DNA of 64,000 bases, from positions 51,150,001 through 51,214,000 of the forward strand of contig OZ024740.1 of assembly GCA_964016885.1 (NCBI GenBank), read 5' to 3'. Below are positions 1 through 64,000 of this stretch, piece after piece. The stretch comes from Eledone cirrhosa. Its lineage: Eukaryota. Each line of letters opens with the position of its first letter. Position 1 is the stretch's first letter. Made by a program: the position numbers and the translations under genes. The notes beneath the pieces were generated by a model, which saw nothing but the letters and a program-made list of their open reading frames with translations, did not search any database and was not told where the DNA came from.

Positions 1-385
1 GTAGGAAGGGTTCTCCACTATAGAAACCATGCCAAAAAGGGTCAAAAGGACTTTTCAGCTGTGTCAACGGCACAATAACCTCTAAAGTGTTGGTGATCTA
101 CATAAATCCACCCAGTGCATGCTGTAAAGTGGTTTAAGAGTACTTTCAGTTGTATCAAAGACATAACAGCCTGCCTAGTGCTCAGCAGAATGTGGGATTG
201 TATGGAAGTGAGATGCAGGGCCCCAACCCATCTGAGAAGTCAGTAGCCCTGCTTGAGTACCGACTAAGTCTGTGAATATTTATCCAACTCTTACTGGCAG
301 GGAGGACAAGCATTAAATGATAATGATGTTGATGTATGTGTGTCTGTGTGTAATTCTAGAGTATAATTTCTTATTACAAACTAAC

Positions 386-428
<43 letters not shown>

Positions 429-606
429 AACCAATAAAACAAAACAAATACAGGGATGCAAAAATACAAAGTCTTATTAGGATCACTCTTAGAAGAAAGT
501 AGAGGAGGGTTTGGTGTACTTTGGATATAAATGTTTTGACAAGAAATGGTGAGTTTCTATAGGGAGAAAACAGATAGGTACTCCGGTTGATACTTTATTG
601 ATAGTA

Positions 607-828
607 CTTTAGTGTTCAAACTGGCCAAAACCGGCCAGAATTCTCTACCTCTTTCTGTTGAAACTGGCTGTAACTGGTCACTCAAACTGATGTTAAGGTA
701 TTGTCCTCAAAATGAATATTTTCAAAATCTCATAGATTCGATATTATGTGAGATAATTATGTGATGTAAAGTCTTTACCATGAAAATATAATAGTATATA
801 TAAAATAATGTGAATGCTAAAGGGTTAA
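607..828. mobile_element. piggyBac-like MITE (related copies at about 19445-19928 and 29467-29676)
   Basis: Ends ...GAATGCTAAAGGG-TTAA. Shares internal AAAATCTCATAGATTC..GTGAGATAATTAT with 19487-19523. The 29467 copy is TTAA-CCCTTT...AAAGGT-TTAA. Confidence 0.6.
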
Positions 829-1180
829 GGAATACATGTCATAGAGTGCTTTACATTTGTTTACGACCAAAGTCAGTGGATAATCTGATCACCAACTTCC
901 TTAAATTGAATAATATATATTTAACTTTGAAAATAAGACCAAATACTGTTAATTATATCATATTTTAATTAAAATATGATATAATTAACAGCATTTTGTA
1001 ATATTATCTCTATATGTCTACATAAACACTCGTATTAAGGAATTCATGTTTTTAAAAATTGTATGTAGCCTTATGTACAGTTTACGGTAATAAATCTTGT
1101 ATTTTTGAGCTGTTAAAATCTCTTCGCCTACCTTTATCTGTTTTCATATTTGAAAATGACTTACTCTTTATATATATAGA

Positions 1181-1525
1181 TGCACATGGCTTAGTGGTTA
1201 GAGCATTGGTCTTGCAATCGAAAGGTTGTGAGTTCAATTCTCAGACCAGGTGATGTGTTGTTTCCTTGAGCAAGACACTTTATTTCACATTGCTCCAGTT
1301 TACTCAGCTGTAGAAATGAGATGATAGGGACTGGGGTCCTTATCATTCCACTGCAAAGTGGTCGTGGAGGTGCCACAGCAAAAAAGCACCCAGCACTCAC
1401 TGTAAAGAGGTTGGTGTTAGGAAGTGCATCCAGCTGTAGAAATCAAGCCAGAATCAGTTCCCGTCCCACCCTTGCAAGTAGGGAAAAAGCGGACATAAAA
1501 TGAAATGATGATGATGATGAAATGA
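1181..1525 (+). mobile_element. tRNA-derived SINE, family A
   Basis: Head has A box TGGCTTAGTGG and B box GAGTTCAATTC. 3' end matches the RTE tail plus (TGA)n. Inserted in (TA)n. Confidence 0.88.
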
Positions 1526-1552
1526 TATATATATATATATATATAAAATAAA

Positions 1553-1643
1553 GTAAGGACGAGTGGTTACACTTTCATTACGTTTACACTCAGTCTAGCT
1601 CTACACCTCGACACAGAAGTAAACCTAAACATCGAGTGCTCAC
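1553..1643 (-). ncRNA. Type I hammerhead-like motif with degenerate core
   Basis: GTGAGCAC TCGATG- t TTAgGTTTAC..GTAAACgTAA t GAAA GTG-taac-CAC TC GTCCTTAC. Confidence 0.5.
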
Positions 1644-2020
1644 CCGAGTAAACCTACAGTAACTCCACATTATACTCCCTGGATATATATATATATATAA
1701 AAGGTAAACAGAAATAACAACACAATCGGTACAGTATATGGAAGGTATTAGAGAGAGAGAGAGAGAGAGAGAGATGTGTCAATTATGATTTGTTACTTGG
1801 CAGAATGAATTACTGAAGTTGAAAATAAGCAAGGGAATTAAGAATGGTACTGAGGAAGCATATATACAAATGCAGATGACAGTTTGCGAAAGGTACATTT
1901 AGATCGTAACTGTCATACACTCTCAATTGGAAGTACCATTGGGGAATAAAAAAGAATTACTTTAAATTAGAAGTTACAACATAAAAACTTCATTCTTTTG
2001 TAAAAAGTATTTATATATAG

Positions 2021-2350
2021 AGGCACATGGCTTAGTGGTTAGAGCATTGGTCTTGCAATCAAAAGGTTGTGAGTTCAATTCTCAGACCGGGTGATATGTT
2101 GTTTCCTTGAGCAAGACACTTTATTCCACATTGCTCCAGTTTACTCAGCTGTAGAAATGAGATGATAGGGACTGGGGCCCTATCATTCCAAAGTGGTCGT
2201 GGAGGTGCCATGGCAAAAAAGCACCCAGCCCACACTGTAAAGGAGGTTGGTGTTAGGAAGGGCATCCAGCTGTAGAAATCAAGCCTGAATCAGTTCCCAT
2301 CCCACCCTTGCAAGCAGGGAAAAACGGACGTAAAATGATGATGATGATGA
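2021..2350 (+). mobile_element. tRNA-derived SINE, family A
   Basis: Near-identical to 1181-1525. Confidence 0.88.
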
Positions 2351-5300
2351 TATGTGTGTGTGTAAGAGAGAGAGTGTGTGTAATATACATCATCATCATC
2401 ATCATCGTTTAACGTCTATCTTCCATGCTAGTATGGGTTATATATCTATCATATATATATCTGTATATAATATTTATTAAAATAACAGATTAAAGTTTAA
2501 GCAAAGAATCACTAAGATCCCGTTAAGGGTGAAAGCAGCGATTCTTTGCTTAAACTTTAATCTGTTATTTTAATAAATATTTGCTCTACGGTTCTTATAT
2601 ATTTGATATATATTTATCCTTATTGAGCCCTCTTTGGATTTTACTCTTCAAATTTATTATTATTACTATATATATATAATATATATATATGTATAACACA
2701 CACACATGTATATATATATATTATACATAGAATTATATATAAAAGTGACTGATGTTGTTTGGAAATGTAAACTATTACTAAAAGTAAATCAGAATAAATT
2801 AGAAGATAAAATAGACACTACTTAAAATACATATAGACATATTGTTTGCATGAGTTATCACAAGAGGATATGCTTATTATCCAACTGACAATTGTTTGTT
2901 CAATAACTAATGTTATAATGAATATCAACAAGAAAAGATTGTAAGAAAACAAACTAAACAATGAGATTCAAATGAATGGATCATTTCAAGAACATTGATC
3001 CATATGACTGAAAAAACACAAATTAGCTCTAGTTGTTGTTCAACCCTAATTATTTCTGTATGTCACATTACAGAAAATATGCTCATTCTAATAATTGCAT
3101 TTGTCTTTTCTTTATTTTTTCTTTATTTTTGTTGTTATTGTTGTTGCATTTTCTTGTTGTTTTTGTTTTTTTAGTAGTTTTTCTCTGAAGCTAAGAGACA
3201 AGATCCACTTTAGAAAATACACTTTTGAATAAAAGTGATTTTGAGAGAACCCCAGTAAAATGTGAACTCAAAACTGTTTCCCTCATTCAGCTGCCTTAAT
3301 CACAATAACAATAACAACAATATCCATTAGCTGTAATGAGGTTTGATTTCACACCTTTATACTTAGTGGTATAACACTTTAACTGCACAGTCATTTTAAA
3401 ATGCCTGACAGCATGTGTGGCCATGTGATTTAGTAGAAATAGCAACCAAACCATCCTTATACTACTCCCTACCATCTTAGAAAAGGAAAAACACATCAGA
3501 TAATGTAGTCTGGGATTCATTAAGTCTGAATAAATAAATAAATAAATATAAAAGCAGGGCAGTTATAGGTGAAATCCCTTTATTCATAGCTCTGATCAAA
3601 GCAACAACATTATATATAAGAAAAAGGTTAATCCTTTCCAAATCATAAGAACTTTAGTTTTCATAGTATCAAATACAAAAAAATTAACTCCTACTGGATA
3701 TGACACAAGTTTATTGGTGGCAGTTCTTTTTACAGATCAATGAAATACTCATCAGTTTGCAATAGTACAGCTCTTTATAACAGTGAATCGTACTACACAT
3801 AGAACTTATTTACAGCAACATGAACTTGACCACAGACACAATGCATTATTAATGGCAAGATAAGGGTGGTGGATTGGCAGTACAGTTGGACATTATGCTT
3901 TGCGGCATATAGTTATGGCCCTATACATTCTGAGTTCAAATCCCGCTGAGGTTAGCTTTGCCTTTCATCTTTATGGGGTTGATAAAATAAAGTGCCAGTA
4001 ATGCACTGGGATTGATTTCACTTCCCCCAAAAATTGCTGGCCTTGTGCCTAAATCAGAAACCATTCTTAGTGGCAAGATACAAAATCCCTATTCTTTCTA
4101 TTGTAGCTGATTACTTTGGTATCCTTTTGAATCAACCATTTATAGCTTTCTTACAACTGACAATTTACCTTCATCATCCAGAGTGCAAACTGAGAAATGT
4201 TTAGTGATGTCTAGTGATGAATTGTCTGAGCATGTTGAAAAGAATATCTTGCAGCCCTGCTTTCTACACTCAAAGTTCAAACCCTGCTGTGATTAACTTT
4301 GCTATTTTGGGAGCAATAAAATAAAATACTAGTCCATAGCAGGGGATTGGCAGAATTGTTAAAGTGTCAGACAAGATAACTTGCAGTATCTGTTCCAATA
4401 TTTTGTGCTCTGAATTCAAATTCTGCATGGCAATTCAAATTCTGCATGGCAATTCAAATCCCATTAAGGGCCATAGTTAATCTCCAAACTATAGGTCCAC
4501 AAATTTTGAAAGCTGCAGGGTGAAGGAGGATTGTGGCTATCTGGTACTACAGTCAAATGATGGAAAACTACATAGTGGCTTCCTTATTAACATGTAAGCT
4601 TCTGCATTTGTCAGATCTGTGGATAATTATGTCCACAAATATAACAGATACACAATAACAGAAACAACAAAATGACAAGGCTCTACTTGAGTCAACAAAG
4701 AAGACTAGCTGACAGCTCACTCTGTTAGCAATTTCAGCCAAATTTGCCTTGTATTCTACCCTTGAATCTTAAATAAGCTGATATTGAAGACTACATTCAA
4801 TAACCTAATCTTAGTTACATGATGCTTGAATAAAGGTCAGGATGTTCATGGCAAAGATGCTTTTAATCATAGATTTGTTTAATGAGAGCCAGCTCAGAGC
4901 TAAAGAACCACAACAATGATCTACTAACATAAGATGCTTTACATATTGAAGACAATGAATCACTTCTAAAGATTCAATCTGAACTAACCCAAGGATGGGG
5001 AACATCCATTTGATCTACAGGACTCTTCAAAACTAAATGAAATACTGGTCCTTCAGTATAAAAGTCAATTTATGGTGAGGAAAAATATTGTGGGTTAACC
5101 AAACCAGCACACTGACCAGGTGAATGTAGAAATGGTCAAATGGTTAAGAAGTTTACTTTGAAATCATGTGAACTCAGGTTTGATTCCATTGTGTGGCATT
5201 ATGATAAAGGTTGTTTTTTTTTTTACTTAACCTTGGGTTGATCCAAACTATGTGAGTGAAATCAGATAGACAGTGACTCTTTTGAAGCCTGTTAGCTGGA

Positions 5301-8155
5301 CTGTACCTTTAATTTAAGGGGCAACTGTATCACATTGATTCTCCAAAAGAATGAAGTTAAAGATACATGTGTCTGCAGAATATTCAGCTACTTACATTCC
5401 AATTCAATTAACAGGCTGTTTAATTGATTGAACAACTTGAACACTCACTGTCAAAACCAATGGAGATCCAATTATATATTATGCTGAATAGAGGATAAGT
5501 AAACTCTACTTGGTAGGATTTGAAGTCAAAAGGTAAAGTAATAAAACTAAATACGTCTACAGTCACTAGTCTATTTTTTTTTTACTGTTCATTGCTTTAT
5601 TGTGTTTCAATGTTGACTTCTTACATTGGTATGATGCTATAAATATATAGGAGATATGTATAGTTAACTGAAGTGTACATATTAATTGGAATTTTATTGA
5701 GGAAAGAAAGCCATAGTTGACTCAGTATTTGAACTCAGGATATAAAGAAACAGAGGTAAATATTGTTTTGAAAATAAGCACAAACACAGCAATTTTTTGG
5801 TGGGAGGGGAAAGTTGATTAACTTGACCCTAGAACTTTACTGGAACTTCATTTTATCGACCTCGGGAGGGTGAGAGGTGAAGTTGACCCTGGCAGGATTT
5901 GGACTCAGAACAAATACTGCTAAGCATTTTGTCCAACACTAACAATCCTGCCAATCCACCACCCTAACTGAAATATTGATTTATAATTTATACATAAGTG
6001 CAGCAAATATTGGGAGACGGGCAAAGTTGATTGAATCAACCCAGTACTTGACTGGTACTTTATTTCATAGAAGGTGAAAGGCAAAAGTTGACCATGGTGG
6101 GATTTGAGTTCAGAATGTAAAGCGCCAGAACAAATATTATAACGGCATTTTATCCAATGTTCTACCAATTCTGACAATCCATCACTTAAAGATAGTTTCA
6201 TGTAGTGAATTGGTAATTTCTAGAGCATTGGATAGAATGCCTAGCTGAATTTTTTTCAGCCCTCTATACTGAGTTCAAATCATCAAGGTCAATTTTGCTT
6301 TACATTCTTTTGGGGACATAAAAAAAAATCCAGGTCCAGGACGGTAAATTAGCAGAATTTATAAAGCATGAAATGAGATGCCTTAAATCATCCATTTCCA
6401 GCTCATTGCATTCTGAATTCAAATTTTGCTTTAAAGAACTTGATATTACTGCAGTCGCATAAGTAGGAAGGTTACTGTAAAGTGCTGGCATCATATCTAA
6501 TGTAAATAAGAGACTGCTTATAAAATTCTAATGAATACACAAAGCAATTAAATGTGTGATGTGAGTTCTCAAGAGTCCTATGAATCCAAAGAGGTATCAG
6601 AAGATTAATCAATGAATAGTTTGGCACTGTTATTTCTGCTACTCTACTGCCTATTACATTTTTTTTTTATTTTTGTAAATTAATTTTGAAACATTTTTAT
6701 TATTATACACGGTGGATTGGCAGTATCAGTAGAGAGTCAGACGCCATGCTTTCCAACATAGAGTTACGTCCCTTTACGGACTGGGTTCAAATCCCGCTGA
6801 GGTTAACTTTGCCTTTCATCCTTACAGGATCGATAAAATAAAGTACCAGTAATATACTGGGTAATTGCTGGCCTTGTGCCAAAAGTAGAAACAATTATTA
6901 TACAATTATTGATTTCTCATATTGGCAAACATTTATGAATTTTCAAGTGATTGATTTAATAATATCTAATCAACTCTAATACATGTCTGCTATGTATTTT
7001 ATTGAACTTATTGGATCTCTAAAATTTAACCCAGCTATATAACATCAGAAAAGAAGAAAATAGTAAAGAGTATGTAGTACAGTAGGTGATCGATTTATCA
7101 GAATAATTAGATAGGACATCTTGCAATGTTTGTTCTACAAATCCCACCAAGGTTCACTTTTCTTTTCGTCATTTTAAGATCAATAAACAAAGTGACATTG
7201 GAGTTGTCTTTCTTTTTTTTCTCTCAAGCTGTCACTACCTGAATATTTTGTTGGGTAAAGGATGAGAGAGACACGAGGATGCCTGTGCCTGTTTGAACCT
7301 AAAACCATTACAAGCTAATGCTTGGTACATGCTACCTAGTTATTATTGATTGAAAATGATGGCCATAGTATTTTTGTCAGTTCTCACTCAATCTTTTTTA
7401 TTGCTATAATTTATTACCCCAATTTTTCTTATTTCATAACTATATTATGAAGGAATGTGTATACAGATGTATGAAATTACCATTTCCATTTCTTTAATGC
7501 GGTAAACAAATCAGATACCAACATACCAGATATCAACATCCGATTCTTATCTTAAACTCACAGAAAAAGAATCTGTGAATATCTCAGTGTTTCCGTAGCA
7601 CATAACATTGCACACAAGTAGACAGTCCTGTTATGTTATCAATAACAGTTTTATTATTATTAGTATGATTAGTATTTTTATTATTTTCTCTTCGTTGCAT
7701 TGACTATATCAAACAAGTAGCTATATAGCAAAGGAGAGACTTTGGATGAATGCAAGAAATGATAGAGCAGTTGTGGGTGTGATGGATAGGGGAGAGATAA
7801 ATAGGGTTGAGAGAAAGACATGTACACAAATGAAGATAAAATTCTGCAAGTGAGAAGAAATTAGATACCACAAATAAATAAATATTTGCTCAGTAAATCT
7901 CACGTACTTCTCAACATTCCATGGTTCAAGCAAATGTGTGGCAGATTTTTCAAAGAGGAAGGAGGGAGGACATTTTTCTTTTTTTTTAGGATCAAGTTAT
8001 AAACAAATGCATGCAAGTGGGATGAGAAGCTATGAGAAGAAAATAAATATGATCACTAGTCTTTTCTACCTTTCAACATGCTAAATGAATAAACAATAAT
8101 ATGATCAGATGAACTCAAGATGGTAACATAAGATGTACAGGCTATATTGGAATGC

Positions 8156-8205
<50 letters not shown>

Positions 8206-9159
8206 CATCATCATCATTTAACTTCCACACTAGCATGAGTTTAGATGTGAATTGTCCCACTTGAGGCAAGATTGGTCAGGTGACTATGTCTTGCTCGTAT
8301 AGGACTGTCTGTATATATATATATATAAAGGTTACTCTCTTGCATCAGATAGCCAACATTGAGTTTCATTTTAGGGTTTTTCCATTGACCTATATAGCTT
8401 GTGCTCTAACTTTTAGATTTCACTAAGTCAGAATTGGAAAACAAATGCAGTTCATATAAAGCCAGTGAATTGGCAAAGCCTTTGGGGCTGTTGATAGAAT
8501 GCCTTGTGGTATTTATTCTTGCTATTTGTGCTCTCTGAGCTCCAATCCTGTCAATGTCAACATTACTTTTAATACTTTGGGGATTGGGATTGATAAATAA
8601 AGTATCAATCCAGTACTGGGTCTCTTCCTCTCTCTCTCTCTCTCGACCACTCGCTCTCTCCATCTTCTCACTGAAAGAATTTGTCTGTGGCCAGACTTAA
8701 AGCAGGATGGACTTCATCAGGCTCAGATGCCAATGACAAGGCATATATCATGATGGTGCTCCTAAAACCATCAGGGAATAAGGAGATTAGGGTTTGATAT
8801 TATGAAGCTATTTTGGGGTACAGCAGAAAATTTCCAGTAAGACTGATTCCAGATATGCAAGCTTATTTTTTAGGCACTTATTTTTTTCATGTCTGGTACT
8901 TATTTTACAAATCTCTTTTTGTTGAACAGTTAAGTAAGTTCCAGGTCATAAACAGTAAATGTAAGCACACACACACTCACATACATAAGCATGGGTGAGT
9001 GCATATATATGTGTGTGTGTATAGCTGTATGTGAATGTGCGCGTGTATGTGTTTATGTGTGTGTGTGTATATACACACACACATATACACAACAGCTACA
9101 GTTTCCATTTACCAAATTTCATTCATAAGGCATAGGTCAACCGATGACTATATTAGGAG

Positions 9160-9890
9160 GTATTTATCCACGGTGCTTCACAGGAAAAATCAGGTTCAGA
9201 ATTAATTATGAAAAGACCAAGGTGTTGCAGATAAATGCCACAGCTCAATCCCTCATTTTCATCAGACAGCAGGTTTTGAAAGACATGGACAATGTCTGCT
9301 ACTTGGGTATTGTGATCAGTAGTGATGAAAATATCAAAAGGCATGTGAATAATAGAACTGGTAAGGCAGGGGCCATATTCCAGTGCATGCATCAAATCTG
9401 GGTAACATCAAGTATAGACACTAAAATGAAAGTCAAATTCTATAGTGCAATAGTTTTACCAACAGTTCTGTATGATAGTGAAACATGGAAAATAACAGCC
9501 AATGTAGCTAAGAAGCTGGACACTTTCCATCAACGTTGCCTACAGAAGATCTCCGAAATTACCCGGGAAGACAAAGTCACAAATGAAATTCATTTATGAA
9601 ACAAGCCTCGGCTACTTCAAAACATTGTGATGATGTGTTATTTTCTACTGGCAGGTCACATTTTGTGCCTGCCAGGCACTCAACATGCAAGAACTGCAAT
9701 GTCATGAATGCTGGAGAAGGGAAAGCGATGGAGGGGCCAGCCCAGGAATACCTGGTGTTGAACATTCCAAGAGGACCTCAGACATTCAGGAATTAGTAGG
9801 ACAGATATACGGAAAACTACAGTAGATCAACCATGCTGGTTGAAGCTTGCTGTCTTGTGTACCTCAAAGCATGAGAACCCCCTAAGGCTA
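9160..9890 (+). mobile_element. RTE-type LINE fragment from a different family
   Basis: INYEKTKV...YLG...KVKFYSAIVLPTVLYDSETW...FHQRCLQKI. Confidence 0.8.
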
Positions 9891-9924
9891 AGATATATAT
9901 ATATTGTGTAAGATATATATATAT

Positions 9925-10330
9925 TGTGTTGGTGCCACAACATCCAGGCCGAAACAAATGAGATCGTGTAGGTGTCACGACAAAAAAACACACAGTCTAC
10001 GCTGTAATGTGGCCGTGTAGGCAACACGGTAAAAACCTCCCAGCCCCACACTGTAAATGTGGTTGGTGTTAGGAAGGGCATCCAGCTGTAGAAAACCCGC
10101 CAGACAGTCCACGCTGTAATGTGGCCGTGTAGGCAACACGGTAAAAACCTCCCAGCCCCACACTGTAAATGTGGTTGGTGTTAGGAAGGGCATCCAACTG
10201 TAGAAAACCCGCCAGACAGTCCTATGCGAGCAAGACAACCACTCTTGCCTCAAGTGGGAAAACCCCCGTCCAAACCCATGCAAGCGTGGAACACGGACGC
10301 TAAACCTGATGATGATGATGATGATGATGA
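9925..10330 (+). mobile_element. SINE-like element (family C) with an internal ~112-bp tandem duplication; related copies at 25421-25712 and 30517-30745 on minus
   Basis: Segment 9993-10103 is repeated at 10104-10215. (TGA)n tail. Homologous to the reverse complement of 25421-25712. Confidence 0.75.
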
Positions 10331-10366
10331 TATATATATATCTTAGCCTTAGGGCTATCGAGTTGA

Positions 10367-10446
10367 GCTCTACTGAGGATCGAATTCCAACCGTGACCAT
10401 CTCCACTGAAAGTTTTCGTGAAATAGTCTTTAAGACTATACAGAGC
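10367..10446 (+). ncRNA. Type I hammerhead ribozyme-like motif with full stem III
   Basis: GCTCT-a CTGAGGA t CGAA..TTCG t GAAA TAGTC-tttaa-GACTA TA c-AGAGC. All three stems present, cleavage triplet AUA. Confidence 0.7.
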
Positions 10447-11172
10447 ATTTGAAGTTTTTCCAAATTGAAGGATGAGTATTTTAAACTTTATTTTATCATG
10501 AGTTAAGGCTCTATTGATTTTTCCCTGGATTTCACTAAATTCTGTGGATGAATCTATATCCTGATTCTCTTTGAGATGAGTTTGAATTATTTTTCCCAGA
10601 TCTTACGTTAACTATTTTTCCCATTTTGACGCTATAGTCACTTATATATTATGGAATACTGTTGGCTTTTTGCTACAATGTTTTCTATACCTTTCATTTA
10701 TATATATATATATATATATAGCGCTAGTTTTGGTTATTTATCGGAGATTCCTTCATAGAAGCCTCATTCCTATAGCCTGGTCTATTCGATTTTTTATATA
10801 GTTAATTATGCTAATTGGGAGAGGAAATAGTATATATTTTATCTTGTGATTCTATAGACATGTTTTATGATATATAGCTCTGATTGTTTAATTTATTAAT
10901 TTTTCATTGAGCCACAAAGTGACCGGTTGCAAAACACGTATATGTATGTGTATGTATATAAATATGTAAACTTTTATATGTAATAATCTCCCACTAGGTT
11001 GAGATACAAATTTGGCTGTATTGTGCTGTGCTTTCTAGCAAAAATGCCACCAGTCGTAAGCAACTACCACACCCCTTCCAACTTGACCGTGACTACGTCA
11101 CGATTTTTAGCCATTTTGAAATGAATTCTTGGCGCGATCGTTTTGGAAAATTTAATGTCTAGATATGAGCGA

Positions 11173-11260
11173 GCTTCCTGAAGAATCCGGCGCTCGAGTT
11201 TATATAATTATTACATAATTATTGGAAAACTCAAAACACGGACGAAACCATGATAGAGGT
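11173..11260 (+). ncRNA. Type I hammerhead-like motif with long stem II, degenerate
   Basis: GCTTC CTGAAGA a TCCG..GAGTTT..AAACTC..CGGA c GAAAC-catg-aTA GAGGT. Confidence 0.6.
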
Positions 11261-11524
11261 ATTTAAATGTATTCTATTTTCTCCTAGTTTATTTTAAACC
11301 TAATTCTGCTTAGTTGACTGTATCTAGGCGATTACGCTGTCGAAATATTCGATAAATACTCCGCTACGGCCGATGCGAAGCGCTAGTTTTGGTTATTTGT
11401 CGGAGATTCCTTCATAGAAGCCTCATTCGTATAGCCTGGTCTATTCGATTTTTTATATAGTTAATTATGCTAATTGGGAGAGGAAATAGTATATATTTTA
11501 TCTTGTGATTCTATAGACATGTTT

Positions 11525-11571
<47 letters not shown>

Positions 11572-12344
11572 TTTGTGTGTGAACTGGAGAAGATTGGTCA
11601 AACCTGCTTAACCTATGCAAGCATGGAAAACAGACTTTAAAATCTGATGATGAATATGGGAGTATCATCATTTTACATTTGCTTTCTATGTTGGCATGGG
11701 TTGGACAGGTTCCCGCCATCTGAGACTCATTTTGATCATACTGGATGTTTAAAAGTATATAAATGTTATATTTATAACTGAATATGGGGAACAGCTCTAC
11801 CATAAAACAAGTGTTAATGAGAACATGACTAGACTATATTTTCATTGATAACATTTTTTTCTAGTTCGCTCTAAGATATTTAGAATTTGTTTGGGAGCAT
11901 TTAATGCTTCCATTAATGCTTCAAAACATACTCAGACTTCAATGAAATAATTTTGGTAGCAGTTATAATTATTGCTGTTGTTGAGACCAAGATCAGTTCT
12001 GATTGAGCAGACATAGTCAACAGTGTTCCAGTCATTACTGTCTCATTTTTTTAATTTTTGTATATCCAGGACTATATTATTTAATGTAGCTTTCTCTTTT
12101 TTTTTAACATGATATGGTGCGATTTATGACAGATTTGGCTGTTATTTCTAGCATATCGAGTGACCATATTGAAGTTCCCTCATTGTAGGTAAGCATCATA
12201 AAAAGTTTGTTGTCTCTGTTTCTCATTCATAATCGCTAGGCTTGGAATTTTCTGACTATTTACTTCAGCTTTCTTTCAGCAATCAAGAAACAGTTTAGCT
12301 ATGGTGTCTAGTATATATTTTTCATTATATTTTGTTATCAATAT

Positions 12345-12539
12345 GGGTAATGGGCGGTGGATTGGCAGTATCGTTAGAGGGTCAGACGCCATGGTTTGCA
12401 GCATGGAGTTACGGGCCTTTACGATCTGAGTTCAAATCCCACCGAGGTTAACTTTGCCTTTCATCCTTACGGGGTCGATAAAATAAAGTACCATTAATGC
12501 ACTGGGATGATTGCTGGCCTTGTGCCAAAAGTAGAAACA
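12345..12539 (+). mobile_element. SINE family B (related copies at about 3864-4070, 6710-6900, 30813-30990, 32693-32882, 47513-47703 on plus; 38170-38367, 40438-40617, 62125-62300 on minus)
   Basis: GGATTGGCAGTATC...GAGTTCAAATCCC...GCCTTTCATCCTTACGGGGTCGATAAAATAAAGTACC core, resembling the Deu/Nin SINE central domain. This copy has a 21-bp TSD (12324-12344 / 12540-12560). Confidence 0.85.
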
Positions 12540-13301
12540 ATTATATTTTGTTATCAATATAGCTTACAAGAAGCAATCTACATTTTTCTGTGTGGAGAGG
12601 ATAGGAGGATATAAGATAGTTGTATTATCAAATAGCTGGGTAGTTCTTTATTTTTTCTATTTAGTTTCTGTTGTGGCATACAATGTAGTACAGGGATTCT
12701 TTGTTATAGATGAATGATCCCATTATATTATTACAGAACAAAAGTAAAATTAGATATATTTCAGAAACAACCTTGGAAGTTGTATTAATAGAAAAATTGT
12801 AAACAAACCTTATCATACCAATAACATAGCCGAGTAATAAATTAATGCCCAACATAATACAGTGATCCAAGAAATTTTAATTTATTCATTTATGATACCT
12901 ATAGTCAGTAGAAGCAATTATTATCTTCATGACTAACTTTGATCAAGAAGGGCTGGGAGATAATTCTTGGAATTTAAATTAGTTAAAATTAATTACAAAT
13001 AGAATGCAGAGGGAAGTGAGTTTGATCTTTAGTAGTACAGTAACAACTTTGGGTGTGTTTTGGACTTATTAAACCTCTTCAGCAAAACATAGTCAAAATA
13101 TTACTGCAGATCTTAGAGGACTAAAGAAATATATAGGGTTTTTGTGAATGATCACTGAATGGTGTTATGGCCAAAAAGTTTATTACTGATTAAAAATATT
13201 TTTAAAAAGAACTGATATTAATTATCCTCAGCAAATATAAATTCTGATAATGAATAAAAAAAAAACAGATATAAAAATGTTATCTTGATTATGGCCTAGA
13301 G

Positions 13302-13580
13302 CAGTCATGGGCAACCTGCGGCTTTCTGTATGGCTCACCTAAGTCACCTAAGTGAAATCTTTCTGATTTTTTTACCGCAACTTCTCAGTCGTAATTTATC
13401 TTTCTATCATTTTTACGATCGAGGAAAACGTGCACGAATTCTGAAGAAACAAATCAAAACAACCTGAGTTCCCACCCCTTTTTTTAATGTGGGCACGAAT
13501 GTAAATTAGCGCTTGCTGCCTGCCTGATGATGAGCCATATCTCATGCAGCCCACTTCTCAAAAAAGGTTGCCCATGCCTG
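13302..13580. mobile_element. hAT-type MITE
   Basis: TIRs CAGTCATGGGCAACCT / AGGTTGCCCATGCCTG. 8-bp TSD gcctagag / gactagag. Confidence 0.85.
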
Positions 13581-14102
13581 GACTAGAGTTTAATAACATG
13601 GTAATAGCAACAACGTTTCAGAAAGAATGCGAAGGACTTCAAATAATTTATAGCTTCAAATGGACTGTAGGCAATTAATAAGGAAATATAAAAAAATCTT
13701 TAATAAAAAAAAAGTCAAAATTGGAACATAGTCATTCTCCCTCTTTCATATCCACTGGCCACACTGTCATTATAATATTGGATAGCAATATAATATTGGA
13801 TAGCAAGGAGATATAGCTCAGCTGCAGACAAAATGTAGTAGGCACTGTTGTGGGAAACAACCAGCAACAGGCACTGTGTCAGCTTTTCCATGAGCTCCTT
13901 CAAGCAGGATGCACTCATACTTTGTGGAGGAAAACTTCAGTTCAGAGATCAAGGATACCAGAGGTATCAATGGCAACCAGCATAAAAAGGAACCAGTTGT
14001 TCAAGTCATGTATGTTACTGTTTACCAATTGTGATGTAAAATGTACAATAACATTGCAAATCCAATGGAGCATACATGCCTCATTTCTCTCTAGCCTCCG
14101 TA

Positions 14103-14432
14103 AGGGGTAAAGACCCACTTCAGTCACAAAGTGTACCTAGAAAGTTTCCCTCCGAGGCACAAGTCTGGGGAAGGTTGTTTGAGGAAAGCCAGCAGTCGCC
14201 CATGCATACCAGCCTTCCCTCTCCACACAACCGGTGATGTCCAAGGGAAAGGCAATGGCCAATACAGCTTGACATCAGTGACGTCGCAACTCATTTCTAC
14301 AGCTGAGTAAACTGGAACAACGTGAAAGAAAGTGTCTTGCTCAAGGACATAACGCATCACCTGGTTTGAGAATCAAACTCACAACCTTCCAATTGCAAGC
14401 CCAATGCTCGAACCACTAAGCCATGTGCCTTC
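14103..14432 (-). mobile_element. SINE with family-A head and a different 3' body, inserted into an RTE remnant
   Basis: 12-bp TSD CTAGCCTCCGTA at 14091-14102 and 14433-14444. The RTE motif LRRLERNEA is split by the insertion. Confidence 0.85.
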
Positions 14433-14886
14433 CTAGCCTCCGTATATCCACTGTATTTACCACTCAAGTCTCACAATGATGCAACATCAAACTCCTCACA
14501 AAGGCATCATTCAAACTACTCTTTGTATTCACAGAGTCATCAAGCAGGAGACTTGTCTGACAACCATGGTAGTACACAGGACAAACTCCAAAGCAACAAG
14601 ACTCAAATTTGGCCTTGATAAAGAATATATTAATATGAATACAGCATTAAATACTCATTCTCACAACCATCAATACGAAGTGTGCATGTGTATTTATACA
14701 TATATATATATATATATATATGGGATAACAAGTTATCGTTTTAGGTAATCCAGTTAGAGGTTATGAGTACTCTGTATTGTGGATAGTTTTAACGTATGGC
14801 GTTGTTTGACTCAACAAGAGGTTTTCATAGTTAGGTCACTCGACCTTAAATACAGTGTATGTCTCTGATCAAATCATCGGAATACT

Positions 14887-14997
14887 GTATTTCGATGATG
14901 TGATCAGAGACACACACTGTATTTAAGGTCGAGTGACATAACTTTGAGTGATTAGTGGCCTTTAGACTCACCTGATCAATGAAACAATTGTTAATAC
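14887..14997 (+). ncRNA. Type I hammerhead-like motif with (T/C)CGATGA core
   Basis: GTATT TCGATGA tg TGATCAG...CTGATCA at GAAAC-aatt-GTT AATAC. The adjacent inverted copy preserves CCGATGA. Confidence 0.65.
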
Positions 14998-15052
14998 TAG
15001 AAATAATACCCTTCTTGTACAGCCGACCATGTTATTCTTCACTCTTTCACTA

Positions 15053-15053
15053 C

Positions 15054-15137
<84 letters not shown>

Positions 15138-15208
15138 TGCAGAAATATATACATCCACACACTGACACATGCTCCCCCAGACACCTATGTGTGTGTATTA
15201 TATAAATG

Positions 15209-15251
<43 letters not shown>

Positions 15252-15281
15252 TTATATATATATATACATATAAGCACATAC

Positions 15282-15352
<71 letters not shown>

Positions 15353-15364
15353 CATTTATATATA
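15053..15364. repeat. Compound (TA)n microsatellite, one of many in the window
   Basis: Long TA runs, which give rise to the spurious YIYI ORFs. Confidence 0.95.
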
Positions 15365-16631
15365 CAGGGTGTGGACGATATTTGTTCGCAATTTTCAACT
15401 GCTAATTTTATGCATATTTTTTTTACTTCCGTTGTCACTCTTGTCTTCATAAAAATAGTGACTATATTTCCATTATTTATTTTCAGAATAATTGATTATG
15501 AATAATTTTGAACCTCCAAATTTGTGGAAGAGACACGGAGTTCTTCTTGGAATCCGCGCTGGGAGGACAAATAAGGAAATTTCAGACTTTCTCAGTGTCA
15601 GCAGGAGAATGGTGGAAAAGGTCAGAAAGGAATTGGAAGATTCAGGATTCGACTACAAAGCAACATCAAAGAGGAAAACACATGATCGACGATCTGACGC
15701 CTTCAGAACGCCCAAGTTCGTCGCTGAAGTTCAGGATATCATCAACAATGAACCTAGCAAGTCGATGCTTGCCATTGCAATGGAGAAAGGCTGGTGGTAC
15801 ATGAAGACATTCGCTACGTTTCATACAAGATGAGGAAAGGACAATTTCTGTCAAAGGCGATGCAAGAAAAGCGACTGAAGCACGCAAAGAAGCTGATCAA
15901 CAAGTTGAAACACCCACTGGAGCCAGACATGCTGTGGTTTTTCTCCAATGAGAAAAACTTCTGCCAAGACCAGAAGATCAACTCCCAGAACAACAGGTGG
16001 CTCACTGTCTCATCCTAAGATGCCCAGAGTCATGCAGACAAAGTTTCCAGCGACAACATTGGTCTTAGGTGTCGTCAGCAGTCAAGGTAACGTCATGCCA
16101 CCTCACTTCTTCCCTGAGGGCCTCAAGCTGAACACCGATGGCTACATCCACGTTCTGAGCGAGTTAGTAAAGCCCTGGATCGACCAGGTAGCTGCAGGTA
16201 GGCCGTACATGTGGCAGCAAGACTCAGCGCCCTGCCATACCAGCCAAAAGACTCAAGCCTGGTTGTCAGAGAACTTCGTCGACCACACTTCACCTGACAT
16301 CTGGCCTCCCAGCTCACCTGACTGCAACCCCCTCGACTTCTTTGTGTGATCTAGCTGCAATGCGAAAGACGATCTGAAGGCCAGGATCACAAGTGCCTTT
16401 AGGGGCCTAAGTCAGGGGTCAGTGATGAAGGCTTGTAGCCGGTTCCAAGGTTGCCTTGAGGCCATCATCAAAGCCAATGTCGGGTTTATCAACTGAGATC
16501 AAAAGAACAAGTCATGAAGACAAACTGACCCAAGTTTGATATCTTAAAAAATAAGATATCTTAAAAAATAAAACTACTGTGTTATTTTCTCCTAGACAGT
16601 AATCTTGCGAACAAATATCGTCCACACTCTG
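15365..16631 (+). mobile_element. Tc1/mariner DNA transposon, DD37D (maT) type, transposase pseudogenised
   Basis: 27-bp TIRs CAG(G/A)GTGTGGACGATATTTGTTCGCAA in TA context. Transposase is split over ORFs 15492-15833, 15794-16018 and 15948-16349. Motifs FFSNEK (D>N) and QQD...37 aa...SPDCNPLD. Confidence 0.92.
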
Positions 16632-16632
16632 T

Positions 16633-16681
<49 letters not shown>

Positions 16682-17545
16682 TACACTCAAACTGACACAT
16701 ACTTATCCACACACAGCCATGTGTGTGTTCAGTTTCCCCAGCTGAATTGTAGATAAGGAATGAAATAGTGAAAATTGTGCTGAAGATAGGATTAGAAATT
16801 TAACCAGCTGGAGCTGTTTACATAACAGCCAAACACCACATACCACCTTGCTTATCACTACTAACTAAACATAGAATTTACAAAAAACACACACCTACAC
16901 ACTCACACATCTGAGTGCTCGTTTATGCAATTACATATGGATTTATATATGCATGGGTAAACATTGTGAGTGTGTTTATGTGCATGTATGTGTGTCTATT
17001 ACTTAGTTTAAGTGTACAAGTATTTTTATTATTTTATGTGATTTGGTGTTTGTGTGTGTGTGTGTTTGTGTGTTTATGTACACTGGTTGTATTTATGAAA
17101 ATGCCGATTAGTTTTATGACAATGTAATGATGATAATAGTGACGGTGTTGGTAACAAATATATGGTTCCTGATAAATACGGTGAACATATGTCTACACCA
17201 TTACTACAACCATCACCATTCCCGTCATAATCTCAATCATCATAAGTTAACATCATCATCATCCCCATCTGTAATACCATTCTCATCTCTAACAGTGTGC
17301 AAAAGCAAGTTTGCATAGCATGAATGGTATATATAGTATCTATGTTAACGTTTTTATATCTGACTTCAAATTCATCAGATACATACTGAACCTTTAATTA
17401 GTTCAGGAACTACACAGAAGTACTTAAGTTACAGTCAATATACTAATCAAATGAAAGAAGTATAAAAAGTCAATTAGAAATAATTATGTAGCAGGGGTGG
17501 GGAACAACATTAGTCATTGATTAATATTATTCCAAACAAGGGAGA

Positions 17546-17591
17546 CACCTCTAAATATGTTTCAGTCTTATTATGACTTCATCAGAAAGTG
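17546..17591 (-). ncRNA. Minimal type I hammerhead-like motif, degenerate
   Basis: CACTTT CTGATGA AGTC-ataataa-GACT GAAAC-atat-tTA GAGGTG. Confidence 0.6.
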
Positions 17592-18196
17592 AAGTATAAA
17601 CTTCAAGGTACATGTTGAAGTGATAGAAGAATGTATACTATTTAGCATAGTAAAATGGAACTGCTGACTAAATTATTCAGGGATGCCATCTGTATGAAAA
17701 ACAATAGTTAAGTCAGCAGCGACATATTTAATGTGAGAAGCATACCAAAAATTTACTATACAAAATCATTCTAGTACTTTTTTACATTCTGCCATTTTTA
17801 TTCATTATTGGATGAAACCTCAACATGTATTGTCAGATTATTTATGTTGGTTAGTTAATTGTTAGTTGAGTAGGATGTATGTCAGTTGGGGACGACTATT
17901 TGAGTAATTAACTCCGACCATTAGCATCTAGATGGAATTTGAACTCAAAAGGCAAAGACTTAGAAGCAATACAGCAAAGAATCTCAGCTGATGCTCTAAC
18001 AACTTAACTGTCTTAGTCTAGTACTTTATCAACTCTAAAGGGATGGAAGTAAAAGTTAAACAAAGAGCTAGAACAACTACCATAAGGCATTCTAGCTACT
18101 ACTGTAATAACACTGCTAATTCACCACCACCATCACCATTTAATGCTGATATATATATATATAAACCCATATTAGCATGGAAGATAGACGTTAAAC

Positions 18197-18232
<36 letters not shown>

Positions 18233-18849
18233 ATAGTCCCTTTCAGCCTCCCCAGTTTTAATGTCCCATGTTGAATTCATGCTTACTTGTTCCCTCACTC
18301 CTCACCCCTGATACATCTTTCCAGCCCAACCCATGCATACAAGCATGAAAGCTGGACACGCTCTACACCTGATCTCCCACAATACTGTTGCCTCAACAAA
18401 AAAGCACTAAGTCCACCCTGTATGGTGATCAGTTGCCACAACAACAAAAGCATCCAGTCCACCTTGTAAGGTGGTTGTGCTGATGACATAAGAAAAGATC
18501 CCCCCAAGACACCCTGTAAGGTGGTCCTTTACCATATCAAGATAGATATATTTCTTTATCAAGATAGATAGATAGATAGATGGATTGATGGATAGATAGA
18601 TAGATGGATGGATTAATGGATGGATGGTATGCAAATAAATGAGAAAAATAAATCAACACATTGTAGTAGTTAACTATATGTATAAACATATATGTCTGCA
18701 TAACCTATGGACCATCCAGGATATGACAGCTGGAAGAAAAGAAGGCTGCACCAGCACTGGGCTGGTATTTTCTTTCTCAACCATAAAAAGATGAAAGGCA
18801 AAGCGCACTTCAGAACGCAAAGACCCAGAACAAATATCCAATACCCTAA

Positions 18850-19433
18850 TCATCATCATCATCATCATCATCATTTTACGTCTGCTTTTCCCTGCTTGCA
18901 AGGGTGGGACGGGTCTTATTCAGCACAGTATCTCTCCACTCGTCACGGCCCTTCGTCATCTCCACCGTGAGCTTCAATGATCTGAGGTCTGTTCTCACCA
19001 CCTCCGCCCATGTTTTTCGTGGTCTACCTCTACCACCTCTTCCTTCAACTGGCATTTCCTGGCACTTCTTCACCCATCGGTCATCCTCCATGCGCATCAC
19101 ATGTCCATACCACCTCAGTCTCCTCTCCCGTACACTACATTCTATCCCTCTCAGACACAGTTTCCCTCTCAACACATTTATGCTGGGTCGTTCACGCACA
19201 TTTACACTGCACATCCAACGGAGCATGCTTGCCTCATTTCTCTCCAGCCGTCGCATATCCTCTGCAGTTGCTGCCCATGTTTCACTACCATGCAGCATCG
19301 CGCTCCTCACACAGGCATCATACAACCGGCCTTTCGTACGCAGGGAGAAACCCTTCTTCGTCAACAGAGGAGGCAGCTCCCTAAACTTCTTCCAACCCGT
19401 CCTTATTCTAGATACTATGGCCTAGGAACACCC
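18850..19433 (-). mobile_element. 5'-truncated RTE LINE with intact 3' end and (TGA)n tail
   Basis: KGRLYDACVRSAMLHGSETW...RRLRWYGHVMRM...GRGRPRKTW, open to the stop codon and followed by a microsatellite tail. Confidence 0.9.
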
Positions 19434-19534
19434 TAACTAGCCACTCATACTGATGTTAAAGTATTGTTCTGAAAATAAATAATATCAAAATCTCATAGAT
19501 TCAATATTGTGTGAGATAATTATATAAGATAAAA

Positions 19535-19863
19535 CAGGGGTCCCCAACTCCTGGCCCGTGAAGGGTTTCAATCTGGCCCGCGAAGGCCTTTATCCTGCCA
19601 ACGAGGGTTCTAAAAAGGGTACAGTTTGCAATAAATTTGCACCCGATTTATCGATATTACCGAATAAAACAATGTTGTTTAAATGTATTTTTCTGCTTGG
19701 GACAGCTCTAAGTATCAATATTGAATTTTGTTTCAAATCTAACATAAGGGATAAATAAATGATTACTTATTTGTGTATAAGTAGTATTAATTGTGCATCC
19801 GGCCCGCGGAGCCACCACTGCATGGCTATCCGTCCCACGGACCCAAAAGGTTGGGGACCCCTG
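19535..19863. mobile_element. hAT-type MITE nested in a piggyBac-like MITE
   Basis: TIRs CAGGGGTCCCCAAC / GTTGGGGACCCCTG. 8-bp TSD agataaaa / agataaag. The flanks continue an element homologous to 607-828. Confidence 0.85.
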
Positions 19864-20079
19864 AGATAAAGCCTTTACTGTGAAAATACAATAGTATATA
19901 TAGAGTAATGTAAATGCTAAAGGGTTAAAGCTGTCTCTTCGTCCCAATATTTTGTAAAGACAGCTGATACAGGATTAGATAACATATAATGTGTTTGCAA
20001 AAGATAAACGAACACTAACAGACACTTTCTCTGTGAGTATGGAAACTCATAAGCATTTCTATCTATATATCTATATATA

Positions 20080-20202
20080 CAGGGTGTACCAAAAAAAAAT
20101 GTATACACACTTCAACAGCATTCTAATAAATATTGCCTGTACAGGTAATCAAAGTGTGTATACACTTTGAGGAGATACCCAGTATGTGTATGTGTGTGTG
20201 TG
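20080..20202. mobile_element. Small Tc1/mariner-type MITE
   Basis: TA-CAGGGTGT...GATACCCAG-TA termini with an internal inverted gtgtatacac. Confidence 0.5.
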
Positions 20203-20889
20203 TGTGCGTATAGTTCTGTACACATGTTTATGTGACAATTTGTATGTCTACAAGTGCATGTGAATGTGTTTAAATGTGTATACAAGTATTTTATGGGTAA
20301 ACATATATGCACTTATGTTTGTATACCTTTATAAGTGTGTGAGAAAAATGTAACAAAAAAACAAAGAAAATGTTGACATCCATATCTCTCTACACACAAC
20401 ACACATATAGATACAAACTAGCTGACGTACCAGTAAACACATGAATTGCTTTTATTATCAGTATTCATTTCGAGCAATTGTCAAAAAATGACACAATATA
20501 AAAGATGTCCGTCAATGTAAAAAAAAGGTCCCTCTTTACTTCACAACTCTGTGTATGTTAGACTAACAGACAGGCACACAGACAGATAAACTGTGTGGCG
20601 ATTGTGGAACGCCGCATACACACACATACACGCAAACTTATACATGCACCCGTGCACTTATACACACGCACACACTCACACATGTTGATAGTTTTTACTT
20701 TCTGTGGAACGCTGCACGCACGCACACACACAAACATTTGCGCATGTACATACACACGCACACATGTTAATAGTTATTGCTTTCCTTCCCCTCTTATTTC
20801 CACACACATCACACACACACGTCTCTACGCTGATACATATACATAGTGTATCCAACACGCATTTGCTTTGCCTCTCTGTTTCTTACTCT

Positions 20890-21185
20890 CCACCACCTTT
20901 GCTGCCCCTCTAACCCTTATCATCATTTGCATCACCACCACCACCACCACCACCAATCATCGACATCATCATCATGGGTAATCACTGATAACGATAATGA
21001 TGTCGATGATAATGGTGGTGGTGGTGATGCAAATGATGATGAGGATAATATTGACGATGATGGTGGTGGTGGTGGTGGTAGAAGTGGTTGTGATTACCCA
21101 TGATGATGATGTCGATGATTGGTGGTGGTGGTGGTGGTGGTGATGCAAATGATGATAAGGGTTAGAGGGGCAGCAAAGGTGGTGG
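20890..21185. repeat. Inverted repeat with 96-bp arms
   Basis: 20890-20985 is the reverse complement of 21090-21185. Confidence 0.9.
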
Positions 21186-22407
21186 TGGCTGTCATGGTGG
21201 TAGCACTGACGGGGAGGGGGGGAGCAACAGCAGTGATGATGGTGGTGAGAGGGGTGGAAGCAATGGTGGTGGGGAACGGTGGTAGTAGTGATGACAGCAG
21301 TAATGATGGTGACAGTGGTAGGGATGATGATGGTGGTGATGGTGATTCCCTTCATTCCTAATTGTTGAAGTGATAGACTATCAAATTGCTGAATAAAGGT
21401 TTGCTAGTTCAATTCTTGTCAATTGTACTATGACTTTGACCTATTATTGGCCCAGTTCACTTATCTGTAAAAAGGAACCATGGAGGAAGGAAACCTCTAT
21501 ATGGTTCCTTGGTATGCTAGAAATAACAGTCAAATCTCCTTCAAATTACACCTTACTGTATTAAAAACAAAAAAATACATTGAATAATGCAATCCTAGAT
21601 ACATATCTGTGGAAAAAATATGCAATAGTAATGGCTGGAATGTTTGATTATAGGTTTGCTCAATCAATTCTGATCTGGGACTAAATAACAAAACCAATAA
21701 GGAAGAACCATGCTGTTGATAGAGCTCATTACAGGTGGCTAAATTAAGTGTAATATCATATCTAAGGTAACTGAATATACATAAATCTAGAATGTGATTC
21801 ATATAGCTAGATAAAAAGATAGATTAATTACTCTTGAATACTTGAAAGAAAAGTCATACGATAGCTGAAGGTGATAGATAATTGTAATTTAATACATTAA
21901 GTATATTAATGAAAAGTAATCCTTTACTTTGGGAGTATGAATAGAAACTGATTCTATACCTTGATTACTTTAATAAATGTTAGAGGAAGAATTGGCAGAG
22001 TTATTAGAATGTCTGACAAAATGCTTTGTGGTATATTCATTCCAGCTTTCTGCATCATAAGTTCAAATCTCACTGAAGTCAACTTTGCTTTTCATTCTTT
22101 CAAGATCGATTAAAAAAAGATACCAGTCCAATGCTAGGTTTGATTCTTCTTCTATATCTCTCACTCTATGTAAGAAATTGGTTGTGTTAAGACCTGGAGG
22201 AAATGGGTTCTGCCAGGTTTAAAATGCCCAAAAGCCCCCCTACAACTCCCTCATAAGTTACAGATTTATATACACATAAGGTTGTTGCTAAAGCTCAATT
22301 TGTTGAATCAATGAAATGTTCAATGCTTCAGTGATAGAGTAAATGTAATATTAGACTCACTTCATAGATTAAACCTTTCATTACCATATTAATAATAGAA
22401 TATACTG

Positions 22408-23282
22408 TCATCATCATCATCATCATCATCGTTTTACATCCATTCTTCCACGCTAGCATGGGTTAGGTGAGTTGTCCTGTTGTGGACAATGCCAGGTCAG
22501 ATGACCATGTCTTGCTCATACAGAACTGATTTTGGCCTGATTTCTACAGCTGGATGCTCATCCTAACACCAACCTCATTTACAGTGAGTACTGGGTGCCT
22601 TTTTACCATGGCGCCTATACAACCACTTTACAGTGTGGACTGAGTGCTTTTTTGTCATGACACCAACACCATATAGACACCATTGTCTATATGCTTCAGC
22701 TTCAGCTTGCACTCGTGGGAAGTCGGGTCTTCTGTATTACTGCGTAACACCAGAGGTCTCGGTCGTGTGTCATCGCCTTTGAGAGGTGCAATTGGGCAAG
22801 GTCAGCTTTTATCACTTCATTCCAGGTCTTCTTCAGTCTCCTCACTCTAAGGCTTCTATCGACTTTTAGTGCTCTGCACTTATTATGCAGCTGTCATCCT
22901 TCATATGCATCACATGTCCATACCAACGCAATCTCCTCTCCTGCACACAGCATTTGATTCCTCTTATGCTTAGTCTCTCTCCCAATTCATTTATGCTTTG
23001 CCATTCGCATATATTGCTATTACACATCCATTGGAGATGCAAGCTTCATTTCTTTCTAATCTATGCAAGTCTTCTGCACACAACGCCCAGGTCTCACTAC
23101 CATGCAACATTGTTGTTTGTATGCATGCCTCATACAGTCTGCCTTTCATTTTAAGGGAAATGCCTTTTGCAGCTAGCAGTGGTAGTAGCTCCCTGAACTT
23201 CTTCTATCCCGTTCTTACCCTGGTTACTGTACTTTCAGAACACCCACCTCCGCTGCTAATTCAGTCATCTAGGTAACAGAAG
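22408..23282 (-). mobile_element. RTE LINE 3' fragment (about 22700-23282) joined to a SINE-like 3' module (22408-22670)
   Basis: Minus strand encodes GGCSESTVTRVRTG..FRELLPLL...RLRWYGHVM. Downstream segment has the shared GGTTGGTGTTAGGA..GCATCCAGCTGTAGAAA module and a (TGA)n tail. Confidence 0.8.
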
Positions 23283-25058
23283 CTGAATTAGCAGTGAAGG
23301 TTTTGAATTAATTCATGAAGAACTTGGAGAAATTCACTAAAATAATAATTTTGTTATTAAGATGATATTAGTCGTGTAATTTATCAAATTATGTTGCAAA
23401 ATTTAAATAGGAATCCTTTAAAATGGGTTCTTTTGTTTCATAGAACCAGAGGCAATTTTGGGTGGGTTGGTGTCAAAAGGATTAAATATAATTTCTAAAA
23501 GTGTGGTTGAATAAGTGTTGATCTTAAAGGCTTTTAGGAGTGAAAAAAATGTCTATGGTTTAGAAATTTAAACAATTTCTAAGCTTCAACTGTTTGAGTA
23601 AAACTAATTTTGTAACAGTAAAGTTATTTTTTGAAAGCGCAGTAATTTTTTTAACATCAGATGGTTGGTTAATGGTCAAATAATGATAAATTTAAGAGAC
23701 TTATGATTCAACAAAAGCTATATTTGAATGTTAAATTGTGGATTATAATTAGCTTCTAAGGCTGCTTTGAATGAGAAATGATAATTCCTGAGGTTCAAGT
23801 GGTTGATTATAAAAGTTATATAACTATTGCTCAGGTATCTAAACAAAAACTTTCATATGCTTAGGACAACAAGGGAAAAGGAACACCATTTTATTCCCCT
23901 ACCACAAAAAAAAATTTTTTACAGACTTTATATCTGGGGGTGGGAAGCACCATAGTCTTTAAAGTTCTTAGGGTCGCAAAAGCAACTCAATCTGGCCCTG
24001 TATTTGAAAAGCGTAATTTCTAAGATTTGAAATCTTAAGTAAAGGCTATATATAAATTTTAAATGGTTAATTGGAGAAAATTTCTAAAGTTCAAATGGTT
24101 GAGCAAAGACAATTTCAAAAGTTCATTTATAATAATGATAATAATGAAATTATTGTGTACAGTGTTCAGGTGCAAGTGGCATAAGACTAATTTCAAGATT
24201 TTAGGTGGCTGAGTTAAAGCCAATATTTAACTCTTAACATCCTGTAACGGTTTAGGAGAAAATATCTAAATGTGGGTTTTTTAATTTAAATGTTTATAGT
24301 ACCTTTACTAGAAGATATATTGTTGTGAAAATTTGCAGTATTACAGTAAAGGTTTTGATTTTTAACGTGATAGAGTGGTGTTTTGTATTTTTCAAAAATG
24401 TGATTTTAATGTGGTATCATAGCATTGTTTTGAACATTTCAAGAATGTCTTGCTCATGTGGCTTCATGCAATATAGGATATTAAAAGTTAAATCTTCCAG
24501 CGATTTCAGTGCACTTAATCTCTAAAGATTGAGTACATGAGTAAAGGTACAATATATGACTCAATTTATTGAGTAAAACATTGAATAAAGATGATGTCTA
24601 AAGCTCAGTTTGTTAACCTAAAAAGCCACTTTTAAAACTCAGGTAGTTGAATAAAAGTCATATAAGTAAACCTAAGAAATTAGAGAGAAGGTTAGAAGGA
24701 AAGAGAATTTTTTATTTAATTTGTTTCAGACATTTATTCATTTATCTAAATATATTATGTTCAGATAAATTTGTGACATGATAAACTGAAGCCAGTGATA
24801 TGGAAAAACACAATTTGTTTGGCACCTGAGCTGTTTACTACAATGAAGTTTCATGCAACACACAAACACACACATATACATACACAAGCACCCACACAGA
24901 AATAGCTGTGACATACACAGAGACGTAGAGTAAAGGTTAAATCAAGATACAGTCTTGTCATTCTGGAACAAAGCTCACCAACTTTGGTAATGTTAATATG
25001 ATACATAGAAATATTTTTTCAGTCTACACATATATACACACACACACACACACATATA

Positions 25059-25117
<59 letters not shown>

Positions 25118-25801
25118 TCATCATCATCGTTTAACGTCCATATATATCGTCTAATATATATATATATATATATATATTAGAGCAAAAATCAGGAGCACTA
25201 TCTCAAAATTATTTTTGAAAAGCATAAGAAATGTGCAACTGGTAAAAACTTAAAACTAAAACTGAATACTAACTAATACTTATTAATATTTTTTCCTAAT
25301 TAATAATTATTCCTAATTAAACTATTTTTCACTGGGAAAAATTTGTCAGCATTTTGTTTTTCTTTTTACTAATATATCACAACTCGTGTTACACCTCTAT
25401 TTTGTATATATATATACATATCATCATCATCATCATCATCAACGTTTAACGTCCGCGTTCCACGCTTGCATGGGTTTGGACGGGGGTAGTCCCACTTGAG
25501 GCAAGAGTGATTGTCTTGCTCGCATAGGACTGTCTGGCAGGTTTTCTACAGTTGGATGCCCTTCCTAACACCAACCACATTTACAGTGTGGGTCTGGGAG
25601 GTTTTTACCGTGTTGCCTCATTACAGCGTGGACTGTGTGTTTTTTTGTCATGACACCTACACGATCTCATTTGTTTCGGCCTGGATGGTGTGGCACCAAC
25701 ATAACTTTACATAGAACGGGGTGGTGTGGATGGGGTGGGGGGGGGGGGGGGTTATTTTGTTAGAGATGCCTACTGACTGTAGTAGGTTTTACTATGTATT
25801 T

Positions 25802-26117
25802 AGGTAAGGCGGGTCTTCTCTGTTACTGAGTACCGCCAAAGGTCTCGGTCCAGTGACATTGTCTTGGAGAGGTGTAAGTGTGTGAGGTCGGAGTTTATCA
25901 GCTCGTCCCAGGTTTTTCTAGGTCTGCCTATTCCGTGGCTACCGTCTATCTTTATTGCCCTGCACTTTGTTATACAGCTATCGACTTTCATGCGCATCAC
26001 GTGTCCATACCAATGTAGCCTTCTCTCGAGTAAACAACATCTGATCCCTCTTATTTCTAATTTTTTCCTTAGTTCGTTTATGCTTTGCCGTTCACGTATA
26101 TTACTGTTACACATCCA
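25802..26117 (-). mobile_element. RTE LINE C-terminal fragment
   Basis: WMCNSNIRERQ...WYGHVMRM...GRPRKTWD. 5' break at (TA)n. Confidence 0.85.
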
Positions 26118-26181
26118 GTATATATATATATAATCATCATCATCATTTAACATCCATTTTACATGCTAGCATGGGTAGGAC

Positions 26182-26224
<43 letters not shown>

Positions 26225-26339
26225 TTATATAGTAGAGAGTCGGGGCCTAAGAGCTGAGCGCTTACCATTTCAAAAACAAATTCTAAGTATTGTGCACTCT
26301 GCTGAATAATGGTATAACTAGTTTAAAACTGGTATAATC

Positions 26340-26384
<45 letters not shown>

Positions 26385-26687
26385 CTTTGTTGACAATGAC
26401 TTCAAAATTTTGCCAGTAGTCGCTTATTCAAACTGTTTGGAAGGGAAAGTTGGCAACAAATTACAACTTGAGTTGCTGCTGTTACTGCTATTAATCTATT
26501 TCATTATCACAGCTGCTTTTACCAATGCCTTGCCACCACCAACGCCACTTCTTTACTACACCTGTTACTAATCTCAACCCTATAACACTAAACACATCCC
26601 CTACTACCTTATCCTGAGTCTAACTAATACTACTAGTACTACAACAACTACTATTACTAATGATGATGATATTAATATTATGTCTTA

Positions 26688-27800
26688 TTTTTATTATGTG
26701 CTGTTACAACATTACCAAGCATGGCTGTGTACAGTGTTGTTTTTGGTGTTCTTATTTCTATTGTATTGAGTATTTATTATGTGCTGTTACAACATTACCA
26801 AGCAGAGCTGTGTACAGTGTTGTTTTTGGTGTTCTTATTTCTATTGTATTGAGAGTATTTATTATGTGCGGTTACAACATTACCAAGCAGAGCTGTGTAC
26901 AGTGTTGTTTTTGGTGTTCTTATTTCTATTGTATTGAGAGTATTTATTATGTGCGGTTACAACATTACCAAGCAGAGCTGTGTACAGTGTTGTTTTTGGT
27001 GTTCTTATTTCTATTGTATTGAGAGTATTTATTATGTGCGGTTACAACATTACCAAGCAGAGCTGTGTACAGTGTTGTTTTTGGTGTTCTTATTTCTATT
27101 GTATTGAGAGTATTTATTATGTGCAGTTACAACATTACCAAGCAGAGCTGTGTACAGTGTTGTTTTTGGTGTTCTTATTTCTATTGTATTGAGAGTATTT
27201 ATTATGTGCGGTTACAACATTACCAAGCAGAGCTGTGTACAGTGTTGTTTTTGGTGTTCTTATTTCTATTGTATTGAGAGTATTTATTATGTGCGGTTAC
27301 AACATTACCAAGCAGAGCTGTGTACAGTGTTGTTTTTGGTGTTCTTATTTCTATTGTATTGAGAGTATTTATTATGTGCGGTTACAACATTACCAAGCAG
27401 AGCTGTGTACAGTGTTGTTTTTGGTGTTCTTATTTCTATTGTATTGAGAGTATTTATTATGTGCGGTTACAACATTACCAAGCAGAGCTGTGTACAGTGT
27501 TGTTTTTGGTGTTCTTATTTCTATTGTATTGAGAGTATTTATTATGTGCGGTTACAACATTACCAAGCAGAGCTGTGTACAGTGTTGTTTTTGGTGTTCT
27601 TATTTCTATTGTATTGAGAGTATTTATTATGTGCGGTTACAACATTACCAAGCAGAGCTGTGTACAGTGTTGTTTTTGGTGTTCTTATTTCTATTGTATT
27701 GAGAGTATTTATTATGTGCGGTTACAACATTACCAAGCAGAGCTGTGTACAGTGTTGTTTTTGGTGTTCTTATTTCTATTGTATTGAGAGTATTTATTAT
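26688..27800. repeat. 85-bp minisatellite, about 13 near-identical copies
   Basis: Unit TTTATTATGTGCGGTTACAACATTACCAAGCAGAGCTGTGTACAGTGTTG...GAGAGTA. ORF starts recur every 85 nt. Confidence 0.97.
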
Positions 27801-30039
27801 TTGCCTGTCATCCTTTCGAGGTCAATAAAATAAAGTACCGGTCAATTACAGCGGCCGATATAATGAACTTTCACTTTCCCCTAAATTACTGGCCTTGTGC
27901 CTAAATTAGAAACAATTATTATTTCTTTGACAGTTTCATGCAAGTTTCTACTGCATCACCAGATTCACCTGTGTATACCTGAGGTGTGCAGCATTGTGTT
28001 CCTATTTTTGTAAGCAGCAGTTGGGTGGTGGAGCTCTAGTATAGACTTTTCTTATAGACTGTACTGCATCAGTCTTATTTTGTTGCTGTTATAATCATTA
28101 TCATCTATAATATTATTCTGCTTATCACTCACTATATGTGTTCGAGTGTTACACTTTCAACAAGCTTAAATATGGAATAAAAGAGAAGACATAATTGAAA
28201 TCTTTAATATAATGAAATGTTCTGGAGATCTTCAAAATAGAAATAACTTTTGTAAAATGGATTGGCAGTATCAGGCGCCATGCTTTCCAATTGAGTTTCA
28301 ACAAAGATCTTAGAGTGAGCACTTTTCTAAGTATATATGCTGTGCAAGACAGAGAGTATTTTGTGATTTGAGGTCTATTTACATAAGATACCCTCTTAGA
28401 TTTAATGGCATTGAGCCTAAAGCTGTGATGACAACTGGAATGATTTTGAAGTTGTTAGGTGCACATCTTCCTTGAGTTGGTGAATGCCTAGAGCCCTAGC
28501 TAGAATGAGCTATGAAGTTCATGTTTCAAAGAATGGCATTAGCATTATTTTATTTTTATAGTTCCACATCTTATATTACATCATCTTTGGATACAGTTTT
28601 CCAAAAGTCCTTTACCCATTTTCTCTCTCTCTTCCTCATACACACACATGTAATGGACCTCTTCACAGTTTCCATCCACCAAAGTCTACTTATAAGGTAT
28701 TGGTCAACTAAAGACTATAGTAGAAGACATTTTACCAATGCACCATACAGTGAGATCAAACACAGATCCATATGGTTCTGAAGCCAACTTCTTAATCACA
28801 CAACTATGCAGAAGTGTCTTATGTAACAAAGTAAATGTGATAAACTATTTGTAAAGAGAATAGCATCTACAAATAGAAGCCTGTGCTTCTGCAGCTTATC
28901 TCCTCCCCTGTGAGACATATCAACACACTTGTTCCTCTCTTGGATTGCACCTTCAACCAATATACCAAATTATTGATGCCTAACTTCAGTGTAAATGAAG
29001 CATATAGTTGATTGAATTAACTCCAGTAAATTATTTGAACTTAGTTTGTTGATACTAGATGGACTAAAAGCATTGTAGTGATGAAAAAGATATTGCCACA
29101 AATAAATTATGAATAATTACTAAGTATATGGAGCTCACCAGATATACTTTGTTACATCAAACACTACTACTGTTTATTATTAGAAAACAGAATTGCAGAG
29201 TGTCAGGTTGTATTGTTCTAGCTGTTTACATTCTCAGTTCAATTCCTGTTGAGATTAACTTAGCTGTTTCCCCTTCCTAGGTTAATAAAATAATGTACTG
29301 GATCAAGTACAGGGGTTGATTTAATCAACTTGACCCACCTCCAAAACTTCTGGCATTGTACTTATGTAAGAAATCACTATTAGGTCGCACTATTGCAGCA
29401 TTAATGTCCTGTGTGCTGTGCCTCAATCTGAGCAATAACATTATTAATTCTATGGCAAGTCCTCCTTTAACCCTTTTATTACCATATGAAAACACTAAAA
29501 GAGACTCTCTATATTTTGGAAATAAGCAATAATTTTGCACTTAGTTAAAAAAACATAAAAGTATTTACATAAAATTATCATGGAGGTTTGTTAATAAATA
29601 TAAACACATTGAAATAGACAGTTTTTTATCATACAACCAGGGACAGTTTCATGTGGTTTGGTATTGAAAGGTTTAACTGCAGCTAAATCACACAGGACAA
29701 ATATAAAAGATTTTTCATGCTAGTATATGAAGACATTAAATGTGAAAAAATCAACCCTCTCAATCATTGTTAATTCTCTTATGTATAACTTCATTGTTTA
29801 TAATTTTTATTTCACTACTAATGTCATGTTCACTTTTCTTTATTTTTAGTTGCATAAATATGAAATTAGTTTCATCTAAAGATTAAAACTGAAAAGTATC
29901 TGGAGATATAATATACAAAATTTTAATTTTTTTAGTTTCTAGGCTCTGTGATCTTTAAGAAAAATGTTCTATTGGTCTATCATACATATTTCCAAATGAG
30001 ATTATAAAATAGGGCACATAAAAGTTCAGAAAAGTGAAA

Positions 30040-30300
30040 GTTCACCACTCAGGAGATGAGGAGTACAATTATGCTGGCAGACAGGAACCACTCCTTGCGG
30101 AGAAAAGACAGAAGCTTGCCAAAACCATCTTTCAGGGCACAGTTGAAGGAAGGTGAAGAAGAGACGGACAAAGAAAATCCCTGACTGACAACATCAAAGA
30201 CTGGTCTGGTCAGAACACTGCGACACTTCTACACATGACTGAAAACAGAGACCAATGGCAATGACTGACTGCAAAAGCATCTAGAGTGGCACCCCAATGA
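30040..30300 (+). mobile_element. RTE-type LINE 3' remnant
   Basis: KTIFQGTVEGR.RRDGQRKSLTDNIKDWSG-like C-terminal motif. Confidence 0.55.
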
Positions 30301-33300
30301 CTGGCTGTACCAGTTGGTTACCATGTAAATAAATCATTTACCCCATGATTAAACAGAATACTTTATATTCTTATGGAATGAACTGAATGTGGTGTCAGTC
30401 ATGCCTTTCCCAAGGGTATTGATTACATAAGAAAATTGAAATGGTTTCATCCGAGGGTCTAATTTGGGTTGGGAGTTTGTCTCATCATGTTCTATAGCAT
30501 ATGCTATGTTACTAATCATCATCATCGTCATTTAACATCCATCACATTATGAGACAAGTCAGGTCTGGAGACCATGTCTTGCTTATAAGGATCTGTATTT
30601 TGGTTTGGTTTCTCCATCTGGATGCCCTTCCTAATGCCAACCATGTCAGAGTGTGGACTGGGTACTTTTTATCATGGTACCAAAATGTCCATCTAACAGG
30701 GTGGACTGAGTGCTTTTTATTGTCACCAGCAAGACTCTCCAGCATGACTAAATTAGTGAAAAGAAAAAAAGAAATGTGCTTATGGTTATTGAAAAGTATA
30801 ATATATTTGCATTGTGGATTGACAGTATCAGTAGAGTATCAGACGCCATGCTTTTCAGCATAGAGTTATGGCCCTCTACGTTCTGAGTTCAAATCCCACC
30901 TTTCATCCTTATGGGGTCGATAAAAATAAAGCACCAATAATGCACTGGAGTAATTGCTAGCCTTGTGCCAAAAGTAAAAAACAATTATTACATTTGTAGA
31001 CAATTGAGAATTCTACAAAAACACACATTCACAGATACATACATACACACATAAGGCAGGAAGTACAGCCTCTCATGCACACATGACCACATTTTGAAAG
31101 TTATGAACCAGAGATGCCTGATGGCCAGTAAAGATAGTGCAGCCCTTAAACATTCCCAGAATGCAACTGAAAATGTTGATTCTTATATATTTCTCTGGAT
31201 GCATGATATAACACACCATAGAAAGTTAATAAAAATTGCAAAGATATGATCTTTCTATGCAACATGAGGTTTTTGCTAAAACAATATACACTGTAATGAT
31301 TATGAATGAAGTAACTACTAAGATTTATAACGTAAAGTAATATTAGACATTTATAAGTACCAATTAGACATTATAAGTACCAATTTAAGAAAGATAAGAA
31401 AACCAAGCCTACAAAATCTGCTTGTTTCTCTACTGTCTCAAATTGATTCTATAAAGTTTATTACTAATATACAGTCTTTCTTTCTTTGCTTGTCCACAGT
31501 GGTAGTGAAAGGACTGATGGGGTGATGATATAAATGTTCTAGCAACAGATTAAGATTACCACACAAGAACTTTAAATGTAAACCACTCTAAACATTCCAC
31601 CAATTCACCATTTTGGACTGGTACTCTATTTTATAGGCCCGAAAGAATGAAAAATGCAAAGTTGATCTCGGCAGGATTTGAACTCAAAAAGTAAAGAGCT
31701 GCAACTAAATATTACAGGGCATTTTATTCTATATTCTAATGACTGACAATTCACCTTCAATGTAGCCTATTCAGAGAGAGAGAACAAAGATAATTGACCC
31801 CAGCTTGTGATAGATAATTTATTTCTCCATTCTAAAGAGATGGAAGGCAAAGTTGATCCCAGCAGATTTTGAACTCAAAGTGGAGAAAGCTGTAACAAAT
31901 ACTGCAAGGTATTCCACCCAATGCTCTAACAATTCTACCTGTTTGCCATTTTATCAACATACAAGAATAACTTGAAATATCAGAAACACTTTTGACTGAG
32001 TACATTCACACAGTTCAACATAACGAATATTAGTGGAATTTTTCCATAAATATCTTTGCCAAATACAATGTCAACAGCCTGTAAATAACTGTTAGGAAAA
32101 GAAAACAGAAATTAGGTACTGTTGTAAAGGTCAGCTGCCCAGCAAATGTAAATATTTTATTCAAAATCAATGAATAAGATGACATTTATGGACAAGTGGT
32201 TGAAAACATATAGGTTCTCTACTCATATTATAAATGTTCAAGTATACTTGTAATCACTGGAACATCTCATTATGTTGCTAAGTGTTTGAGTGTAATCGTG
32301 AAAGATTAGGGTTTTCAGATGAAGAAATACACCATCTAGTATGTATTCTGCTAATTCAATATACCAGTGGGACATTGAAAACATTAAAAACTTTTCAACT
32401 GGTTGGTATATTACTCTGTACTATTGGTGATATCTAAAGTCCAATAATAGAACATTATTTTTTGTTAAAAAGTGACCACTTTTACATAGACTAATTATAT
32501 GAAATCCTTTAAACAAACCCTTCCAACATCCATATACATGCACACAAAACAAAGAATATATATGAACTAAACAGCACTATACACTCTAAACTTTTGACAG
32601 GCAACATCTTTGAAACAAACAAGAGAAATGACCCTGCTTTCGTATAATAGATTTTACCTAAATGAAAAGATATCAGTGTTAAAATGGCCAAAAGGGCAGT
32701 GGCAGAATTGTTAGAGCATCAAGCAAACTGCTTTATGTCATTTAGTTCAAATGCTGCCATGGTCAACTTTACCTGTCGTCCTTCCAAGGTCAATAAAATA
32801 AAGTACCAATCAAGTACTTGGTCGATATAATCAACTTTCCCCTCCCCCAAAATTGCTGGCCTTGTGCCTAAATTAGAAATCAGCTTCCACCTGACTAAAA
32901 ATCCAAAATCTTATGACTGAAATCCAAAGTCATCAGATCTAACAAGCATTGGGGAATAGTTGTCCTTTGATGTCTACAAATTTGGCTTCAGTGATTTCCT
33001 TTATACTATAGTAGTCTTTCCAGCAATGCTTCCTAACTGCCATGTATTTGACCACATGACCAGCTTGACCAATGAGAATTGACACAGTGTGTTGTGGATA
33101 CAGTTGCAAGTATTCACTAAATATTGCTTTACTGATTATACAGATAATTCAGACACTTGAAATAACAAAGGAGTGAGTGATCAATTGATTTCCAATGTGT
33201 GCGTGTTGGAGAAAACAGACATTAAATAATGATGAGGATGGTGAGGATAAAACAGACTTGATGCAAACTGAAATGGTAATCCAATCAGGTAATACATGTC

Positions 33301-34978
33301 CCGCTTGTGTATTAAAGAGTAATCATGATTTGAGAGTTTTACAAGTGAAATAGGTGCGAGGAAAAGTTTTAATGTGTATATATGCATGTGTGTGTGCTTT
33401 TAGAAGTATGTGTGTACTTTACATGTGATGGTGTTTATCCATTGTGGCTAGTATATGGCCTGTCTCTGTGTGTGTTTTGGTGTATGTCTGTATATGGGTG
33501 CTTGGTATATATGTATTCATATGTCTGTACATGGGTGGTTGGTATATATGTATGTATACATGGTGCATGTTTGTATATGTGTCAGAGTTTTGTTGAATAT
33601 TGATGACTGGTAAGATTGTGTTGTGCATGTACATTTGAGAAAGCATGCAATTAAGGAAGGTTAAGTTAGGTGTGTGAGCGTGCATGTTGTTTGCTTAGTA
33701 AATGTGTGAAATGAGTTTGTGTATGTGTGTGTTGGTTTTTGTTGACTTGCAATAGCTTAATGCGACTGTGTGTATTTGTGTGTAGTGTAATATTTTATAT
33801 GAGCAGTTACAGAAAATTAAATTGAGAGTTTAATCCTTATGGGTCGGAAGTTTCAAGAATAATAATTGATAACTCTAACCATGTTTTCAGTGAAAGCAGG
33901 AAATGGAGAATCCTTTATATAAAGCATGGCTGAAAATGGAGAGGTGTCACAGGATATGATCACCTGAGCAAAAATGGTAGGCAACAGGAGATACATTGTA
34001 GAATCAAATGTCTTGGTGAAGGTTTGTAGTTAAGGTATTTGACTCAGCCTTGTAAAGTTATGAGTTTGATTGTAGGTGATGGTACATTGATCATGCTGTT
34101 TTGTTACATTTTTCAGAACATTGAGTTAGAATGAAGCAAATATGAATGAAGGCAGTTAAAATGGTAATTGTATCAAAGTCAAAACAAAAACAAAAATCAT
34201 GAAGACAGCATTGATAGATTTACAAGTGATTTCATTGGTGAAGTTGAAAAACTATTAGGTAGAAGATGAATTTAAAATGTAAAGATTTTATGAATAGAGT
34301 AACAAAAATACATAAAACATATGAAAGTTTGATAGTAAATTTATTTAAAACCTGTAATATTTATAGTTTATGAGGAAATTATTCTTAGTAAGATTAATTA
34401 TTTTGACACCAACCCACCCTCATGCAGTGGGGTTGCAACTTGTCTACAAGTCAACGTAGTAAAAGCAATTGAAATGTTTCAATCTTATTTGGATTTCCCC
34501 AGAAAATTGAAAATCTGTTAAACTAGAATAGGGCCAAATGTATATAGGAAGGGGAAAGAAACTCTCCCCCACCCTCCTAGCGACAAGCCTGTTGCAAAGA
34601 TAAAACAAATGCTTTTTAATGTTACTTTTCTTATCATGGATAATTATCATGAAGAATGTTTTTTTTATTTTTGTTATTCAATTGTACGTTCTGCTCTTTG
34701 ATTGTGTTTTGAATATATTGTGTAAAAATATACGTTCACCATGATGTAAAAGTGTTATCCCGAGTATAACTCAGAGTATTGACGAACAGATATTAAATGC
34801 TTCAGAATGTTGTATTACAAATAAATAAAAACATCCAGAAAAAAGGAGGCTAGCAGTCCGAGATATTCTTTTATTGCTAGCATCTCTAGATTTCAAATAG
34901 ATGGGCATTCTTTCATTTGTACAAACCATAGAAACAAACAAACAAGCAGGTAGAGACGGGCATTTAATTACACACACA

Positions 34979-35019
<41 letters not shown>

Positions 35020-35874
35020 CATTCATATTCTACTCGATTTAAGTAAAACACAGTGTAGAGTTTATATAAATAGCCCATTGAAGCAAAGCGAAATTTGCTT
35101 TTATGGAATAGTGCTATCTTATTACATGTTGTCAAGTATTACAAAAAAAATACAAAAAACTATCGTTTAACAATTGATTAACTACTAAAGACTGTCATAT
35201 TTATTTTCATTGTTCAATATTATACACACACAAAACATTCCTATACATACAAACTTACGTTTTCATGTGTGTGTGTGTATATGTGAGCGGTTCAAGTTAC
35301 ACGTTTAGATACTTTGTATGAATCAGAAAGGAAAAAAGGGAGAAAATAGGAAGAGAATTCATGTTTATTGTCTAAAAAGGAAATGCTACGATAAAAAGGA
35401 AAAGGAAAGATATGCGTGCAATGCGTTAAGAAGACGGGAATTTCACATAGCTTCACCTCCACCACCCTATCCACAATATTGTGAAACTAAAATGAGATGG
35501 GATGGTGTTACTTGGTTCCGTAGTTTAAAGGGACAAGCTGATAATAAAGCAGGTATTTATATGAGTAAGGGAGATCGGAACGGTTCGGCTAAAGCGGAGA
35601 TGGAGATGACATTCATCAGAATACAGAAACAGGTCAGGCATGAAGTTATGAATGAAATGTAGTAGAGTAGAACATTGCCAAGGAGGAAATACCCCCAGAT
35701 GACAATGCTATTACTTTCTTTTGAAAATATTTATTGATTACAAACGTACAGTGGATTTTCAAGGGTCATACGCTGGGTGCTTTATATTATAGTACCAATA
35801 TGCTACAAGTCCTAATCTAATCCGGTTCTTAATTAAGAGCAGATTAAGTCCTTTTGAAACATTCTGATTTACAA

Positions 35875-36001
<127 letters not shown>

Positions 36002-36659
36002 TTTGTGTGCGCGTGACTTTCGATTCCCGGTGGCACGTTGTGTTCTTGAGTAAGACACTTTATTTCACATTATTCCTGTCTACTCAGCTGGAAAAAATTA
36101 GTTGTACTTGTAATCAGAAGGGCCAGTCTTGTCTCATTCTGTGTCACGCTACATCTCGCTGGGAAGAATGTTAAGGGTACGCGTGTCTGTGGAATGCGCA
36201 GCCACTTGCACGTTTATTTCACGAGCAAGTGTTCCGTTGATTGAATCAACTGGAACACTCGTCGTCGTAACCGACGGAATGCTTTTTTTTTCTTTTTGTC
36301 TTATAGTCCACGTATTATGAATAACCTCCAAAAAAAACCCTGCTCCGGTAATGCTACCGGGCTGCATTGCTTGTTCTAGATAAACTCTAGTGGCATGGAA
36401 GTGTTGTCAGCCTGGCGAACCGTTCTATATGCACCCGTTCAATATCCAAGCAAATCGGATTAAATCCCTTTGGAGCCCTAACCACTTAAAAGATGTTGGT
36501 GCACACTTTTTTTTATGTTTTATGTAAAATATAACAGGTAAAAGAGTTAAAATACATGTAATTTGAAAAAATGGTGGCACTCTTCTCTTGATACCCTAAT
36601 CATGTGCTTATTTTGTTGTCGCGTACAGGGTAGATCCGGCTGTCGGCCGAGTTCATCGT

Positions 36660-36693
<34 letters not shown>

Positions 36694-38502
36694 TCCTTTG
36701 ACGGGATGTGGGGAAGGGAAAACATTCTTCTTGTTTAAAAGAGGTTGTGAAGTGGACAGAACTGAATGGACAGACATACTTTCCTCTTTGACCAAATACT
36801 TATTCTTTTAAATTCCACTTGTGGAGGAAAGTAAAGATAGAGGAGATGCTGCCCACCAATAATTTATTAGGTAGGTGAAAGTGGCTAGCATGGCAAAAAT
36901 GAAGGGGTCTATTCTCGACTTGCACTGATAGGCCGGAGAATGACAGTTGGAAGAGGGTGCTTGCCCTTAGTAGTCAGAGTAATCCTGGATCTGTGAAGTT
37001 TCTTGATTGGTTGTAGATGACGGAACCTCTTTTCTGGGAACTCGTAGCACACATTTTGTGTATTATGTATATAATTTTTCTTTTTTTCCTTCATCTAATT
37101 TCAATGTAAATCCCTGCAATTTTTGTAACCTATCCCTGTCGCCCGTATGATAAATAAAAAATTATTAATATCATTGAGTCAGTCCTGAAATGAGCCATAG
37201 GCTCTAGACATTTTTTCATAAAAAAAAAAAAAAACACAATTTTACAGTAATCAACTCTCCATTATTACAATGCTACCGTTGTCAAAATAGGCAAATTATT
37301 CTTACTCCAACAATATCTATTTCAATTGTCAATATCTATTTCGAACTCTTGATCTATCTACCGGCTGGCCGGTTGTTCGTTTCCTAATAGGTGTGCAGTA
37401 TTTAATAACGGTCCTTTACGTTCCGAGTTCAAATCTCATCGTTCTGGAGATTGATAAAATGATGTACCAGTCATATACTAGTTCGATTTAATATTCCTAT
37501 AAAGCATCCTAGATGTGAAAGGAGTTATACAAGAAACGAGTTATACAAGAAACGAGTCTGCACGATCTCAGAAGTGTAAACATGAAATTTGATAGTATAG
37601 AGGACCTCCGGATATATAAAAAGGATTATTGATAGGGGGGGGGGGTGCACTTCGCAAATAAGACCCGGGGGATATTTTCTGAGCTTTGGGGGGAGGGACT
37701 TATATGCCATCAAACACAGCAGCTTTATCCTGTTCTCTACATCATCCGCAACGAAAGCATTCGTCATATTTATTTATATATTTTTTATTTTATATATGCG
37801 TGTATCTAGTTATTTGTATACATATATTACTGTATAGGTTTTCGCGCACACACACGCACACATCATCATCATCATCATATCATATCTCTCTGTGTTTATG
37901 TTTATATGTAACATCACCTCAAGAATGGTCATATAACAAACAGGGTCGGATTAAGCTTGCGAGTGACGCCCGGCCGAAAATTTCATCGGGGTTGTTGCAT
38001 ATTATTCATGATAACCAAAAAGTTAATTTAGGGCCCCTTGGTTACATCCAACTCACCTCACCCTTCTAATACGCTACTGATTGCATGCTGTTTGTGTATA
38101 ATTGTGTGTGTGTGTATGCATGCAAGCACACAAATAAACAAAGAATAGGTACTGCTACTCTTCCAATTATTTCTACATTTGACTCACGGCCAGCAATTTG
38201 AAGGAAGGATAAAGTTGATTAAATCGACCCTAATGCATTACTGGTACTTTATTTTATCTACCCTGTAAGGATGAAAAGCAAAACTAACCTCGGTGGGATT
38301 TGAACTCAGAATGTGTCGCGAAGCACGTTGTCCAATGATCTACCGATACTGCCAATTCACTGCCCGCCTCAGTCTAATTAATAATAAATATATGTATATA
38401 TGTGTGTATGTGGAATGATGGAGGCTAGAAGAGGTAACTAACAGAAACCTCCGAGCTCGAGGTAGATCCTCTTCACACGTGTAGGTCTGAACAGGTAAAC
38501 AT

Positions 38503-38555
38503 TTTCTACAAACCCGGTTTTCAGGAGTGTCTACACACCCTTTTGTCGGTAGAAA
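38503..38555 (-). ncRNA. Type I hammerhead-like motif with degenerate core
   Basis: TTTCTAC (C)CGACAA aa GGGTGT-gtag-ACACTC ct GAAAAC-cgg-GTTT GTAGAAA. Confidence 0.55.
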
Positions 38556-39330
38556 GGGGCTCTTTTAAGTAAAAGAAACATTTTTAAAAAATAAATAATA
38601 AACCGTTCTAATTCTATTATCGCTCTGTTTTTTCTAGGTACATAATGTACACACTACACGTATATACTTAAAACCTATACATAAATCTTATATTTAACGT
38701 TAACTACTAAATTACATATGAGCAGTTGGAACATCCATCGGTTTTGACGATGGGTGTTCTAGTTGGTCGAACAACAGAACTGGCTACTAGTGAAATGAAT
38801 GTGCAAGTAGATGAGCATTCCACATACACGTGTACCATTAACGTAATTCTCGGATGAGGGGGGGGGGGGTCTGGCCCTTTGAATCAAATCACAGGTACGA
38901 TTCATTTTTGTCAGCTGTGTGGACTGGAGCAAAGTGAAATAAATTACTTTGTTGAAGGATATTATACGCCACCGGGAAATATGAACAATTTGGAGAGGGC
39001 TTATATCTGAAATCTAGTCTGGGTCTCTTTCCACCTTTGCACGACTGAGAGAGAGAGAGATCCTAGTATGATAACACCACAGATGAAGCTTCAATTTTGT
39101 AAACAAACTTTTAACCTTTTATAAACACAACACACACATACATTTATGTGTGTGTGTGTAGGACAGTATTCATTTTTTTTAATTAAGTTATAAGTGTCTG
39201 TCCGTAGAGAGAATAACTTCTTAAATTAGAAAGTTTTAAAAAAGTTAAAAGAGTCAAGCACGGGAAAAGGAAAATACGTTAAAATATACGAATAAATAGT
39301 TATATATAAGGAAAAGTATTTTAAACTCAC

Positions 39331-39450
39331 AACTTGGATGGAGAGTGGTGTACTGAAATCAATTCCTCCTTGCAGTCGGAACCCCCAGGATATACCTGGA
39401 TCTGCCCTTTTTAGGGAGATATTTAGGGTTCCAGCTTGTGTGTATTCCAT
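39331..39450 (-). CDS. First coding exon of a PDZ-domain (PDZ-LIM / ALP-Enigma / Zasp-like) protein
   Basis: Translates MEYTQAGTLNISLKRADPGISWGFRLQGGIDFSTPLSIQV. WGFRLQGGxDFxxPLxI is the carboxylate-binding signature of PDLIM/Zasp N-terminal PDZ domains. A GTGAGT donor follows immediately (39330-39325, phase 0). The ORF-track extension past this point is intron read-through. Exon 2 was not found in the window. Confidence 0.9.
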
Positions 39451-39886
39451 TTTAGTTTAAATTATCAGCAAACAATAACTAAAATAAATCACGAAAACAG
39501 TTTGAATTTCTCTGTGATGTATAGGAAAGCTTCAATTGATGTTTTTCTCTCCAAATAGATGGAAAGGAAGAAAAAAGGTTCGAAAGCAAAATTACAGAGA
39601 AATTCTTTGAAAATAAGCTCAATGACGACGAAAACTTGGCGTGTCCGTGGAGGAGGCGATCTGCTGTGCTTTTCCTTTAAAAGCCAGCAGCCAAGAAGCA
39701 AAAGAACGCAGTTTTGTTTAATTTGTTTGTTATGTTTTGTTTTGTGTTATTTTACTTAAGGATAGTTGGTTAGCTGGTTGGCTGGCTGGTGATCAGCGTA
39801 CTTATTTTTACAGAAAGTTTCTAAATTCTGCCAACTATAACAGAAGGTATATATTGGGTTTATAAAACAAGTTCGCTGGAAAACAT

Positions 39887-39944
<58 letters not shown>

Positions 39945-40003
39945 CACACACATTAACACACCACCCTCAACCAGTGTTACATACATTCATACCAATTGGT
40001 GGC

Positions 40004-40011
40004 TGACGTCA
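40004..40011. promoter_or_regulatory. Perfect CRE palindrome (TGACGTCA) about 550 bp upstream of the PDZ start codon
   Basis: Motif present, next to CCAATTGG, in non-repetitive sequence upstream of the exon. Function not shown. Confidence 0.25.
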
Positions 40012-40809
40012 TAAACAGAGAAAGGCAAAGAAAAAATAAGAGAAGGGAAGGGAAAGAATGTGTATATTTATGTAATTGTGTGTGCAAGTGTGTATTTTCT
40101 AGCCATCCTTTATACAGGTTACCGGTAAGAAAAGCTAGTAATATCAGTGGGCTAAACAAATTAGGTGCATTCTATTGTTGTAGTTGTGACTGTAGTGGTC
40201 AATTCGGTGAAGTCTGTTAATTAGTGTGAGGGTGATGAGGTGATTGGAAGTTGGGAATAAAAGTATTTCATCCCTTTATTTGTTTTCTTTACTTTTGTTA
40301 ATTTTCCTTTCAATATGTGAAAGGATGTCAGTAATAAGAGAAGGAAAATATTGACTTTTTACACTACAGCAAGCAATTGATATTATCACTGTACTAACAA
40401 GTACGCGATAGTAAAATTGTCACATACATTCATACATTTAATTGTTTCTACTTTTGGCACAAGGCCAGCAATTACCCAGTGCATTACTGGTAATTTATTT
40501 TATCGACCCCGTAATGATGAAAGGCAAAGTTAACCTCGACGGGATTTGAACTCAGATTGAAAAGGGCCGTAACTCTATGCATCAAAGCATGGCGTCCGAC
40601 CCTCTACCGATACTGCCATGCTACACAGATGCACACGAAAGATCGGAATTAAATTATAGTAAATAGTCGTGTGTGTGGTTTATTAAAACTGATCCAGCAC
40701 TCTCAGTGTCCTCTGTATACTAATTTCCTCAAACTGTTAAAGATTGGATATAGAGTTCAACGGATTTTTAAAAACTTGTAAGATACATGGAAAACTTAAG
40801 AATAATAGG

Positions 40810-41245
40810 TTGTCTGGTTAACTGTGGGGCTGAGGAGGGGGGGGGGGGGCTCTTTCTGGAAATAGGGGTTTCCTGGCTCAGGAACAAGGCGGCCGTTCTA
40901 ACTAGGATGAAGAAAGCTTGACTGGAAGTGCCAATGGATTCGGATCAGGGGGGGGGGGGGGTAGCTGAAGGACTCGGAGCTAAGGAGACTGCATACTATG
41001 CATCATATGTGAGTGGATAGGACCCTGTTCTTAGATAGGAAAGTTGACTCCGACGTTACCAGACAGAGCGTTCACAAAGTGGTCGGAAATAGTGACAGGT
41101 GCCTGTCCATCGACCCCGAGACGGGAATCATTCCAGCGGAACACAACTGGAAACGATTGGCAGTTGATTGACTGCGTTGGCCGAATTGGCTGTTGATTGA
41201 CTGCGGACTGGGGCGGATGGTAATATGGGAGGAACTAAAGAAAAG
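40810..41245 (+). mobile_element. Decayed RNase H/integrase remnant of a related older LTR element
   Basis: Translates to pieces such as LFLEIG, CLSIDP, NWKRLAVD and DCGLGRMVIWEE, matching the intact element's LEIG, CQSIDP, DWKRLAVD and DCGPGRMAIWRE. Confidence 0.75.
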
Positions 41246-41538
41246 TGTGGGTATGGTGTGGCGTGCGGTGGCCGGAGGCGGGGGAGTGCTCGACCGGAAG
41301 GGGGTTTGGCCGGAAGGATGCTCGACCGGAAGGGCCAGCAGAGGGCCTCTCTTTAGTGGTGACCAGCAAACGGTGTTAAGCAGTTGGACGCACGTGGAAG
41401 AGGAGTAACCTGCAGTGGAGTTTAGCGGCGCCTACGAAAAGCGGTAAGTGAGATAGCTTTTTCTAACCACAAGCTATTTCGGCGACTGAAAAAAAAAAAA
41501 AAAAAAAAAAAAACACTTGCCGCAAGACAAATCAGGAG

Positions 41539-42300
41539 ATGGCGACAAGACTACGGATGAACGAAGCTATTAGGGCATTTACCGGGGAAGGTGATGTTGT
41601 CGCTTGGCTGCGGAAGGTTCGGCTGGTCGCAAGCTTGCAGAAGATAGAGGACGTGGCCGGCCTCATGGCACTGTACATCGAGGGCGACGCGTTGGTACTC
41701 TTCCTTGAGTTGGACGAGCACAGCCAAAGAGATGCGCAGAAGATTGAGAGGCGTCTGATGGATGCATTCGCCGAGGGACCGTTGGCGGCTTTTGCTAAGC
41801 TGGCGAGAATCAGGTGGAATGGTGAGCGCGTCGACATTTTCGCAGCGGAAATACGGCGGTTGGCCATGTTGGCCGGTTACCAGGTGGAATGCGAACGCAC
41901 GGTGCGGTTGGCGTTCATCAATGGATTTCCGGACGACATAGCGGTGAAACTGCAGCAAGTCCCGGGTTATAAAGAGATGGAAATGCGTTCACTGGTGGAA
42001 CAAGCCCGGATCATAGCGGAAGATGCCAAAAAGAGTGTTGCGGCGATAGCAACTACGGAGGCTCAGGACACCTGGCAGCGAAATGGTGAAAGGGAGGCAA
42101 CCTCGGCACACGGCCGCCCGCGTGCGTTTAGAGGGCGCTGTTTTCGGTGCCAGGGCTCGCACATGGCTAGAGACTGTAGAGAGTCGAAGCCGGAGATAAT
42201 TTGCTACCGGTGTAAGCGACCAGACCACATCGCTACTAACTGCGACCAGGGAAACGATCCAAGGGGAACTACTGCGCCGGTAGTTGCCCCTTACGAGTAG
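41539..42300 (+). CDS. Retrotransposon Gag with two CCHC zinc knuckles
   Basis: Open 253-aa ORF containing CFRCQGSHMARDC and CYRCKRPDHIATNC. Confidence 0.9.
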   Translation: MATRLRMNEAIRAFTGEGDVVAWLRKVRLVASLQKIEDVAGLMALYIEGDALVLFLELDEHSQRDAQKIERRLMDAFAEGPLAAFAKLARIRWNGERVDIFAAEIRRLAMLAGYQVECERTVRLAFINGFPDDIAVKLQQVPGYKEMEMRSLVEQARIIAEDAKKSVAAIATTEAQDTWQRNGEREATSAHGRPRAFRGRCFRCQGSHMARDCRESKPEIICYRCKRPDHIATNCDQGNDPRGTTAPVVAPYE

Positions 42301-42306
42301 CGGCGC
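42249..42306 (+). promoter_or_regulatory. -1 programmed ribosomal frameshift signal (G GGA AAC plus H-type pseudoknot)
   Basis: Heptamer is in the correct Gag phase with a 5-nt spacer. Stem AAGGGG-AACTAC / GTAGTT-(G)-CCCCTT. Loop GCGCCG is complementary to downstream CGGCGC (42301-42306). The -1 frame is open into the protease. Confidence 0.8.
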
Positions 42307-45125
42307 TGCCCGTGGTAGAAGTCTTCGTGAGGGGGAAGCCACAGCGAGCCCTCGTGGATACGGGCTGTACGACGACACTGGTGACCGCGGGGGTGGAGCA
42401 GAGGTGGGGAGGGAAGAGCAGTGTAAGGGCAGTCGACGGCAGGAAAATTGAATTCCGAGGTCGCAGCGAGATGGAAATAGCGGTATGGGGAAGGAGGATA
42501 AGGCTTTCCGCCATCGTGGTAGCCAGTGTGGTGGATGGGATCGGCGTGGTTATGGGCATGGACGCGATTGGCCGTCTAGGGGGCGTCACGGTGAACAATG
42601 TTGGTGTGTCGTTTGGCGCCGCTGCATCGGTATGCGCTGTGAGTGCACGTCATGAGAACCAGAAGGCCCACGAGGAGGAATACCCCGCTTACACTGTACA
42701 GGACAAAGACTTCAAGGCCGTGTTTGATGGGCAGCGATGGGTTGTTGAGTGGTACTGGAAGGGAGAACCACCAACACTGAAGACCAAAGTGGGCTGCTAT
42801 CAACACACATTGAAGGGAAACGCTAGGAGCGAGTTCGAGCGAGAAGTAGAGAGATGGATCGAAGAGGGCATACTGCTTCCCTGGAAGGAGGAGGTGAAGT
42901 GCGGAGTATTGCCGTTAATGGCGGTGGTGCAACCCACGAAGAGCAAGGTGAGGCCGGTGCTGGACTATCGGGAGCTGAACGAGCACGTGTCATGCCACAC
43001 GGGTGGCGAGGTCACGGATGTCTGTGGGGAAATCCCTGCGTGAGTGGAGACGCATGACGGGGGATTCAGCGATCGTGGATCTAAAGTCGGCTTACTTGCA
43101 GTTGCATATAGATGAGAAGCTCTGGCGGTATCAGCTGGTCAGGTATAAGGGCCGGACATATTGCCTGACCAGGCTCGGTTTCGGGCTGAGCTCCGCACCG
43201 AAGATCATGGCGGCGGTCCTCAAGACCGCTCTGGGGAGGGCCGACAAGATAAAGAGGGCTACTAACTCCAATATTGACGACATCCTAGTGGACAAGTTGG
43301 TGGTGTCGACGGCGGAGGTCACGAGCCATTTGCGGAGGTATGGACTGACTGCGAAGCCATCAGAAGCATTGGAGGGAGGAGCCGCGCTGGGACTTAGGCT
43401 ACGGCGAGACAAGACGGGCGTTTTGGTGTTCCAGAGGGGAAACGAAGTTCCGGAACTGGGCCCAAGTATGAGTAGGCGGGAGCTTTTCTCGGTGTGTGGA
43501 AAGCTGGTGGGTCACTGCCCGATCGCTGGGTGGCTCCGGGCGGCATGCAGCTATGTCAAGAGACGAGCGGGAGGGGTGACCTGGAGTGACGGAGTGGGAG
43601 AGAGGACGGTGGTCATGATGCAGGAGATCATGGGGAGGGTGAAGGCCGACGACCCAGTGCGGGGACACTGGTATGTTCCCAAATCACAGAGCGGGACCGT
43701 ATGGTGCGATGCCAGCAGCATAGCGCTGGGTGTCACGTTGGAGATAGGATGTGTTGAGGTCGAGGATGCAGCCTGGCTTATAAAGAAGGACGACTGCAGC
43801 CACATCAATGTGGCCGAGCTGGACGCGGTGTTGAGAGGGGTGAACCTCGCCCTGCGGTGGGGGCTGCGCACCATCGAGATACACACCGACTCGTCTACTG
43901 TACTCGGATGGGTAAGATCAGTGCTCACCAGTGAGAAGAGAGTGCGAACGAGAGGCGCGGCAGAGATGCTGATAAAGCGCCGCCTGGGAACGTTAGGAGA
44001 GCTGGCCACCGAGTTCGACCTGAAGCTGAGCGTAGTGTTCGTGCCCTCAGAGAAAAATAGGGTGGACATCTTAACTAGAGTGAAGAAAGCCTGGATGGAA
44101 GCGCCGGAGGAGGTAGAGGATGAGATAGCTGCCGTGTGTCGGCTGACCGAGTCAGACCTGAAGGGGTTGCATGACATGCACCACATGGGGGTGGATAGGA
44201 GCCTGTTCCTAGCCAGGAGAATCGACTCGGACGTTAGCAGACACAGTGTTCGGGGGTGGTTAGAGGCTGCGTCCGATGTCAGTCCATTGATCCCGCCCCG
44301 GGTGTACACGAAACGGGAAGCCTCCCGGTGGATCGCGACTGGAAGCGATTAGCGGTGGATGTGACGCACTACCGGCAGGGAAAGTACCTCTCGATGGTCG
44401 ACTGTGGACCAGGTCGAATGGCGATATGGAGGGAGATGAGGACTGGAACGGCCGAGGAAATCGTGCGGACGTTGAGAGAGGTGTTCTTGGAGCGGGGCCC
44501 TGTGGACGAACTGCTGATGGACAACAGCGCAGCGTTCCGCTCGGAGGCACTGAGGGAGATGCTCGATGGATGGAAGGTGGACCGTTTCTTCAGAGCGGCG
44601 CACAGGCCGAGCGGGAATGGAATCGTGGAGCGACACCACCGGACAATCAAGGCAATGGCGGAGCGGGGCCATATCTCACCAATGGAGGCAGTGTTCTGGT
44701 ACAATATGTCCCCTCGGGTTGGACAGGTCGAGGAATCGGTGCCACACAGAGCAGTATTCAAATACGAGTGGCGGCACCCGTGCACGCCACCACAACGGCC
44801 AGTTGGGAGAGAGAGTGCATTCGTGCAGGTGGGCGAAGAAGTCTAGGTTAAGCCCCCAGATGCACGTTGCACATCTCAATGGGGAAGAGGAACGGTGACG
44901 GCCGTAAATTCAAAGATCAATGTGTCCGTGGACGGGGTACCACGTCATGTCCTGGATGTAAGAAGAATCACTGTGTCGACGGACTCCGAGGAAGAGGAAA
45001 CCCAAGATGAGGTGGAAACCCAGAGCTCTGCCCCAATACTACGAAGATCGCAACGAAGTCGTAGACCACCAACCTGGACAGCAGACTTTCATATGCAGAG
45101 GGACGAGGGGGAAATTGATCTTTGA
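42249..45125 (+). pseudogene. Retrotransposon Pol (protease, RT, RNase H, integrase), disrupted
   Basis: Motifs LVDTG (protease), DLKSAY...GFGLSSAP...NIDD (RT, Y>N), WCDAS...HINVAEL...HTDS (RNase H), HxxHH/CxxC with D..D..E (integrase). Frameshifts near 43030 and 44255, stop at 44844-44846. Confidence 0.9.
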
Positions 45126-45384
45126 GATGGGGGGGGTATGGTGTGGCGTGCGGTGGCCGGAGGCGGGGGAGTGCTCGACCGGAAGGGGGTTTGGCCGGAA
45201 GGATGCTCGACCAGAAGGGCCAGTAGTGGGCCTCTCTTTAGTGGTGACCAGCAAACGGTGTGGACGCGAGTTTTGGGCAGCTCCCGGTGTTAAGCAGTTG
45301 GACGCACGTGGAAGAGGAGTAACCTGCAGTGGAGTTTAGCGGCGCCTACGAAAAGCGGTGAGATAGCTTTTTCTAACCACAAAG

Positions 45385-45600
45385 AGGAACAGGAATAAGG
45401 CTGCGAGTAATTGTGATCGACCATGTGGTGGATGGAGTTGATATGGTGATGGACATGGATGCAATTTGTCGTTTAGGAGGTTGTTACAGTTAGTGAGGAT
45501 TGGTTAACATTTGGTGATACGAGGTCACCGTGCGCCGTGAGTGTGCAACAGGATAGTGAGGTGAGTGCTGAAGAAAAGAGTACTGCACAAGGATTTGGGG
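45385..45600 (+). mobile_element. Decayed protease remnant of a related LTR element
   Basis: IRLRVIVIDHVVDGVDMVMDMDAICRLG compared with the intact IRLSAIVVASVVDGIGVVMGMDAIGRLG. Confidence 0.75.
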
Positions 45601-45639
45601 GCAGTTTTTTTTTGTATATGTGTCGTAGAAAGCGAAGGG

Positions 45640-46272
45640 ACCTACATTTGCATCTCCACTTGAGTCCTGACTTAATCTCCCTGCGCGAGTGATCACAATC
45701 TTGAATATGCACGTCCACGTGGTACGGCTTCCTGACGAAAGAGAGCGCAAAAGACCCGGGAGCTTCTGATGTCACATCACTGGTCCGATGCTTCCAGCAA
45801 GACCTCCCCTACACTTCCGGCACCCCAGCTCCAGCGCTCCCCTGATCTCAAGAATTAATCACGCTATCATAACACTCCATGTCCAAGTCCATCATCCACC
45901 TGAGTGATCGGCGTTCCCTTTGCGATGTCCGCACAGTTCGGGAGGCATTCCTTCTCTTCTCCGAAGTCCGTCAAATCAACGACTCTACGGACATCCAAGA
46001 CGTGACGCGGCATTCCGTCAACAGAGAGATTGTTTCGAGAATTTACAGCCGTTACCGTTCCCTTTCCTCATTGAGAAACGCAGCGCACATTCGGGGGTTT
46101 GACCCAGACTTCTTCGCCCAATTGTACGAACACATTCTCTCTCTTCTACAGATCGTTGTGCACAGATATCGCCATTCATATCTATATATATCGCCCTATG
46201 TGGCACCGACTCTATTAGTGAAATGTGCCCCCTCTCCGCCATGGCCTTGATCATGTGATGGTGTCTTTCCAC
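45640..46272 (-). mobile_element. Inverted decayed integrase/3' remnant of a related LTR element
   Basis: ERHHHMIKAMAERGHIS...ESVPHRA matches the integrase at 44630-44760. Confidence 0.75.
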
Positions 46273-48873
46273 GAGGCAACGCTGCGAGTGTGCTGACTTG
46301 CCTCAAAAGTCATTAGAGAGGTCGCTGAGTAGCCCTCGCTGCTGTCTTTTGCTCTGGTGTTGGCTCGGTTGTTCACCCTTCCTTTACATTTTCTTTACTA
46401 TTTTTTAAACTAGGATTTGTTGTTTTTTTTAGTACTGTTTGGTATTCCTTCTAAAGTTTCCACACAGTTTTTTTTCCTTTCTTCTTTTATTTAAACATTG
46501 CCTTTCTCCCTTCCCTTCCCCTAAACATTTTCCTTACTTTCGTTATTTAATTGTTTTCCCTCTTTCTTTTTCTTTTTGTTATTGCAAACATTATATAACC
46601 GAATTGAAATTTGTCGAATAAATAAAACGTGAGAAAAAAAAATGCGTAAATAACATAAATTGCTCATAATTCGTTCAGAAATACATTACAAATATGTCTA
46701 AACCATGTATAAAAATATTGAACAATAATGATAAAAGAAAGAAAAAAGAAAAAGAAAGGTAACCGGGGGGAAGGGGGTGCAATTCACCACCAAGTGTGAT
46801 GATCAGCCGCACCTCACACCATAGGGGCTAACTGCCCACTTTCAGGCAAGCCAACACGCTTGCAGCATTACCACGAGTGATGGCAAAGCTAAGGCGCTGA
46901 AATAAGCAGGCACCCTCATGGGCATCAGTAAGCTGATCCGCCAGTGATGACAAGATATTCAGAGAGAGAGAAAGAGTAATGTCCCACAAAAGTCTAGAAA
47001 CGGCTTAAACTATAGATCTTTTGATCTATAGGAAAGTTTAACAATATTGCGTTAGCTTTTATAAAGTCGTTTTACAATCTTTGATTTTACAGAACAAAGA
47101 AAAATTGATACTATTTGAAATTAATCTACCCTCTAGCTTTTATCTATATACTACTTACAGACCGTACTAACGAAGCTAAACACTTCAGAAGCAATGTTAT
47201 GCGGTATATTGCTGTGTTTTAGATGACGTCCTTTGGAGCTGAAAAAGATCATACTGACTATGGTTATTTCACAACATTTAAAATCCAAGGCCAATGCTAC
47301 CATTTAATCAACAGTTTACTCCCCCAGCCTAATAAGGACGTTTTATGATTGTTTTGTTTATGTCTCTCTCACACGCATTCACACACCCACATGATGTACT
47401 TAGAATACAACTTTTCTGTTCTATGCTTTTGGTCTTTTTAGAAACTAGCATTACACACCAGCGTTACTGGGATGCAATATTAGTTAAGATCTAGCGATTT
47501 ACTTTTATTTATTATTGGCAGTGTTGGTGAAAGGTCGGACACCATGCTTTGCAGCATAGAGTTACGGACCTTTACGGTCTGATTTCAATTCCCACTGAGG
47601 TTAACTTTGCCTTTCATCCTTACGGGGTCGATAAAATAAAGTACCAGTAATGCACTGGAATAATTGCTGGCCTTGTGCCAAAAATAGAAACTGATTATTA
47701 TTATTAATTTTTTTTTTTTTGCATACTTAAGTGACTGTGTGAATAGACAATTTTTAACGAATTCATAGTTTATACTTTTGTTTTAAATACATCATAAAAC
47801 TGACAGGAAAAATTGTACTTGCATTGAGTTCCATATTGCAACGTTGCATACCTTTCTATTGCTATACGACTAAATGTAGAAAAAAATACAAGAATATTCT
47901 CTCTATTTTTTTGCATGTAATATAAGGACAGTCCATTTTTCAATAAGTTCATATAATTTAATTTATCTTGTGCGGAAATTATGCATCTATCGATCTAGGT
48001 TCAAATCTTGGAACAGATATTTTTTATTCAATGGAAATCAATTTTCAAGTCAAAAGATTTAGCAAAAGACTTGATTACTCACTGCTGCTTCTGGTGTATG
48101 TTAGTACGAACGTGTCGGCTACAAAAATTACACATCGGCTGACTGTCATCAATAAGTAAGCATGTCATTGTATAAAATTGAATAAGCTGCAAAATTAAAT
48201 TTGTATGATTCGTGTATGTATTGTTCGCACGTTCCAAATTAGTTTTCCAATTTTAATATATTCTATTTGCTACACACGTGCCCTCCTAAAATCATAGCTA
48301 CGAAGTATCCGAGAGTCGATAGAAAAAATTGTTAAATTCTAACTTCATGTTCCTAGAAGGACTTGTCTCTCGTTCACATCCATCCATTGAAGTGGATCTA
48401 TCATCAAGAAAAGCAACTTTTATGTGAATGAGACAAAATCAATAGCTTCATGTTAAATCTGAAAGCTCTTTGTTTGGATTTTCCCCAACAGAATATATAT
48501 ACAAGAAACTTCAATCCAAAATGAAGTTGTATCCGAAACATCAATCCAAGGTACATTCTGTAGCTACTTCCATTGAAAATTTATTTCCGTTATTTTCTTT
48601 AAAATATTTTGAAATGTCTAAGTTGTAGATTTGGTAGGTTAAAGACACTTATTTTATGGATTCTAAGACATTGAAATTATTGGGTAGCTGCTGCACAAGT
48701 TCAATGGCAAATTTAATGCAGCTGCCGTCATCATTTAAAGTAGGTCCAATGTTTTTCGACCTCCACATGGTGGGCTTTGGAAACTGATCACTGATCAGGG
48801 GAACGACAACAACCTGAGACAGTAGCAGCAAATCAATAATATACTTATCTGTGGATTTTGTACAAGTCTTGTA

Positions 48874-51800
48874 ATGCATCCCTGACGACTGCAGCCTGAT
48901 AGTGACCAGGAATACGTGCCGTCTTCAGGACAGGCATCACGTGATGACTTATTGGATGGCATCACTATGCTGCAACTGAATGTAGAAGCCCTCACCAAAG
49001 CCAAAGTTGAACATCAGTGAATAAGACACATAAGGTCACAGCAGTTTTCTTTCAAGAGACACATACAACTGATAGTTTTTGACTAAAAATCTCTGGCTTC
49101 ACCTTATCTGCACACACTGTGAGTGACATCCATGAGATTGCTACCTTTGTCAGAAATACAACTGGATGGAAAGCATTAACCTCATCCCCATCAGATAAAC
49201 TGTGGAATAGGCAGCAACCCTAATTGAAGAGGTTACTGTTGTGAATGTCTACAAACCCCTCATCTTGATTTCAAGCAGATTCTTTCTTTGTCTTTGACAC
49301 ACCCTGGATTTATGCTGGCAATTTTAACAGCCACAGCAGCACGTGGGACTATAGGATCACCAATAGATGGTGTTGCACTAGAGGACTGGTTCCCAATAGC
49401 TTAACTGAAAATGCTATTCAACCTTCAGCAGCTGGACTGCTTCCATTCAAGAAGTTGAAATAAAACCTCAAATCTTGACTTTGCTTTCACCAATTTGAAA
49501 GGCCTGTCCTCACATCACCTAATCCTGGGGTCCTCTCCAAAATCACAGTACAGACCTTCCCTGATCATTAAATTGAACCAATTCTAACCAAAACAGTTGG
49601 AATTCCCACCAACTGGGAACCGTTTGCAAAACTAGCAGATACTGAAGTATTGAGTCTTCCTACACCAGACCCATGCCTACACAGATTTTTGTAAACTTCT
49701 CATCAAGGCAGCGATGAATTTCATTCCATGTGGCTTTTGCTGACACTACATCACCACTAGGGATTAGGAATGTGATACCCTCTATGATGAGTTCTTGCAT
49801 GCTGAACATGGGGAAGATACATTAGACCTGATTGGTGGCTTCAATAGGAAATACTGAGAGTGTTGGGAAGAAACAGTTCAAGGGATAGACTTTACCCACT
49901 CCTGCAGGATTACCTGAAAGTCATTCAAAAACCTCACTGGCAGCAGTCGTAAATCTGCATGTCCAGTTTTGACTAACTCACTAAACAACACCTTTCAAAT
50001 GGGTGTTTTAAGAATACACCCACTTTGTGAAACAAGAAACCACCAACTTGTGGCCAGCTCCAGATTTGTCTGCTTTCTTTTCACAAAATGAGCTAGCTTC
50101 AGTAATATGTCAACTGGTAAAGCCCAGGGACCCAACAATATTCCCCCAGAATTCTTGATATATTGCGGAGCCAAGATGCAGAGAGTTCTACTCTTGCAGT
50201 TTTATCAACCTAACCATACCAAATATCTATCAGAAGGCTACTGTAATTGCTCTTCCAAAACCAAACAAACCTGTAAATAATCCAGAGCTACAGATCAATC
50301 ACTGCCTTGTGTGTCCCCTTCAAACTCCTCAAATGACTTCTTATAGCCAGACTGGAACCAATAGTGGACCCACAACTGCATGTTTTGCCGTGGTTGGAAC
50401 ACAGTACATTAGATTCTCAAGGTAGCCAATGACATTGAAGACTGCTTCTAAAAGGCTGACACTATCTTGGTTGACCTCACCACAACCTATGACACTGCGG
50501 CTCTAGGGCCTAACCATCACATAGTGCAGCTTATCTGCGACACTCTAGACAACTGAAGATTTGTCCTGAAGACCAGCAATGGACAAGCCACCAGACTGTA
50601 CCACCTTCATAATGGAGTTCCTCAAAGCTCAGTACTATCCCCCATCCTCTTCAACAGTGACATACCACAAACAACATCATGACAGTATGGCTATGCTGAT
50701 GACATTGCCCTTCTCACTCTGATAGAGTCTTGACTAACACAGAAAGCATATTAACAGTAGACATGATCCAATTGGTTACATATTTCAAGACCTGGAGATT
50801 AAAGCTGAGCATGGCAAAGACAACTGCAACAGCATTTCACCTGAATACCAGGGAGGCCTATTGTCAGCTCACCATTAACCTCAATGGCACACTCCTCCCA
50901 TATAACACCACTCCAACCTATCTCAGAGTGAAATTGGACCAACAGCTGACCTACAAACAGCACCTCGAGTCCTTATATGAAAAAGGTCCACAAACAACCT
51001 TCTATGTCACTTGACAAGCTCATCATATTAGCCCATCCAGCCTATATACCAGTGCTCTAGCCTTACTCTACTATGCTGCAGAGTATGCCTTTCTTATATG
51101 GTGCCGGAACTGCCATATTAAGAAGCTAGATACACCTTAAAGCTCATCACTGGATGTCTCCATTGTATACAAACTCAATATTTATCTACCTGTGCCCTCA
51201 GGTATTGCTCTTGCATCCCTTTGTAGAGAGCATCACACAGACAGGTTGATAACCAAAGTCTCAGTAGACCCAAGTCATCTGCTCCATAACATTGCTGAGG
51301 ATTCTCAGCTACTAAATCAACATCATTTGATGTCACGCCACCCTTTCTCTCGTCATACAGCAAAGCTGCTTCTTCTTCTTCACCCACTTATTCCTGAGAA
51401 GGTCGTGGGAGCAGAGTCCTCAAACACTCCCACCAGTGGGTCCTGTCAGAAGCAACTGTCTTCAACTGATCCGGTTGGATCCCCAAGCATGATGAGCCAA
51501 GCTCATGGATGTTATCCAACCATCTTGCTGATGATTTCATACAAATGAAACATTACTCCAAAGTCTCTTTGGAGGAATCCCATTTTGGCCGCTTGTATTC
51601 ATGATCATATTCTTTTCATCATTACCCACAAATTTCAACATGCTTCAGACATGGAAAGCTAACTGGCAACAGACTTTTCAATCAGCCCAATTGAATGTCA
51701 ACCCCAATACAGCCTTCCTATCAGGTTCTAACCTCTCTTGGAGGGAGTGGATGTCCATGAATTGGCTTTGCACAGGAATCGGAAAATTCAGTGCACCCAT

Positions 51801-51895
51801 AGACCACTGGGGGCTGCAGCCATCAGCAGCTTGCCAGTGTGGTTCGCCAGAGCAAACAGCAGAACATGTACTGTGTGGGATGGTTGCAACACTGG
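48874..51895 (+). mobile_element. Decayed Vingi/Ingi-like LINE (APE endonuclease, RT, C-terminal Cys/His motif)
   Basis: Motifs MLQLNVEALTKAK and FLQETH (APE), NGVPQSSVLSPILFN and YGYADDIAL (RT), YFKTWRLKLSMAKT, WGLQPSAACQCGSPEQTAEHVL. Many stops and frameshifts. Clade assignment is by motif recall. Confidence 0.75.
51365..51615 (-). mobile_element. RTE-type LINE fragment inserted into the Vingi-like element
   Basis: Minus strand reads IQAAKMGFLQR..GV, an RTE C-terminal-like motif, interrupting the plus-strand element after RHPFSRH. Confidence 0.5.
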
Positions 51896-54032
51896 AGTGA
51901 TGTCACATGGTTACTGTCTCATATGAAAGAAAGCATTACCATCAATTTTCCCTGCTGGCAAGGGTTGGATGGGTCATCAGCAGACTGGATTGGTATTCAA
52001 AGCAGAGGTACTGGATCTTGCTTACGTCTCTGCACATTACTGAGTGATTAGATGAGCCAGTGGCCTGTGATTTGCTTACACAATATCTTGCGCACTACGG
52101 AGTGCATTTTATCGTAACACTAACACTAGTAAGCTGTCATGCCCCCCGTAGAACTGGAGAGCAGGGTGGGGCACACAGTGATGGTGAGAGTAACTAAGGA
52201 GTGATAGTGGAGGTGAGTGAATGGGATGTTCAATGATAGTGGTGGTAGCTATTAAAAAATGACAGTGGAAGAGACGGAGTGTACTGGGTCAGCAAGTAAG
52301 TCTTCCCCAGAACAGCATGATGCCAATCCTCACTGTCCTTTCTGTTGTGAAGTTCAGCTTCTTAAGGCCTGTCTCCACTACTTCATCCCATTTTTCCTGA
52401 ATCTGCCTCTTCCATGAGTCCCATCCATTGAGATTTCTTTCCATCTCTTTATACAGCTGTCATCTTCCATGTGCATATGTCCATATCAATGCAGTCTTCT
52501 CTTTTGTACATTGCATCCAATTTCTTTTAACCCAAGTTTTTTTTTCTCAAGGCCCATGTCTCACTGCCATGTACCATTGTAGTTCACACTGCTTGCAGAG
52601 GAAATTTACATTGAGATTTCATTCTTATATTGAAAACCTAGGTAGGGCTTTAGATCTATAAAATCAGGATGACATTTATCTTACTTAATTTTTTTCTTTA
52701 TATAAGAATAGTAGAACTAAGGGAATCTATAAGATATTGCAAATTATTCAATAACTTAGTCAGATCTTGTATTTCAGCCTTAAAAAGTGTGTTAATTCTT
52801 TGCACTTGAGGAAATATTTGCTTCAAAATCACAAAAACAAAATTCTTAGTCATTAAACACAGAATCCAGAATTTCAGCAATATACCATCCTTCGACATTT
52901 TTATGCTAGAATGACAAATGAAGGCATGTGGCTTGGTGGTTAGAGAATTGGATTCACAATCGTGAGGTTGTGAGTTTCATTCCCAAACCAAGCGGTGTGT
53001 TATGTCCTTGAGCAAGACACTTTATTTCATGTTGCTCTGTCTGTCAGAAATGGAGACCAGTAGATAGTATCAGCAATGGAATGACCAATGGAAACTTTGT
53101 TTCCTTGGTCTTATTTGAAGAGTTTCACCCCACTCAGTAAGTGAATGAGGTCTGGGATCTTGATGATCGATAGAATGACAACATAATTAAACCCATTGCT
53201 TAAAAGTTTTTGTAACCGCAAATTTGATTAAGACCCAATAGTTGTACAAGGTGAGACAAACTTTCACACTAACTTGCTGTCATTTATTGAGACAAATAAT
53301 TACTTATATTTTGCCTGGAAGGCAAAAGAATGCTGAAATTGGTTATAAGTTTCTTTGATTGGCAGTAGCATTTAATGCTGCAAATTGCACTGAATGAGTA
53401 TACCACTATGCCAACCACTGGGTATGACTCCATCTCGTATTACCTGATTGTGTTCAGTTACTACATCTCTATACTATTTCAGCATCTCAGTAACTATCTC
53501 TGATGGTCCAGTGGCTTTACCATTTCTCATCTGCCTTAATTGCTTCTTTGACTCTATAACTGTCAATTTCGATAGCTGATCCCTATGTTATGTCAGCTGG
53601 AGATAGTCTCTCTTCCTCCCGCTCATTGTCAACATTCATCAGCCTCTCAGAGTAGATATAAGTGTGTGTGTGTACAAGTTACTATTCAAATTTGTCTAAC
53701 CTACTACAACTATTGTCAAAGATTTGTATTGACAACGTTGAGTCTTTTAGTTTGCTCTTTGCACCAATAAACCCCTCCTAGCTAAGTTTCTTCCTATGAT
53801 CTCCATCCATACCTCAGCTTTTGGATCGGAGTTTCTTATCGGATTACACTACAGCAGTCTGTGGCTTATAGTGTGTATCAGAGAGAATTCTCTTAACTTT
53901 GCTGCACCTCAGGTTTCAGTTATGACTCCCACTCTTCCTGCGTCATATTAATTACCTTATTTCATGTGTAGCAATTGTGTTGTTGAAATAGACTAAGTTG
54001 CCATGTCCTCTTTAGAAGAGGTATTGAAAATC

Positions 54033-54672
54033 ACCATCATCATTTTATGTCCGCTTTTCCCTGCTTGCAAGGGTGGGACGGGTCTTATTCAGCACAGCAT
54101 CTCTCCACTTGTCACGGTCCTTCATCATTTCCTCCATGCGCATCACATGTCCATACCACCTCAGTCTCCTCTCTCGCACACTACATTCTATCCCTCTCAG
54201 ACAGTTTCTCTTTCAACACATCCATGCTGGGTCATTCACGCACATTGACATTGCACATCCAACGGAGCATGCTTGCCTCATTTCTCTCCAGCCGTCGCAT
54301 ATCCTCTGCAGTTGCTGCCCATGTCTCACTACTATGCAGCATCGCGCTCCTCACACAGGCATCATATAACCGGCCTTTCGTACGCAGGGAGAAACCCTTC
54401 TTCGTCAGCAGAGGAAGCAGCTCCCTAAACTTCTTCCAACCTGTCCTTATTATAGATACTATGGCCTCGGAACACCCCCCCCCCCCTCCCATGCTAATCT
54501 GATCTCCTAGGTACCGGAAGCTATCCACCACTTCTATAGCACTCGCCTGCATTTCAAAAATGTGTCTATCAATGCGACTTCTACTGTCTAATTTCCCTGT
54601 ACATCTACTGCATACGTATTTCTCCCTACCTGTTAGTTTGCCTGCTATCCCACTACATCTCTTGTGTACCCA
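54033..54672 (-). mobile_element. RTE LINE 3' fragment, same family as 18850-19433, with an internal deletion
   Basis: Near-identical DNA to 18876-19430 but lacking the segment at about 18961-19083. Extends 5' to WVHKRCSG. Confidence 0.9.
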
Positions 54673-55213
54673 GGGTCGTACCATCTGAATAGTAGAATGA
54701 GTATGATTAAAATTATTAAGATACACTATTGTCACACTCGCTTTCCTACCAGAAATTATGTTATCATACACTGTCCAATTGTTTTTTTTTTCTTTATGTA
54801 GTGACAGTATTTCAATTTTACACATCAAAATATTTAAAAAACCAGACATATAATATTAATAGTATTACTATTATGTAATGTAGCACCCTGTCTTTGTATT
54901 TGTTTGGTCTACATTTTGGTGTTGGGATGGGATAAATAATAGGAATTCATTTATTCCCAGGTTTTCTTCTAATTACAGTTAAATTTCATAGCCTTAAGTC
55001 TTAGTGGTTTTATTTATTTCAAAATATGATGAATACATTTTAAGTAAAAAGTGTCAATTGCCACAGGTAACTATGGTTATGCATGGGAATACAACCAAAC
55101 CAGGAATTATGACTTATCTTTAAAAGTTTATTTCAAAGTATTAAGAAAAGCTGAATTCAGTTAACCAAACAAAATAAAAAAAATTTAGATAATAGCATTA
55201 AATTTTGCATAAA

Positions 55214-56369
55214 AGATGGTCATGCCGTCTGGCCGTTTGCTGTCCCCTCAGTCCAGCCCCACCAGCTCCAACTGGGATGGGAAGCCTGCAGCATCCAAGC
55301 CATGCTTTATGACCTCGTTGAGGGCAGCCGGCACTGTAGCAACAGGAAAGTGGGTCGAGGCTGAAAGAGTCCACGGTGGACGTCTACTGGGTTATGTCCG
55401 AGCTAGTCCCACGTCTCGCAGGTGGCCTCACGTTCCTCGATCATAGAGGCTCCCATTGTGTTTAGGAGAACCCTGCTGACGAGGACGCATAATGAAGTTA
55501 CCGACCAAGGCCACCATATCTAACAGGTAAAGTGACCATGGAATGTCGTCAAACCTGATGTTGCATATCTCCTCAGCTGCCGCTCGGATACAAGTGTCGA
55601 GGTCAGCGAGGAGAGATGCGTGGCTGTAGCATGGAGCACTGTGAAGGATATAGAGGAGCTTCAGCATGGTGAGTTCTGGGTGGTTGTCAATCATGCCCAG
55701 TCAGCTCATGAGCGTCTTGAGTTACTGGAGCCTGGACCTGATGGTGGAGCGGATGACCGGCGGGTGGATAGGTGACCCGAGGATGAGGACATCCTCTTTG
55801 GGGGGTCACCTGTACCTGGTGGAGAATGGGTCACACGTCCAAGACGGAGGCTGCAAAGCTCTCAGCATCATGGTTGACATTCATCACCTGCGACTTGGAT
55901 GAGTTGACCTGGAGGCGGATTCCCGCCTGAGCAGGAACCGCCAATTGTAGGTCGTGGCAGACAGTCTCTACAGGCCTGCCCAACGTAGCATCATCCAGGT
56001 ACCAAACGTTGAGAGGGGCCATGATACACCGGGCAATGTGGTCTATGCCAAGAGCAAACAGGAGGGGGACCCAAAGGGTCGCCTTGTTGGACCCCAGTGG
56101 CTGAAGGTATGACCATATCAGCAGCAAGGAGCATGGTCAGGGCTCTATATGACAGGTAGACCAGCAGGTAGGCAGATGGGGTTTTGCTGAGACAGGCATA
56201 GAGCAGATGGTCATGGCATGTGCAGTTGAAGGCATTCCTCATGTCAAGCTTGACAATGAGGCGCCTGGAGTCCTTGGATGCTGGTTCTGGTGGGTAGCTA
56301 TTGAAGAACTGCTTGGTTACATGTGCGGGCCCCTCATAGCCACTGGACAGAGCTGCTCCCCCAGTTCCG

Positions 56370-56373
<4 letters not shown>
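55214..56373 (-). mobile_element. Decayed CRE-like non-LTR retrotransposon (RT plus restriction-like endonuclease)
   Basis: Motifs KLDMRNAFN, GVQQGDPLGP, LLFAL, VWYLDD and KLLYILHSAPC. C-terminal AALNEVIK...KRPDGMTI is an RLE PD motif. 5' end abuts a (TA)n tract. Confidence 0.75.
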
Positions 56374-56430
<57 letters not shown>

Positions 56431-57252
56431 TATATTGAAGAACTCAATGTAATCCATATGTTGAAAATGTTGTAGGTTAAAATAAATCCTGGAAAACAAT
56501 AAACATTAAAAGGAAAACAGAGTTAAAACAATGAAATAAAAAATCAAGTCATTAGAAATATACTTCACTGCTTTATGATCGTTTCTAGATGATGATAATA
56601 CATTGTAACTATACTTCGATATCGATCTATGTAAGGTTAGTTACAAAATATAAGATAAAGAGAATATTTACTTACATGCATATCACCAGCTGTTGTCAAA
56701 AGCAATAATAATTTTATTCAAAATTAGCAGTAAATTAGTATTATGTTTAGTTCTATGACCTTGTTTGGAGGTAGTTGAAGAACTAACCAATCAGATTGTT
56801 TTTTTCCATATGATGTTAAGATGAAAAATAATTCACTTTAGTTGAGGTCATGACCCTTTGAAAGGAATGGTTGAATGGTGTTAATAACAGAATTGCCATA
56901 AAAAATCTATTAGGAAGAAAGGGATTGTCAAATTGATAGTTGAATGTATATGGTATAGTGAAGTTTAAAAGGAATGTAAAAATTAAATGTTGAGTTGTGT
57001 TGTATGGAGTTTTTAGGCGAATATAAATTAAGGTCATGGCTTGGAAAGATAGTATATTAAAAGATGAAAATTATAATAAGATAATGAAATATAGTAATTC
57101 AATAATATAATATAATGTAACACAATATAGTACGGTGTGGTATCGATATCGAAGTATAGTTACGATGTATTATCATCACCTAGAAACGATTGTAAAGCAG
57201 TGAAGTATATTTCTGATGACTTGATTTTTTATTTCATTGTGTTAACTTATCC

Positions 57253-57599
57253 TCATCATCATTTCATCATTTCATTTTACGTCCGCTGTTTCCCTGCTTG
57301 CAAGGGTGCGACAGGAACTGATTCTGGCTTGATTTTTACAGCTGGATGCCCTTCCTAACACCAACCTCATTTACAGTGAGTGGTGGGTGCTTTTTTGTCG
57401 TGGCACCTACACGTCCACTTTGCAGTGGAATGATAGGAACCCCAGTCCCTACCATCTCATTTCTACAGCTGAGTAAACTGGAGCATTGTGAAAATAAAGT
57501 GTCTTGCTCAAGGAAACAACACATTGCCCGGTTTGAGAATTGAACTCACAACCTTTCGATTGCAAGGCCAATGCTCTAACCACTAAGCCATGTGCCTCC
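57253..57599 (-). mobile_element. tRNA-derived SINE, family A
   Basis: Reverse-complement match to 1181-1525. Confidence 0.88.
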
Positions 57600-57822
57600 A
57601 TATATATATGTGTGTTTAATGGTAGCTATGGTGCTTCCATAGGCAGTATGCCAGTTGAGCACTCTATGTTCTTACAGAGCAGAGTGTGATGCATACAGAG
57701 CAGAGTGTGATGCATCCAGACTCAGTTTATTGAGTGTTATAATTGTTTCGCCGGCAGATAGCTCGAGACATGATCATTGTATGGATCTGCCTGATTCTAA
57801 AATTTGCTCCGAAAGCATTGCA

Positions 57823-57912
57823 TGTGTCCGAAGAACCCGCAGTTATAGAATCAGGCAGATCCATACAATGATCATGTCTCGAGCTATCTGCCGGCGAAAC
57901 AATTGTAACACG
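57823..57912 (+). ncRNA. Type I hammerhead-like motif with CCGAAGA core and minimal palindromic stem III
   Basis: TGTGT CCGAAGA a CC..GGCAGAT..ATCTGCC GG c GAAAC-aatt-GTA ACACG, followed by AATAAA. Confidence 0.7.
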
Positions 57913-58090
57913 CAATAAACTGAGTCTGGATACATCACTGATTTTTCGTTTTTTTATATTACAAATATACATATATATATATATATACATTCCTTGTTCG
58001 ATACTTATACCAAAAGCTTATGATTTTTTATAAGCAAACAGTATTATTGATTTAGGTGTCGCTGAAACCCTATATCGGATTTTACCATCA

Positions 58091-58538
58091 GTTGGAGAGG
58101 TGTAAGCGTGTGAGGTCGGAATTTATCAAGTGGTCCCAGGTTTTTCTAGGTCTGCCTACTCCATGGCTACCGTCTATTTTTATCACCCTGCACTTTTTTA
58201 TACAGCTGTCGTCTTTCATGCGCATCATGTGACCATACCAACGTAGTCTTCTCTCGAGTAAACAACATCTGATTCCTCTTATTCCTAATTTCTCCCTTAG
58301 TTCATTTATGCTTTGCTGTTCACGTATATTACTATTACACATCCAACAGAGCATGCAAGCTTCGTTCCTCTCCAGTCTGCGTATATCCTCTGCACACAAT
58401 GCCCAAGTCTCACTGCCATGTAACATTGCTGTTCGTATGGAGGCATCATACAGCCTGCCTTTCATTTTTAGAGAGAACCCTTTAGCGGCCAATAGTGGTA
58501 TAAGCTCTCTGAACTTTTCCCATCCCGTTCTGACTCTA
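58091..58538 (-). mobile_element. RTE LINE C-terminal fragment
   Basis: KGRLYDASIRTAMLHGSETW...GRPRKTWD. 5' break at (TA)n. Confidence 0.88.
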
Positions 58539-58564
58539 TATATATAAATGTATATGTGTATATA

Positions 58565-58607
<43 letters not shown>

Positions 58608-58669
58608 ATATATATATGTATGTGTGTATATATATATATGTGTGTATATATATATGTATATATACATTA

Positions 58670-59798
58670 TTATTAGTTATAGCGCAACTAATCAGAGAGC
58701 GAATTGATCTAGATGAAATGCAGTTTGGGTTTGTGTCAGGTAAAAGTACCACCGACGCTCTTTTCCTTGTACAAAAACTACAAGAGAAGTACCTACCTAA
58801 AAGTAAACCTCTCTACTTAGCTTTTGTAGACCTGGAGAAAACTTTTGACAGAGTCCCCCGCTCCATTATCTGATGGGCTCTTAGAAAACTAGGTGTAGAT
58901 GAATGGCTTGTGAGAGCTATACAAGCTATGTATAAAGAAACAGTCAGTAAGGTTAGAATTAACAATGAATATTGTGAAGAGTTTAGTGTAAAAGTTGGCG
59001 TTCATCAAGGCTCTGTCCTTAGCCCCCTCCTATTTATTATTGCCCTTCAGGCTATAACAGAGGCGTTAAAGACCAGCTGCCCATGGGAACTCCTATACGC
59101 AGATGATCATAGCTGAATCAATGGCTGAACTAGAGAAGAAATTCGAAACATGGAAGCATGGCCTAGAATCAAAAGGCCTTAAAGTTAACTTGTCTAAGAC
59201 TAAAGTTATAGTTTGTAGAAAGGAAAATAGGGCACAGGTGCCCTCAGGGAAATGGCCATGCTCAGTATGTAGGAAAGGAGTAGGCAGAAATTCCATTTTA
59301 TGTCCCAAATGCAAAGTATGGGTACATAAAAGATGTAGTGGGATCACAGGTAAGCTATCCAAGAACGTAGACTTTATATGTGGCCAATGGTCAGGTGCAA
59401 TAAGTAACAAGTGTCCAAAGGATACTAGCTCCTTCTATTGCCCAGATGGTTCTATAGAAATAGTAGACACTTTCCGTTACCTGGGTGACGAAATCAGCAG
59501 TGGTGGAGGGTGTTCTGAAAGTACAGTAGCTAGAGTCAGAACGGGATGGAAAAAGTTCAGAGACCTTATACCGCTGTTGGCCACAAAAGGTTTCTATCTA
59601 AAAATGAAAGGCAGATTGTATGATGCCTGTATACAAACAGCAATGCTACATGGCAGTGAGACATGGGCATTACGTGCAGAGGACCTGCGTAGACTGGAAA
59701 GGAACGAAGCATACATGCTCCGTTGGATGTGTAATAGTAATATACGTGAACGGCAAAGCATAAATGAACTAAGTGAGAAATTAGGAATAAGAGGTGTG
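58670..59798 (+). mobile_element. RTE LINE RT fragment with a Cys-rich insert
   Basis: Motifs QFGF...FVDLEKTFDRVPR, GVHQGSVLSPLLF, LLYADD, then CSVC..C..C..H..C..C and HGSETW. Confidence 0.9.
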
Positions 59799-60073
59799 TA
59801 ATAATATTGATATGTATATATACATATACATATAAATATATACATAGATATATGTATATAAACATACATATACACACACATATATATATATATATGGTCA
59901 CAGCCATCATTGGCTGTGACCTCTTCAGGCAGTTCGAATTGGTGTGGTAGAAACAGGTACACATGTTGCTAAAGTGTTTTACTCCGTCACTACTCCGATA
60001 TGTCCAGCTCCTGGTTGGGTTGTTATTTCTCTGAGGAACTGGAATCACAAACAACCAACATATACTCAAAATG

Positions 60074-60131
<58 letters not shown>

Positions 60132-60363
60132 AATAAAGATTCAACGAGATTCGCATTTCGGCGGGCAGGAAAAGCGAAGCAAAACGCAAAAATCAGAAAT
60201 GATACTGGCAAAGTGCTCAATAGTTAAAAACAAGAGCTAAACAATGTGTTATGAAGCCATACAAAACTGAAAAGGTGGTCAAGAAGGTATTAACCACCCA
60301 AGCCAAAAACTAAATCAAGCTAAACAGGTCAAAACAAAATAAATGATAAAAAATAAATGATAA

Positions 60364-60404
<41 letters not shown>

Positions 60405-60443
60405 GGAGAAAAGAGAAAAGAAAGAAGGAAGAGATAGAAAGAT

Positions 60444-60528
<85 letters not shown>

Positions 60529-61036
60529 AGAGAGGAAAAAAGAGTAAAGAAAGAAGGGAGAAAGAGAAAGAGAGAGAGACTTTTGATCAGGAACGCTGTC
60601 AAAATGAAAACAGCTGTAGATAATGGTTAAAAAGTAAATTGATGAGGTGTATGTGCGAATATTATAGATGGTATTCAAATATTAAAGGTCTAAAATATAG
60701 AAACTGGGTGTATTATTTTATATTGGGTTTGTTTACAAAATCTACGAAGGTTTGAACGAAAATTTAAGGCTATCGAAAAAGGGTCAAAGGCTTAAAATAT
60801 GCTGAGAAAACTAAATGCCTTGTAGAATATAATGAAATATGTGTAAAAAAAATATAAAAAATATATATATATATATGTAAAAAAAGAAAAAAATGTGTAA
60901 AAAATTAACAGTTATTCGTGGAAAAAGTTATAGGACATTAGCTATATACTTTGTGAAAGGTCTTGAACAGATTTATTTGGTTTTTGTAATCATAAATCCT
61001 TCTTCTATTTATTATAGAGTTGAAATTCGAGATAAT

Positions 61037-61103
61037 TGTAAATTTTTCAACTTCTCAGTTTCAGCTTGTTCACTTAAGCTTTCTCAATGCATAAGAATTC
61101 ACA
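61037..61103 (-). ncRNA. Hammerhead-like motif with U3-A8 covariant core (UUGAGAA)
   Basis: TGTGAATTCTT-atgca TTGAGAA AGCTT-aagtgaac-AAGCT GAAACT-gaga-AGTT g AAAAATTTACA. Confidence 0.5.
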
Positions 61104-61299
61104 GAACTTTGGCCAGTTTGTAGGTACATCATGTGTCACATTCTGGGGAGATGTGTGCTATGAGGTTACCTAAGCTGAAGCATGTAACCTATTTCCACAC
61201 ATTTCCCCAGAATGACACCTAATCTACATATTAACTGATCAAACTATTGTGAATTTGAGTGACGAAGCTGAAACTGCAGGGCTTGCAGTCAATATATAT

Positions 61300-61560
61300 A
61301 TATATATAATTTGATAAAAAAAAAAAGAGCAAAATTAAAATTAGTTATTTCATTTAAGATTAAAAGATATACGTATGGATATATATAATTTGATAATAGT
61401 AATTTCATTAAAAAAAAGAGCAAAATTAAAGTTAGTTATTTCATTTAAGATTAAAAGATATATATATATGTATATATATAATTTGATAATAGTAATTTCA
61501 TTAAAAATAGAGCAAAATTAAAGTTAGTTATTTCATTTAAGATTAAAAGATATATATATG
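61300..61560. repeat. Three tandem copies of an ~80-90-bp AT-rich unit joined by (TA)n
   Basis: ATAATTTGATAA...AGAGCAAAATTAAA(A/G)TTAGTTATTTCATTTAAGATTAAAAGATA occurs three times. Confidence 0.85.
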
Positions 61561-63339
61561 TATATATATTGATATTGTTTCATTTATATTTCAATTGGCA
61601 AAGCAAAGTCTAAAGCATCAATAACCACAGAAGTAGGTAATAGATCTGATTTCTATTTTCATGTGTTTTGGGGTTTGTAAATCCAATTGCTTCATACATT
61701 ATTTCCATAATTTCTGCTTAAACAGAACACCATAAGAATGGGGTTTTTTTTCATATACATATTTCTTTTTGAAACAGAAATTCGCAAACAAGTAATGCAA
61801 GATGTAATGCTATCAAACTTGTGGAAGGCTAACAACTTTCTTTAAAAGTTATATTCCATGTTTGAGAAAAATGTACAGTAACAATGAATACACCAAAATT
61901 TCATACTGCACACTTTTCTATATATTTTTAATTCTGTTTAGTTAAGCTATCATTGTTACAAAATATTCTGATAAAAAAGGCAAATATTTTATTGAGTGTA
62001 TAACCTTTTTTGTAGTTTGATTAAACTGTTATGACAGCAATGGAATAATAAAAACATTCTTGTATATTCTCAAACCTCTTGTTTGGATGATTTGAGGAAT
62101 AATAGAAAGATATAATAATGATAATAAAGATTTCTACTGTAGGCACAAGGCCAGCAATTTGGGGGGGGAGAAGAAAGTCGATTAAATCGACCTCAGTGCA
62201 TTACTAGTACTTTATTCAACCCTGTAAGGATGAAGGGCTGTAACTCTATGCTGCAAACCATGTTGTCCAATGCTCTACCGATACTGCTTATCCACTGCCC
62301 ATAATAATAATAATAATAATCATAAATCCATTTTTCCACGTTGGCATAAATTAGTGGTGTTATTTGAAACCAAGTCAATACTTAATCAGAAATACTGTTC
62401 ACTTAGAAGGGGTGGAGGATCAGATCTTGTTCAATATATTCTAATTTGGCATGGTTTCTACAGTTGGATGGATTTCCTAATATCAACCATTTTACAGAGG
62501 GTACTGGATGTAATTTATCATGGCCTGAGAGATTGTCTAAAAATTCCTCTCAACTCTATGCTGTCTATCTCCAAATACCAATTCATTTATGGGGAGTGCC
62601 AAGTGTTTTATATCATAGCACTAGCCCTGGCCAAGAGCTACATAAGTTCTAACAAACATAGGATGTTACTTGCAATCAGAAATCTAAACATGAATTTGAC
62701 ATTTGGCCAAATATTTGAAGATGAAGTTGATCAAATTGAGAAACTGTAGCTACCAAACACCTCCTCAACTATTTCTAACCGGACTGGCAACTTGGATGGT
62801 TTTTATTTATCGAAACCATTTAATGGTTTAATTTGAAATGGTTGCTTTTGACAGGATCTGCTGGAAGGGGTGTTTGAGGACACTGCCTCCCAAGATCCTC
62901 TCAAGAATATGTGGGTGAAGAAGAAGACTGGCAACTTAATAGGTAAGACATACTCTTCCTTAATCCCTCTTAAATTCATCATACTGATAATTTCACTCGA
63001 CATAATGAAATGATGATGAAATGATAATCTGGTTAAGTTGATTTGGCAACCACAGTTTTTCTTATCAACCAACAGAACACTGATTTAATGACCGAATCTT
63101 ATTTAGAAATATATATTTTAATTCTAAAGTTTGGGATTAATTGCTCTTGATAAAATATACTTCAGTGGTTATCTCTGCCAAGAACTTTTTTTTATATCTT
63201 TTGCAAATAAAATCTGAATATAAAAAAAGAAAGAAAAAAAAAATCAAAATCAACAAATCCTACATGAAATAACAAAAACAAAGTTATATTCTTAATTCAG
63301 AAATCTGAATTGACATTTTATATGCTCAAAAGATTTTGG

Positions 63340-64000
63340 AACCCACGAACATGCAGTTACCAATGTGGTGGTGCACCGTCTTGCTGGAAAATGATGGTTG
63401 GTTGAAGGTCATCTAGTTGTGGTGCCTCATATTCAGTCAAAAGGTCAAGGTAAACATTTGCAGCAATTGGACCAATGATTCGATTGCACACGATCCCACA
63501 CCACACATTCACCTTTGGACTATCTCGGTGAAGTTCCCTGGTCACATGGGGGTGTTCTGATCCCCAGATTCTCACATTATGTGTGTTCAGTTTCCCTTAA
63601 ACATGAAAGGTTGCCTCATCACTAAAACAAACTCAGTCCATTTGTCTTCAACGAGACATCAATTACTGCAAGATGGTGCACCACCACATCGGGGACTGCA
63701 TGTTCATGAGTTCCTAAGTCAAACATTTCCAGACCGGTGGTTTGGAAGGGATGGCCCAGTTCCCTGGCCACCTCATTCACCAGATATCACACTTCTTTCA
63801 ATGGGGTTATGTAAAAGATATTGTGTATCGAACAAAGATACGAGACATTACTGATCTAAAGCAAAAGATCATTGATGCTATTGCCACCACTGATGAGGCT
63901 ATGCTACAGCGAACATGGCAAGAAATCGAGTACTTTCTTGATGTTGCATGAAGCACATCAAGACGGTACTCGATTTCTTGCCATGTTCGCTGTAGTATAG
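63340..64000. mobile_element. Rearranged Tc1/mariner (DD41D/rosa-like) transposase remnant with inversions
   Basis: Minus piece KVNVWCGI...FQQDGAPPHW. Plus piece LQDGAPPH...WPPHSPDIT...WGYVKDIVY. Terminal fold-back at 63898-64000. Subfamily is inferred from spacing because the third D is deleted. Confidence 0.8.

What the first reader, a model, noticed from the sequence alone, without database searches (positions are those of the whole stretch)
14722..15052. Second CCGANGA-type hammerhead whose inverted duplicate preserves the ancestral core
Seen: 14829-14885 is an inverted copy of 14887-14943. The plus copy reads GTATT-TCGATGA-TG-TGATCAG, while the inverted copy reads GTATT-CCGATGA-TT-TGATCAG, which restores a T-A pair in stem II. 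Stem III is GAAAC-AATT-GT, identical to the 57.9-kb motif although stems I and II are unrelated. Inference: U4>C is a family feature rather than decay, since it recurs at 14892 and 57828 and probably at 1635 and 38548.
Basis: partly seen in the sequence, partly recalled or inferred. Interest (0 to 1): 0.75.

Follow-up and report, generated by a model that had tools for sequence, protein, structure and literature searches.

The report
Penelope hammerhead ribozymes with altered core
This is a broken, mirror-shaped scrap of a Penelope-type jumping gene whose family carries a predicted self-cutting RNA (hammerhead), and about half of roughly 8,000 related motifs in this animal genome have the same one-letter core change, which is known from elsewhere and likely slows cutting without stopping the element from spreading.

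Summary
14722-15052 is a (TA)n-flanked head-to-head insertion of the terminal repeat of a Hydra-clade Penelope-like retrotransposon. Its plus arm has a complete type I hammerhead layout with a private C3U change. Its minus arm keeps CCGAUGA but has lost GAAA, stem III and the cut site.

U4C is a family feature. It is in 517 versus 236 exact flanked matches for this family and 3,917 of 8,137 matches across the wider radiation. Stems co-vary among C4 lineages, and C4 sits on coding copies. It is not ancestral overall: all 26 published Hydra rows read CUGANGA, and two lineages show U4 first and C4 at the tips. The sites at 1635 and 38548 are not cores.

Copies end at the foot of stem I, about 31 nt behind a TATA box, and not at the cut site, so uncut RNA was likely copied. 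U4C is already known from a viroid, and this scan has met it in phages. New here are its scale and repeated switching in an animal retrotransposon. Cleavage is untested.

The parts
14701..14721 (.). (TA)n target microsatellite, left flank
   Evidence: sequence
14722..14836 (-). distal tail of the element (long 3' end, about 320 nt from the core in full-length copies)
   Evidence: alignment to tail-bearing copy L053; full-length copy L269
14837..14885 (-). 5' half of the hammerhead (stem I 5' strand, CCGAUGA core, stem II 5' strand, part of loop II), followed by a ~162-nt internal deletion; no GAAA, stem III or cut site
14886..14886 (.). centre of the head-to-head junction (perfect palindrome with one central A/T; the same junction in 10 of 11 junctions of this class found in the fetched loci)
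14887..14891 (+). stem I 5' strand; its foot is the preferred 5' end of copies, next to the putative transcription start
14892..14899 (+). core positions 3-9 (U3-C4-G5-A6-U7-G8-A9; C3U is private to this copy) plus the Hydra-type extra U
14900..14980 (+). stem II (14900-14907 with 14972-14979; private T>G at 14900) closing a ~64-nt loop II; junction U at 14980
14981..14992 (+). GAA core, palindromic minimal stem III (14984-14991) and predicted cut after U14992 (GUU)
   Evidence: same layout as File S2 rows
14993..14997 (+). stem I 3' strand
14998..15052 (+). rest of the terminal repeat up to the short 3' end, then (TA)n
57824..57904 (+). second C4 hammerhead (CCGAAGA) of another Hydra-type lineage, also in a head-to-head insertion

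Best explanation
The stretch is a dead, truncated, head-to-head insertion of the terminal repeat of a Hydra-clade Penelope-like retrotransposon, whose family carries a predicted minimal type I hammerhead with C instead of U at core position 4 in about half of its copies, a change that likely slows self-cutting but is tolerated. Shown: parent structure (repeat with hammerhead, about 380 nt, then an RT and GIY-YIG frame, then the repeat again), copy counts, stem covariation, and C4 on coding copies. Inferred: transcription starts about 31 nt behind a TATA box at the foot of stem I. The element's enzyme nicks both strands of a (TA)n run and starts copying at two fixed sites about 160 and 320 nt downstream of the core. 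Both cDNAs run through the uncut hammerhead to the RNA's 5' end and join there, giving the palindrome. The ribozyme needs a dimer and probably protein help, and cutting before copying would break the template. Strong activity is therefore not needed for spreading, and position 4 can switch between U and C in master elements while the rest of the fold stays under constraint.
For: Parent: RT/EN frames with RWK, DKT, CxCx5C, CxxC and CRH motifs upstream of the motif, matching the Hydra definition. Two full-length tandem copies, 3.2 and 3.3 kb. Sense EN upstream of 11 of 71 C4 arms and 17 of 67 U4 arms, and a 620-aa open frame before a C4 motif. Counts. Covariation in 16 hand-picked C4 representatives: first three stem I pairs 48 of 48 with five pair types at pair 2; stem I 68 of 80 and stem II 56 of 64 paired, with 0 of 5,000 shuffles as high (relatedness not controlled). 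Position 7 takes all four bases in C4 lineages. Switching: 6 changes on 57 rows (5 forced) and 3 on 31 rows (3 forced), core left out of the trees. 5' ends: 24 of 86 arms at -9..+3 versus 3.4 expected; 4 of 86 at the cut site versus 1.8 expected; U4-enriched set 16 of 94 and 3 of 94. A TATA box was found 37-46 nt before the core in 13 of 14 copies inspected. Literature: U4C lowers activity in vitro yet keeps a viroid infectious (PMC3088659); the anole Penelope hammerhead needs protein, and its mutants still insert in vitro from two start sites (PMC11167929).
Against: No cleavage was measured. The large counts come from patterns that enforce the other core bases, so they cannot show by themselves that only position 4 moves. 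Other core defects also spread in small subfamilies: a one-base core insertion in the 57.8-kb lineage and A9U in 5 of 54 arms. This fits a dispensable ribozyme. Pairwise mutagenesis of a type III hammerhead found low activity for all CUGA single mutants (PMC9901934, passage). Stem II of the 57.8-kb lineage has a fixed mismatch, also present in its U4 sisters. The transcription start is inferred from DNA only, and the 57.8-kb lineage shows no TATA box by eye. Some tree changes are single copies and may be decay after insertion. In this copy's own lineage the U4 and C4 groups are of similar age (median divergence 0.019-0.049), so polarity there is open.
Confidence: 0.62

Rival explanations
1. 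U4C is favoured by selection as a brake: elements that cut themselves less keep capped, unbroken RNA and make more copies.
For: In two lineages C4 arose at the tips, and in one of them the C4 clade has the shortest branches (100/100 clade). Copies come from uncut RNA. Craig et al. note that losing the hammerhead may help proliferation.
Against: U4 subfamilies are as numerous (4,220 of 8,137 by subtraction) and some are young. Changes back to U seem to occur. U4 copies also show no pile-up at the cut site, so there is little visible cost to relieve.
Confidence: 0.17
2. C4 hammerheads are fully active in their natural context (long loop II, dimer or protein compensates), and U/C at position 4 is simply neutral.
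For: Stems and the other core bases persist along long C4 branches. A published search descriptor already uses CYGANGA (PMC13481778).
Against: In vitro data report a considerable drop for U4C. C4 is absent from 26 of 26 published Hydra rows.
Confidence: 0.2
3. C4 copies no longer cut at all; the fold is kept for another job, such as binding the element's protein.
For: No footprint of cutting in genomic copies; further core defects spread in subfamilies; insertion in vitro does not need cleavage.
Against: The catalytic bases, the UH triplet and the dimer-forming palindrome are kept in all 16 C4 representatives, although these were found by pattern.
Confidence: 0.17
4. CCGANGA is chance or decay after insertion.
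For: Seven-base motifs are common (50 in the window versus 36 expected).
Against: 517 exact flanked copies with 0 controls. CpG decay runs the other way (C4 to U4).
Confidence: 0.01

Closest known systems
Hydra clade of C-terminal EN+ Penelope-like elements and their hammerheads (Craig et al. 2021, PMC8557442; section 11, File S1 Hydra sheet and File S2 read)
   Same: Protein motifs, (TA)n targets, inverted 5'-truncated copy, optional tail; type I hammerhead with an extra base after A9 (U opposite U before GAA in 14 of 26 rows) and a 3-4-bp palindromic stem III.
   Different: All 26 listed rows have CUGANGA and loop II of 3-10 nt. Here about half have C4, loop II is about 45-70 nt, the tail is about 160 nt rather than 30-40, and the element is 3.2-3.3 kb rather than usually under 3 kb.
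Minimal hammerheads of Penelope terminal repeats (Cervera and de la Pena 2014, PMC4209133; parts 1-2 of 4 read)
   Same: Thousands of genomic copies, long stem II, dimer-dependent stem III, pairs of motifs on opposite strands, low activity in vitro, and one family-level core variant (U3-A8).
   Different: The parts read report no C4 family; they stress a conserved G10.1-C11.1 pair, which is not fixed here.
U4C hammerhead variant of a viroid (Ambros and Flores 1998, seen only as cited in PMC3088659) and the CYGANGA descriptor (PMC13481778, passages)
   Same: The same base change.
   Different: There it is a rare variant; here it marks whole amplifying subfamilies, several times over.
Anole Poseidon element PAc (Frangieh et al. 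2024, PMC11167929; parts 1-2 of 4 read)
   Same: Two copying start sites that define the tail, both DNA strands nicked and extended, hammerhead cleavage not needed for insertion.
   Different: In PAc the hammerhead overlaps the start codon; here it lies about 380 nt before it, at the inferred RNA 5' end.

Membership tests
Type I hammerhead ribozyme | Core C3-U4-G5-A6-N7-G8-A9 | tested here: not met
   Family has C4 in 517 of 753 flanked CYGANGA matches; this copy's plus arm also has U3. U4C is a described natural variant.
Type I hammerhead ribozyme | G12-A13-A14, A15.1-U16.1, H17 | tested here: met
   14981-14992; at least 91 of 100 aligned arms at each column.
Type I hammerhead ribozyme | Three stems with covariation | tested here: met
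   stem III is a self-complementary 8-mer, as in dimer-type forms.
Type I hammerhead ribozyme | G10.1-C11.1 pair | tested here: not met
   U.U here and variable across lineages; U.U is common in Hydra rows and a known tolerated mismatch.
Type I hammerhead ribozyme | Rfam model match | tested here: not met
   No hammerhead family at E<=5; the long loop II is a likely cause.
Type I hammerhead ribozyme | Site-specific self-cleavage | not testable with these tools
   No pile-up of copy ends at the cut site; this is indirect.
Hydra-clade Penelope-like element | Single frame, RT then C-terminal GIY-YIG | tested here: met
   L269, L270, L395, L400, read by motif. Pfam gave no significant match and the protein search found nothing.
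Hydra-clade Penelope-like element | RWK, DKT, CxCX5C linker, CxxC and CxH | tested here: met
   against the definition.
Hydra-clade Penelope-like element | (TA)n insertion, pseudo-LTR, inverted 5' copy, optional tail | tested here: met
Hydra-clade Penelope-like element | Placement inside the clade in an RT tree with reference sequences | not tested
   Only an 11-row EN tree of local copies was built.
Naiad Penelope-like element | Endonuclease N-terminal to RT | tested here: not met
   EN is C-terminal.
Non-LTR retrozyme | Head-to-tail tandem of short non-coding units, each with a hammerhead | tested here: not met
   Copies are solo or head-to-head truncations of a coding element.

The most novel reading that the evidence does not exclude
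Retrotransposon lineages in this genome have repeatedly evolved the same U4C brake on their own ribozyme because uncut, capped RNA is what gets copied. This would be a natural, replicated experiment showing that the Penelope hammerhead is tuned down by selection, which bears on the open question of what it is for.
Probability: 0.17. Interest if true: 0.68.

Novelty: new variant of a known kind. Interest (0 to 1): 0.4.

Why it matters
The role of hammerheads in Penelope-like elements is open. Matched U4 and C4 sister subfamilies, arising several times in one genome, give ready-made natural pairs for testing whether cutting helps or harms transposition. Searches that demand CUGANGA and a short loop II would miss these motifs, about half of them on the core alone. 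The locus itself is only a dead copy.

Tried and rejected
Rfam scan: no hammerhead; the hits at this locus are microRNA models on the palindrome. Naiad parent considered because of the (TA)n targets and rejected (EN is C-terminal). Splice acceptor at the stem I foot considered: no shared upstream exon among the truncated arms, and some subfamilies lack AG. Pfam on three parent fragments: nothing above cut-off. Protein search with the EN part: 36 candidates, none significant. The first 5'-end mapping of the U4 set was flawed because two reference copies carried foreign or inverted upstream DNA; it was redone. A lower substitution rate in the core than in loop II was discarded as biased by pattern selection. 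My strict local descriptor missed both window copies. Folding after the two 3' ends of L269 gave only weak hairpins, which is inconclusive. Lunse et al. 2017 on Penelope hammerhead variants and Ambros and Flores 1998 are not held; the first could already describe C4 forms. Searches for a printed C4 Penelope family found none.

Full report
Observation. The window is G000:C1:51150001-51214000 of a 3.0-Gb genome. 14829-14885 is an inverted copy of 14887-14943 with 4 mismatches in 57, and the quoted readings are right. The plus arm has a full type I hammerhead layout: stem I 14887-14891 with 14993-14997, core 14892-14898, stem II around a ~64-nt loop, GAA at 14981, a palindromic stem III and a predicted cut after 14992. 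Its core is TCGATGA, so the C3-G8 pair is broken. The minus arm keeps CCGATGA, but after about 49 nt it jumps ~162 nt into the element's tail and has no 3' half. In a read-through RNA the core is predicted to be locked in the long hairpin (pairing probability about 1.0). This copy cannot work on either strand. Rfam finds no hammerhead.

What it belongs to. The stretch is a dispersed repeat (106 matches from 40 scored of 3,817 candidates). [quoted passage not shown] Two tandem copies show repeat, about 380 nt, start codon region, frame, repeat, over 3.2-3.3 kb. The RWK, DKT, CxCx5C, CxxC and CRH motifs and the (TA)n targets match the Hydra clade of Penelope-like elements (PMC8557442 section 11). 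I did not place it in a reference tree. The 57.8-kb motif belongs to another Hydra-type lineage (L271). Published Hydra hammerheads have the same extra base after A9 and the same small palindromic stem III, but all 26 rows read CUGANGA and have short loops. Inverted 5' copies and tails are typical of these elements.

Is U4C a family feature? Yes. With fixed flanks, CCGANGA has 517 matches and CTGANGA 236; a free core gives 796 versus 1 control (slightly longer 5' flank). In the first 100 rows I count by eye 54 CCGANGA, 28 CTGANGA and 18 scattered others. The 57.8-kb subfamily has 42 of 50 CCGANGA and no CTGANGA. A looser pattern tied to the shared stem III gives 8,137 matches (14 controls), of which 3,917 are C4; a few loci count twice. 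C4 arms have sense endonuclease sequence upstream in 11 of 71 cases versus 17 of 67 for U4, and one C4 motif follows a 620-aa open frame, so coding masters carried it. In 16 C4 representatives that I chose from the rows, the first three stem I pairs hold in 48 of 48 cells with up to five pair types; stem I is paired in 68 of 80 and stem II in 56 of 64 cells, above all 5,000 shuffles. Relatedness is not controlled, and the rows were found by pattern. The 1635 and 38548 sites are not cores.

Is it ancestral? For this insertion, yes: TCGATGA and the G at 14900 are private. For the clade, no. Trees built without the core need 6 changes on 57 rows (5 forced) and 3 on 31 rows (3 forced) (rows with other loop lengths, and two outliers, were left out). 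One lineage shows a U4 grade leading to a 14-row C4 clade (100/100). The 57.8-kb lineage, rooted on six U4 rows, has C4 nested at the tips. Some changes are single copies. In this copy's lineage the direction is open, since the subgroups have similar divergence. C4-G5 is a CpG, so decay restores U4; other CpGs in the repeat show 1-7 transitions per base in about 55 arms.

How it likely works. In 86 distinct arms anchored 3' of the cut site (from the first 100 of 976 matches), 24 have their 5' end at -9..+3 relative to C3 (3.4 expected, Poisson p about 3e-13) and 4 at the cut site (1.8 expected, p 0.11). A U4-enriched set of 94 arms (from 416 matches) gives 16 and 3. A TATA box lies 37-46 nt before the core in 13 of 14 copies inspected; in this lineage it is 31-32 nt before an initiator-like A at -6. 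I infer that transcripts start at the foot of stem I. The arms end at two fixed 3' points (59 short and 27 tailed of 86), like the two start sites of the anole enzyme, which nicks and extends both strands and does not need hammerhead cleavage (PMC11167929). Two cDNAs running to the RNA 5' end and joining there would give this palindrome. The copied RNA was uncut in both U4 and C4 families. U4C is reported to lower activity considerably yet stay viable in a viroid (PMC3088659 passages), and CUGA single mutants were weak in a mutagenesis screen (PMC9901934 passage). The most likely reading is a weakened, tolerated ribozyme whose fold is still constrained. Against strict need: a core insertion and an A9U change also spread in small subfamilies. 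Cleavage is untested.

Novelty. Hammerheads in Penelope repeats, head-to-head pairs and family-level core variants are known (PMC4209133). U4C is known, and CYGANGA is used as a descriptor (PMC13481778 passages). This scan has seen U4C in phages and Hydra elements in this genome. Five searches found no printed C4 Penelope family, but Lunse et al. 2017 could not be read. Also seen: part 1 of 5 of bioRxiv 10.64898/2026.07.22.740005, and passages of the Craig preprint, PMC6765202, PMC2377424 (Drosophila Penelope has a TATA-less internal promoter, unlike my inference here) and PMC6155905. Core numbering and TATA/initiator spacing are recalled.

Verdict. A real new variant of a known kind, notable for its scale and repeated switching; this locus is a dead copy. 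Interest 0.4.

Noticed in passing
window 38413-38472: Decayed piece of another hammerhead-like repeat in which bases after the core look complementary to bases beyond the cut site (possible pseudoknot); 26 short matches elsewhere. It may be the rewired form that earlier notes describe.
   Followed up: partly
window 1545-1685: Small head-to-head remnant of a third Penelope-like family; relatives carry a hammerhead 3' half with a different palindromic stem III, and one shows a U4 core.
   Followed up: partly
L120, L133 and others: A sub-lineage of the 57.8-kb family with one extra base in the core (CCGAAGGA) in about a dozen of 30 loci.
   Followed up: partly
loci L001-L364: Many further type I hammerhead families with other palindromic stems III; those seen read CUGANGA, so C4 seems concentrated in the radiation sharing this stem III.
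   Followed up: no
L021, L029, L076, L401: Both arms of one palindromic insertion group together or share private changes, as expected if they come from one source RNA or were homogenised later.
   Followed up: no
window 41467-44846: Gypsy-like LTR retrotransposon frames (gag, protease, RT, integrase by eye) in several pieces.
   Followed up: no
window 26598-27917: Near-perfect 85-bp tandem array.
   Followed up: no
window 20890-21185: 96-nt perfect inverted repeat with a 104-nt spacer inside simple repeats.
   Followed up: no
window 1187-1244, 2028-2085, 57533-57590: tRNA-like heads of a dispersed repeat, probably a SINE.
   Followed up: no
window 15909-16349 and 63600-64000: Mariner/Tc1-like transposase remnant at 15.9 kb (by eye) and a hairpin in a similar-looking remnant at 63.9 kb.
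   Followed up: no

What the first reader, a model, noticed from the sequence alone, without database searches (positions are those of the whole stretch)
57707..57938. Near-intact CCGAAGA hammerhead sequestered by a 93-bp antisense copy of itself
Seen: arms 57707-57799 and 57846-57938 are near-perfect inverted repeats. The loop plus right arm form a hammerhead: TGTGT/ACACG stem I, CCGAAGA core, GGCAGAT/ATCTGCC within stem II, and GAAAC-AATT-GUA followed by AATAAA. The palindromic CAATTG stem III is the type known to work through dimeric hammerheads. Inference: a Penelope-style inverted pLTR. A read-through transcript would form a long hairpin that blocks the ribozyme and could be a substrate for ADAR or Dicer.
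Basis: partly seen in the sequence, partly recalled or inferred. Interest (0 to 1): 0.75.

Follow-up and report, generated by a model that had tools for sequence, protein, structure and literature searches.

The report
Inverted Penelope end with variant hammerhead
This hairpin is the cut-short end of a common jumping gene (a Penelope-like element) lying back-to-back with a partial mirror copy, a layout likely made during insertion and seen at many other sites, and its self-cutting RNA motif carries a family-wide core change that probably weakens it, so the site is ordinary and only the variant ribozyme is of modest interest.

Summary
The inverted repeat and the hammerhead-like motif are real. 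The locus is a 163-bp 3' end (pLTR) of a Hydra-clade Penelope-like retroelement, joined 5'-to-5' to an inverted ~190-bp partial copy that carries the element's 'tail'. The left arm thus starts near 57610, not 57707. [quoted passage not shown] At least 626 copies match one exact pattern. Inversions are common: 14 of 60 sampled copies have one, 8 covering the ribozyme. In 41 of 43 back-to-back pairs the tail is at exactly one end, which points to an integration by-product rather than an evolved ribozyme lock. The core is not a near-intact mutant: C in place of the canonical U4 is the family norm (30 of 30 flank-selected copies). One subfamily has A6U; another has the canonical U4 plus an extra A. 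Inverted pLTRs, one-sided tails, dimeric PLE hammerheads and siRNAs from Penelope inverted repeats are published, and the scan reported this system elsewhere in this genome. Cleavage, editing and dicing are untested.

The parts
57799..57961 (+). 5'-truncated 3' end (pLTR) of a Hydra-clade Penelope-like element, ending at 3'-end site 1 (no tail)
   Evidence: 163 nt at 96.9% to copy L021; site 1 is the end of 28 of 60 copies
57610..57799 (-). Inverted partial copy: from inside stem II through the 3' half of the ribozyme and the tail to 3'-end site 2; 1-nt overlap with the right copy at 57799
   Evidence: alignment to L021; site 2 is the end of 25 of 60 copies
57610..57690 (-). PLE tail: the 5' UTR sequence that follows the pLTR in a full-length copy, ahead of the ORF start
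   Evidence: in L126 the same sequence runs on to the ATG at 2482 and the ORF
57673..57714 (.). 21-bp tandem duplication at the site of a microhomology (ATCAC) deletion in the inverted copy
   Evidence: family D12; alignment
57824..57911 (+). Type I hammerhead-like motif: stem I GTGT/ACAC, core CCGAAGA (U4C), A10.1-C11.1 mismatch, long stem II, GAAAC-AATT-GUA; predicted cut after 57907
   Evidence: catalysis not tested
57835..57895 (+). Stem II: ~60-nt bulged hairpin with compensatory changes between subfamilies
   Evidence: 7 pairs changed on both sides, 2 of 500 shuffles as high
57899..57906 (+). Palindromic stem III ACAATTGT, predicted dimerisation helix
   Evidence: cofold of two copies pairs it intermolecularly
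57707..57938 (.).
57914..57919 (+). AATAAA, nearly invariant in the family; role as a poly(A) signal untested
57962..57990 (.). (TA)n-rich flank, the likely insertion target; a short (TA)n also lies at 57600-57609; no target-site duplication discernible

Best explanation
The locus is a 5'-truncated insertion of a Hydra-clade Penelope-like retroelement whose two back-to-back arms were likely made in one integration event, and whose hammerhead-like motif has a family-wide U4C core that is probably weak. Shown: identity of both arms with the element's pLTR and tail; RT and GIY-YIG ORF in longer copies; two discrete 3' ends; tail at exactly one end of back-to-back pairs. Inferred: the element's protein, probably as a dimer, nicked both strands of a (TA)n target. 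It primed one cDNA at each of two internal start sites of the RNA (site 1 for the right arm, site 2 for the left). Both stopped after under 200 nt and were joined 5'-to-5' over 1 nt. Any read-through RNA would fold into a ~93-bp duplex that removes the ribozyme fold, but this is a side effect. The lone motif would need a partner in trans to cut, and the family amplified with C4 and, in one subfamily, A6U.
For: Upstream walk from the repeat to RT and GIY-YIG ORF pieces. L126 has pLTR, tail, then ORF. Hydra motifs seen: RW, DKT, CxCX5C, CxxC and CxH. 3' ends at two sites, 28 and 25 of 60. Tail at exactly one end in 41 of 43 divergent pairs, 50% expected, P 1e-10. Inverted fragments within 800 bp upstream in 14 of 60 copies. 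Both arms share an A>G allele found at no other locus held at that point. C4 in 30 of 30 flank-selected loci and 93 of 100 listed rows read by eye; A6>T in 9 of those 100. Published: inverted 5'-truncated copies and one-sided tails; two RT start sites, a predicted dimer and hammerhead-independent insertion in vitro; low activity of PLE hammerheads.
Against: Clade assignment rests on motif comparison by eye: Pfam gave 0 families for 4 ORF pieces, the homologue search gave no hit, and no protein tree was built. Stem II covaries and one subfamily has the canonical U4 plus an extra A (11 of 12), which suggests selection still acts on the motif. Mismatched 10.1-11.1 pairs are common in Hydra hammerheads listed as canonical, and a U4C viroid ribozyme works in vivo, so 'weak' is inferred. 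Run X1 holds this locus's junctions with little signal from other copies, compatible with transcription. Twin priming is inferred from end statistics only.
Confidence: 0.85

Rival explanations
1. Same origin, but the U4C hammerhead is a working, protein-assisted or dimeric ribozyme in the element's life cycle, and the long stem II compensates for the altered core.
For: Stem II covariation. N7, the free core position, differs between subfamilies (A or C). GAAAC and GTA both intact in 22 of 30 flank-selected loci, with scattered losses and no subfamily-wide change seen. U4C is tolerated in a viroid. The Anolis PLE hammerhead cuts only with the element's protein.
Against: A6>T recurs as a subfamily trait (9 of 100 rows). 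The hammerhead fold is 3.8 kcal/mol above the minimum-energy fold. RNAalifold did not recover the fold. Hammerhead mutants did not affect insertion in vitro, and Naiads lack the motif.
Confidence: 0.3
2. The by-product hairpin has become a host-used dsRNA: it lies in a transcript and is edited by ADAR or diced into siRNAs that silence the family.
For: Very stable duplex. X1, an 87.8-Mb contig set of unrecorded kind, has exact pieces across the locus-specific junctions and along 56440-58120. siRNAs map to inverted Penelope regions in transgenic Drosophila.
Against: X1 is not on record as RNA and gives no strand. No A>G difference was listed. No host exon was found by Pfam in 145 window ORFs or 128 downstream ORFs. 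8 of 60 sampled copies have the same arrangement, so nothing singles this locus out.
Confidence: 0.15
3. It is a MITE or a microRNA-like hairpin, and the hammerhead words are chance.
For: Long near-perfect inverted arms; weak Rfam miRNA hits far below gathering score.
Against: Other copies are asymmetric, 5'-truncated to variable length and linked to an RT ORF. No target-site duplication. A sister subfamily has a canonical core.
Confidence: 0.01

Closest known systems
Hydra clade of C-terminal EN+ Penelope-like elements, e.g. Hydra-1_Obim (Craig et al. 2021, PMC8557442)
   Same: RT then GIY-YIG; RW, DKT, CxCX5C, CxxC and CxH motifs; (TA)n targets; pLTR with a hammerhead; inverted 5'-truncated copy; tail at one end.
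   Different: About 5.3 kb or more against generally <3 kb; long low-complexity insertions in the RT-EN linker; 2.4-3.6 kb microsatellite-rich 3' UTR; ~75-80 nt tail against 30-40; hammerhead with C4 and a ~60-nt stem II, whereas all Hydra cores listed in File S2 read CTGAnGA with short stems.
[quoted passage not shown]
   Same: Type I topology, 4-5 bp stem I, tiny palindromic stem III, dispersed single copies, opposite-strand pairs 100-700 bp apart.
   Different: U4C; no nucleotide between 9 and 10.1 except in one subfamily; G10.1-C11.1 in only 4 of 53 copies; stem II far longer than 7-8 bp.
Poseidon_Ac tail and internal RT initiation (Frangieh et al. 2024, PMC11167929)
   Same: Tail equals the sequence between two discrete 3' ends just downstream of the pLTR; AT-rich targets.
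   Different: There the ORF starts inside the hammerhead; here the ATG lies about 45 nt beyond the tail. Different clade.
U4C viroid hammerhead (Ambros and Flores 1998, as cited in Perreault et al. 2011, PMC3088659)
   Same: Same core substitution; reported as low activity in vitro yet sufficient in vivo.
   Different: A viroid variant, against a trait fixed in hundreds to thousands of genomic copies. The primary paper was not held; only the citing passage was read.
siRNAs from inverted Penelope copies in Drosophila (Rozhkov et al. 2013, PMC3681739)
   Same: Inverted copies as a dsRNA source.
   Different: Shown there; untested here.

Membership tests
EN+ Penelope-like element | Single ORF with RT and GIY-YIG endonuclease | tested here: met
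   ORF pieces with YRDD and VY...YIG in longer copies. Recognised by eye against published alignments; Pfam 0 of 4. The copies shown were broken.
EN+ Penelope-like element | pLTR: 3' end repeated ahead of the ORF in partial tandem | tested here: met
   L126: pLTR 2210-2345, tail, ATG at 2482
EN+ Penelope-like element | Variable 5' truncation, inverted 5' copy, tail at one end | tested here: met
Hydra clade | C-terminal EN; RWK-type motif; DKG changed to DKT; CxCX5C linker; CxxC and CxH around E and N | tested here: met
   RMKWRAF or RMRWRAF, SDKTGN, CNCRAGTQC, CRLC..E..N..CRH; the motif reads RWR/KWR rather than RWK
Hydra clade | Insertion in (TA)n | tested here: met
   flanks of most copies printed; not counted formally
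Hydra clade | Phylogenetic placement of the RT | not tested
   no protein tree with reference families was built
Hydra clade | Generally <3 kb with a canonical hammerhead (typical, not diagnostic) | tested here: not met
   about 5.3 kb or more; C4 core
Canonical hammerhead ribozyme | Core CUGANGA | tested here: not met
   C4 at this locus and in 30 of 30 flank-selected loci; met in a sister subfamily, 11 of 12
Canonical hammerhead ribozyme | GAAA, A15.1-U16.1, NUH triplet, three stems | tested here: met
   Stem II covaries. Stems I and III were fixed by the search pattern in that alignment, so they carry no covariation evidence.
Canonical hammerhead ribozyme | Self-cleavage | not testable with these tools
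   needs an in vitro assay or raw RNA reads
MITE | Symmetric copies with terminal inverted repeats and a target-site duplication | tested here: not met
Non-LTR retrozyme | Non-coding tandem repeats, each with a hammerhead | tested here: not met
   copies are dispersed ends of a coding element

The most novel reading that the evidence does not exclude
A retroelement family that spread to over a thousand copies with a fixed U4C hammerhead kept working by dimerisation, a 60-nt stem II and its own protein, and whose subfamilies form a natural series (C4, C4+A6U, C4+G10.1, U4+extra A) that lets one test directly whether ribozyme cleavage matters for Penelope-like transposition.
Probability: 0.25. 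Interest if true: 0.6.

Novelty: new variant of a known kind. Interest (0 to 1): 0.3.

Why it matters
The locus itself matters little: it is one of probably hundreds of like inversions. The family is of modest use. Whether PLE hammerheads need to cut is an open question, and this family offers natural core variants on one scaffold. The strict one-sided tail (41 of 43) is clean genomic support for two-site priming during integration.

Tried and rejected
MITE or miRNA: rejected. Protein-coding constraint on the pLTR, suspected from apparent third-position changes: rejected, with 12, 11 and 14 variable columns at codon positions 1, 2, 3. RNAalifold on A1 gave a near-empty consensus (-1.96 kcal/mol) and did not recover the hammerhead. 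Pfam on 4 element ORF pieces: 0 hits. Homologue search with the EN region: none. Host gene: Pfam on 145 of 198 window ORFs and 128 ORFs in the next 40 kb gave only transposon-type domains; short exons would be missed. Sequencing runs: no RNA holder listed. X2 and X3 had no cover at 57694-57719 and X1 had a low-depth contig over the loop; neither can be interpreted from contigs. ARAGORN found no tRNA at 56000-60000. Papers: the DOI I recalled for Lunse et al. 2017 and PMC147498 were not held, so a prior report of U4C in PLE hammerheads is not excluded. Searches for a prior report: 'hammerhead ribozyme'+U4C+core gave 1 paper; CCGANGA+hammerhead 0; octopus+Penelope+hammerhead 5, of which one relevant; Penelope+inverted repeat+siRNA+ADAR+virilis 0. 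Earlier scan notes near the locus and by sequence: none.

Full report
Observation. The stretch folds at -172.6 kcal/mol, z -23.

What the sequence belongs to. A search of the 3.0-Gb own genome with 57815-57940 gave 2057 first-look candidates, of which 40 were scored. Exact patterns gave 509 matches and 626 matches, with 0 in the reversed controls. The 30 closest copies share the 3' end and are truncated to variable length at the 5' side. Walking upstream through copies crossed a microsatellite-rich 3' UTR and reached a GIY-YIG-type nuclease. Ten 9.9-kb stretches showed RT pieces ahead of it (output cut; the copies shown are broken). Copy L126 has pLTR, tail and an ATG at 2482 followed by the ORF. 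ORF end to pLTR end is 2.4 kb in L123 and 3.6 kb in L124, so the element is about 5.3 kb or more.

Clade. The pieces carry RMKWRAF, SDKTGN, CNCRAGTQC and CRLC..E..N..CRH. These match the Hydra-clade diagnosis in Craig et al. 2021 (PMC8557442; passages, section 11, supplement parts 1-2 and a supplement search read) and resemble Hydra-1_Obim by eye, but the hammerhead listed for that family is different. Against: Pfam found nothing in 4 pieces, the homologue search found nothing, and no protein tree was made.

Anatomy of the locus. The right copy (57799-57961, +) is 163 nt of pLTR at 96.9% to L021. The left copy (about 57610-57799, -) runs from inside stem II through the tail, with a microhomology deletion and a 21-bp duplication. 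The copies overlap by 1 nt. Both carry an A>G allele seen at no other locus held, which suggests one template and one event.

How the inversion arose. I fetched 60 loci from the listing: 59 of the first rows in order, leaving out the window's own row and one row adjacent to another, plus one later row chosen for its divergent stem. Of these, 28 end at site 1 and 25 at site 2, about 80 nt further on. 14 of 60 have an inverted fragment within 800 bp upstream, and by my reading of the coordinates 8 overlap the ribozyme. Among 43 divergent pairs from 41 loci (tail-selected loci L061-L090 left out), 41 have the tail at exactly one end, 2 at neither and 0 at both; 50% would be expected by chance, P 1e-10. 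This locus obeys the rule. Published work describes inverted 5'-truncated copies and one-sided tails, and two internal RT start sites bounding the tail, cleavage of both strands and a predicted dimer for the Anolis element (PMC11167929, parts 1-2 of 4 read). I infer two-site priming, one site per strand. An earlier scan note prompted this test.

The ribozyme. With patterns that fix the flanks and leave the core free, position 4 is C in 30 of 30 loci. In the 100 listed rows, read by eye, it is C in 93, T in 4 and A in 3. G5>A occurs in 6, so the scattered T fits CpG decay. N7 is A or C by subfamily, and A6>T recurs in 9 of 100, mostly with one shared upstream signature. GAAAC and GTA are both intact in 22 of 30. 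A sister subfamily reads CTGAAGA plus an extra A in 11 of 12, which ties the motif to canonical PLE hammerheads (PMC4209133, parts 1-2 of 4 read).

Stem II. On 53 sequences (the window plus 52 of the 60 loci, 8 with indels dropped), a ~60-nt stem II has 7 pairs changed on both sides (shuffles 2.8, 2 of 500 as high) and 25 such cells (0 of 500). The control ignores relatedness, the structure came from this window's fold, and RNAalifold did not find it, so support is moderate. The closing pair 10.1-11.1 is G-C in only 4 of 53, but U-U and U-C occur there in published Hydra motifs.

History of the core. In trees of 85 and 94 copies, the second with core columns removed, the U4+A group nests among C4 lineages. 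The trees are unrooted and the bootstrap had not settled, so a return to the canonical core is likely, not shown. U4C is reported to lower activity in vitro yet allow viroid infectivity (PMC3088659, passages and section 8 read; the primary paper was not held).

Sequestration, ADAR, Dicer. The hammerhead-competent fold evaluates at -19.4 kcal/mol against -23.2 for the best fold, and two copies cofold through ACAATTGT. The long duplex would dominate in a plus-strand read-through RNA. A minus-strand RNA has no 5' core and reads AUA at the cut site. Run X1, 87.8 Mb of contigs with library not on record, holds exact pieces across the locus-specific junctions and along 56440-58120 with no joints. 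Its summed depth over the element stays in the hundreds, against tens of thousands in X2-X4. That is unlike a whole-genome library and compatible with a transcript, but kind and strand are unknown and no A>G change was listed, so it is a weak hint. siRNAs from inverted Penelope copies are already described (PMC3681739, passages).

Verdict. The locus is an ordinary inverted PLE end. The family is a long, previously unlisted (in the papers I could search) Hydra-type family with a fixed non-canonical core. bioRxiv 10.64898/2026.07.22.740005 (part 1 of 5 read) was used only for the retrozyme definition; its supplements were closed and Lunse et al. 2017 was not held, so either may already list such variants. 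The scan reported Hydra-clade hammerheads, inversions and end rules elsewhere in this genome. Interest 0.3.

Noticed in passing
window 11173-11259 (+): Another hammerhead-like motif: CTGAAGA, A, TCCG...CGGA, C, GAAAC-CATG-ATA. Long stem II and the same A-C at the base of stem II; the triplet reads AUA.
   Followed up: partly
window 58091-59801: Fragmented LINE with RT and PHD-like pieces and its own 264-bp inversion (58275-58538 / 59531-59794).
   Followed up: partly
window 56521-57247: 106-bp inverted repeat, 94% complementary, 515 nt apart; MITE-like or another inverted PLE end.
   Followed up: no
window 57270-57598 (-): SINE-like repeat with a weak tRNA-like head (Rfam tRNA 28.4 bits, below 29) directly left of the insertion; very high depth in X1.
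   Followed up: partly
window 41467-44846 (+): GC-rich LTR-retrotransposon-like gag/pol ORFs in pieces, recognised by eye.
   Followed up: no
window 26690-27804: 85-bp tandem repeat, 13.1 copies, 99% matches.
   Followed up: partly
L126 2358-2400 and 2443-2465: A small hairpin follows each of the two 3'-end sites (-6.6 and -6.9 kcal/mol for the folded windows), as an earlier scan note described for other families.
   Followed up: partly
L005, L007, L009, L018, L020 downstream flanks: Ends of other hammerhead-bearing families sit in the (TA)n runs next to copies of this family.
   Followed up: no
L096 and L100, 3' UTR: A short unit of the 3' UTR has expanded into a tandem array of over 1.4 kb in two copies.
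   Followed up: no
L264 298-3295 (+): LINE with endonuclease, RT and PHD-like domains about 16 kb downstream of the locus.
   Followed up: no
window 56440-58120: Run X1 covers this stretch with locus-matching contigs and one A>C difference at 56912; an unidentified transcript may run through here.
   Followed up: partly
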